From Catajapyx aquilonaris (taxonomy: Eukaryota), in the NCBI GenBank assembly GCA_000934665.2, contig JYFJ02000469.1, positions 62,001 to 126,000 of the forward strand: DNA of 64,000 nt, given 5' to 3'. The position numbers and the translations under genes are program-made. Positions 1 through 64,000 of the stretch are shown here, one piece after another (position 1 is the first letter of the stretch; each line of letters starts with the position of its first letter). The notes beneath the pieces were generated by a model. It worked only from the letters and a program-made list of their open reading frames with translations, ran no database searches and had not been told where the DNA came from.

Positions 1-3000
1 TTTCCAACATCACCGTAAACCGGAACTAATTGTCCTGATGACCTTTTCACCGGAATAATGAACCGCCTATAACAAGCTCCTAATTGTAAAATGTCGGCAG
101 AGTTTGATCCCCCTCCTCGTAACGCTAGCATTTCGGGGAGCCATTGTGAAGCGATATAACCGGAGGGACATCAATACCCTCTCTTTGTGAGTGGTTGACC
201 TGTGATGTGACAACAAAGGGACACCTTTATCCAGCTTGTGACCTCATCGGACACATTTGATCAATACACATGTGATGAAGTAATAAGTAAGATGTAAATT
301 TTTCATTCCCCCCCAAAAAAGGTCGAGTGCATGTTCGTGTGAAGGGGTCATTTTAATACCTGGAGAAGAGCATCCTAGTCGTCCTTATTGATCTTCATTA
401 TGAATTTATTCTGGCCCTATAGTGTATGAGTCTGCACTCTTCCCACCCATGAAATTATAATCAGAGGCAATCGATTTTTATAAATCTCGGGAGAGTTACT
501 GCGTAATGATTCATGGATATTTTTCCTTCATGAATAACTAAAAAAAGAGGTTGAAGAAGCAATCATGATTCGGGAAATAATTAATGCTCACGGCGTAAGA
601 TGTCACCGACAGCGTCCTACATCCATCACCGCATTGCAGGTACTGCCTGTGAAAAGTAACGTCAAACCGCCAAGGTTCAGGTCAACTTCCACTAAAATTT
701 CATTAAGGAATGGATGCAGAGAAGTAATCTCAGAGTTTGATTCAATATAACCGCACCTGATTAGATTTCCTTACTCTTCCGGGTCTCAGCAGTCGGTTTA
801 GGAAAAGGACGGCATGCGAGATTACAGTATATACTCTTGCGTCGGGTTTCAAAACCATGCATCGAGACGAACAGAAAAGGACTCCGGTTTCAGAAGCTGT
901 TGACTCTGCACTCAAGACGTAGCGCAACTTGTACTGGGAACCGCAACTCCAAGTCTAATGAGCAAACCTGTTTCGAAAGACGGTTTGAACCAGATCAGAT
1001 TGCACCAAATCAGTGTCTATGCACACACACTGTGCTTTCAGGCAGAATGGAGTTACAGTAACTGCGACAGAAAAATGATATGACTACCCTACGGTGTGGC
1101 ATACAGTGTGACGATCTGACACAAACAGGTGACATCTCCCCATTTTATATCAGGACAAAATCTGCTGTTTCCGAAGATACTATTTCAGTCTCAATGACAC
1201 ACCTATTCCGAAACAACAAGTTGATATCAAATCCTGATGTGAACCTTATTTTTCGCAAGCTGTCAGCGTGATTCATTGGCGATGTCATGGCATCGGAACA
1301 TTGTCTAGCTAAAACTCGTGCATAGTTCATATATTCGGTACGCTGTTTCACTCCAGATTATAAACGACTGGCTTGGGACAGTCGCAAAATAACATATTTT
1401 TGTGGCAAGAATATCTTCTTGCTACATGCGACTGGGTGTGAATTCCCTTTCAGAGCAAAAACCGAAAAGTGGAAATAGTCATTTAACGTCAAAAGAGAAA
1501 ATCCAGTTCCAGGTACCAGCATGAAGATACTCATTTAACGCTCATTAATCAATATTATAGACCGACATATTCGTGTCTGGCTCGTTCTACGGCTACAAAC
1601 GTCAGAAACTCTTGTGATTAATTGCCATCGTATATGGATGTGTCAGGGAGAATAACAGCAAGTTTATGTCGCAACACTAAATGCAATTGCGAAAGCAACA
1701 GATACTTTGTAAAAATATTCAACTTCATGAAAGCACTAACAGCAAAACCCAGCCACCCCCCATTACAACAGCAGTTTGCAAAAAATGAGCGGCTTTATGT
1801 TTCAATCTATCACATCTGCCCTACTCTCAGGTAATAAGAATCAGGGCAACACAAAGCTATACATAGCAACACCACTCCGACATTTTTTTACCCCCATGTT
1901 GATGTAATTCTCATCATAAATTACAAGCCAAACACGATTACAAGCACAAAAGCTAATGGGTAGAGATCACGAATCCGTTGCCTGTGTATCGCACATTAAA
2001 TTACGCGAGAGTATGCGCCTTCAAATAATCATGCGATGCTGCTAATCAGAGTCTTACACAATGCCGTTTGCTCTGAGATAATAGAATATGAGTCAAGGTG
2101 CCTTCCGAGGGATGATGTGAAACTGCGCCGTTTTCATCGCGCTTGGAAACACCAACTGTCTCGCACAATCCTGACTAATGTAGAGCGGGTCATGTCCGGT
2201 TTTGGCTCCAAAACCGGACATTTTTAGGTCAGTGTCGTGCCACAGGCACCTGCGTTCGCTGCAGATGGACTAAGGCACGATATTGGACCTTGTTTTTCTT
2301 TTTCGTGCCTGAAAAAAAAATACATATGGCCCGGTTACACGTCTACAGTTTCAAAGCTGCCCTAGGAAAGTAAACTAATAGTTTGCCACCTAATGATGTA
2401 ATGAACTACGCACAGCAGGTGTCAAATAACGAAAACACCTCTTTCGACTAATGCTGACACCAAAAGCAGAAAAAAAGCAACAAGACCCTGGTCTGCGCAC
2501 CTACTTCAAAAATCTGACAAGCAAATCGACCCATGCAATAATTATAAACAAGATTAACGAAACAGTCGTCTATAGTAATCAGGGTTATAATTGCTCATAA
2601 AAATTGCAGTCTCACTCGAGATTCTCGCACGCAGCACGAACATGTGCAGGTTAACACTCCTAAAAGCACAGATCCTGGTCCCTGCAAGTCATTCAATGCC
2701 GCATGAAAATTCACGTCTCCAACTTTACGATCATTTTACGAGATTCAGACTACACCTCAGAGCCCACCAAGCCGCATGCAGACTAGAAATTACGAAAACA
2801 ATGCTAAGTAACAAAAGTGGACTCTCACTGATTTGGGGGTGAGTTGTGCCATAACATTACTTAATTATTAAAAAGAGACATTGGATATTGAAATATCGAC
2901 ACGATATTTCACGATCGCCTTGGGTCGACGTAAACTTGCCTCCTTCAATATGACCTCACATATTCACATTTCCAGATCCCTTTTACTCTCCCGCATAGTG

Positions 3001-5708
3001 TGAGCAAAAGCGCCACATATTCCCCTTTCATGGACCACGTGTCGATGAAACGATCCAAACCCGCCGTTGAATTCCGTCTCTTTCACGCTAACAAATGATT
3101 CTGATCTCTTTCAGGAAGCACAGCCTCTGGGAAAGAGAAAAAAAACCGGGGTCTTTTCTGGAAGGGTTCCAGACGGAAGCGAGAGCACTTATGAACGGAA
3201 GCTTATTACCGTATTATGGCTCTTCTTTTCTTCGCCGCCCCGTCGGGTTATCGCCAAGAGTACGCTTCATGTCAAACCGTGAGCGTGGAGAAAGCGACGC
3301 GATAACAGCTTCGATTCCAGCCCAGGTATAATTTACGTTATCACCGACTTCCAATATCATCAGCTCAGGAAAAGGGGACGTGGAATTGTATCTATAAAAA
3401 TAGGATGGGGTTGCATGTAAGGCTCAGATGAGATGGCAGAAAAAAAGAGAGGGGGATATTGGGGAATGTTGGGAGTAATTTTGCAACGGAGATAATTCAT
3501 AACCAGACTTCCCACATTGTAAATCTGAGGGGCCACAAAGAGCCTTTTCAGCGGCAGCTGCCCCGAAAAGAAACAAGGCAATACCGCTGAACAGCTTGTG
3601 AAACTTCAACAGCGTTTATATGGAGCGATTAATCATGGTGGAGTTGGAGGCATTCGCCATTGGAGGGTGAAAAAAGTTTTCGCGTAAAAGAATAATCTTT
3701 GCCTTTCTGCAATTAGCAAAAATTATAACCGGCAGTCGGAGCCATATTTATCATCAACAGTATTATTGGACCCATGTGTAGTGAAGAATTTTTCTCTCCA
3801 TACACAGCCTTTGGTTAATACGGCCCACTTTGTTCTGATCCCAGAAAATAAAGTCAGGTGTTTTTGAACACACCCATGCAAAAATCCGAAACAACCGCGC
3901 CTGTTAAATCATTTGCATGGTTGCCGAACATTTCACAGATGTGTGTGGCATAGGAGTAAAACCACTGCATTCCTGCAAGCCTGCTTATGTGGTGCGCCCA
4001 TGGAGTTTTAAGTGTAAAGGTTAACTTGTGTGCCCCTCCAGGCACGTACAGTATAGTAACCCAACTTCAAACTTTCAATGGAGCCGATAGTTCGGTTGTG
4101 AGAACGTGTTTGTAAATGCCTATTGGCGATTTCCACAATCACTTCCATGGCCTATAGCCTTACTGTAATAGGTCTTGATACTCGAGATGATTTTTTACAC
4201 GTACAGGATAGCTTACGAGAATGAAACAACAAGAACAAACTGCTGGAATAACGACTTTCCAATATGTTGGCTATTCGGCTCACAATTGCGTTTTTGATGA
4301 AGTAGAAGATGATCATGAAAGAAAGGGCAAATGTTTATGGATAGAAATTTTCAAAATCCCGATTTAAAAGTGTTACAACCGACCACTACTGATCATTGGT
4401 GCACCAACCATTTCAATGCATCAAATTATTCACAACCGTGTTGGGAGAGAACTGTAATCATAAAACTAGAGTACACAGCAGTATTTGGCCGAAATGTTAT
4501 TGAGAAAAGCAAGCTTTTGCCGCAGGTAACAGTATAATGACCAGTTTTAAGCTACAATTCCATGTGTCGAGCATGATAAAACCATCATTTTATTACAATG
4601 GACATATGCTATTCATTTATGTAATGCGCTTTTAACCCTCTTTTAGAATCATCATATGCTTTTCTGTTAATCTCATACGACCAGATGTTTCAAACTATTT
4701 CAGCCAAAAAGCCTAGCAGATATCATTAAGAATCGCATTAGCGGGGTAAAAACAGACAATAAATCCCATTCGTTATATTCCAACCGGCAAACTGATTTGC
4801 TGGTATATATATCAAACAAAATAACGGCCTAACCATAATATCGACCTCCCATTTTTAATCAAAGGTTTGTGAAATGTCTGTATGCGGCAACGGTAAATTA
4901 ACGGATCCATTAAAGGGGGGAAGAAGTAAGCTTACATCCAATCAAAGAACAGACTGTGGCCATATACAAACAGGCTGCTTTTTGATTACGAGTTTTCCCG
5001 TCATTTGACGTGAATTCTACGCACCGGAATAAACGCAGTGCCATTCTTTTTAAGTTACATAATCAAGCCTTTTGTGACTTCCCCAAAAGCCTATTCACGG
5101 CAGCGTCGGCCCAAAAGAATAATTTTCCGTCTATTGACACATCACAAAACAGATCCGAAGGCCGTATTTGCATAAAAATTCTGCGCTTTAGCATCCCCTG
5201 CCACAAGGTTTTAACTGTATCAACCTGCCCGCAGTGAATGATTCACAGAACAACAAAGGAAGCCAATCAAGCATGGTTCATTTTTTTCCCCCATCTGCCT
5301 CCGGACCTAAAACAGAACATCAAGTGGAGGCCCTTTTTGTGACCTACTCACTTTGACCCTGCCAGGTTTGGCGATTAGCATTCATCAGGACCCCCAGCCA
5401 TCATAAAAGGATTTAAGCCTGTTCATGTCCGCCTCAAACAAACATGAGCCACTCAGTGTTGTTATTCTGCGTCTGTAGCAATATTCCCATAAAAGATATG
5501 GCCTGATCAATGGTATTTTCATAACCTATACACCATATTAGGGCAGCTTAATCTTTGCAACTGAAACCACCAGTCCTCTTAATCCAAATCGACTTCTATA
5601 CGGTTCGTGAAAAAATATGCATGTTCAAAGGACATATTAGGCATTTAAATACTCAAATGTGATGGGTTATTAGAAAAAGCAGCTTATTAAAGCGCTGAAA
5701 AAAATTCG

Positions 5709-5711
<3 letters not shown>

Positions 5712-5754
<43 letters not shown>
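5712..5754. repeat. (CT)n microsatellite
   Basis: Uninterrupted CT dinucleotide run, directly visible. Confidence 0.95.
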
Positions 5755-5756
<2 letters not shown>

Positions 5757-8700
5757 TATAAATATGAAATTGCCATAGCAGCTGGGAGTATGGAGAAGCC
5801 AGGGAATAAAACATTGAAAAAGTTTGACACTTTCGCTTACAGAAAACCATTGGAGAAGACACTTTTGAGTTTGACTGATGGTTTGCTGTCACATTTGACT
5901 ACAAAGGAGCAGAGGTGTGTCATTTTTCTCCGACTGGATCGCCCCTGAAGTCCGTCAGATCCGTGTCCAACACAGGGACATTGCCCCCTTCTCCTGAGGC
6001 CATTTTTCCCCCCCAGACAAGAGCTGTGAAAAAAAAATTGGGTGCAAATGCATCCTTTTCAAAAGAAGCCCCTCTTCTTCTTTCCTTAGCCTTTTCTCAT
6101 AATCCTTTCATATCAATTTCAATACAGCTGACAGGATGGAAGAAAAGGGGCTCAGAAATTTGGGCACTAGGAGGAAAGCCCTTCCCTCCCTCTGTAATGA
6201 CTTTTTCCTCCACAGTCTCCAAGCCTAATTCCCATAAAAGATTGTCTGTTCGTCAGAGAGTGGATCTTTATGGCATTGTTCTTTCAACGCACGATTCGAG
6301 AAATATCCCGAGATGGAGCCTGAGGAGGCGGGAGACGACCGGCATTTTCGGTAAATATGAGACTGCAAAGCTGCTTAAAGCTTCCTCGGCACATTTTCGC
6401 CAACTTGTAAGCACAAGTTACAGGTCTCCTTAAACCTGCTGGTAACGTCAAATCGCCGCGCTTCAAAACTCAGCAAAAATCTCTCACTTTCACGCACGTA
6501 GTGCACGTAAAATGCAAAAAAGCACGCAAAAAAAAGAGCGCCTACTCAGAACTGTCCCACACAATTTGCAAAGTGACTGTTAGACATGACAGCCATATTG
6601 CTGGAAAGTCAAGAAAGGAGCCCCAGGGTGTCCAGACGAATCCCATTTTTCCCCATCCAGTCCATTCCGTCCACGTCCCTCATCCAGTCCTTGACATTCC
6701 CTAGAATAGGGTGTGCTGGCCTGGCACACAAAAGCAGGAAGAAAGTGACCTAAGGGAGAAGAGATAAAAGATGCAAGGAGAAGAAGCGGTCAGGAGAAAA
6801 GCACAGGAGAGGAAGAAGGAAGCGGATCGATTGCTCAGTTGCCAGCATCGTCTCTATACTTCCAAACACCCCCCTCTTCTCAGGCCTGGGAAATGCAACT
6901 ATACATATACGAAAGGGCCGACTGATGCCCTTTTTTTGTGTGTGCGTGTTGGCTCCGTCTTCGTGTTATACTGGAACGTTGGAGAGATAAGACAAAGAGG
7001 AAAGTCGGGACCAGGGTGAAAATTGGGGGACAACGTCTTATACAACTGCCTTGCATTTGTATAAAGGGAGAAGCTACGGTGTAACTTTCTAGGAGTATAA
7101 AACAGCCAAGCGATGAAACCTAATCTATCTCCTTGCGAGAGCGGACTACTAAAATATACTCGCATATATCGACAGGCAACGGCAAGAATGATGAATTGCC
7201 GCGTGCGTAGCCTTGCTAATGGGGTAAATTCACATTGTAAACTTTCCAAACTCGATGTTCACGAGTAGTAAAATTAGTGATGTACATTAGACAAGTAAAA
7301 AATCGAGTCACGTCCACACAGCGACACTCCATTGCGTTTCAGTGTGATAGATTATTCGAGTATATCTTGCTGGCCTAAAGCCTGAGCGCAAAAATTATGG
7401 AAAAAAAATCCAACTAGAACGTGGAATCATTCTCCGGATATCTTCATGGGCAGGAGAGAAAAAAAAATCCCCAAAGCAATTAATAGTCGGCCATTGAAAA
7501 CCAGCCTCGCTTCCCTCGGACCGCCCCATGCATATCTCTCAGTAGAGACCCAAATTGCACTGGAATATGTAAATTACAGTATCACAATCAACGGTACTGA
7601 GCACACACGTAGTCCAATAATCCCTGACAATCAGCCCATTCCCAAAGTATACATTCGCCAGGGTTACAAGGCTCAGATAAAAGCTACACGACCAGGGCAG
7701 TACGCAAATTACACATCGCTGGCTCTTCATTCCGCATTCGTTTTTCAGTTGCAATCATGTTTTTTGGAAGGGGAGCAAATGAAAGTTTTAGGCCTTGTTC
7801 ACAAACACATAGTCCTTTAAGCGCTTTTGACATTCTTTCGGCGCTATTTAGCCGCTTCGTAGTATCTACAAAAAGGGGGTATATTATAACCAAAATAATC
7901 GTTTTACGAGTGCTGCACAGGCTGAAATTTCCACATTTATGCCTATAAGCCACTGGGCATGTTCTAAAACAAACATCATGAAGGCTCGTGAAGCGTGGTA
8001 TCAAGGGCGGGTAACCAAAACTGTAACTCAGAAATAACAAGGCACCTTGTAATGATGCTCTCGCCCCATCTTCTCTCGCTTCCAGCCAACTGTGGTCACG
8101 CCCTCCACTTTCTGTTTGGTTCATTCTAAGTAAACACCGTGGAGATACAAGCACATTTAGAGCAAATAGTGCTCGAAGGCTAGCAGGTGCTCGTGAAACC
8201 TGCTAAAATGTATCATCACGTCCGATATGACTTCATATCCTGAAACTACACTTACGAAGAGAGGGAGAAAAAAAAACTAGCTAGAATTTTAATAAACCAA
8301 GTTTGCAACATCTTTATTTTCCCTTCAGAGGCTCTTTTAAGTGGCGCTCAACTTGCAAACTTCGTTGGATATAAAACCAGCAGGACAATTCCCACGCCTT
8401 TCACGATTCCGGTAGTAAAAACTTTGGTCCACCTGGCTGGCAACCATCTCCTCGAAATCTCCATCTATACAGTGTACCCTCCCGAAGAAAAAACTTTTCC
8501 TACACGACCGAGAACCGACATAGAAAAGTTAAGCCCTCCCGCATAGTAAACTAGCCGTGACGACAACTACGTATCTCTTTCCTGAAACTATCCTCGCTTC
8601 GGGAAAACTAAAGGGAAGGTTGGACAAAAAAATGCGAGTAATTTTGATCGAAGTTTCCGTAATGTTCCGGGCGGCATGAGTGTCAGCAGATAACTCAGTC

Positions 8701-9577
8701 CCATCCGGTCCCCTCTCCGTATATACACTGGAGTACTGCACTTGCCCTACACCCCAGTCCCACCAGCTGGAAAATGGAAATGACGTTCCTGAGGGACTCG
8801 CTTTAGGCCCCAAACTTCTGCGTCCTAATGGTGCGAGTCGGACGCATTTTTGCTGGGGCCTCACCGAAATTATCCACTTGCCCTTTTCCCACCTCGCCGC
8901 AGTAGCTACGTTTCCATGTTGGAAATGAGCCATCCGCGGACTTGTACAGAATTATTCTGCTCTCATGGGGAGGCAAATTATTTTGTTTGAGGTAGTTTTC
9001 TCGAATGTAAAATTTTTGTATTAAAAATGGCCCGGAAGCCGCAATGAAACTGCAGGAAAATCACTGCAATCCACAGTGGACTGTACTACACTGCAGACAT
9101 CACCAATAACTGGGATATATAACTAGAGTCGCAATTGAGATTCATTATTAGCTATAAGTACAGCATAAAAGCTGTAAAACCTGCCAATTACATCATAGGT
9201 TTCGCCCTTTGTTGCGGTACTTCAACTCAGTTGGCGATTTAAGAATAACACGGCCACGGATTCGCCACAATCTGGTTCGAGCAAAGAGATTATCCGGGCA
9301 AAACGCCATTTTGCCAGAGCTGACGCCGCATGCATCTTTCTGAAACCCAATGGCAAATAAAACATCTACGTTGCAAGCTGTGGACTCATTATCTAACCAT
9401 CCGCACTTTAATTACGTACATTCTCACCTAAATTAATGCAGGGTTAATTACAGACGCATTATTTGCACAAGCTGCCTGTGATTTTTATCTTAGATGATGA
9501 AGAAAAAAAATCCTTATGCGTCCATGTTCACTTTTTATGCAACCCATTATTTTTTTAAATATAAAGTAAATAACAAG

Positions 9578-9645
9578 GGGTCGAATGTTCGTTCCACGGC
9601 TAGCACATTGCTAACTTAGCAGTTAGCAGTAACTAGCAGTGGGAC
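9578..9645. mobile_element. Degenerate copy of a short palindromic MITE-like family (consensus end GGGTCGAATTTTCGTCCCACTGCTAG)
   Basis: gggtcgaatgttcgttccacggctagc...ctagcagtgggac; the same terminal motif occurs at 32428-32525 and 59427-59520. Confidence 0.6.
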
Positions 9646-12600
9646 TCAGTGGTCAATCTTCATCCTTCCAGTTAGACTTCCAGATGAACAGGAGAGGCTG
9701 ATGGGTAGCCCTGCATTGTCAGGATAAAACCGCAAAGCACCTGCATTTACAGGGGGTTTCAGTTGCCGCATTTGCAATTACAACATTGCCTCCCAAAATT
9801 TCACCTTCGCTTGAAGCGAATTAAGCCCGGGTCAGAAAAAGTTCTGGGGCCTAAAACACTCACCTGGGCCGACAATAATTGTCCAGAGTTTTTGTTTCGC
9901 ACGGGGCAGAGGCACTTACTCAAGCAATGGCTCAATTAGTCTATTTTGCCACGGTGCAGTGGTTACATTTCCCTAATGAAGGCCAACCTCATAACCTCTC
10001 TCTCCCCCCGTGCATTTAAACCTTGTTGGCACGTGGGGCTCAACGAACGGCGATTCGTTTCAAATGCAGAGTTACGTACTCTGGAGAGTGGAGCGTTAGG
10101 ATAGGATGTTTAATTGATTCGTTCATTAGCGTATGCAGCATGCGGCATTGTGCCTGTTTCATCATATGGACTTGAACGGAGTAACCGCCAATAAAAAATT
10201 TGGCGCATCACGGAGAAAAGTGCGATAAGAGTCGAAATGCAATGGAATTCGCGAATCGCCACCTCGGTCATACACAAGTCGGTTGCAGAAATTCCGGACG
10301 ATCAATAGAAACGTCCCTTAATAATTCATCACTTTGTCAGGTCGTCGTACAATAGCCCGAGTTATGCATGCAATTATTCCGCTCAACTCATGCGCGCTAC
10401 AATTTCGCAAATTATTGTTGCAGTTTACTGCGAACGTAATATTCGACTGGCCCGGTTATTTCGATATGAAAAATGTCAAATCATTCTGTCAAGATGACAG
10501 TGTATTGACGACCCGCTATCTGCATTGTACACATGAAACTCCGCCAGCCTACATTATCATTTTTCAATAGCCTTTGACGTATGATTTTCCGGTGCACTCT
10601 TTCAAAGGCCGAAGAAGCATTCATTCAATTCACTATGTCAAGGCAAAAAGGCTTTGCACACTACTCTGAATTACCTTTTATCTCGACTTGCAGCATCGAG
10701 GTCACAGAAATTGCATCATTTCGAACCATTAAATCACTCCATTTCGGCAGACCCACCGTGTCCACATTATACGCGTAAAAATTCATGTAATCAGCGAATT
10801 ATACGATTCAGATTTTTTTTTCTAGTGCCCATGCGCACTTTATCAACAGGTCGCTTAAGTCCGTGACATTATCATAATCCTGTCCGTATATCACAGGATC
10901 AACCCTTTTCACTCTAGGCAGTATTACCGTGAATGCAAACAACAAAGATTGACCCAATAATATCCATATAGTGAATACACCCTCCGGCATAATGTCGGCG
11001 ATCAATCGACCATAAAAGAATCGTCAAACCCTGGCAACAGCGATGCTGGTATACCTTCTAAGAAACAATATCCGAAAAATCTGCTCATATTTTCAAAAAT
11101 TACAGGCCCTCCAGCTATAGTGTGCAGCAGGCTTAGTTGTGCAACACGCCAAAAAAAATCTGCAGAAAAGTTGAACCCCCCTCCGTCGCATTTTGTGGCA
11201 CAAACCCCGCTACAGATTCCAGCCATATGCATTCAGATCCGATCCTGACGTCTCCTCGTCCCCCAATTGAAAACGCTGATTTCCGAAACCTTGGGAGAGT
11301 TGCTCCGAGCCGAGAAATGTGGTCCATACCCAAGCAAAACCTCCCAGCTGTTGTCTCCCCCCCACCCCCTTCCATTCCCTGCACACCCCTCCCTGGTTCT
11401 ACTATACCCCCAGCCAGTGAGTGCAGCGGGTGTAGGCAATGCTGTGGCGCAAGGCAAAGAGGAGCAGTCCCAGCCTGCCGGGGCAACGGGGAGGACCTGC
11501 CTCTCCCGAGCTCTCCTCCCAACAACATGGACTCGGTCTGTACCGCAGTCCCCAGGTAAGGCAATGCGTCGCAATCATGTACAAACTCAGTTACGGAATC
11601 GGACCCGGGGTGTAATTCAGAGAGGGGGGGGGGGGGGGNGGGGGGGGGGGTCCCTTAAGATTTGTCACATGTCAGGAGTCACTGCGCGCCTCCAGTGTGA
11701 GTGCCTGACACTATACGGGTCCGATTGCGTAACAAGCAAGTGTACTTTACTACTGTATACTCAGGGCAGGGCATGCCAATAAATGGCCATACCACTATGA
11801 CAGTTTCTCCTGCAATAGTGAATCATCAACGTACAGTGTCAATAAATGGTATGCTGGCGCTATACTGCATAGCAAGGTGCGGGGCAAAACTTTTATTGAG
11901 TAGGTCATTATCAAAACCGGGATATCGCCTTCCAGGTATTTTCACAGCCCAGGTGACCTTTTAGAATGAGAGGTAGACCCGAGGTGAAAATGTTCAATAT
12001 ATTGAGAATATGAATTTAACGGGCCAGGAATTAACACACTTTTGACAACATGAGATAGCCTGGTTTTGATAGTGATCTACTATTTTAGTAGGTTACACAT
12101 CAGAGTAGCATTTGGACCAGTTCCACATAAGATTGTTACTAAATTCCATGCGATGACAGCCCCTAGCGTGGCCATAGATATCTCTTGGTGACAGTCTGAA
12201 TTAGGGTTGAAAGGTCAGCATAAACAACCATCTTTGTCAAAAGCGATCCTGCTGCTAACAATGTGTCAGGTTTGTGTAAATCCTCTAATTTATTAACATA
12301 TACGCTGGCATATGCGCTAAAAACAAATAGAAAGTCCTGCACGTGACCATTAGGAGTGGTGTGGTGTCGAGGCTCATCCGCCTAATCCGCTTCCGCCAGA
12401 TGGATTCAAACACCCTGGGTTTCGGAATTAAATAAATAACACGACCACTAGCCTGTCACATCCGCGGTGGAATCGGCTTATATACACCGTCATGAGATTC
12501 CCTCTTGCAATTACCCAGGATTTATGGGACGTCTTCCTCCGCTTCCTAATTTGAGGAAATAATCATTCGGGCGCAAGTTCATGCGAGTACAACGGTATGG

Positions 12601-15600
12601 CGCAGGGTACGGACCGCGAAAATTAGTGGCGTTGTGCTCTCGCATTGTGCTGCATAATCGCGCGTTAATTACTTGTAAACATTAACGGCATTATAAGCGA
12701 CATATCGCGGTTAATAATGAGCTTAACCCTCCAGCTGGAAAAACACATCGATATTTCTGCTCTAGGCATCACCTTTTTTACGCACTCTCTGTATTCAGAG
12801 GACCATTTTTCCATGCCATGCTTTTCAGGAGGCGATGACAGCCATTGTTTAACTCGGTTCGCGGGGCTCATTCACATGCTAACTTCTAGAAACAACGTTC
12901 ATGGCTTGTTCATCGTGCAGTTTTGGGAAGTAAAGTTTCCACCTGCTGTGCCATAAATCACGCGTGGAACACTTTTTTTTTTTTTTTTCAACCCCATCTC
13001 CGACATGAGCAAAAAGGATCGTATAGTGTATCCTGTACATAACTTCTACCTGCTGAAAGTAATTAGCTCCAATTCATCCCAGGCGTATTTTACGACCAAT
13101 AAACTACCAGAGCCTTTCCCCCTAACGCGTCTGACAAGGTAACCACGATAATTTTATTACGCTCTGATGAAGTTGCTTCCAGAGAATGATGGGTCGTTTC
13201 TTCCCTCAAAGTCGTCGTCGTTTCAATACGTGCAATCATCTTGCTTGAAAGTATCATATAGCCATGATATTATGGCAGTAACATTTTGTGGAGTGGTATT
13301 AATGATACTATAGACGCGACCTAAATTAACTGACTACAAGGTATGATATTGCATGAGGTTCAGTTTGGTTTCAAAAATTTCCGCTATGATAGGTGGTTAC
13401 TTCAAATAACAATGGAAACAACCAGACTCTATTACACGTCCCTTTGTATTGGGTTTGACACCCGGAGCACTGTACATCACAAATACGCTGACAAACCTTC
13501 TTATTCCCTTACAGTGTTCAAACTACAAACTAAAAGTTGCAAACACTCTCCACGAAAATGGCATTACAAAGACACGCCAAAATAATGTGCCCATGTGGCA
13601 ATGTCTAGCTCTGTCAAATCATCAAAGTACTCCCGCACTTCTGTACAGTTCCAGGTCTTGTCTCCTGAGGTTTTCTTTGCCACTTTCATTCCAAAGTTAC
13701 CCGCCGAAATCAATACCCCCATACAAGAAAAAGTACCAACTACACAGCGCACGTACTAATTTCCCGCTTGGACTCCCTTCACAAGATTGATAGGCCCTCA
13801 CTTCTCCCTTTTTCTGCATGTTTACCGTCCCTTCCTGCCCATCCACCCCCTACTCTCCAATTAAGCTTTCAGAGGTAGGGCGCATTCTAACCCTGGGCCA
13901 CGACACAACTTGGCAATTTCACCCTCTTTTTCCGGGTACTGAGCTTCAATTGTGTTTTCATGCAGGGTCGCAAACTACTGACATTAATCACAAGCAGACG
14001 CAACTCAATTTTTTTTTAAAAAAACGTGGGTGATTACACAGCACACTGACGAACCCCCAAAAAACGTGAATTTCTTCTTTTGATACCCACACTTATTGTG
14101 GAAGTGGATGCATTGGGGGCTAGAATGGGCTTTTCCAACCTGCACAAAGGTCTGCTAGTAATGGAGGAAGCCTTTTAAAGCCTCGGGGACATGTGTCGGC
14201 CAGGTCCTTTTGTCTTGGGCTCCTTGCACAACAAAAGGGGCCTGACCAGGGCACATTCCTGGCTCAAGCAGACGCTTTGGATTGCCCAGCGCGTATCGAT
14301 GGGATTATGTCTATACTGTCATTACAGGCTCCATAAAAGCCGGTTGACAGCCGGGCCGGACATGCCCACTTCTCGCCAAATTTTCATTCAGTTGTCACTT
14401 GATCATCAAAGCCGCAACTATTAATTACCGTGATAATTAGCCCCATTGCAGTGTTGATAACAAGTGCTGCCCGGGCCTGATGAACATTAACCTGTTATTG
14501 TCACTCCCCTGCGGCACCGAGCAGGGCATGTCTGCACACTTTGTGCTGTATACAGAGTGTGTACAATGCACCTAAGTGTGTTGTCATTTCGGATGACAAT
14601 GGGCCTTTATTAGTCGTGTGCATTTTAGTTTGATATTAATACTATGCCGCGACATCAGGCTTGCGTAGAGCACTGTCATTACAAACGCAGTTTGTTGCGG
14701 TGGAATTTGCAACTAGAGACTCTCTCATGGGAGAAATGGGAACTAACACTCAACCTCAGCAGCTCCCCATTGGCCCAACTCGCTGAGGGGTGACCATTAA
14801 TGACTCTTCACTCGCGAACCCGGAATTCCAAATTACTAGCTATTCTACTGGTTGTGAAAAAAGCGCGAACTACACTGTCAAAAATAGTGTTGTCAAACAC
14901 GCAGCTTTCTACCGCACCTGTACAAACAGGGTCGAACTACACCATCACGATCACGGTCCAACCAGTATGAAACTGCTCTCTCCAGCCTGTAACCAGTTAC
15001 TAAAATGTTTTTGCTACGTGAAAATGGAACTTTGCTCCGAGCCAAATCACCGAAACAAGCCTCGACTCATTAGACTTAACGAAGTCATGTGTTGGACATC
15101 ACGCCCCCGTTTCTCCACACCGAAAATTACTCCTGTGCTGCAGAGACCCCGAGATGAAACTGGTTCTACTTTCCCTTGGTCCCAGCCCCCCAAAGTGCAA
15201 GCCCCTTCCTCTCATGATTGATTAATCAAGGCTAAGTGAACGGTGATGGAAAGAGTGGGATAGCCTATTAGTCTCTGACGGAGACGTGCACCAAAACAAC
15301 GTACTCGGAAGCGAACAATGTACGGCACGTGTGTGTATACAGCCCCATTTGCCCTCCCTTCACTTGTTTACATGAGCATCACTCCGTCGCCAGCCATTAT
15401 TGTGTTTGTCCTATGCCGGATCCCCTCCCCAAATCTGGCTGCTTCCTCGCTGGACTGCTACTCCTAACAGGCTTATAACGCAATTTATGAGGCCGGGCCT
15501 AGTGAGGCGTAACCTCTCTTTGTGATTAACTTTGTGAAGCCAAGTGTATGGTAACGGGGTTTTCCTCTCGCGCCCAAATATAACTCGGAAACCCGATGAG

Positions 15601-18600
15601 GACGTCCATCACACTGATGCAGGCATGAATAGCGCGACCAGACATTTTTATCGGGTAAATGGCAAAAAGTTGTCTCCTTCGGGCTTTCGGAAAAAAATCA
15701 CGAACTATGAATTATGAAACACCTGCATGATTTCCATAGGTGTCTGTTGGTATGCATCAGTAAGCACATCAAAAATTGATGAGGGCAGGTATTGAGATGC
15801 TCAACAATTGCAGTAGCAATTAAGCTGATTACCTACATCGGTAACGCTCTCCAGAATTTTCATTGGCGGTAGTATTGAAGGATGCAAACAGAACATAGAC
15901 TACCATTTAAAAAAAAATTAAATACAAAAAAATTATAAAATTCGTAGAGCACGCATCAGGGAGAAATTGAAAATATCATCATCATCAAACAGAACGAGCA
16001 GTATTTCCCCTCCGATGCACCTTAACATCAAGATGCGGCAGCTTCCACCACATGTCCAATATCGTATGCAAAGAGCTCAGAAGTACTAGAACGCTCAGGT
16101 ATCGATCTATCATTTTTTTTATTTTTTTTCACAAGCGCCTCTCATAAAATGCAAGACTTCCGATTAAGCGATTGCAGTGAAGCCACCTTGCCAAAAGTCC
16201 ATTCTTGAACGGTTATTTTCATACATCAAGCCACATTCACTTGGCCATTTTATCAAAAATGTACGACCTCGTTCCAACCCGATACTCTTAACTACCATCC
16301 GCAAATTGCACCGCGGTTAAAAATCCGGAACAGAACCCGTATATTTATATAGGAAAAACTCCACACACGGTCATCGCCATAGACGCAGCCTTAAACTCTG
16401 ACCGGATATACGAGTCTTCCGGCTCTTCTGTGGGTTTATGAGCTCGTTGCCCATTACTGGGAGATATATTGGATGAGGCTTATAGGTCGAGGTCGGCAAG
16501 ACCCCCTCGAAGCTATATACCATGGCTATATCACATGGGTCCAGATCCAAAGGAAAATGGGGAGGCGTCGGGCGGAGGTCACAAAAGGAAAACCTGAAGA
16601 GGGAATTACCTGTCACCTCGAGCTATACTTTGGCTGGCTCCGACTTTATAAATCCATGCCCCTACAGTGCTATGGTAATTTCATTTTCTTGCTGCGGATA
16701 TATCTGTGGCTCTGGTCCATCTCTTTGCATGCCATAAAGTGCTATTTTTTTTGGTGGGAGGGAACAAAATCGTATCCGCACATCTGTGGAGTTGAACTAC
16801 AACGACCCCTCTTTTTTGTCCCTTCAAGCAAATGTCGTGTCAAATGTCTAGTACGCCTCATAAAAATTCGTGTCGTAATGTTAGTCGCGATAATACCAGC
16901 TTGTCTGGGAACAGCGGAATGGGACGAGAGGTTTTCCAATAGTTTCTTTATAATTCTATTTTCGACGCCCTCTGCAACTTTGGAGTCGTTACGTCATCAA
17001 TCCATATTGCATAGTTCTGGTCCGGTGCCCAAGGCATTTCATCGGCATGAAACGATGGTGCCGTGATAAAGAAAGGGCTAAAAACTGCTCCTTCGGTAGT
17101 CGCATGCGAAGGCTTTAGAAGCAGCACGCGTTCTGTAACCTACAATAACACACAGTCCCGTGCACGTTCGCAGAAAAAGAACGCGCGTAACTTTGTCCAA
17201 ATATTAGCTCACTCAGCTGCCCCCCACGGAAGTAGTGTAAACGGTGCTCCAGATCTGGCTCATTACGATGATACCCCGCTATGCGTTTGCATAACCAGGG
17301 CACTCGGCTTGCGAAACTCCGAAATATCGTGGAACCAACTAACATTTTGATTCGGAGCCGTTTTGTGAGTTAAATCCGATCTGGCCAGCATGACGTCACG
17401 TTCAATGTAAACAAGGCTTGTATGCAGTTCTATGTACACATCGCTGACCTTTTAATCATAATTCCGTGCAAAATTATTTTAAATAGTTTTTCACTATTTT
17501 GGTCAGGATTGCAAGTGGCTTACTTTTTCCGTACAGTAAATATTGACTCAAATTATTTTGATCAACTAAGGAGCTAAAAAAAATGTCACTGAAAGTTGAT
17601 ATTTCAAGCTTATAAACAAGCCATTCCAAAACAGCCCAAATTAATTCAGAGTGAGGGTAATAAACTCCCCAACATTTTTCATCCCATTCTATGCTTCACA
17701 TGATGCGAACGGATTTCCTTGACCACTATGATGCCCACACCAATTTGCGTACATGATACAACTTTCAGAGTGAGCAAGCACCGGTTATTATCGGGATGAT
17801 GTTCAAAGAGCATCATTAAGGCCCATGATTGGATGCGAACCACTGACCAAAAAACTTTTTTTTTTGTGATCGGATGCAGGATTACCCTTGATTTTTTGAT
17901 ATCGCTGATATGCCCACTCTCATAACACCCTCTCTCAAATTAGCTTACAATTGATTGGGATCGATTTTTCAAAATCCTGTCTGCGGTTAGCCTCTCGCGC
18001 AGATGTCCGCACTGTTCCGGACATGACTGTTACCTCGCGACATGGCCATTACACAAAGCTCTTGGGCGACGGACAAGAAGCAAATGAAACACGCCCGAGT
18101 TACCCAGACGTCCCTGTAAAAGTAAGTGCAAGAGTGACATTAGAGTCCAGCATGTGACAGCCTCCGGATGAGCAAAAAGTCCACCTCCCCCAGCAGCCAA
18201 AAGCGGCCACAAACATGGTTGCAAACAAGCCTTAAAGCGTCACCCTCCCCATTTATCCCCTTCTGTTTCGATCCGGGCCCCGTATCCATTCTCCACACCC
18301 GGATTCCAGCCCATCGGCGCGTAGAACATAATCCGCCCGACTTATGGTCCGACATGTCCATTACTTCCCCCGTCTTAATAGCCAGTTACATGCTCCATAC
18401 ATCTTCGTGCGCGACAAAGGGAAAAGCAGGAGGAAACTCTTCTGAAGGTTGTTATAACAAAAGAGGCCTTTATGACTGCGTCTATGTTCGTTCTGCGGTA
18501 CAGCGGTCGGGCGCTTCCAGGGAGACTGAAAGGAGCGACTTCATCACGGGAGTTAATTCCTGAATGCGAACTGGTGTGCTTGCAAAAGGGGAGGCCATTA

Positions 18601-19492
18601 GGACACCATAGTCAGGAGTAGACATTAGCAACTTCGAAGCGACACAAAAGTCGATATCTAGGGTCAGCACAGGCCTATATAACCAGTGGACGTCCATTGG
18701 GGGGAGATGATTAAAAAACATCGCGATGTAATTGATACAAATTGCTGTAGCTCCATGCATTGTAATAATACGGTTTCCATTGATTAATGGTACGGCCGGA
18801 TATCAAATTATGGTTTCCGCAGGCAAACGGTAGAGAAATTGTAATTTTATCAGGGCCATTCCTGCCAGTGAGAGATTACAACGTTAGAACCACCTCTTAT
18901 TGTGCCATAAAACAACCCAAGTGCAGTTTTTCCCCAGACTACTCCCAGCAATTTTGTCGCTTCTAAGCTATAGCCTACCATTCAACATGACAAACTGTCG
19001 AGTGCCAAAAACAAGCGACAGTTCTTTCACCTTTCCTGCCCTCCTTCCTTTTTTTTGTGTGTCCTTTGCAACTGAGCAAAAGGAAGCCAATTCCAATCGC
19101 ATATTTCCACCCGCAATAGTTTCCAATTCCAAGTGAAGAGCAGCAATCAAACGCATTATTAAATTACTACCGGGTCCGTATTGAGTGCTCCTAATTCTAT
19201 AGGTTCACGGGCTCTGACGCCCGGACATGTACATGTCACGTTAATAGAAGCGACAGGATTTTCTCATTATGACATAACGTTCAGTTACGTCCTCCCGGTT
19301 CCTACTCCGCAGAATCCTCGACGACAAGTGACAGCCGCCTTACTTACCCTTGGGTAATCCCAAAGTTATAATCCGGGAAAAGCCAGGAGGTTCTATCCTC
19401 CAAGCCCTAAATGTCACTGCTGGCAAGGAAATTTTAATTTTAATTTTGTCATCAACTACGCAGCAATGATAAGTGATGTCGGAACCTGTAAA

Positions 19493-19558
19493 GGCCCCGT
19501 TTACACAAGGCCGCTGCTAGAAAAACGCAAGCAAGGCCAATCAGCATGTAAACGGGCC
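19493..19558. mobile_element. Tiny MITE-like element with GGCCCCGTTTACA-type inverted termini
   Basis: ggccccgtttaca...tgtaaacgggcc inverted ends in AT-rich flanks; terminus style resembles the element at 61472-61634. Confidence 0.45.
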
Positions 19559-21142
19559 TTAATCCGATGGTCTCACCACCACTGTACCCACCGACTGCAT
19601 GGTCTATAAAGTTGACACTTGTCCATGCAGTAAATTACATTCATTAATTCCAATTCATGCTACTGAATCTCCCTTAATAAGTACATAAAATGTTGGCTAT
19701 ATACTGCATATAGACGTAGTGCCCAAAATAGACACCTTGCGACACCAAAATATAACGACTTTCCCAATGCCGCTGTGCAATAATAACTCTAAATTCAGAT
19801 AGTTTTCAGGCGCAAAACAAACGGCCATTACTCTTTTCAAACCATGCGGCTGTAATTGAGACAGATACTGAAGTCATCCGATTTTATCTCAAGGGACATA
19901 GGCGAGGTCAAGTTGGACCCAATTGAGCCAGACCAATCTTCTCTTCTGTCCTTCCCATTCTGCTTCCCTCAATGTCCCGGTCCATATTTTACGGTTAGCC
20001 GTATATATCAGGATCTATCGACGAAGCCAAGCCAACCAGCGGGAAGTCGTGCCTATTTTCCGGATGGATACAACTGGAAGGGACATCGGAATCGGAAAAA
20101 GCGGGGGAGGGGGAAAAAAAAAGAATATAGAGAAAACCCACGGTTTTGCTATAGATTCACCAGGAAATGGCTGCGGTATATCTTCTTTCTCTCTAGGTAT
20201 CTGGCAGAGTGCCCCCTAGGACATTCTTAATTGGGAGGTAATAAAGGGACGCGATCTATTAAGGAGGGCTACCAACCCCCTTTGTGTGGGTGAGATTGCG
20301 TGATTCCAGCAAACATATGGGCCCCTTTACCAATGGGCGGTGCACATTTTTTGGAGGGGGTCGGTCCATGTTCAAAGCGATATACCAACAAATGCACTTT
20401 ACCCTTCACCTACATCAGAATTCCATAAATCAAATTCCACGCGTTTTCCATGAGTCTGAATATTAGTAGTGACAGGGGTTGTCTAGCTGCTTTACGTTCC
20501 ACCAGTGCTGAAGCGTTGGGAGTTTTGCAGCACATTCCGGTCGACATTTATAACATGCCTCCGCTTTTTTTTTGTCGCAGTTTGAAATAAACTGGCACGC
20601 CCAATATTTCAGCCTTTCAAAACTTTCCACACCACGGTTCCCAATTAGTATCCTGGTGGCGTATCCGTTTCATGTTTGTGAACTACAGGGGCCGGTGACA
20701 AACACCTGCCGGCAATATCACATATAACTAACTTGCAGGTTCATAATCAAACTCAAAAGGGGCCTTCTTGCTGCCATTTCAGAAGCAACGAAATTAGTGC
20801 TGATGCCCGCACCACAGTGGACGCAACCCGCAGCGCAATTGGCTGCGTCAAAGGCCGTGAAACGTCAGGCTCGTGTGACCTGATTTACGTGCTTCCGGCG
20901 CCAGTGTAAGAGGTGGAATGAAAACCTGCTCCAAAATAAATTCCCGGCCGGATCCACCGGTGACTTACTCCTAATGGAAGTCGCAGGATTGGCTCCATTG
21001 CTCCGCCGACGAGAGTTGGCGACGTTTGCATTGAAAGGCGCAAGATGAAAGCGGTACCCTCGGAAAAGAGATTACGCTGACTGCTCATTTCCATAAGAGC
21101 TTCCGGGCCGTGCTCAAGAAACCTTTTAGCGTTGGTGGCGAC

Positions 21143-22419
21143 ATGATGATGATGGAGGATGACGTGGCCTTCAACCCCACCGACGACCAGAAGCTGTTCG
21201 TGGTGCTGGCCGTGGCCACCGCCACCATCTGCTTCCTGACCAACAGCATCCTGGGACTCATCTTCATCTGCTACCACCTTCTGGGCAGCTTCAAGAACCT
21301 ACTCTTCCTCAACCAGGCCATCACTGGACTCTTCACCACCTTCACCATCATCTATCCGATCAAGCTCATCTCCATCAAGATTCTGGACGACAAGGAGTCC
21401 ACGGCCGTCCTTCCGCCTTCCGACCTCGAGTTCTTCGCCAACTACTCTTCCTGCTACCTCCTCAGCTCCGGACTTCTGATTCTCTGCATGTTTGCCACTC
21501 TGGTCAACAATGCCCTTCTCGCCCTGGACCACTACATTCTCATCGTCCAGCCTTCCAAGTATCTCACCTGGAGGTAAGCACTATTTAGTCCTAGAAATAA
21601 ATTCCATAAAAAGGTGCATCTGCATTTCAAGTTAACCCATATAAATAATATAAAATAAAAGTCCTGTGCACTCTAGGACTTGTTAGTAGTTGTCAAACTT
21701 ATTATACTGTAATGGTTTGCAGGAGTCACTCTTGGCTGTGGGGAGGCTTGGTCACTTTCGTGTGGGTTGAGAGCGTCTTGCTCGGATTTCTTCCCTGGAT
21801 GGGTTGGAATGACTGGCAGAATTTCTGCTACATCCCCGGCATTTGGACCACCCCGTACTGCGGCGTGGTAGGCTTCCTGTTCTTCGCCCACCTCATCGTC
21901 TTCATCTACATGTTCGTCGGCATCTTCGTCCGGTCGCGAGTAGGTGTCGAGCCCATGACCGAGATCGAAGAGATGCCCATTTGCGACAACCCCATCCATC
22001 CTGGGACCAGCAATGGCAATGGCATGACCCACTCCAGAGCCTACGAGCCATCAGGAGGTCAAGGCGGAAGCTCCTACGAGCCCAACAACTTCCGGATGGC
22101 CGTCAACGAGGCCAAAGCCCGGTTCGGCAACTTTCTGGTCATCGTCCTGTGCTACATGCCCATCATGCTGCATCTCTTGGTCACCACTGGCAAGCCCGTC
22201 AGCGGAGGCAGCCACGATTTGGCCGTACTGGGCGAAAAAGACCTGGTTCTTCCATGGGCTGCCCTTCTGGTGGTGTTGTGCGGAGTGCTCAGCCCCATCA
22301 TATACATCTTCACTGACGACGACCTGTCCAACGCTACAATCATGTGCCTCAAGGCCTTCTGTTGTTGCCAGTGCCGGCCCCGGAGCAATGTGGTCACGCC
22401 CACGGTCGACAACGAGTGA
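21143..22419 (+). CDS. Atypical rhodopsin-family (class A) GPCR, 2 exons, ~375 aa; join(21143..21573,21723..22419)
   Basis: Two GC3-rich ORFs join in frame across a GTAAGC...TTTGCAG intron (21574-21722; AG+G = Arg). There are seven hydrophobic segments. Class A landmarks: TM1 Asn (LTNS), Cys at the start of TM3, LALDHY (DRY position), TM4 Trp then LPWMGWN, ECL2 Cys, CYMP (CWxP position), SPIIY (NPxxY position), C-terminal Cys cluster. Confidence 0.85.
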
Positions 22420-23743
22420 CGCTGTGTGCAGTGTCGGGATGGCCCTCCATACACCACGCTATGAGATTATTTAACCCCTGCCAAAAAAACATCCTGTTTC
22501 ACCCACGTCGCGTAATTAGCCGACTGGAAAATCCAGGCACTCTAACCGCACACAAAATAGGATATGTCCTACAAAAAAATTGTTGCCAGGATCTCTGGCT
22601 GCGTGCCTCATCATTTCCAGTCGACATATTACAAGTTGACGATGGCGTCCGTCCCGCTCGCTGCCAACATTCCCCTCCTCTTTTCATCTACCCCTCTCCA
22701 AAAACCACCAGCGTACCTAAAAACCTCAGCCAAACGTGTCGCAAAGTCCCCAAAGGCGCCAATATTCCACACGCAGTGTAACACTCGTCAATGGGGGGTT
22801 GTCGCCTAGCCAAAAAAATAAAAAAAGACTCGCAAATTTGTACAAATGGGACCTCGTAATGTGAAAGGCGTGTGTGGTTGTCCCCGGGGTGATTTATGGT
22901 CCATGCATGAACGTGTATGTGTGGCTCGGGTAGCAATGCACTCACTCAAAAACCAGTGGCTGCAAAAAAGTCGAACTCGTGCGAGGATTTCTGACCGATG
23001 TGGAATAGCATTAACGATTTTATTTTTTTTCCCTTCAGTTTTCAACCTTGTTCCCATAATTCCCAGTGTCCTGTTTTTTCCTCCGTATTCTATAGTGCTG
23101 ATTAATGTTTCCAAGTTATGTGACAACGTGTATGACGTTACCACCGACAGTAAAAAAAAAAGTATCCCAACTGTGTTTTCTTCTTTGCTCCACCAGCATG
23201 CATGGTCTAACTAACGGCATACTGTACAGGGGGGGATACATTCATTCAATGCACACTGGGAACTGGAATTGTGCGCCCCAGATGCTTTCGTGATGTGAAC
23301 TGCGTTGTCAGTCCGGAATAAAAATGAGAGCAGGCCCCTTCCACGCTTGGGAATACCAAAGCTCTCTGGATACTGCGTCATGGGGTTTCTTTTCGTTTGA
23401 TGTGCAAAGTAGGGTTAGCTCCTAGTTTACATTTTAAATGATTGTGTCACGGGGCTAAGAAGAGTTGGTGATTTATCCTGGTCGTGGAGGAGTTTTTTTT
23501 TAGGGGGGTAAGTTAGTATATTCCCACAATAATTGAAAACGTTCTGTTGGAAACTTTTTCACACTTCTTGAAAGCAAGCTTCTGCAGTGCACACTGTAAG
23601 GATTCTACTGTAGGTGAAGGCTACAATTGAGAAGGAGTTACTTATGGGCTGCACAAAAAGAGCCTGACAGCAATCCCTAAATCGTATGTAAACAAGTTTC
23701 TAAAGGTAGGCTAGTTCCTACAAACATGCTGGGCTACACTTCT

Positions 23744-23774
23744 CAACAACAACAACAACAACAACAACAACAAC
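23744..23774. repeat. (CAA)n microsatellite
   Basis: About 10 perfect CAA units visible. Confidence 0.95.
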
Positions 23775-26700
23775 CAGTGAAATTCTGTATTAAATCAGAG
23801 CTCAATGATGGTAGATATTGAGCTGCTGTGGGCTTCAAAAGGATTTTGGAAATTTGAAAGAGGCAGAACCCGCTGGAAACCTCGCCCGGACCGGAGAAAA
23901 CACATCAAAATTCATTCTACACGAGAAGAAAATTCTTGTGGAATTGCTGTGGGCTAAACCACTTCGCTGATGAAGTAGTTCTACAGCAAATTAAACAATC
24001 ACACTCTACAATCGAAGGACTCATGGACCGCACGGAGTAATTATTTGCTCATTTCCTAAAAAGGTACTTTTTATACTTCCAAATTAAAAGTTGGTTCGTT
24101 GCGCCTGCTGGTATGAATGAAACACATCAAAACGTACGGCAGCAAAGGGCCCTCATCTAAGCCCGTATTCACACGCTACTCGTTGCATTCCGTCAAAACT
24201 TACTCCGTACGGGCTACCCCAACTCAAAAGCTACCGCCCTGAACTTCCTATATATCCCAGTACCCGCTTCATTTCCAACAGCTCAATCTGGGTTTTCGCT
24301 TCTGTCCTAAACTTTGCCAATTAGCAATCAACTCATAACGACAAACCAACTCCAGACTTGTCGACCTGCTACAAAAAAAAACTCAGGGATTAAAACCCCC
24401 TAGAGCAAATAGGCCTAATTGCACCCCCTTTACAAAACGACGACCCCTTACTCCTTATCAAAGCATAACGCTCACCCAGGGAGGCACCACGGCGCGCAAA
24501 TTGTGATTGCCAAGTGGAAAGCCATTTGAAACACCCCCCCAAGTTCTCTTCCATCTGTGAAGTCGTGTTGGTGTAAGGAGTAAGGAAGGAGAGAGCCTGG
24601 AAGCTCATTACCCAGGCGGTCATCTTGCCCAGAAATATGGAGAGCCAGGGGAAAACGCCATGGGGGCAATTCAATTTCCCAAAGAACTCCACGTGACAGC
24701 GGTTAATTTTATGTGTATGAGCTGATAAAAAGAAGAGCACCACGGGAGGAAAAATAAGGTAGGTTTTATTTTTAAAGGAGAGGAGACTATACAGCCAGCC
24801 TTGAACTCCGGGAGAGAGCCTGTGTTGCATGAAAAATTTAACGCGGCCGAGGCGCGCTTTTGCTGCAGTTAAAATTAGCACTGCAGCGTAGGGTTCATTA
24901 AATGGTGTGTTCCAGATTTTTTTTTTCGGAGCCTCATTACAGATGCTGCTTTTTTTTATATACCGGACGGCTATCAAAAAAGTGGTGGAAAAGCAAGTTC
25001 AATAATTGAACTATTATGCTGACCAATATGTTGACTCTTCAGGAAGCCATCGATATTTTCTGACGCAAAAATAATTATCTAATCATACAGCGAAGAGCTG
25101 TGCATACTATGACGTGTATTCCTTCAATAAACGTACATTTGCATACCTGTCTCTATATATAGAAGCGTACTGCAGAATTTAGGGTTGTAAACAACTGAAA
25201 GAGGACCACGTGCTACCAAGTATTAAGCTGGGCATAAGCTTCCTTTTTATGAAATGGACCGGTCCCCCCGTTGGAACCATCTCTGAGGGATTAGGGCTAC
25301 GGTCCTCTCCCTCCCTCTCTCTCTCTTTTCCCAATAATGGTACAGAAGGCTCAGTTAGTAGCTAAGCCGAGCTAAGTCGAACCATCTTGGAGTGGACACC
25401 CGGCACAAAATGCGAGCTGAATTTTAGACGCCGGAGTAAAACTAGCTGGGCTGGAATATATCCAGACCCATTTTGCACACTTCGTACTGCAGTAAATCGA
25501 ACTCGAATAATATTTTATACGTTCAACTTCCCAGTTATCAAGATTTGCCCTGTGCGCCATTAAGACGAAATGGCACCGAAGATATGCCTCCACTATGTCG
25601 TTAAAACGGAAAAGGCCCTAAAGATTTGCATATCGGTATCTAAAAGGGAACGTCCCATTATCCCATTTCGTGTTAGTGCGTTCACTATACTTTTATTCCT
25701 TCAGGGCTTACTAGAAGACGCCATATTTCAGCCTGAGGTAATTGGGACCAAAATTGCAATTCTTTGCTTATTCGGCGTTACCTTTCCACTAACCCTACAC
25801 CTAAATTTTCTCTCGAATCGGTCCAGACTTCTATTAACGAATAGCATCCCTGGACCGTAGATTGGCTCCCATCACATCAAAGACTTACAGTCGCCTCTGA
25901 CATCCCAGAAATACCAGTAAGAAACTACATCTCGGAAACTCTTCGCTATTATTAGTTTTCCAGAAGAAAAAAAAGCCGCTGTTTATTACTTCTTCCCGAC
26001 AAAAGTGGCTATGGTGCTTACTTTTATGTATTTTTCTACTTCGCAAGACACGTCTTACTTGAGCATGGCAGGTTGACTGGCACTGATGATCTGTTGTTGC
26101 CCACCTAAATAACCAATTCTCTACAGACTCCGGATTTATTCCTCAGATATTCTGACCGCCGGATAAACCCACGGCCATTAGTAATACCCCTCCGCAACAG
26201 TGTACCCACTTTGTCTAACGCTTGAAAATCACTGCCAGCACGTGATTGGCAACTCATTTCCTGATGCAAGCAAGGCACCTGCCAACGGGGACCCGGATTC
26301 AGCACACGTCCTTTCCGCGCCTGAGAAGCGCGGCGTGTCGCGTGATAATCCAGAACAGACCCCCCTTCTCCATTTACAATTCTATCCTCGTACAACACGT
26401 GTGCGCGATGCAGATGAACAAGTGAGGGGTACATGAAATGTCTCTCAGGTGGGAGGCAAAGCCACCGATTACGTCACGCTTTTCCTCTACCCCGCGAAAA
26501 ACCATTTACACCCAGAGCTTCGAATCCCAAGAGGCACTGAAGCTGAAATCAATACACCGATACTCTATGTGCTGGTAAAATGAGAGTGGTTAAATGCTGG
26601 ATACTGCAAAAAAAATATATATATATATATAGATTGACTGCATGATGAGCACTCTTTTTAAAAAATTATACTGTCCATAAAATTGTCGATATTTCAGATT

Positions 26701-27770
26701 GTTTGTGAGCTGATGCTACTTGGAGGATCTCTTCATAACTCTTCATTACAAGCGTGTCCTATGTGGGACCCAGCATCAGCATTTTCGTCACACGAACTCC
26801 CTGGCGCTGTTTGGCGATGTAAGAGGGTTAATGTTGAAATAAAGCTTTCCCCCAACCCGTGCCATCCCCTACCCATCAATTGCGGTGACGTTTCCAGTGT
26901 AATCCTATTGCCATCATCCGGGTGGCAAGCCCTTCTCGCCTGTTGACACAACTAGACGCTCCATCTCCCCCTCCCCCGCCATTTCCCAAGCTAGCACCCT
27001 AGCAAACCCCCACTGATTTCCCCGAATTATTCTACATCTTCCTGCTCGCATCCGGGCTGTCAACAAATCAGCACGCCTTGTCCTATATGTGTTATCCAGG
27101 GTATGCAGCCCGTAGTGACATATCTCACACTGTAGAGCCCTCCCACGCGTGTGTCTATAACGAGTCGCCATTTACAGAAAGAGAGGGCCACCCACACATG
27201 CTCTGTATAAAACCCCGAGACGCAATAACACAATAAAAGCAGGTGATGAATATGCATGCATGATGCAGCCATTCAAAGGCTATGAATTTCCCTCATGCAA
27301 TAGTAATGCACCTTAACATAATGTGTGCATTACCCGGCAGCAATAATAAAGTAATGTGCATGTATGCAAATTGAAGTAATGTGCGCGTGGGCTCTATTGC
27401 TGTAACCTTGGACGGCTCATGTTTTGTGTGTGTGTGTTACCAGGGGCCATTCGAAGTATGACGCAGAAACGGAAATATAAGTTGGAAAATTTAGGATATA
27501 AACTACGTAGTATCAGCCACAAGCATAACAAATGTGTATCATACACTGTACATTGTACAGTACCACAGATCATAGACAAACCATACAGTGCAGCAAAAAA
27601 AACCTATACATGCCATATGCCACAAAATAAACATCACACCATAACGCCATGAATGACTGCATAGAGGGAGCAGCAGCTGAGGCCAGAGTGTGACTCGTGT
27701 TATGGGAATAATTACAAAACACATTCGTCGAAGTCATGTGGCCTTAGAATACTAAGGTCTGGTCACTCCC

Positions 27771-28440
27771 TCTTATCGCCTGACGGGGCGTTTTGCGGGA
27801 GGTGCTCACTTGAGAGCGCTTGTCTCTGATGTAAACACATGTGGCGACCCTAGCAGACCGCGCTGGACTTAGGTATAAGAGAAGTGTCGGTCAAAATCAT
27901 GGTCATAGAAAGTAAGGTCTGGACACTCCCACCTACCCCCTGCCGGGGCGTTTTGCAGAAGGTGCTCACTTGAGAGCGCCATGAGACATTTCACTCTCCG
28001 GATAAGTGGCGACCCTACCGGACTAGGCTGAACTTTATAGGTACAAAAGGGAAGCGCTACATGCGGGCCCAAAATGGCCGCCGGTCCCCATGTTGGGTCC
28101 CCCAATGTAGCGATTCCCTTTTGTACCTATAAAGTTCAGCCTAGTCCGATAGGGTCGCCACTTATCCGGAGAGTGAAATGTCTCATGGCGCTCTCAAGTG
28201 AGCACCTTCTGCAAAACAAAACTGCAGGTGATATCATCAGAAGGTAGTATAAGTGTCCGGGGGCTGGTCAAAATTAAAAACCTCATACGAGTATTACGAG
28301 TATGAGATACTTAATTTTGACCGACTCTTCCCTTCTTCCTAAGTTCAGCGCGGTCCGGTAGAGTCGCCGTATGTGTTTACATCAGACAGAGGCGCTCTCA
28401 AGTGAGCACCTCCCGCAAAACGCCCCGTCAGGCGATAAGA
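27771..28440. mobile_element. Nested long inverted repeat / foldback-like non-autonomous element
   Basis: Inner arms 27950-28062 and 28105-28217 are 113 bp with 2 mismatches by eye and a 42 bp spacer. Outer arms are 27771-27897 and 28314-28440. Outer and inner arms share the core GTTTTGC.G.AGGTGCTCACTTGAGAGCGC. Confidence 0.8.
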
Positions 28441-31400
28441 ACTGATTATAGGGGGAGTGTCCAGGAGCTGGTCGAGGTGCATTATGCAAATCAATGATGC
28501 GGTTCTTGAATCACGAATGGAAATACAACCGGTAAGTAGGCAGTACTATATGAGGGCAGGTATGATATCCAGCATGCAGTTGCCTTCCTTCTCACACATC
28601 TTATCAATGAGAAAGAGGGCATCCAGTTGCTCTAACTTTTCGGTCGCTAGCTGGAGGCCCTCAGGATCCTTAATAAGCCGATTCCTTTCACACCCCGGGT
28701 CACGACGAATTCCCTTCCACCACAATTAGAGGAAGCGCTCCCAGGACGGACAAATTACATAGTTTACGTGGCAATTCACACCGTAGCCTGCTTCCGGCCG
28801 CGTTCCGGACATCCACCGATCCGGAGGCCCCGGAGGCACAAAGGGAAAAGCCGGAATAATAATCCGAGGCAGCAGTCGAACCGCACTAATCGAATGCAAA
28901 TTATTCCTTTCCTCGCTCCTTATTCCTTTCTCTCGGAACAGCCGGAAAATCCCGGGAGGCGAATTGTCCTACTATTGTGCGGCGAAGACCTCTTCTCTTC
29001 CACACCCCCACAACCTTTGCCATTCCAATGAGAATTCAAAACGTCCCTGTCCTATCCGAAAGGATTAGCTTAAATTCACTTGGCGGAGGCAAAATTGCTT
29101 CCCTGCGCGAGAATTCCAAGTACAAGCCAAATGAGATTGTTGCGGTGCAACGTCTCGCGAGAAGGTGTCACCTTCTCATGTGGCAACAAAAACCGCGATA
29201 AATTACTGTAGTAAGCAGTAATTAAGCCTGCCTTTTCTATACATATATGCGTTCCGGTAGATGTCTCCAAACCTCTGCCAATCTCAGGTGATGTGTCCCA
29301 CAGGAACATCGATATCTCGCGATAAAAATTTAAAAGGGTCTTCCACGCCTGCATAGGCCTAATTCGAGCCAAATTTATTCGTCCCACCGCATCGCTAAAC
29401 CCATTCATAGGCGTGACAATATGAAAATAAAGGCTCAGCATTTGATGGATTTCCCCTGCAAGCCATTTCCAAATGCCCTGACCATTTCGCGCATCCTTGT
29501 CCAAATTCTGCCAGTGCAAACACGCGGGACATAATTCATACAAGTCCTTGGCAAAAGGCGGCTTAATTAAAACCCGAAGCGCAACCGTCAATTGCAATTA
29601 GGCGCCATTAACATTTCATCCCCTGCAAGGCCAAAAAGGATAGGCTTCGGAGATAAAAAAAAAAGGGGCGGTTAGGTTTCCAACACATTAAAAGAATTTG
29701 GTGGAATTGCCTGGAGTTTAAGGTCCTTTCCACTCCGCGAGAGGAAGTGAATGCAAGAGAAGCTTCGATCCCCAGGACTTCCACTCGGAAATCCCTTTGC
29801 TTCCTTCCCAATTTAACGCCATAATTTCAACATGAATGAGTGCCAGTCGAGTGTTCCGCCTTAAGAAAGGAGCGATACACCATAATGGTAGCTCCTAGTT
29901 TTTTTTTTCCAGCAAGGCTAGACAGCCGTAAAGGAACCGTTTCAATCCGCCGGATTAAACCCGAGTCACACAATACAAAACTGTCAACCGGATAGGGTGT
30001 CCGCAGTGGCCGCGTAATGGACATTGCTTTTTCGTCTGTTGTGTGCCCCCTGGAGGTACGTTCTCGATATCTTAAGTGCATTTCTGAATTTGGAAAATAT
30101 TGGGCAGCTTAAATCCGTAGCAGATATTGGCTTAAAATTGGCGAACCTATCCAATGGTACTGCAGGCAAATCAGGCGTACCAACTTTCAGGCTCAAATTG
30201 AAACCGGGGCTGCTGCAAAGTGCAACAAGCTGGTGCCTGCGGGTATGTGCCAAGTACTCGGTGCAGAGTTGCACATCCACATTGCCTTGGGGAGGTCGGC
30301 ACACTCAATATACCGTAGTGGAAATCCAATCATGCCGACTTTGAATCTTGATGGGAAGTGGGCGTTGTAGCCCTCCAGGTGATGCTGGGCAGTTCCCAAA
30401 CCCGGAAATGAGACCCGTGCCGGACGCGCATCCAGTCGCCAGACTGGCTATTTCGACCTCACAGAAATAAACCCATCCCAATTGGCAATTTGTTCGCCTC
30501 CCGCCTCACCACTAGATGGTCATCAGTGGCTAACAATTGACGGCCATGTTGCCAACAATACTGGTTCCAAAAAAAAAGAGTGCGAATCCAATTATTGGCA
30601 CCACTGCAACTCCTTTCTCAACTACTCCTCCACCTTACTCAACAAACATGAGTCCGTGCGACTTGACCTCTTCTATAAAATGAAATAACCCATTCCAGAC
30701 GTCCGTTTTCAGGCCAGGCAAGATATTCCTGCAAGGCACAGGCAGTCCCTCGAGTGCATTTCAAGATACGGCCCTGCTGACGGCGTAAGACGTCTTCCAG
30801 ACGTTTGGCAATGTGTCAAAAAATGGATGAAGAACGTGCCGAGGGCATGTTAAAATTCGTGCAAATTCAGCATATAGCAGCGCAGTGGTGTCAATATGCT
30901 GTAATAGCTTTTAAAAGAATTGAAAATAAGATTGGCTTTGCATGCAACACCTGGACGTCTCAATCCATTACCCTGTGACATTCCCCACTAATCCTACAAT
31001 CCGAACTGCATGCCATTTCAAATAAATAACCCTACTTCCCCACAGTGCCACGGCCATTTGGCCAAGGCTTTCCCGTAACAATAAAGGTCACAAAGTCCCT
31101 CGTAATGAGGCGGCCAGATTTCCAGAGGCTTACCCCCCGGTTTCAAGTCAAGGAAATCCTATCACTGCTTCTCCCCCATTTATAATTCAGGAACCGGACA
31201 GGTGCTGCTGGAAAGATCTAAAGCAGCGGCCAAGCTGCTGTAAAATCGATATGGACTAACAAGGTATCCGCAGACTTATGTCGTAATAACACTTTGGAAA
31301 ATCCGGGTTTGCCTTATAATACATGCAGCTAATGACAAAACGTTTAAGTGACAGCAATTTTCAAAATCGGTGCATTTCTCTCCAGATATTGATCCCAGGA

Positions 31401-32427
31401 CACGACAGATTTCCGCAACCATTTTGCTGGAGACTAAAATCTTCTGACCCACCCCTCGAATTCTCCTTCTTTCCTTTTCCGGTAAGCCGCTCAGAAATTG
31501 GGTGCAAGCAAACGCGAATGCAGCTAAATTGGGAATAACCCCGGCCCCTGCAGAAACGTATGCAAATTGGATTTTTCGATATCGTACCCTGGTATCTTGT
31601 TACGCAACACGAGTGGGGCTGGAGTAATCACAGTGCAGGACACAGAAATCCACATCCACGTGTATGCTCCAATTTCATTAAAGCCGACTGCATGTCATTA
31701 CCTTAACCGTATCAGCATCTACACTGGTCCGCTGTATATCACACTGTATGACCTTACAAAAAAAAAAAGGGAAGGCAGTACACATCTAGAATATCCAATG
31801 AACGTGACCTAAATGGAAGATGCTATAACTTGTTAGCCAGCGGCTCTCTGAACCTTTTCCGATACTTGCTGAATTTTCCGCATAAAAACTTGCTGAAGAT
31901 CCACTGGAAAATATGGCTGTACTACACACACCCATTCTCCAAAAAAAATGCTCAAAAAATACACCGGAAATCCTCACCTATTCGCATATCGAGCGACCTT
32001 TCATGCTCCATTACAGCACACCTAGAATACGGCCTTTCCACCTCAGTTCACAACCACGTCCTGAAGATAACAGAGTGGCAAAATATGTCTCCATACATAT
32101 TTTATAACCACACTCGCAACAGCAGTCATTTTTGCACCGGATCAAGCTCCAGGGGAGAGAGACCTACACCATTCTCTATTCCTCTCACAGTAATAGAGCT
32201 CAGAAAAAAAGGAGAGAGAGAAATAAGGAAGGGTTCCAAGAACCTTAGATGAGATTAGGAGAAGGCGAGAGAAGAAAACTTAGCAGATCTATATTTCTCC
32301 AGCGTAACTGAAGGGGCGGGCAAAATAATTAGCAGAACCAAAGGGGGGGGGGGGGGGGGGGGGGGGGGGATAGAAATCTCACCCCCATTCCCCAGCAGCC
32401 AGCACTGCTTGAATGCAAACAATGGAA

Positions 32428-32525
32428 AATTTTCGTCCCACTGCCTTAGTTAATGCTAACTTAGCAGTACCAGTGCCAAGTATGGTACTGATAAGTTAGT
32501 AGTATCTAGCAGTGGGACGAAAATT
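32428..32525. mobile_element. ~100 bp palindromic MITE-like element (most intact copy of the family)
   Basis: aattttcgtcccactgc...gcagtgggacgaaaatt perfect 17 bp inverted ends, and the internal arms also pair (ttagcagtacca / tggtactgataa). Confidence 0.75.
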
Positions 32526-32993
32526 CGACCCAAACTTACNGACCCAATTTTCATAATCCCATGCCGGATTCGTTATTAAGAGGAACATAATTCGGCGATT
32601 CGCTCATTCGTTTGGCAAATTACACTGGATGCACATCCATTACAATTACAAATTCAATTCCGGAACCTTCTACCTTCCGGCGAGCCAGCAGGGTGTAATA
32701 AAATTAAAGCGGCGTCCTTCTATTAATTGCTATATTAGGAAAACCACATCATCTGATGTTTTGGCTTTTTGGGTACTGGAGAGTGAAGCTCGTTCTCTCT
32801 CAGGCCCTTGACACACGCTATAAGAAACGGTACAAAACTGAAGGGTTGTTGCATTGAGAAAGTGTCCTCACAATGACTATAGTACGGAATGTAACACATG
32901 CCTCTTCATTATTTATAGGAAACTTCGCATAATCACACCGCCATTTTCATAAGTGAAAATGTGACAAAATGTCCTCTTGATGCTGAACAAAGG

Positions 32994-32995
<2 letters not shown>

Positions 32996-33025
<30 letters not shown>
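32996..33025. repeat. (GA)n microsatellite
   Basis: Uninterrupted AG run. Confidence 0.95.
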
Positions 33026-33026
<1 letters not shown>

Positions 33027-36000
33027 AGAGTGTCATTTCACTATAGTTATGTTAAGTGGAGCTGGCATTCCACATGGTGCTTATATGTCACACAGGAACG
33101 CGAGTTTGCTTTTGGCTTTGATCCTGCCACCAGTGCTGGCTCTAAAATTAATAAAACGTAACAACAGTCACTCCTAACTAAACAACTGCCAGCTCAGCAT
33201 AGCTGACTATCTCAACCAGCAAGCTTTTCCTAGTAGAGTATTATACAAGTACAATGCATGTCTGTAAAGTGTTTCAAGTTGTCCTTCCTTTGCTAAAACT
33301 GTTTACTGCCACTTCCCCATATTACTTTTTTAAAAATCATACTCCATGCAGTGATGACTGCACCAATAATAACATCGACCCTCCTCAGGGTCTTCAAAGA
33401 ACAAAGACATATTTGCTTGCTAAACGTAGCACAAACAAGACGCTTGTCTCATGAAAAAGCTGATTCAAAATCAATACCGTAATTAGCATTTAATTATCGT
33501 CTGACAGGTAGTACCTTCCCCTAAAAATTCCACCGCAGGTGTCACGTCACTCTCTTCTCTATTAAGAGACGAAGCGAGCGTTCTCAAGGACGTGACGTCA
33601 CGCTCAAGAATGGGTATTTCCTCTCATACCTCCCACAAAATTGCAGACAATATTTAGTACCAGTAGAATCATGCATCTCGTTATAAATAAATACATTGCA
33701 TAATTGCATTGGACCTGTACAACCATCAGCAATCGAGTGGGGTTTTTTTTTTTTTTCATTCCAATTTCATTGGTAGCGTCAATACACGTTTGTCTGAAGC
33801 TTTCTTGACTTTCCTCGCGTAACGACGTGACGGTAAAGTTTTGGCACTGCTGCTCCTACACAGTAGTGGAAAACAGTCGAATTTAATCATTACACGCTCT
33901 TGCACGAGTCGTTTGCTCTCACTCTGATAATCTGGCAAAACGTTTTGTCTTGTTCGTTCCCTCCTCCAGACAGCATTGTAATACAGACGAGAGATTTTCC
34001 TCTGTAAAAGCACGACGCAAAATCTGGCTGCAGCATCTCCCTTAATCTGAGGACAAGACGGAAACTTTATATTCGATAGCAAGGCCCATGGATGGATGGA
34101 TTGATAGAAGGCCAAACTCTCCCCCCAACTTCTTCATTAGGAGCTACAGACAACAGGCGTAACGGGGCTACGGCGTTTCTAGCAAATTGAAGAGAGATTC
34201 ACTCTGCAAAGTTTCCGGTAGAAATGCACGTCAAGTCCATTTCTCTGTCGCAATGGGATTAAATCGAAAGCGAAGTTTCTAAAGAGAAGAGTCTTGCTCA
34301 TTGTCTGCACGCCTTTATTGAGCACCAGACATCTCTCCACAGGTACACGCTAAATTGGACCACGTGAGTGAAGAATGGGGATGCCTCACACCTGAATTAG
34401 TGGCATTAGTTACAGGTGAATTGACTTACGGAGACAATACGGTTGACAGGCCCCACTCCAACCAGTACTTATGCTGAATGGTACGATTTTATTGGGGAAC
34501 TTCAAGAACAATGCATCTTGTCCGGCTGTCCCAATTCAGCACCACACTTCACGTCATTTGTCCTCGACGGAGCAAATTATGCCAAAAACTTCGGCGGTTT
34601 CTCATTTGTGCCGCATTGACTAATAACGTCCTAAATGCATCCACTGTAGCGTACGCATCAAATTACTGTCTCATTCACATCACTTATTCCTTCCCTATTT
34701 CGTAATGACTATGGCGGTAATAGTATTCCGCCATTTCATGACGACAACAACACTAATAGAGATTAGCTTTACGCCCGTCCAAACACATCAGCATGAGCAT
34801 GCAACAATCATACAACAATCCACTTCCGCGAGGTGGCGCTATTATTCTTTTATGCATCACAACTAATTAATTATACGCCAATCAATACAATAACATCACA
34901 CATTGTGCAGCCAATCCAATAACAATTAATTAAATATTCACCACAACAGTAGCGTATAATTGTTCACCCCATGAACTTTGTTAAAGGTTGAACACCAGAC
35001 TTGCGGTATAAACTAGGTCAGAAATTTAGCCCTTCCTGCTTTAATCATAGAATGGTACTGACGCATTGTTAATTCTCTGCTTGAAGCAATAGTATGTATG
35101 ATACAACCTGGTGCACCGTCCGTGGTTAATTATACCCCAGCAACAATCATGACACCATTCACACGCCATTATTACATTAACCCCTGCTTGAACAGTATGT
35201 TGAACTGTATACTTAAGAAGTGCACCACCCTGTATTACGAGACTGGAATATCTCAGCCCCATCCCATTTGTTGTATTCCCCTCTAGTTTCCCGGAACGTG
35301 AGGAACACAAATGTGGGTTGAAAGCGATATTCAAGTGCGACAGGTCTCGCTGTCAATTGCATCGTCGCGGACTCGTACCTGCCTCGAATTTCTCCCCAGA
35401 CTCAGTGTCTTGAAACAAACTTTGTGGGATTAGTTGTTAGCGGCTACAATGCATTCCATCATAACGCCCGCTGCTAATAAGATTCCATTGTGTGTGCAGG
35501 CGTGATTCCTGAGGCTTCTCATGCAAATACGACCGTCCCTGGAAATTCCCCAGACATGCAGCTATAATTATGCGTGCCATCGCAGCTCCTCTGTCTACGT
35601 GATTCGCTCTGCAATTGGTCTCCCGGCAGCTCAAAGTAACAAAGTGAGGTGCTATCCGTCCGCCTTTTAACCCTCTCCCGGCAGGGATATGACCTGCATT
35701 AAGGCTCCCAGCAGGGCCCCCAATACCACTCGTGCACGGCAGAGAAAACTCATTCTGAAGAATGGTGTCTAAATTGGAATCAGCAAGAATAGACATCAAC
35801 ACAATTTCATTAATTCATTTTATTTATTCATTTACTTATGGGTAGCCATCCCCAACCAATTTACTCTTAAAATATTTACACACGACGTCATTATAAAAAA
35901 TGTAGAAAACAAAGAAATCATCATATTCATATTTATGTAAAATTTCTTCAGTGAGATATTGACAAAAAAATCGCAAAAATGGCCCCCTGAGACCCGAGAA

Positions 36001-39000
36001 GCCGTTGGTGAAAATTATTAGTAGTAATACTTAGAAAGAACGCTCTGTAGGGGATATATAGAAGCTATTTTTAATTTTGTAATTTTATTTTGCAATCACT
36101 ATTTTGCAAAATTAGATATCCAATGGACATCAGATCTTATCTCTACATTTTTCAATACAGGTTTTTTTATTTTAATGTGCAAGGAGAAGAAAATATACGG
36201 TATATAGGATCATGGAAGTTTTTATTGCATATGGTGAGCATTTTAAAATGTTCGAAAAATTCCTTCCTGCATTAAGACACAGATAAATACATTTTCTGCC
36301 CTTCATTTTTGGCGTTTTTTTTCTTATTTTTTGCTTGAGCCGACATTTTGTCACGGAAAGCTGCTAAGTTTGCTCGCCAGAGTGACTGGTGTTTTTTTTT
36401 TCCCCGCTCTAGCGCCATATATCTTGAGTACCACTCAAACTTAGCGGTATTCCTATCTGCTCCATAGCAAGGGAGTAAATAATTAAATCTGGATGTCCAA
36501 TACATTGGACATCGGGTCTCAGGAGGAACGAACCAAGTGAAATGGTCACAAATATTGGGGATGAGCAACAATAATTTGGTTTTATCCTAGGGCCGGTGCA
36601 TGCAAATTAGGTCAAATCTCCCGACTGATCTGACACTAATCTGGAATAATTTGCGATTTACTCTTTAATTTGAGCTGACACTGACTCGCAGATTGATTCC
36701 TTGCCACATCACTATTTTTCATGTGTCACCTTCCATGGTCCAACACATGGACATGCATGGAACAGGCACTAAAAAAAACCGTCATTTCCCCCGCACAAAC
36801 CCGACCCCCCCTTAATTTTGCTTGTTTCGCATACTCGTAACTTCACGATAAAGCCGTCAACTTTTCCCCTACAGGTTCCCTCCATCCCCAACTAAATTAA
36901 TGGGAGCACACAAAAAAAAATTCATGCCCGTCCACTGAAGTTCAAAATTTATGCACAAAACTATTGCAGCTTCCTGAAAAAAAAAGAGAGAGAGATCCGG
37001 ACGTTTAATTATCACACACGCTGCTCCGAATGCCGCAAAACATAATTGCCTGCCAAATGTTGCATGAAGACGCGTGCATAGCGTATAGCACCCATGCAGA
37101 TAAATTATTCATTTCATTACATCCCATTCCAAGAATTGTCCGCCCGGCATAATAAGGAGATTCTTCTCCCATCGCTCCCGGTAGAATTCATTTCCAGACA
37201 GAAAACTAACTCCCCCCCAAAAAAAACTCGGAATTAATTCGCAGTTGCGTCCACCGCTGTTCAGCTACGCCATTTTTTCAGCTATATCCGCACAAATATT
37301 TAACGATCAGAATCCCCCTAGGACATGCGGCAATACACTACGAGCAAGTTTTAATTAAATTTGGCCCTCCAAAAAAGGTGCTGATCAGAGGCGACAGAAA
37401 CTCGCAGGGCAAATACCATCAGACGGCCATACCTCTCAGGCCTTAGAAAAGCATGCCCGCAAATCAAATCAAAACTAAAAACAATCTATTAAGGAAGGGG
37501 TGCCCCTATAATAGAGGTAGGCTAGTAATATGTAGCTCTGCAGTTATCTTAATTTTTCAATATTTTTCTTTTTATGAGCAAGTGAAGAACAATACAATAT
37601 AGAAATGATGTGAATATCTGGGATAGAAGATCTCATATATGGCACACTTCACATGACATTACGCCACGTTGTCCCAGTGTGCTCAGCTTCTCTTCGTGCT
37701 GATCTAGGAAAAGCTCGCCAAATTTGCCGACTTCCCCAAGACAATGGGTACAAAACTTTGACCTTATCTGGGTCATCCGGCTCCGGGGGTATACAATAAC
37801 ATCCATTACCTCCTGCTTCCGACACGTCTCCTTTTATCTTTAGCGGTCCCGGCTTTTCTGCGATGAAGTACTATATGGGTTACAAGGCCTGGTGCCAAAG
37901 CTTGAGAAGCCAAAGGAAGCTGTCTGGCCCAGCAAAACCGCCCTTTCGGTCGGAGGGAAAGGCAGCAAGGCAGGATTTATGATTAAGTTGAGCTCCCCGG
38001 TTAATAATGGGGGAGGCCCCTACTTATTGTAATGTTAATTCGGCGTGAAGCACACCCCCGGAAAACGTCACTCCCACCGCGTGGAGAAGGATTAATTTGA
38101 TACTGGAATATTGTAAGACGTTTTCTCCAGGCCTCAGCCGACTTCCTTTTCTTCAGACTCCAAGTCTAATATTTCCTGCCGAATTCGTTCTGCAGGGTTA
38201 GGATTTCTCCTTTTATGTCCCATTCTACAAAGGGCTGGATCGACCCTATTTTTTTTTCACCACCAACTCTCTTCGAGGCAGGTGAACAGATCGCCGGCCA
38301 AAATGGACCTGCTGATGAAATTCCCTCCATCCCATTTGACTGGTAGGAGACCATAAAATATTGCATTTCTAAGGAATTTTCGGGTGATGCAAAAGTCAGC
38401 GTAAAGACAGGGTGGTCCAACATGCTACGTAGCTAGTTTCCAATAAGCTGAACATATTAGTACAGTAGGTGCAAGTAACTGCTACTCTCTGATAATTATG
38501 AAACGTAAGCACAAGCAGAATTTCTGTAGTGTTCGTTCCTTGTTGGACCACCAAGACTACAAATTTCCTGATGACTACACTAGGATAAAACTTTTGCTAT
38601 AGTTAAGCCCAACTCAGCCCCAGTCTGATTAGTTTGTGATCTACTGCATAATAATTAATGTGCAGGTAGCTTTCAGGCATTCCCGCTGTGACGTTTCCTC
38701 ATTAAAAAAAGAGAGTGGGATCAGGAGGATATAAACAGCCTTAGCCTCGTCTGATTACAAGGTATAAAAAATGGTGCTTGCCATGAACCGGATAATGAAA
38801 ATCCTGGAATGCACAAACAATGTTGCTTAGAACAAAAATTAGTCAACGATCAATTCTTGAGAGTGGCCTTGGCACCTTTCCGGAGGTGCTTTCAATCGGG
38901 CAACAAACAACCATTTCCAGCAATCCCCGTTCAATCACCTTAATGTAGCCGCAACGGAATCCCCCATCAATTCCGTTGGCTTGGACAAATAATTCGTAGC

Positions 39001-39259
39001 CTCTCGATTAGTTGTTCGCCGCCTGATGAGCACCAGAAGGACCAGAAGAAAATACAACTCAAAAGGAAGCACTCTCCTTAATAGCCACTCTGGGAATCTC
39101 CCAGTGACAGTATAACGTGGGGGAGAGGGAGCCAGAAAGGCAGTTCCTAATTGCTGCCTCTTTAGACTAACGACTGTAACGGATTGTAAGGTTGTTGTTG
39201 GGACCCAGTTCTCAATAACATGCATTCGGAATTAGGTAAATCTGGCTAGGGTTTCCTAC

Positions 39260-42200
39260 CTTAAGTGCAGTGCAGTGCTCCACCTGCAGGACTTGCAATA
39301 GTTGCTGGAGGATGTGACGACTTGATGAAGATTCACTGGCACATATGCTTTGACTCAATCGCTGCCTCTCTTTTGACAAGTCAGCCTCTAAGGCTTCAGT
39401 CACCTCCTTCAAATCCTGTGAGTGGGATTCAGCTAAATCCTGTTCAAATAAAAATAGAATTCAAATGTAGTTAATTGCACTTATGTATAAAAATTTTGCC
39501 TTCAAAAGTTGTGTCCTGAAGAGACCTAAAACAAGATTGGCAAATCACGTGAGCGTGATTATAGTAGACTTTTTCTCATTCTGTCAAGTATGAAACGGCC
39601 AAGGACTTGCCTTGCAAACCGGTCCAACTTCAGGAATTAATATGACACACCCCCTGTTCCAGAGCACCAGGTAAAACCCAGGGTAAATCCCGACACACTT
39701 GGTCAAGAACCCAGGCCAATGAATTTCGAAATCCAACGATAACCCGCCTGCAGACTGTACCCAGAAAACCAGAACTGGCGGGGGTCACCAGAAGTTGGCC
39801 ATGACACATGTTTTGGTCACTCTTAATCAGAATCCGAAAACCGTTTGCTGCTATCTCTTGCGGTTTAGGCCTTGATACCTATCCACAGACGGACGGACGG
39901 ACAGAGCTGTTCTATAAGACTTTATTTTGAGTGATGAGAAAAAGTCTAAAACAGTACATAAACAATTTGGCTCATTGTGTGCAGTTGTATAACTGTAGCT
40001 ATGCTCATTTCTCTGCAATTGCTGATCCTACTGACTCAGGTAGTCAGACGTGTCTTTGTGTAAGTCAAAATATGTGGTCCTTTGTAACTAAAATAAAAAC
40101 TTATAAGGCTTGTCACCCAATCATGTGATTATTAAATTGTTACTGAATTCACTAGCAGAAATGACAGCATTTTTTGTGCAGGCCAACTTCAAAAATGACC
40201 AATTTATGAGCTGTATGTTTGTTCTCAAGCTGAAACTAGTAAATATTTGACGTAAGTTGGTTTAATTTAGTGCAAGAGCCCATGCAACTTGCATGAGTTA
40301 TCACAGTAAATGCAGCATGTGAAAATCCCCATAATGTCACATGGGAGAAGGTGTTTTGTGAATTCAGAAATGGTACATTGAGAAGAGAGGGGTAATAGAG
40401 GAAGGTGTTAACCACAGTTTGCTGAGATACATAAATATGTTGATTAGTCCATTTCAGCCATACATAAAAAAGAGGCCAGACACTACACAGAAGATGCTAT
40501 ACATCCAATGGGTCTAATCGTATAACATCAGAACGCAGCATCCAGGAGAAAAGGGTAGATGTCACTGTCAATATGCCCTGGAAGGCAGGTCTTGGGACTT
40601 CCTAAAACAGCCTAGAATGTGGGAGGGTTAGATGGGAGGGCCTGGGACTAATCACCTAGCTTGAAAGATTTGGGACCAAAAATTCTCCCAGCCAGCCTGG
40701 ACTCTTTTAGCAACTCCAGAGACCTGCCTTCTGCCATGTACACATCTACACCTTTGGTCTGGGGGGATACATTAGTAATGCACAACACGTATGGCTGAAG
40801 GTATTAGGGGAGACAGTAAGTGCTGCATTCTTTTCCAACTGAATTTAAAGGAAATCTTGCTTAATGCAAATCAGATGTTAGAGTTCCAAACAAAGCCAAC
40901 TTAAATGTCCACGAAAATTAAGTATTGTCATAATCTACGCAATATTCTGCAGCCTAGTTCTCAAACTGGGTGGAATTAATTATCTGCAGGGAAATCATTA
41001 TGCATCTGCTACAGAACGTGTGATTATTTTGTCACTCAACGCAGATATTAAAGCAGTCTTTCTGTCACTACAAGCACATTCAACAGTTTACGTCGACTAT
41101 GGCTGCCAAAGCACAAGTAAACACATATTGTATAACAGCTAGGTATATTATTCAAAGCAAAGCCAGGTTTAAATACAAACCTTCCTGAGTGCAGTTAGTG
41201 CATGCGACTTCTCGCTCTCAATCACGTCTCTCAGCGCTTTCACTTCTTCCACATGCACGAGGCTCAAGTTAGACTTTTGCTGTTCTAAGCAGTTCCTGAA
41301 ATCCTCCTAGAAAAAGGCGCACACACACACAAAATTGGTAGCTGCATCTGGGCAATGCATCCTGTAAAAACCCTTACCTTCAACTTTGCCTCCATCTGAT
41401 CAGTTTCAAACTGCTTCAGTTCCGCCCACTTATCCTTCACAATGAGGAACACTTCCTTTTGCTTGTCACTGAACCCCGACTGTAACTCAGCCTCAAACTT
41501 ATCCTGCAACAAAATACATGGGATTCACGATCCTCTCTCCACTTCCATTTTCAGATGCTCTGAAGTGTGTAAAGAATTCCCCCCTGAATACTCTCAGTCC
41601 CCCTCACCTTTATTTTTGTCATCTCTTCACCCTTATCAGTCAACCCAAACTGGTGAAGAGCTTCTGTTTCCATACGCGATGCCAACTCTTTCATGCTTGC
41701 TTCAATTTCCAACCTCAAGGACTCCAGCTAGAATCGAAACAATAGTTGCAGTATTAAGTTTAGTTAATATGAAGCAAGACATGTTACTTTTTTAATAAAG
41801 AGCCCTGCTTATCAAGCCCTAATTTTCAGGTAGGGTGGCTGTACCAGTTCTGGCCACCTTCCTAGTTAAAACTATTAAATTAGTGAATTACGAAGCCTGA
41901 TGCCAATGCCAAAAAAAAATGTCTGAATGTTAATTTGAAGTCTCTCAGGTGGCCTAATAGTGAGTGGCTGTGAGTCACCCCATCTGAGCACAAAAAAATG
42001 GCATGCAAGCCAGTCCATAAAGTGCTAATTTCTTGCGTAAAATGTTAAGGCGCAGGGTTGTACATTCTTAAAATTTTTAGCCATGTGTGACATGTTGTAT
42101 ATGGAATGTGTATATTTTTAAAATCGTGACATTCTGGGCTTTCAGACATTGTAGATTAGTCATTGTAGATAGATCATGTGGCCACAACCATTACTGAAAT

Positions 42201-45200
42201 ATTACCATGCTCCATTTGTGGCCAGCTCTGGTGGCCATAACTGGAGCACTCTAAGCACCACTTGTGGCCACAAATGACCAAAGTCACAATTTGATGAAAA
42301 ATATGGCAAACCTAGATAGCCATGATAAATTATGAGAATGCTGATTACAATCAACAATAATCTGATGTTATTTTATCCATGAATTGAAAGTGTTATGATA
42401 AAATACTATATTACAGGTTGGGTTGGATTTGGATTTCTAAGGGGCATTCCAATTTATCCCGTCTGATATTCTGACGGTAATAATAATAAAGGAGCAATTG
42501 ATTGGGCACCTTTTCCACTCATTGTTCCTGCTAGGAAGTGACATTTCTGTCTTGGAGAATCCAGCTTGTGTATGAGGGTCATTCAAATGAAAACGAGCCA
42601 AGGTCATAGGCATAGCAATTGTCAAATGGGATTCTCATGGCATCTTCTACCCAAAACTAGGGTGGTACTGCTGTAGCATTGCAGTGTTATGGCACACTGA
42701 GTATTCAGGATCCAGCCCCCGCCCCATCAAAAACACAGTCCAGTCAGACATGCTGGCAACTTTGAGAAGCGAGCAGTAAGTTAATTAGTTTTTAATCCAC
42801 GGAAGGTGTCAGGAGTGCAAAAATTCACCATAAGAGTACTGTACGGTGTACAAAAGCTGTATGGCTTTGTCACAAGTTAGAGCCTGGAGTAAGTGGTTTG
42901 CTTGCCCTGGCCTGGAATCACCAGCCAACGATGGCTGCCCCTCTTGGAACCCCTTACTCCAGGCTGTAACACGTGATCAAATCAAAATCTCCTAGTGCAT
43001 CATAACACACTACAGCAGTACCACCTTCGTTTTGTGTGGAAGATGCCATGAGAAACCCAATCTGACGTTTGCTATGAACCTTGGATTGGTTTCATTTAAA
43101 TGATCCTTACACAATACCAATGAAACAGCATTTGCAAAAGTCCAAAGAAGTCACAAATTAGTGTCTGAAAGCAGTGGCAGTAGCACCATTGTTGATAAAC
43201 TCATGTGACAAATGTCACAAGAGGTGATGATGGCATTAATTTTGTCCTTTTGGGAATAAATTAACAGATTTTGGGGGAAAATACGCAGGTGGCCAGAACC
43301 GGTGCGTGGCATGGCCAGAACTGGTGCAGGGGTGGCCAGAACTGGTACTATCAGTCCACCAAGAATTGGATATAGCGGCAGCGCATGAACTACAGTTATG
43401 AGCACTTCCGTGGGGAGAAGTCAATGGAGAAGTGCTCGTAGACTGTAGTTCGTGCGCTGCCACTACAACAATTCTTGGTGGACTGATAGTGCATTTTGCC
43501 ATTTTTTTTATGGAAGCTTTTTTTTTGGAAATTAAAATGTTCAGATATAATTATTGTGTATCAGTAGATTACCAGTTAAATTGCTCTCACCATCAATACA
43601 TTGATCTACCTGCACGAACTTTCAATTCAAAGTTATGAATTTTCAAAGACAGAATTTCTCTAAACGTGGCCACAACCGGTACAACCACCCTATCCCAAGT
43701 AAAACTTCAGTTCCAATTTTTCTCATTCAACTTTATTGCAATAAATGAATTATTATCTACTAATAAATTAAGATCACAGTATATCCCCTCTCCCTCTACA
43801 TTAAAATACTGCCTTACAATTTATATTATTTTACCTAAGGCATTAAAGCATTGGAATGGAAGGAATAAGTTAATGGTTCATTTGCATCTTGTACAGTTAC
43901 AGTAGTAATTGCAAAGAGCAGTCATGGTGAACATCTCACATGCCATAGGATTAGTATTCAATGCACAACAATTTCAGTCACAGTGCTCGCTAAATATATC
44001 AGGCACAATTGGTGATACAGCATAACTTCTAGTCTTGTTATAAATGCTCTGAAAACCTTGCTGCATGAAACACCTCTAAATACTTGAACAAGGAGACTGG
44101 TGAATGACGATAAAAAATGGCTGCTAAAAATTATTTTGAATGTTTTATGCATGCAATTTCATCAGTCCACTTTAATATTACAAATTCTGCAAGCATCAAC
44201 TATTCAAAGTTCACTTTCATTGAGTATCAAAAGACACAATACAAAATTCTGGCTGATATGTCAAAATACCTGGCAGTTTATCATTAACCGTGAGCTCTGT
44301 AAGGCTGGTTTCAGTCTACTGATATATTACACAAACTCTCCAAAAACCAGAACAATAGGATTCTTGGGCAGAATTTAGGAAGACATATCAAATATTTGGT
44401 CATAGAGAGAAGGAATCACAAGTCTCTCCTGTAAACTATTTTACTACATATTCTGAATAAAATTTATAAAATTTTAACTTGAAAATGCAGTCATGCAGAG
44501 ATCCCACTTTAGGAAAGCATTGCTCAATTATTGCCATGCCAATGGTGCAGAGGGCAACCTATGACTAGAATGTATAAAAAAAAGGAACCTTATTCCCTGA
44601 CAAAAGGAAAGAACATGCGGCAGGTGAATTTTTCTCATGACTGCTGTCACCGAGGCACCACTTGGAAGTATGCTGAAACACACTCTACAAGTGTCCTACA
44701 AGGCAAACATTCACCTGCTCCTGGTGCCTAAGCTGGACCTCCACTTTTTTCCGGGCGAAAACCTCTTGCATCTCGGCCTCCCTACGACCAAAGCGGTCTT
44801 CCAGGTGGCACCGTAGACGTCTGATGGCTGCAGTGTGCACTTCCTCCATTTCCGCCTGAAGAGAATTCAACTTGGCCAGATGAGCATTCTCCAAGTGCAA
44901 TTGGATCGAGGACACTGCATCTTCACGTTCCAGGTTGAAGGAAGCTTCCCTGGATGATGACTCAACCTGTCATGGGAAAGAAAAAGTAGATCATTGGTTT
45001 GTCATGTAGAGCACTACTTCTAGTCATTACAGTTTACTTTCAATAGAAAAATCAAATGTCTAAAATCAAATTCTGTCATAATTTCTACCAAAATGATGAG
45101 TAGGCTAAACATGTCCAGTCTACCTGAACGGGTGGATCATTCAGTTATATGACACATAACAGAGCGAATCTGACTTGGTGTTACAAAAGTTGGATATAAC

Positions 45201-47444
45201 AAGATTACCTTCTGCTGTCGGAGGTCAACTTCACATCGCTTCAGAGCTAGCTCCTTGTTCTTGAGCTCAGCCTGAAGAGCAGCCCTCTGTCTCACCAACT
45301 CCTCCTCTCTCTCCCTGAGACGTGCCTCAATCTCTGCCAAACTTCTCTCCAGCTCGCTCTTCTGCCGCCCCAACTCCACCTCCATCGTCTCCCTCTCCAT
45401 CAGTTGATGTTCGAGGGCCTGCATCTTCAGATCTGCCTCATGAAGCCTCTGCCTCTCAGCACCCAGCTTTTCCTCTAGCTCTGCCCTCTCTTGAGCCTTC
45501 TGACTTAACACTTCCTTTTGTTGGCGAAGAACCTCCTCCATGGCCCCCTTGTCACCAATCAGGTCTGCAAACATGGCTTGACGTTCCTGCTGCAGTTCTA
45601 ACTCTTTAAGGAGTTCATCGCGCTGGCGGCGCAGTTCAGAGTCCCCATGACTTCTTGCCTGTTCAAGTGCCTGGCGCAGAGCAAGGTTCTCTTCGCGCAG
45701 TTGTTCAATTACCTCCATCAACTCTTCCTTCAGTGACACTTTTGTGGATGGGACATCTTCCCTCCGCTTCAGGTGTGCCAGAGCCAAATCTTTCTTAGCC
45801 TGGGTAAGCTCCTGATTCAGGCGCTTCTGCTCTTCCCAGGCCCGGTTCAGTTGTGTTCGTAGCTGCCCTTGCTCTCGTCTGATGGCTTCTCCCTGACGCT
45901 CATAAGCCTCGCATGCTACTTTCAGCTGGTTAGCCTTCTGTTCCACCAGGCGACGACCATCTTCTTCAACAACCAGCTTCTCCTTCAACAAGCGCACCTC
46001 CTGTTGGCGGGCAGATAGTTCTACAATTGCATCATCAGATTCAAGTTCGGCTAACTGAGCCTCAAAGGTTGACTGTTGCTGAGTTAATAGTGACTTAATC
46101 TGCAAATTGCTTTCTAGCAGAGATTTGTTGTGCAACTCCAGTTCTTGGATGTGAAGACACATGTTGTCACTACGGGCCTCAACTTCCGACCTGTCATGCT
46201 GCGAAGCAGTCAGCTGTGACCTTTCTGACCTCAGTGCGTCACACTCTTTAGCCAACATGACCTTTTCCTCATCTGATGCCTTCAAGGACACTTCAAGCTC
46301 TTTGTTGCGTACTTCAAGGGCATCCAGTTCTGCCTGCACAGCTACCCGTTCACGCTCAAGACTTTCAGCACGTTCCATCCAGACGTAAGCACTAAACAAG
46401 GCTGGCTCTCCCTCAATACTGTGAGCCCGTTTGCATCGTTTTGGTGAGCTAATCCCTTGCTCAGCTAAATCAGCCTCATCCTCAAACTCAACAGTTACAA
46501 CTGCTGGATCCTGCCGTGCCTTCCGCAAGACACTGATTTTAGAATGCAGGTGTGCTATCTCGTTCTCCATATCTGCCTTCTCTGAGACTGCCTCATGCTT
46601 CTCCATCTCCCGCCTAGTTTCCAGGGCAGACAACTGCTCCCGAAGAAGCTGGCACTCTCTCACAGTTGTGTCCAAGGCTTTAGCTTTGTCAGCTGTTTCT
46701 AGAGTAAACCTCTGGACTGACTGCTCCATGGCTATGGCATGATTCTTAAGGGAAAGATATTCAGCAGGGCTAACCCCAGTGGCCCACTGCTGTCCCTGAA
46801 GGAGCTCGGAGGCTGCCTGCATCTGCCGGCGAAGAAGGTCCACTTCTTGGGTCAACTCCTCCGCTTGCATTTGCTGACTTGACTTTTCTTCCAGGCTCTT
46901 CTTCAGGGACTGGGACAGCTGGGCAATTAAGGCATCACGCTGGACTAATGCATCTTGAAACTCATGCATCTGTAAGGAAAAATTTTAATCACCTTAATGA
47001 TAACGTGGCATAGAAATGACAGGAGTCAATTGGGATAAAAAAAATATTTTAATATCCTTTCCAATCAGCACCTAGTTTCAAAATGCAACTTTTAAACTGG
47101 GCCATCATTATTCAATGCATCATTAAGAACTATTCAGTACAATCCAAAGACTGGAGCACTTCCATTAGTAATTACTAAACATTAATTATGAAATAAATAG
47201 AAATGGTAAGAAAATAACTTATATAGAACTTTCATTTCGAATTATTGTACTGTCATTCTACACAGTGCAGCATAATAAAAATATTTACATAGAAATAATT
47301 CAGAGAAATAATTCATAATAATTGTGCAACATTTTAGTGTCCACTGTTCTGATATTGCCTTGACCCTAATCATGCAAAAAAAACACGCTAATCATTCCTT
47401 ATAAATTTCTCTATGGATTTATCTCCTGCATCCGTATTGCACCA

Positions 47445-47510
<66 letters not shown>

Positions 47511-49916
47511 CCGGGTAGTGCTCGACCTCATCAGAGGTATGTAACACAGACATTTATTATGTCTTGTACATTTTTATTGGAACCTTTTTATGTAACGCCC
47601 GGGCCCATGGGCAGGATGACAGAAGGGGATGTGCAAAGTGCAGTGCAATGTCGTCGGTGTGGTCATTTTGTGAACTCCCCGGGTGGATTTGTCTACGGGA
47701 ATCCACCCGAGACAAAGCCAGAGATGGCCCAACTCTGCATAAGATGAAAGGGGGAATCCTGGCCTGTGATCGAACCCGGGACCTTAACATCTGTGGGCGC
47801 CTTGTATTGCACCAATTGACAAGCTAAGACCACTTATAAAAATAGCATGAGCTGAATTTGCTCTGGCAGTAGGCTGCTCATAAATCCAAAACGCATACTT
47901 ACTCGTTTGTTGTAATCTTCTATCCTGTTTCTGTACTCCATTTCTCTGGATACATTTGGTTCTCCTCCTCCTAAGTGATGCAGGTTCTCCACCTCCACCT
48001 TCAGAGCTTCTATCATGGACACTTTTGAGCTGAGGGCATCCTCCAGCTCTAGCACCCTCTGCCTGGCCAGCTTCAGTTCTAATGAGGCATGATGCTCCAG
48101 TAAAGCCTCATTGTTGTTAGATGTTGCACACTAAAACAGTGCAAGTTGACATTAACTGATGACAAGATCATTCACAAATTGAAGGTGACAAAGTGCAAAG
48201 TTCAGCTTTGTAACAGATAACTAACAGGATGCTGTGTCATAATAATTGCTTTCTCTCCTAACCTGCATAATTTCATCACCTATCTCTGGAGAGGTTCAGG
48301 TACCATTATAATGATATATCATGCAACTACTCACAATAAGCTATTGACATTTAAAAGCAGCACACATCAACACAAATTAAATCACTATACAACAGAGAAT
48401 TTCACCTACCCATACATGCCATCCATGGACAAGCTATAAACATTATAAATATTTTAGTCCAAAGGTAACATCAAAAGTTCTCAGACAAGTTAACATCTGG
48501 TTTCAATGTACTTACAAAAAAAAGGTGTTCAAACAACTATCATAATCAACAAAGGTTTCATTTTGAAAATATATCCAGCACCACCTAGAATACCAGTACT
48601 CAATAAGGCGTCCCTACTCAGGTGTGTGGCATCAACATTGGTATGTCCACTTTCAGTAGGCCTAATTGTATTAGGATTATGGCTTATGACTACCAGTCTT
48701 TTTGAAAAAATTAATCTTCATCATCATCATCATCGTCATCATCAGCAACATCACGACATTTCCCTATGAGGGGTAGTCAGCAATGAAGGGAGATGCAAGC
48801 TAACCCAACATATGAACTAATAATTAAAACTCGTAAAAATAAACCTACAAACAACCCGTCCCACCCCCCACCCCTGCCCACCTCAGACGACAGACACTCA
48901 ATATTAAATTTAAATATTACACTATGCAATACGGTACTTCGCCAAAACAACCCCCCTCCCCCCNGCCACCACCCACTACTCCGGACGCCCTAAATTAATC
49001 TTAATCAATCTTCAAAGCAAATAATATACAAGGTGGTACAACTGGCCAAATTAACAAGCCAAGATTGGCCAGGACGATGGATGGGTCTCTCAGGGAAATT
49101 GCAAATGAAGTCCACATTCAAATGGCAGTCACAAATCGAGGTTTGCGTTGACATGGGACTTGGTCACCTATTTTAGAATCATGCAGTCTATTGTCAGCAT
49201 AACGCAGGCACATAGAGTGGACACTTTTTGTGTTAAACTATTTACAAAGTAATTTCTTCAATCATTATCAGATGAATGCAACTACTCTACAATCAAGACC
49301 ATTTCAGTGGCCATCTGGGTGGCAACTAGATGGAATCGGGACTGGCTGTGGAAAGATGGTTAAGAAATCTATTTGCCAATAATTTAATGCGAACCGCATT
49401 CACTATAAGTGCTTCACACCGATGCAAACCTTGAATGGGGACTGTCGTTCTTACCCATACTTAATTTACATTTGTTTCATGTCTTTAATCTCTTTAATGA
49501 TTTTATTGCTTGACAATCTGCCCGAGGATTTATTCCATTAACATTTACTATCACAGGACAAGTTGTCAGTACTTCTGTCCAAATGACACTCTTTGCTACA
49601 GAATCATAGCTGTCCCTCTAACAGCTGCCAACATACCGACTCTCCCCCAGCACCAGCAGTTCCGTCCATCATCATGTTTCCTGTCCCCTGCTGACCCCCG
49701 TTGTCGACAGCCTCGTCTACACTGCTTGTTCTGGCCGTCCTCCTGGCCCAATCCTTCCCATCGCCTTCCCCTTTGCTCCTCTTCTTCCTCAGGTACTCTG
49801 TAAACTACAGCCAGACGGTCAAGTGACGTGTCAACCAACCGCCAGTGTTCCACACACACACACTCTACCTTCTGCCTCCCCGACTGGACCTTTCGCTGCC
49901 TGTCCTCCTCCTCCAT
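39260..49916 (-). CDS. AKAP9/pericentrin (PLP)-like long coiled-coil protein, ~995 aa traceable, 3' end uncertain; exons (minus) 49916-49869, 49804-49637, 48130-47903, 46969-45209, 44966-44715, 41727-41608, 41503-41378, 41306-41181, 39415-39260
   Basis: The spliced N-terminus MEEEDRQRKVQSGRQK|FTEYLRKKRSKG resembles the conserved AKAP9/pericentrin start (MEDEERQKKLEAGKAKLAQFRQRK-type, from memory). All eight introns are GT-AG and phase 0 with the frame maintained. The product is E/Q/L/K/R-rich and heptad-like. No PACT domain is seen. Confidence 0.75.
40453..40799. mobile_element. Degenerate inverted-repeat element (old MITE) in intron
   Basis: Nested matching inverted blocks: ttcagccatac/gtatggctgaa, aaagggtagatgt/acatctacaccttt, gaaggcaggtct/agacctgccttc. 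Confidence 0.55.
42571..43110. mobile_element. Mariner-like MITE (~540 bp) with ~130 bp imperfect TIRs, nested in the 41833-43690 element
   Basis: tatgagggtcattcaaatgaaa...tctcatggcatcttc...ggtggtactgctgtag is matched in inverse by ctacagcagtaccacc...gaagatgccatgaga...tttcatttaaatgatcctta. Confidence 0.6.
43347..43490. mobile_element. 144 bp hairpin MITE
   Basis: actatcagtccaccaagaattg...gagcacttc / gaagtgctc...caattcttggtggactgatagt; ~62 bp arms and a 20 bp spacer. Confidence 0.7.
47445..47510. repeat. (AAT)n microsatellite
   Basis: About 22 perfect AAT units. Confidence 0.95.
47445..47833 (-). mobile_element. tRNA-derived SINE with (ATT)n tail, in intron 3 of the coiled-coil gene
   Basis: The minus-strand head has A-box-like TAGCTTGTCAATTGG and B-box-like GGTTCGATCAC (plus 47766-47776). 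An unrelated body follows, ending in an (ATT)n tail (plus-strand AAT run 47445-47510). Confidence 0.65.
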
Positions 49917-51454
49917 GTCCCTCCCTGCATGACTCCCTCAGATAGGCATGTGATGAGAAAGGGGCAGATTCTCTCACAGCAGCATCAACGTTCCAACAGC
50001 TGCCCAACTTCCCCTGAGAGCTCCGTTGAATTGTATTGTCTAACTGGCCTGGCACGGTTTTCTTGTATTTTTAGACGCAAGATGGCGGACAGCAAAGGAA
50101 ATCACTCAAGGTTCGAACGATCCCTCCGCCATTTTTGGTCCAACTCTACAAATTTCCCGCCATTTTCAACACCTTCAAGAACATCCCACTACTTATTCGG
50201 TTAAATGTGTACAAAAACTACTAGTTACAATTGGAGGACCTCGAGGGTTAAACTCGCTCCTAAATCTTAAATAATAATGTAGGGCGTCCACCTGCTATTG
50301 CTGGAATTGTTTCATGTTCCTATAATGCGAATCCTTCCGTGGAAACTGTTCGAATTTGAAGAAAAAAAAAAGAAAGGACACACGATAACATAGTTGTTAG
50401 TAACTTCAATCACACAACTTCACAAGATTAACATGTTCATTTATTGCTCTCTATTTCCCTAATCTGAACCAGCTGAACCGTGGAAGCAACCCGCCTAAAC
50501 TGAAATGAACATTTTCTGACCATTTTCCAGCTGAACACTAATATCTTGCTAATATGCATACAGTATAATCTAGCACACATAGAATTGGCTAGACGTGACT
50601 TTGTCTCTACATCCGGTGACTCATCACCCATAGATTCGCATGTAGGATAACCACATGGAGTGGGAGTATAGCGGGAGCTATGCGGTATGAGCCAATAACT
50701 GGTAGTGGGCTATATTGTATTACACAAGTACTAGTAGTGAAGCCGATTTGACACCAAGGCGAACAATGACCTTCATCACCGCAGACCCCCCCCCCCCCCC
50801 CCNNCCCCCCGATGGTATCTCCACCTTATCGTGGTGGTGGGGTTTGCGTTTCTCCCGTGACCCCAAGAGCTATGCCGGCGGTAGCTTCGTCTACTGTTAG
50901 GGCCACCCAAGCCGGACAGGTCTTTGGGGTATAGGAGACAGACTATAAAAGAGATGCTATATAGTCTTTCCTCTCTTCTTTTTCCTCTTCGTTTCTCTCT
51001 GCATATGTCCCACCTTATTTGAATCTTCTTATAGCCAGATAGCCACAGTTGCTTTGGCTTCTTCCGAATAAACCAAACCATACCACCGCAGACCACAGGC
51101 CTAGAAAAAAGCCAGGTTTTTCTAGTGTATTTTATAATTTTCATTGGAGGCGGCGGGTCACACGACTCGTGTTTGTATACGCGACATTTCTGCAAATACG
51201 ATTTAATCCTTTTTTTTAAAAAAAAAAAAATGCGTTTACAGTACAAACGTCACGTTTCGAACCCCCCCTCCAACATCGCCGGTTTCCCTACTTCACCACA
51301 CTTTAGTACAGGTGTCAGCACGCACCGAAACAAAATCCGCCACGCCAGCCGGCAAGTAAAGCAGCGCTTCCAAGCGGATCCAACCGGAACTACAAAAGCG
51401 CCCGCAAGCAAGCAAAAAAAAGAAAAGTGAAAAAAAAAGATCAGTGTCGCAAAG
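49917..51454. promoter_or_regulatory. Head-to-head (putative bidirectional) promoter region between the coiled-coil gene and Rpn6, with clustered YY1/Pho-like motifs
   Basis: Divergent ATGs at 49916 (-) and 51455 (+). CAAGATGGCGG at 50078-50088, CCGCCATTTT at 50126-50135 and 50157-50166, and AAGATGGCGG overlapping the Rpn6 ATG. Locally CpG-richer than the flanking gene bodies. Confidence 0.55.
50811..50950 (+). mobile_element. 5'-UTR fragment of an RTE-clade (BovB/Expander-like) non-LTR retrotransposon or RTE-related SINE
   Basis: ccaccttatcgtggtgg...gagctatgccgg...tagggccacccaagccggacaggtc resembles, from memory, conserved RTE 5' ends (e.g. BovB GGGCCACCCAAGACGG...GGTC). Preceded by a poly-C run; no ORF follows. 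Confidence 0.55.
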
Positions 51455-54400
51455 ATGGCGGGTGCAGTGATGCTGGAACGCTCGCGTCCTCATTCCTCAT
51501 CGGAGAACGACCCACCCATCGCCCATCTCAACTCTATTCGTGAGTAGTCCAAAGTAGAGTGGAATAGGGGACATGGGCCGCACAGGGGGGCGGCCTAGTG
51601 TTCGATCCGCGTTGCCGGACATTTCCGAGCCCTACTTTTTTTTTTCTTTCCTCTCTTTCCAATGGAGGTGGGGAGGGGGAGGCCCTGGCGTGAGTAAGCC
51701 GAAATTGAAGGGTGAAAATGGTGGGGTGATGCCGCATAAAGTTGCAAGTCACGCTTTTTGGGCCTCTTCGCAAGGGGGGCGGTTGGCCCACGGGTGTGGC
51801 CTCCATCGAATGGGGAAGAGGGAGAGAATGGGAATGACACATTGAAATTTTGCTCAAGGTTGGGATGAAAAAAAGAGTGGGAAGAATGACCTTTCATCGG
51901 AGGGGGGGATGGCGATAAAGGACGTTCGAATAGGCTTGGAACATAGTCGATTAAAATTTATGAGAAATCATAAGTATTGGTGTTGTCATGCGTGGATGTT
52001 TTAAATATCATTGTACTATTGCAGCGTTCACCATGGGGAATCGCATTTGTCTCGGGGATATCCCTACATAAAAATTGTTATATATTAATGATTCGTAATT
52101 TCATATCATTATCGCTATTACTCACGGAATCCCGGTTGAGAAACACTGCTCTGTTGAGTTGCAAGTGACAGGCCATACTTGGCCTTAACAAATGTACCGG
52201 TAGTACATGTGTGGATGTAAAATGTAACTGCACATTTGAATAGCCATTGCAAAGTGCTGCTGTGGTTGTGTGTGAAATAAGTGGAATTGAAGTGTGCCAG
52301 GAGAAAAATTTGCCAAGTCATTGAAAGTTGCTAGTCATGCGCATCATTGGGGGGGTGTAAATTTAACCTGTGGTGTGAACAGTAGCTACTGAACTAGTGC
52401 AGGACTAACGCAGAGCAGTGGAATGCAAATTCTAGATTGTCAGTTTCATGAAGGTAGCCACAGAGGTAGGTGCTAAAATTATAGGGTGCACAATGCACAC
52501 GCTTTATAATAATTATCATTTTCCTACAGGTGAATACATTCTTGATGGATTCGCTTTTATCCATTTGGCCTAAATGACATTTGTTTCTGTTTGGCAGTGG
52601 CGCCTCCACAGTCTCCAATAGATGAAGATGACGATGCCATCAGAAACAAGGAACAAGATATTCTGCAGCAGGGAGAGGCCTACAAGAAAGAAGGAAAGGC
52701 TAAAGGTGAGCCACCCCTGTTATCCTTTTGGCTTTCAAAGGAAAAAAGTAACTGTGCAAAAGTTACCTACATTACGCAGACATTCGGTGCTTTTATAATA
52801 AGAATCTGTATTGACGCTATTGCTGTTAGTTTTCTGTGGCAGCATTGCAAGTGTGAAAAATTCCACAAGAACATCACCACTGCTATTAATCGCGATGAAA
52901 TTTCTTGTTGTAAGGTAGCTATAAGTTTTGATAAGAGATAGTTCTACTAATGCAAAGCTGTAGGCATGATATGCATGCAAAGTACTGATCCATATCATGC
53001 CAGTGGCTACTGGCAATGGATTGATATTGTTTGCCTTTGATAGGAAAGTTTTATTAATATTTGCTTTAGCTTAGCAATCACATAAATTTGGTTGTGGTGA
53101 AAATAACCTTCATGCTTCAAGGATGCACTTGGCATTGTGCCTTAGTGGAGTAACTTTTAGGGCAAATGCCAAATATAGTCCTGTGTCATTTTATTGCTGA
53201 ACTTGCGGGAGACGCCATTTCTCTAATCCTCTTTAAAAATGTGAAGGTTATCATTAATGAGAAGAATACAAAAGTTGGTGCTGTCACTGGAAGTTGGCGC
53301 ACAATGTATTACATACACTCAATTGATTTCTCTGCTTTTGGGACAAGTCTGATTGAAGATTAGGGGTGAAAATATTTTTCCTGTTCAAAATGAAGTGTCT
53401 CTGTCTTGAGTTTGGACAGAGTGGGATTCAGGCACAAGTCATGGTTGGGAATTTGGAAAAGAGGACCACTTTTTGTGAAGATTTTAATTGCAGAATGATT
53501 AGGTGTTGTAAGATTGGTTCAATGATAGCGGTTGACGCAAAATATATTATTAGAGCCATTCACATGATAAAAGTTTTATGATTGGATCATGTTGCAATTG
53601 AGTTTTTAGTTTTAAATGGTTGATGAGTCAACAATTATTCATGACAGTGAACAAAATCGTGATGCTGTCCTTTACCATCGTTGTAGAACTGGGGGAGCTG
53701 ATAAAGCAAACACGGCCATTCCTGAACAGCATTAGCAAGGCAAAGGCAGCCAAGCTGGTGCGTGCTCTTGTGGACATGTTCTTGGACCTGGAGGCTGGGA
53801 TTGGCATTGAAGTACAGCTGTGCCAGGAGTGCATCGAGTGGGCCAAAGCAGAGAAGCGTACCTTCTTGCGCCAGTCCCTTGAAGGCCGCCTCATTGCACT
53901 CTACTTTGACACCAAACACTACGGACAGGCCCTCACTCTCGGATCAGCCTTGCTGAAGGAGCTGAAGAAGCTTGACGACAAAAACCTGCTGGTGGAAGTG
54001 CAACTATTGGAGAGCAAGACTTACCACGCCCTACAGAACTTGCCCAAGGCTCGGGCTGCCCTCACTTCTGCACGCACTACGGCCAATGCCATCTACTGCC
54101 CACCAAAACTGCAAGCTGCACTTGACTTGCAATCTGGGGTTCTGCATGCTGCTGACGAGAGGGACTTCAAGACCGCATACTCATACTTCTATGAGGCGTT
54201 TGAGGGCTATGACAGTGTGGAGAGCCCAAAGGCTCTCACTGCCTTGAAATACATGCTGCTGTCAAAAATAATGCTGAACATGTGAGTCATTCTTCCCATC
54301 AATTTTCTAAAGGGAATTGGGAAATGGATATATGAAATTTTTTGGAATTATTTTCAATGGAAATGAAAACTAGAGCATGCCTTTCTCACCCAGACTTGCA

Positions 54401-55816
54401 GGACTAAAGTAATGTTTTTGCCAACAGGCCTGAAGATGTGCAGCATATCATCAGCGGAAAATTGGCACTAAAGTATGCTGGGAGGGACATTGAAGCGATG
54501 AAGGCAGTTGCACAGTCCAGTCACAAGAGGTCGCTGGCAGACTTCAACAAGGTCAGTACATTTGTGACAAGTTGCATTGGGGCAGTTTAGAAAATGTTGG
54601 ATTGTTTTCAGGCGGTGTCTGCCTACAAAGTTGAACTGGAGAACGACCCTATTGTGAAGGCTCACCTGCGCACTCTGTATGACAACATGCAGGAGCAGAA
54701 CCTCTGCCGCATCATTGAGCCTTACTCTAGAGTACAGGCAAGTAGTGCATTTCATCAACTCCCGAAAGCTGAGAAATGCTAGTGAACTCATTTTCCACTC
54801 ATATGCAAGTAGAACCATGCCCAGTGGGAAACTGGACTTTACTGTGGTTATGATTATTATACTTGTAAGGTCTCATCCATCCCGAAAGACTCGGACAATG
54901 TAATGCAATGAACCTTGATGCGTTTTTTTTTTTAATGAACCGGTGACAAGAAGTGGCATTTTCATCGTAAAAATTTGTACCTCCCCACTTGTTTAATAGT
55001 TGCCTTTTGCACATAGCCACTAGGCTCACATTTTTATCAGTGTTTAGTAAAAGTGATGTGAAGCACAAGTCAAGGCAAGAGCCACTTGTTCCAGCCAATA
55101 AGGCTTTGCAAGTGTCAATAATCGCACATTTCAGGATCAGACAAAATGCCAAGCAAGGGGTAGGGCATGACATTTGCACTGCAACCAATGCTTTAAAGAA
55201 GCAAACATGATATTTGTCTTCTAGGACTGCCCTTTGCAGACAGGTGCAATTATGTGCATTACAAAACGAAGCATCACATAATATTATCTGGAGAGCCAAA
55301 ATCCTTAATACCAACTAGGACAATATTTTGTCTTCTAATAATGCAAGGAACAGACGATCAAGAGCAAATGTGAAAACTGTTCCAAAGATCTTGTAGGTGT
55401 CAGCTGACTTGACAAACACACTGTGTAGGGCTTGTTAAAATTATGAATCTTTCCGTACCAAAACTCTCCTGTGCCTTACATTTTGCAATTGTGCTTGCTT
55501 ACACACTGGAAAAGATTTAGAAGTGACCATCATGATTATGGAGAATGCCTTGTGCATATGATAATGTATTGCACCATGTTCACAGGTGGCTCACATTGCA
55601 ACGTGCATCAACCTCCCGAAGGATCAGGTGGAAAAGAAGCTGTCCCAAATGATTCTGGACAAGAAGTTCCACGGGATTCTGGACCAGGGGGAAGGTGTCC
55701 TCATCGTGTTTGAGGACAAACCAGTGGACAAGACTTATGAGGCTGCCCTTGAGACCATCCAGAACATGGGGAAGGTGGTGGACACCCTTTACCAAAAAGT
55801 GAAGAAGCTGACGTAA
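51455..55816 (+). CDS. PSMD11: 26S proteasome non-ATPase regulatory subunit 11 (Rpn6), 422 aa; join(51455..51539,52598..52705,53687..54281,54428..54551,54612..54737,55586..55816)
   Basis: Recognisable Rpn6 sequence throughout ([67 protein letters not shown]...KKLT*). The exons sum to 1269 nt with phases consistent. Intron 5 has a GC donor. Confidence 0.95.
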
Positions 55817-56996
55817 CGTGCAATTTTCCCCTCCCTGCCCTCCTCTGATCCTCTGTAAACCAGTTTATCTCACTATTTTGGTTCATTATTTCTGCCCTTT
55901 AAATCCCAACATCCTGTGATGGTTTAAAAGCAGTGTATCAATTTGGCAGACCTGTCCAAACGGACAATAATTATGCACCATGCAACTGTAACTACCAAGT
56001 TAGATAAAAAAAAAGAGAGGACAAGCTAATTATCCTTGTTTTGGGTACCTCACTTATGTACAATACAAATTGAATCCAGTTATTTTTTTTTGGCTGTATC
56101 TGTGTATTTTGTGGTTTAATTGAAATCTGGGAGGCCAATTTTAAAAGCAGCTCAAGTGCCCGCCATGTGAGGAAAAGGAGCCTTTTTTTGTGCAAGAAAT
56201 TGGCCTTTCCTAGTGTTCTCTTAACACTCGTGACTTCTGAATGTTTGGTTTATTTCTTGTGTCAATATTTATGTATTTTTTTGGGTTTTTTTGATTAATT
56301 TAGGACTAAAAATTTGAGAGCATTGCCTTCCCCACAAGAATTTGAATTTTTGTAATTATTTATCAATTGGTAAGACCTTCCCTTCTACGCATTTCCAACT
56401 TGTAAAGAAATCTCAGCCAGTGTTTATTAGGCTGTAAAATCTCTTAGGCCATAACAACCTTCTGGTTTTCTTAAATTTTTTTTTGCTGATATCATGCATC
56501 AGGGTAAGGCGTAAAGATCTTTGCTGTGGCGCAGTGAGGCCGAGAGAGAACAAAGCAGAGTTTGTAGACTCCGATTTTTGGTTGGTCGGGTCGTGACTGC
56601 GGTTGAAAGTCTTGTAATTTCCAGTATTTACAATAAAACCAGCCTCGTTTGTTGATATGTTGTTGTCCTTATTTGCGGTCCTTTCCAGAAAAGATAAAAC
56701 TGCTTTTGCACAATGTTTCAGTGCAAAACCGTCTTAACGTGAGAAAGTTCATGGTCATAATTCACGTCGAGCAAATAAAAGTGCTGTAGTAAAGTTCGTG
56801 CACAAATTGTGCGAGTTCAGTCTTTTCTTTATTGTACTGTATGGCATCACATGATACACAGCCTTATTCCTCTCCGTATAATGTAATAAATTATCAAAAA
56901 AATTGATCAAAAATACTCTGAATAACATCTGATTCCTGTTATATAATCCAATTATCATTATGACTTTCACCTTCTGCGAGTTTCTTGCTAAACAAA

Positions 56997-59900
56997 TTAC
57001 AACCCTAAGCGTTTCAGACGCAGCCGGGTGCATTCCTCCACCGCAGGGTTGATGGAGAGCCGGACCCGGAAGAGGGCTTGCACTGGACACTTGCAGAGAG
57101 GGCAAGCGGACAGCTCCAAGCCACACCTCATCCCGAATCGGTGTGCGCAAGGCTGGAGTATCACACGCAGGTCCTCCTTCTTGCACACTGAGCATTTGTT
57201 CTCCTCTTCCTTGACTGCAACAGAATACGCAAGTTAAGCCACATTCATTATATGGCAGTGAAAACATGAACTATCATTCGCTTTCATCGCATACTGACTG
57301 GAGAAAGGGAATGATTGCACACGTTCATTACGGTGATATATGCGACTTACACTTACTACTTTTCGGACTGGTTTCAGTCGAAGATGGAGCATCCCCAGGA
57401 GTCTCCATCGACTGGCTGCTGAAATGGAAACGTAATATTAGGCCTGTAATGTTATAAAACAATAGGCTGACTCACCTGGCGTCATCCAGTTTCTCATTAT
57501 CTCCAGCCGCTTGCTCGTCAGCAATCACCTCACCTTCAGCCTCCTGATCTACTACCAGCTCTGTTGCCTCGCTCAGCTCCTCTGCAGCATCCACTTCCTC
57601 CGCCAGTTCTACTGCCAGTTCTTTTGCCTCGGCCAGATCCTTTTCTGCAGCCTCAACTTCCTCCCAATCTACCATGAGCAATGCCTTGGCCAGCTGCTCT
57701 GTAGCCTCAACATCCTCCCAATCTACCATGAGTATTGCCTTGGCCAGCTGCTCAGCAGCCTCAACTTCCTCTCGATCGACTGGAAGCGCTTTTGCCTCGA
57801 CCAGCTCCTCTGCAGTCTCCACTTCCTTTGCCAGTTCTTTTGCCTCGGCCAGCTCCTTTTCTGCAGCCTCACCTTCCTCCCGATCTACCATGAGCTTTGC
57901 CTCGGCTAGCTCCTCTGCAGCCTCCACTTCCTCCTGATCTACCGTTGGCTTTGCCTCGGCCAGCTCCTTCTGTGCAGCCTCCACTTCCTCCTGATCTACT
58001 GTGAGCTTTGCCTCGGCCAGCTGCTCTGCATTCTCCACTTCCTCCCGATCTACTGCCATATCTTTAACCTCAGCCAGCTCCTTCTGTGCAGCCTCCACTT
58101 CCTCCTGATCTACTGTGAGCTTTGCCTGGGCCAACTCCTCCTGTGCAGCCTCAACTTCCTCCCGATCTACCATGAGCTTTGCCTTGGCCAGCTCCTCTGC
58201 AGCCNNNCCGATCTACCATGAGCTTTATCTCGGCCAGCTCCTTCTCTGCAGCCTCCGCTTCCTCCTGAACTACTGCCAGCTCTTTTGCTTCAGCCAGCCT
58301 CTTCTCTGCAGCCTCCACTTCCTCCCGATCTACCATGAGCTTTATCTCGGCCAGCTCCTTCTCTGCAGCCTCCACTTCCTCCCGTTCCTCTTCATTCCAC
58401 AGCATCTCCGCCAGGGTAGCCGCGCAATCAAACATTCTTCTCTCCTCCTCCATCCTCTTCCTCACCACCTTTCTGACCAGATCCCGCTTGAACCCCATTC
58501 CTGCAACCTTCTTCACCATGTCTGACCTCAGCCACACCTCCAGGCCCACATCTGGCATTTTATACCTCCCTCGCACATCCTTCACAAACTGCGTACCTTG
58601 AATCATTGCGACAAAGGGGCAACGAAAGTAAAAGTAGGCATGATCCTTCCAGGGATTGTCCAATTCGTTCCAGTTGCGAAGACCGCCTCCACACCAGAAG
58701 CACTTCACGTGGTCGCCCAGCCGAGTGTAGAAGAACCCAGCTGCAGCTAGGGCTCTTGGTTTCTGAACCCTTTTCAGGGGCCAGTCACGAAAGGTGTCCA
58801 GACGGGACAGAATGTGGGTATAGCAGACAAAGCGAGGCTCCATGTGCTCTGGGGTTCTCACTACTGGAGGAGAAACATTGCTCCGGTATGGATAAACATC
58901 ATGAGTAACCTTCGCTGGAAGAGGGCAAATAGGCAAGTGTGAATTTTGAACAATTGAAAGCAATGGTAGGTACAAGCTCTTCAAAACCACTGCAGTTCCT
59001 TCCATAAGCTCACCTTTCTCCTCGGGTGTTTGCGGGTCAAGGGGTTGCACATGCTCATGCAGAAACTTCCGTTCAAATTCTGGATCCACGAGGTTGAAAA
59101 GCAGTGCGTCCCCATCCTTCAAGCCGTAACTCTTCAAGGTTTTCTTCATGTCCCTCAGCCGGATGGTGTTGTGAGTCAAATAAAAGTGTGAGGCTGGAAT
59201 GAGCGACTCCGCCTCAACATAAGTCATTAGCGTTTCGAGATCTAATCCCTCATTGACTTCCAGCGTGAATGAGATGTATCTCAGGTTGGTAATCAAGATC
59301 TTCATCAACGGTTTTTCTGCAAACGAAAAGGAAAATATTCTTTAAAGAAAACAGTGACAAAGAACCCGTACACATAAAGTACATTTTTGACATGCTCTCT
59401 TGTCCTCCATCTGGAAAATATGGATGGAATTTTCGTCCCACTGCTAGTTACTGCTAAATTAACAGTACCAAGTGTTGACAATGGTACTGTTACATTGATT
59501 ACTTGATACTAGTGTACGATGGACTTCAGTCTTGGTGTATGAAGGACTTCATAAGTGACTAACCCCTCGATACGTCTACAGTCATACTGAATCATAAATT
59601 ATGGGAATGTCTCTTTATTTTTGCCATCACCTGTTCCAGGGCCCAGACGTCCCGATTCAAACTGAAGCTCGTCTTCCTCCTCCTCCGAATAATCCCTGTT
59701 GCCGCACTCCCCGGTGACAAACGGGCACTTGGGAGCAGCCATCCTATGAGTCTCCATTGGGTCCTGCCCTTTGTCCCAGTCCCAGATGACATTGGAGCAA
59801 AAAGCGCATCTCACAAAGTCCTTCTGCTTCAAGTAAAAGAACCCTGCCCTGGCCAGTTCCTCAATTTCCATGTAGTCGTTAGGCCACCCTTCATACGTGC

Positions 59901-60451
59901 TGAGTCTTGTACACTCGTTCTTCAGCGGGTCGTACAGGGTCACCCACTTGCGGTGCTTGTCATGGGACATGTCGCAATCGGGCTGGCCACGACCAGGCGT
60001 ACACCTCTTAAGCACAGGCTTGTAAGGTTGTGACACTGTGTGAGGTTTTTCTTCTTCATCCTCTTCGTCCACTTCGTCCACTTCGTCCGGTCTTACTGAA
60101 GGCCAGCAGGGTATGCCGCTGCTCCTTGCAGTTTCCGCCCGCAGTTGAGACAGCATGTATGAAATTCGCATGGCCCCGTCATGCACATTGTAGGCCTCTT
60201 CATGCACATTGCGGGCCCCATCTAGGAGATCAGCCACACTGAGCCATTCCGGTCTTACGCACTCAGGAACAAGGAAGGTAGGTACTGGGGACACAGGCAC
60301 AAAGAAGCAAGGTCCTAGGAGCTCAGGATTGAACTCCATCCCTATGGAGAAGCAATTAATTAATTACAGGCCCCCCAAGTACTTTTGATGGTGATTATTT
60401 CTAAACACAAATGGTGCAAATCCTGAGCCTGTGATGGACAGTACCTTCCAT
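56997..60451 (-). CDS. Inhibitor-of-apoptosis (BIRC) family protein: BIR-UBL(DDI1-like)-BIR-UBA-acidic repeats-RING-like; exons (minus) 60451-60445, 60341-59631, 59316-59014, 58914-57476, 57418-57357, 57214-56997
   Basis: BIR1: RLSTYEGWP..LARAGFFY..VRCAFC..H..CPFV. BIR2: RLDTFRDWP..LAAAGFFY..VKCFWC..H..CPFV. UBA with the MGF motif; C-terminal CSVC..PCAH..C..CPLC. GT-AG introns with consistent phases. The frame cannot be followed across the NNN at 58205-58207. Confidence 0.85.
57510..58385 (-). repeat. Coding tandem repeat, ~60-66 nt units (VDREEVEAAEKELAEAKLM-like), about 13-14 copies
   Basis: Repeated gcagcctc(c/a)acttcctcc...gatctac... units on the plus strand; contains an NNN assembly gap at 58205-58207. 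Confidence 0.9.
59427..59520. mobile_element. Third copy of the palindromic MITE family, in IAP intron 2
   Basis: gaattttcgtcccactgctagttactgctaa...cagtacca...tggtactg; the right end is decayed. Confidence 0.65.
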
Positions 60452-61125
60452 CCTGAAGCAAGCAGACAAAGGAAATGTCAGTTGAAGCAGACAACAGCAG
60501 CGCCAGATGGTGAAACACGTGGGTCAGGCACACCGGGGGAAACAGCTCATTGCGACTGCGCTGGATTCGTACGGACCAATCAGAGGGCGAGATGAACATG
60601 TTCAGACCAATCAACACGAGCCAGATGTGCAACTGACATGTTTAAACTCTATTTAAAAACTTTGGCGCCATAATTTTTTTAATTGGATTTTAAAATTTAA
60701 CCCTAATTGGCCCCAACATTTACAACAAATACAAATTGATTGGTCAGCCTATGGGACGAGATTCATGGCACAACCTGTCTTTATTCATTGAGCAGTAATT
60801 GTGGTTAAGTGCACTGTTAAATAAACCACAAAATACAAAAAACATCACTACTGAGTCTCCCATGGAGCATCAATTTTGCTGCTAAAAAGCGTCACAAGAG
60901 CATTAAAAATTGATGCTCTTTTAAAGCTCTGCGGTTTAGTGTATGCAGGTTCAAGTGCGTGATTATTTTTCCTGGGCTTTTGGAGAGGTCTGGACCGGTG
61001 CTGGTCAATACATTTTACTTACAATTTACAAATACATTTACAACAAGTGTGCATGGAGAGCATGGTTAGACTGAATCGGATGCGTCATAAGTCACTAGCA
61101 TTTGCACAAACTCGCCGCCTACATC

Positions 61126-61278
61126 GTACTATTAACCGCAAAAGTAATGTCGCACTGTTCCGCAACTTGTTGTTTAGCATGGGTGTTGCCAAGTTACCGA
61201 TGTTAATGTGGCAATATTCCGGAATCCACAGCCAATGCTAAACAACAAGTGCGACACTACTTTTGCGGTTAGCAGTAC
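61126..61278. mobile_element. ~150 bp hairpin MITE
   Basis: gtactattaaccgcaaaagtaatgtcgcac / gtgcgacactacttttgcggttagcagtac, plus inner arms acttgttgtttagcat / atgctaaacaacaagt. Confidence 0.7.
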
Positions 61279-61471
61279 ATTAATTAGGTAATCGGGCAGG
61301 TGCCAGTTATTGGCAGGAAGCCATTACCAGCAGCCGCAAGTATGCTCGTTAATCTGCAACAAGTAGTCATTCTCACTGCGCTGAAACTGCAAGACTGGAA
61401 TAAACTCAATTTAAGCAAGCATCTTCACAGTGCGAGGGCACATTTCTAAGTGATTAAAAACTGCAGCTTAA

Positions 61472-61634
61472 GGTGCATTTACATGTGAGCGATTTGACAA
61501 GCAAAGCGGAGCGAAATCTTCGCCGAGGCTAAGTAACCCAAGTAACCAATATTGTTCAAAGTGAAAATCAGTATTGTTAATTTCAGTCTCGGTGAAGATT
61601 TCGTTCGTTCAAATAGCTGACATGTAAACGCACC
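61472..61634. mobile_element. 163 bp MITE flanked by TTAA on both sides (Kolobok- or Harbinger-like termini)
   Basis: TTAA|ggtgcatttacatgt...acatgtaaacgcacc|TTAA; inner arms cgaaatcttcgccgag / ctcggtgaagatttcg. Confidence 0.7.
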
Positions 61635-62924
61635 TTAAGGATAACTGTCATTGTACAGGTTACACAACGTCGCTTGCACTTAATTTGAAAGGATCGATGC
61701 TTTTTGGAGCACAAACACTTTATTTCACAAGTATAGCATGTTCACATGTCTGCCATGTAGGAAGGTAGGGAGGGACAAGCCAAAAGCAAAAAATGTACAG
61801 TTTTCTTTTAACCTCATAATTTTTTGGGTGGGGGTGGACAGGAGGAAGTGAAAAAACCACACTTGGTAAACTGTCTTGATTAAAGATTGGGAGGGAATAT
61901 AAGGAGAGACACATTGTGTTGTACACAAGGGGGGGGGCTTACAAATGATGAGTCCAATGGATGGGGCGGGGGGAAAAAACCAGTCTCTTCTTTCATGACA
62001 ACCTCAGAGCCACTTAGGTTTGAAATGATATGGAGAAATCATAACACCTTAAAAGGGCCTTCCGAAGCACGAAAAGAGGATGGCGGCCAATTTTTCCCGA
62101 TGCGTTAGAAAAACGAAGCCAACCAGGGGGCAAGCAATGAAAATGGGGCAATACTCCTTGGAAGTCCTTATGATTGGAAAGCAGAAAACTGAGTTGAAAA
62201 ATATGAAGAAGTGACACATATTATTAAGGGGGAAAAGGAAAAAAAAAAGGGCCTTCATTAATAAATAAACTGATCGATAAAATTGTCAAACACTCGGAAT
62301 GTGACTAAGTTCTTGGTTTTCTGTCCCACTCACTCTTTTTTAGCTTTCAAATGTGGCTTTCTCTGCAGAACTGTTATCAATTTTACTAAATTTGCTAGAA
62401 ACTCTACAAGTATGAAAAGCTAGAAACATTTTTTGTTTTATATTATATTATATATATATAGAGCGTGTCAGATTCCGACCAATGCATTTCTCTTTCTCGT
62501 TCGCACTCACCCAAAAGTAATACAAAAAAATGTCCAACCTAACGTCTTTAATAATAATTATGGATTCTGTATAATTATGTCTACAAAGGAACAAAAAGGC
62601 GACAGGGAAAAATAACTGTGGCTAATATGATGCTTTGACGGTGGTAATAGTGAACTTTGTCCAGCAGGAAAAAGGATATCATTATCGTCGCAGCCACCCC
62701 CAAAAATTTCTCTCCCAAACTTGCGGGAACCAGGGGGATTTATAGAACCCAAGAAACGCAACTTTTTCCAACACTACAACGATAATGATCACACGGTGGC
62801 AAAACACACCACCTGCTCAATTTAACCCCCTTTTTTTCTAAAAAGAAAAAAAAAATCATTCTGAAATCCCTTGATTTTTTTTTTTAATCGACCCCCTTTT
62901 TTTGAAAAAGTTTGGTCGCCCCCT

Positions 62925-63999
<1,075 letters not shown>

Positions 64000-64000
64000 G

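What the first reader, a model, noticed from the sequence alone, without database searches (positions are those of the whole stretch)
59014..59316. IAP with a DDI1/DDI2-type ubiquitin-like domain inserted between its two BIR domains (candidate IAP-proteasome shuttle)
Seen: exon 3 of the IAP encodes MKILITNLRYISFTLEVNEGLDLETLMTYVEAESLIPASHFYLTHNTIRLRDMKKTLKSYGLKDGDALLF as its own phase-1/phase-1 symmetric exon between BIR1 and BIR2. Known: the F-x-L-x-V, EAES-x-(I/V)P and L-x-SYGLKDGD motifs recall the N-terminal UBL of DDI1/DDI2. Canonical IAPs combine BIR, UBA, CARD, RING or UBC domains, and I know of none with a UBL. Inference: exon shuffling gave a protein with UBL plus UBA (the Rad23/Dsk2/Ddi1 shuttle layout) and BIR substrate-binding modules. 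It could deliver caspases or IBM-bearing proteins directly to the proteasome.
Basis: partly seen in the sequence, partly recalled or inferred. Interest (0 to 1): 0.85.

Follow-up and report, generated by a model that had tools for sequence, protein, structure and literature searches.

The report
IAP gene with DDI-like UBL exon
An animal cell-death-inhibitor (IAP) gene carries, between its two BIR domains, a separate exon for a ubiquitin-like domain most similar to that of the DDI1/DDI2 proteins; no IAP survey searched lists this layout, but no RNA data could show that the exon is used.

Summary
Window 59014-59316 (- strand) is a 303-nt open exon with phase 1 on both sides. It has a strong acceptor and donor and lies between a BIR1 exon and a BIR2 exon. 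Its peptide passes Pfam's ubiquitin threshold. Its best solved relatives are the UBLs of DDI2 and of a mouse protein recalled as Ddi1. It folds as a beta-grasp (pLDDT 88). In 1.84 billion representative proteins its relatives are DDI N-termini and poly-UBL arrays. None of the 47 hits scanned has a BIR. The gene continues with BIR2, a UBA-like segment, at least 14 acidic 19-residue repeats and a C-terminal RING that lacks one zinc ligand. Three IAP surveys and their held supplements list no UBL. BIRC6, however, has an unrelated cryptic UBL. No RNA run could be listed and no orthologue was found, so exon inclusion is inferred only. The proteasome-delivery function is inference from DDI2 biochemistry. 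Verdict: probably a real, lineage-restricted new IAP architecture made by exon shuffling, of moderate interest, with untested function.

The parts
60445..60451 (-). Possible first coding bases (ATG GAA G | gtactg) of an upstream exon 1. Two reverse CCAAT (ATTGG) motifs lie about 100-160 nt further upstream.
   Evidence: Read directly. Joining it to exon 2 keeps the frame. This part is speculative.
59631..60341 (-). Exon 2: N-terminal region with an acidic DEVD-repeat stretch, then BIR1 (59716-59907). It ends in phase 1 at CAG|gtgatg.
   Evidence: Pfam BIR E 2.3e-18, residues 145-208. The C-x2-C-x16-H-x6-C ligands are intact (read).
59014..59316 (-). Exon 3, the finding: a 303-nt symmetric phase 1-1 exon. 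It encodes a DDI-type ubiquitin-like domain (core 59090-59305) plus a 26-residue tail with a predicted helix.
58915..59013 (-). Intron 3: 99 nt, bounded by gtgagc...ttccag, in frame and free of stops. UBL and BIR2 therefore share one 396-codon open frame (58151-59341) whether or not it is spliced.
57476..58914 (-). Exon 4: BIR2 (58610-58804), UBA-like segment (about 58385-58567) and an acidic tandem-repeat array (57-nt period = 19 residues; 57564-58384). An NNN assembly gap at 58205-58207 shifts the apparent frame. The exon ends ...CAG|gtgagt in phase 2.
57351..57418 (-). Predicted 68-nt mini-exon 5 (Ser/Thr/Pro-rich). It restores phase 1 for the RING exon.
   Evidence: Read (cag|CAGCC ... AAGT|gtaagt). 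The phases fit. No other evidence.
56997..57214 (-). Last exon: RING finger (57075-57206) and stop TAA 56997-56999. An AATAAA signal lies about 165 nt downstream (56828-56833).
   Evidence: Pfam zf-C3HC4_3 30.6 bits against a cut-off of 27. The 5th zinc ligand is missing and there is an 18-residue C-terminal extension compared with P0104 and P0105.

Best explanation
What it is. The locus is one IAP gene of an unnamed animal; the best UBL hit and the one named IAP hit are molluscan. Its product reads BIR1 - DDI-type UBL - BIR2 - UBA-like - acidic 19-residue repeats - RING(-like).

Origin (inferred). The UBL was captured as a symmetric phase 1-1 exon from the first coding exon of a DDI1/2-type gene. 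The initiator Met of DDI proteins aligns with the Met near the start of the exon.

Mechanism (inferred, not shown). The BIRs bind clients such as caspases or IBM proteins. The RING, if still active, together with the UBA handles ubiquitin chains. The in-cis DDI-type UBL gives the same polypeptide a handle for the 26S proteasome and/or ubiquitin conjugates, the two partners reported for the DDI2 UBL. Captured clients, or the IAP itself, would thereby be brought to degradation.

Odds. The architecture alone is about 0.7 likely. The mechanism, given the architecture, is about 0.5.
For: Domain identity:
- PF00240 above its cut-off, and both BIRs strong.
- The best PDB sequence hits are the DDI2 UBL and 1v5o, about 10^5 better than ubiquitin or Rad23.
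- AF2 gives pLDDT 88.1 with a beta-grasp topology. The Foldseek top hit is 1v5o, followed by ubiquitin and ISG15.
- Of 47 library hits scanned, 14 carry the DDI hallmarks HDD and/or Asp_protease.

Gene structure:
- Consensus acceptor and donor on both sides of the exon, matching phases and a 101-codon open frame.
- UBL and BIR2 lie in one 396-codon ORF.
- A complete downstream model with phase-consistent exons, a RING, a stop codon and AATAAA.
- Exon 3 GC is 46.9%, against 36.9% and 42.4% in the flanking introns.

Origin:
- Residue 4 (Met) aligns with residue 1 of 25 of the 29 DDI-type sequences in A1; the other 4 have residues ahead of that Met (P0004 38, P0018 9). It also aligns with residue 1 of the full-length DDI proteins P0057 and P0078.
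- No HDD or protease sequence lies in the window.
- A bivalve DDI-like protein with five tandem UBL units shows that this unit duplicates as a module.

Constraint:
- The UBL is 41% identical on average to 29 DDI UBLs, against 57% among them. It still keeps 11 of the 14 nearly invariant residues (my reading) and an unbroken frame.

Function, by analogy:
- The DDI2 UBL binds ubiquitin weakly (PMC4962041, passages).
Against: - No transcript evidence of any kind. No RNA run could be listed.
- No orthologue or paralogue with the same exon was found. The protein libraries hold nothing 50% or more identical to the UBL (highest 49%, P0018).
- The two nearest IAPs found, P0104 and P0105, lack a UBL.
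- Skipping exon 3 would keep the reading frame, so it could be a cassette exon.
- Exon 3 has a lower GC content than the other exons (46.9% against 52-58%).
- The RING lacks its 5th zinc ligand and has a C-terminal extension, so E3 activity is doubtful.
- DDI-type UBLs have a polar residue where ubiquitin has Ile44. Here it is Thr, by the alignment. Their measured affinities for ubiquitin are weak.
- The UBL is internal, unlike in known shuttle factors.
Confidence: 0.4

Rival explanations
1. The architecture is the same and real, but the UBL is not a proteasome handle. It acts inside the protein or complex. It might bind the IAP's own UBA or RING/E2~Ub surface to switch ligase activity or dimerisation, as the UBLs of Parkin or UHRF1 do (recalled). 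Or it might simply act as a rigid spacer between BIR1 and BIR2.
For: - UBL and UBA lie in one chain.
- The full-length DDI2 spectra showed that its UBL is not independent of the rest of the protein (PMC4962041 passage).
- The Ile44-equivalent is polar (alignment).
- The IAP UBL sits on a long branch (41% against 57% identity), which suggests changed constraints after capture.
Against: The DDI2 UBL did not bind its own UIM. No data here bear on contacts.
Confidence: 0.25
2. Exon 3 is not a constitutive part of the mRNA. It would be a rarely used cassette exon or an exon-like DDI fragment lying in the BIR1-BIR2 intron. The main product would then be an ordinary BIR-BIR-UBA-RING IAP.
For: - Skipping keeps the frame (303 nt, phase 1-1).
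- The nearest IAPs, P0104 (BIR - about 420-residue linker - BIR - UBA - RING) and P0105, have no UBL.
- GC of exon 3 is lower than that of the other exons.
Against: - The frame is intact for 101 codons despite about 59% divergence from DDI UBLs.
- Fold-defining residues are retained, and the fold is predicted with confidence.
- The polypyrimidine-AG acceptor and the AAG|GTGAGC donor are strong.
- The frame continues into BIR2 even through intron 3.
Confidence: 0.2
3. There are two transcription units: a short BIR1-only gene, and a second gene that starts at the retained DDI initiator Met in exon 3. The second would give an N-terminal-UBL - BIR - UBA - RING protein, laid out like Parkin.
For: - The Met at residue 4 of the exon peptide aligns with the start Met of DDI proteins.
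- Reading on from exon 2 into intron 2 meets a stop after 10 codons, so a BIR1-only product is possible.
Against: - A consensus acceptor lies 9 nt upstream of that Met.
- Intron 2 is only 314 nt, and I noticed no CCAAT-type motifs there, unlike the region upstream of exon 1 (read by eye only).
- The phases match exactly across exons 2, 3 and 4.
Confidence: 0.08
4. Assembly artefact: the UBL exon was placed in the IAP gene by a mis-join.
For: The gene contains an NNN gap at 58205-58207 inside a collapsed-looking tandem array.
Against: The gap is about 800 nt away from the exon. The UBL lies in the same uninterrupted 396-codon frame as BIR2 and 314 nt from the BIR1 exon, with no N between them.
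Confidence: 0.03

Closest known systems
RING-type IAPs of the XIAP / cIAP1 / DIAP1 kind
   Same: - Two zinc-intact BIRs.
- BIR2 is closest to Drosophila 'Apoptosis 1 inhibitor' 1jd4 (1.8e-25) and to cIAP1 3t6p (1.7e-24).
- BIR1 is closest to BIRC2 7qgj and to 1sdz.
- A UBA-like segment directly follows the last BIR, aligned with the cIAP1 UBA position (not significant on its own).
- The RING lies in the last exon.
   Different: - A DDI-type UBL lies between the BIRs.
- A long acidic 19-residue repeat array lies between the UBA and the RING.
- The RING lacks one zinc ligand and has an 18-residue tail.
- No CARD.
UBL of DDI1/DDI2 (PDB 2n7d; 1v5o, which I recall as mouse Ddi1)
   Same: It gives the best sequence and fold matches. 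The order of secondary-structure elements matches that described for the hDdi2 UBL. The start Met is retained.
   Different: No HDD, no retroviral-type protease and no UIM. The position is internal. It is more diverged than DDI UBLs are from one another.
Multi-UBL DDI-like protein of the freshwater mussel Potamilus streckersoni (P0003 / P0107)
   Same: It is the best library hit (4.7e-22; 37-41% identity to four of its five UBL units and 32% to the first). It shows that the DDI UBL unit is copied as a module in a mollusc.
   Different: Its UBLs stay in a DDI frame (HDD + Asp_protease). It has no BIR.
BIRC6 / BRUCE / Apollon
   Same: It is an IAP that contains a UBL (PMC10827748, passages).
   Different: That UBL is inserted in an armadillo repeat of a giant UBC-type IAP. 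It shapes the dimer and may bind UBA6. No relation to the DDI-type UBL here was seen, and the locus has no UBC domain.
UBL-bearing RING-family E3 ligases (Parkin, HOIL-1L, UHRF1) and UBL-UBA shuttle factors (Rad23, Dsk2, Ddi1). Properties recalled, not tested.
   Same: A UBL is combined with an E3 module and/or a UBA in one chain.
   Different: In those proteins the UBL is N-terminal. None has BIR domains. Their UBLs are not DDI-type, apart from Ddi1 itself.

Membership tests
IAP (BIR-containing proteins) | At least one BIR domain with C-x2-C-x16-H-x6-C zinc ligands | tested here: met
   Two Pfam BIR hits, 2.3e-18 and 3.1e-20. The ligand spacing is intact in both (read).
RING-type IAP E3 ligases | C-terminal C3HC4 RING with eight zinc ligands ending close to the C-terminus | tested here: inconclusive
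   zf-C3HC4_3 scores 30.6 bits against a cut-off of 27. The Cys four residues after the His is missing, one residue is deleted, and 18 extra C-terminal residues are present compared with P0104 and P0105.
UBA-containing IAPs (cIAP/XIAP/DIAP2 type) | UBA three-helix domain after the last BIR | tested here: inconclusive
   DUF1421 (UBA-like) scores 24.6 bits against a cut-off of 22.8. UBA_BIRC2-3 scores only 14.9 against 27.2. The alignment to the cIAP1 UBA has E 0.83. The single-sequence fold was uninformative (pLDDT 34.8).
Ubiquitin-like (beta-grasp) domains, Pfam PF00240 | Sequence match above the curated threshold and a beta-grasp fold | tested here: met
   27.4 bits against a cut-off of 25.4. 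AF2 pLDDT 88.1 with beta-beta-alpha-beta-beta order. At least 500 Foldseek matches at E<=1e-3; all 46 rows listed are ubiquitin-fold proteins.
DDI1/DDI2 family | UBL together with an HDD helical domain and a retroviral-type aspartyl protease | tested here: not met
   tblastn with the full-length DDI proteins P0057, P0078 and P0003 matches only their UBL parts. No HDD or protease lies anywhere in the 64-kb window. Only the UBL is DDI-like.
UBL-UBA proteasome shuttle factors (Rad23/Dsk2/Ddi1) | N-terminal UBL that binds proteasome receptors, plus a UBA that binds polyubiquitin | not testable with these tools
   The UBL is internal, so the position criterion is not met. Binding cannot be tested here.
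Constitutive coding exon of this gene | Spliced reads joining 59631|59316 and 59014|58914 | not testable with these tools
   No RNA run could be listed for the locus. No genome is held.

The most novel reading that the evidence does not exclude
A self-contained 'capture and deliver' IAP. The BIRs hold caspases or IBM proteins, and a DDI-derived UBL in the same chain docks the complex on the 26S proteasome or on ubiquitin conjugates. With a weakened RING, the protein could act mainly as a BIR-specific shuttle receptor rather than as a ligase. That would be a way of silencing caspases not described for any IAP in the literature searched.
Probability: 0.2. Interest if true: 0.7.

Novelty: new variant of a known kind. 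Interest (0 to 1): 0.45.

Why it matters
IAPs are the main brakes on caspases, and they have expanded and been reshuffled strongly in molluscs. A survey of 2,843 IAPs found 121 architectures. [quoted passage not shown] Neither its text nor its held supplement lists a ubiquitin-like entry.

A DDI-type UBL placed between two BIRs would be a clean example of exon shuffling linking the cell-death and proteasome-delivery toolkits. It would also give a natural construct for testing what an in-cis UBL does to an IAP.

Its weight is limited. It is a single locus, there is no expression or orthologue evidence, and UBL-bearing E3 ligases are already known.

Tried and rejected
- RNA evidence: the look-up of sequencing runs listed no RNA holder.
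- Whole genome: none is held. The host DDI gene and IAP paralogues could not be searched.
- Word-index protein searches:
  - UBL exon, longer proteins: 61 candidates, none at E<=1e-3.
  - BIR2-UBA: crowded out by the acidic repeats, only a NAIP hit.
  - BIR2-UBA restricted to residues 1-172: 2 IAPs, P0104 and P0105, both without a UBL.
- Metagenome scan with the UBL: one locus, L001. It is a bacterial contig matched through a chance 8-residue word and was discarded.
- ESM Atlas with UBL-BIR2-UBA: no usable hit.
- Earlier findings of this scan: nothing.
- Complex prediction, UBA-like segment against the UBL: no verdict. The tool did not use the alignment. This counts neither for nor against binding.
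- AF2 of BIR2-UBA without an alignment: pLDDT 34.8, uninformative.
- The tblastn extension of DDI P0057 into intron 3 is a weak, low-complexity match. I rejected it as evidence that intron 3 is ancestral coding sequence.
- Repeats around the exon: none found, so there is no sign of a transposon carrier.
- Papers: searches found no report of a BIR-UBL-BIR protein. Only BIRC6 papers pair a BIR with a UBL.

Full report
**What is there.** The window is animal DNA with introns. The gene lies on the minus strand, and I read its parts as follows.
- Exon 2 (60341-59631) encodes about 140 N-terminal residues and BIR1. Pfam BIR scores 2.3e-18.
- A CAG|gtgatg donor is followed by a 314-nt intron and a pyrimidine-rich ...tttgcag| acceptor.
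- Exon 3 (59316-59014) is 303 nt and ends AAG|gtgagc.
- A 99-nt intron follows, and exon 4 begins after ...cttccag|.
- Exon 4 encodes BIR2 (3.1e-20) and a UBA-like segment. For the latter, DUF1421 is above its cut-off and UBA_BIRC2-3 is weak.
- From the ATG at 60339, exon 2 has 709 coding nt, so both introns flanking exon 3 are phase 1.
- The 99-nt intron is in frame and stop-free. UBL and BIR2 therefore share one 396-codon open frame, 58151-59341.

**The rest of the gene.**
- After the UBA-like segment, exon 4 runs into a 57-nt (19-residue) acidic tandem array of at least 14 copies, 57564-58384.
- A three-N gap at 58205-58207 changes the apparent frame. The same repeat motif continues in the frame that opens after the gap, so I read this as an assembly gap, not a gene break.
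- Exon 4 ends CAG|gtgagt at 57476.
- A 68-nt mini-exon (57418-57351) and a last exon (57214-56997) fit in phase.
- The last exon encodes a RING. zf-C3HC4_3 scores 30.6 bits against a cut-off of 27. It is followed by TAA and, about 165 nt further on, AATAAA.
- Against the RINGs of the two nearest IAPs, this RING lacks the cysteine four residues after the histidine. It also has a one-residue deletion there and 18 extra C-terminal residues. Ligase activity is therefore uncertain.

**Identity of the exon-3 domain.**
- Pfam 'ubiquitin' scores 2.8e-6, 27.4 bits against a cut-off of 25.4.
- Against all PDB sequences, the two best hits are the DDI2 UBL 2n7d (1.8e-6) and 1v5o (9.7e-6; a mouse UBL that I recall as Ddi1). 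Ubiquitin variants follow at 0.2-1 and Rad23 at 1.2.
- A HMMER pass over 1.84 billion representatives gave 100 proteins at E<=1e-3.
- I scanned 47 of these 100 with Pfam: all those of 150 residues or more, and the shorter ones whose match starts after residue 20.
  - 14 of 47 carry Ddi2_HDD and/or the DDI aspartyl protease.
  - 18 are arrays with several to twenty ubiquitin-family stretches.
  - 1 is an OAS-UBL protein.
  - The remaining 14 show ubiquitin-fold families only.
  - 0 of 47 has a BIR.
- The 53 hits not scanned are at most 138 residues long, with the UBL starting within their first 12 residues. They have no room for a BIR.
- With an alignment of 29 such UBLs, AlphaFold2 gives pLDDT 88.1 and strands and helix in beta-grasp order, plus an extra helix in the tail. 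The order matches that described for the hDdi2 UBL (PMC4962041, passage).
- Foldseek ranks 1v5o first (2.4e-7, TM 0.69), then ubiquitin and ISG15.

**Origin.**
- The Met at residue 4 of the exon peptide aligns with residue 1 of DDI proteins.
- Nothing else of a DDI gene is in the window.
- The best library hit, P0003, is a DDI-like protein of the freshwater mussel Potamilus streckersoni. It has five tandem UBL units ahead of HDD and protease. The DDI UBL unit is thus duplicated as a module in at least one mollusc.
- The IAP's UBL is 32-41% identical to those units and up to 45% identical to single DDI UBLs, so no donor can be named.
- It is a long branch: mean identity to 29 DDI UBLs is 41.0%, against 56.7% among them.
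- By my reading, it keeps 11 of the 14 nearly invariant positions, and its frame is unbroken.
- I take this as an old capture kept under selection. Without the host's own DDI sequence, that is an inference.

**Is the architecture known?**
- The nearest IAPs reachable were P0104 and P0105.
  - P0104 is unnamed. It reads BIR - about 420-residue linker - BIR - UBA - RING and is 52% identical in BIR2.
  - P0105 is an uncharacterised protein of the gastropod Babylonia areolata.
  - Neither has a UBL.
- Three IAP surveys never use 'ubiquitin-like' or 'UBL' in their text:
  - PMC13159474, passages and section 8 read;
  - PMC8917759, passages read;
  - PMC7831173, passages read.
- Their held supplements have no IAP entry with IPR000626, IPR029071, PF00240 or UBQ. 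The figures, including the 121-architecture chart, are not held and could not be checked.
- Full-text searches 12, 41 and 48 pair a BIR with a UBL only for BIRC6. Its cryptic UBL sits in an armadillo repeat (PMC10827748, passages). 'No IAP has a UBL' is therefore not strictly true, but a DDI-type UBL between two BIRs was not found in print or in the libraries searched.

**What could not be shown.**
- No RNA run could be listed and no genome is held. Inclusion of exon 3 rests on splice signals, phase, open frame, composition (GC 46.9% against 36.9% and 42.4% in the flanking introns) and retained fold.
- Skipping would also keep the frame.
- The exon's GC is below that of the other exons (52-58%).
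- The retained Met allows an internal-start model.
- These rivals together get about 0.3.

**Mechanism.**
- Shown: the domain set and its order.
- Inferred: BIR2 resembles the caspase/IBM-binding BIRs of DIAP1 and cIAP1.
[quoted passage not shown] Affinities for free ubiquitin are weak (PMC4962041).
- The most likely role of the inserted UBL is therefore an in-cis handle that brings the IAP and its BIR-bound clients to the proteasome or to ubiquitylated assemblies.
- The main rival is an intramolecular regulatory role.
- A complex prediction of UBL with the UBA-like segment gave no verdict and counts for nothing.

**Verdict.** This is probably a real, lineage-restricted new variant of the RING-type IAP architecture. 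Interest is moderate (0.45) until expression and conservation are shown.

Noticed in passing
window 60058-60087 (- strand), exon 2: A 9-nt tandem repeat encodes an acidic stretch with two overlapping DEVD motifs about 50 residues upstream of BIR1. DEVD is the classic caspase-3/7 recognition motif (recalled). It could be a caspase cleavage or decoy site in the IAP itself.
   Followed up: no
window 57075-57206 (- strand): The RING of this IAP lacks the 5th zinc ligand and has a one-residue deletion compared with two related IAPs. It also carries an 18-residue C-terminal extension. It may be a weakened or inactive ligase domain.
   Followed up: partly
window 57564-58384 (- strand), with NNN at 58205-58207: At least 14 copies of a 19-residue Glu/Ala/Lys-rich repeat lie between the UBA-like segment and the RING. 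This is probably a long single helix or coiled coil. The three-N gap inside it shifts the apparent frame, so the copy number is unreliable.
   Followed up: partly
window 53602-55816 (+ strand): The downstream neighbour is the proteasome lid subunit RPN6/PSMD11 (Pfam RPN6_N, PCI, RPN6_C_helix). It lies tail to tail with the IAP, about 1.2 kb from the IAP's stop codon. This is probably coincidence, but notable beside a UBL-bearing IAP.
   Followed up: no
window 45140-46984 (- strand): A single 615-codon open frame encodes a Glu/Leu/Gln/Arg-rich sequence that looks like a coiled coil. It has no Pfam match at E<=1e-4. It is probably a large exon of a long coiled-coil protein.
   Followed up: no
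window 63462-63689 (- strand): An exon of an ARF-family small GTPase (Pfam Arf 9.3e-15) lies upstream of the IAP.
   Followed up: no
P0003 / P0107 (Potamilus streckersoni): A bivalve DDI-like protein has five tandem DDI-type UBL units ahead of HDD and the aspartyl protease. This is an unusual multi-UBL form of DDI that I did not find discussed in the DDI papers read.
   Followed up: partly
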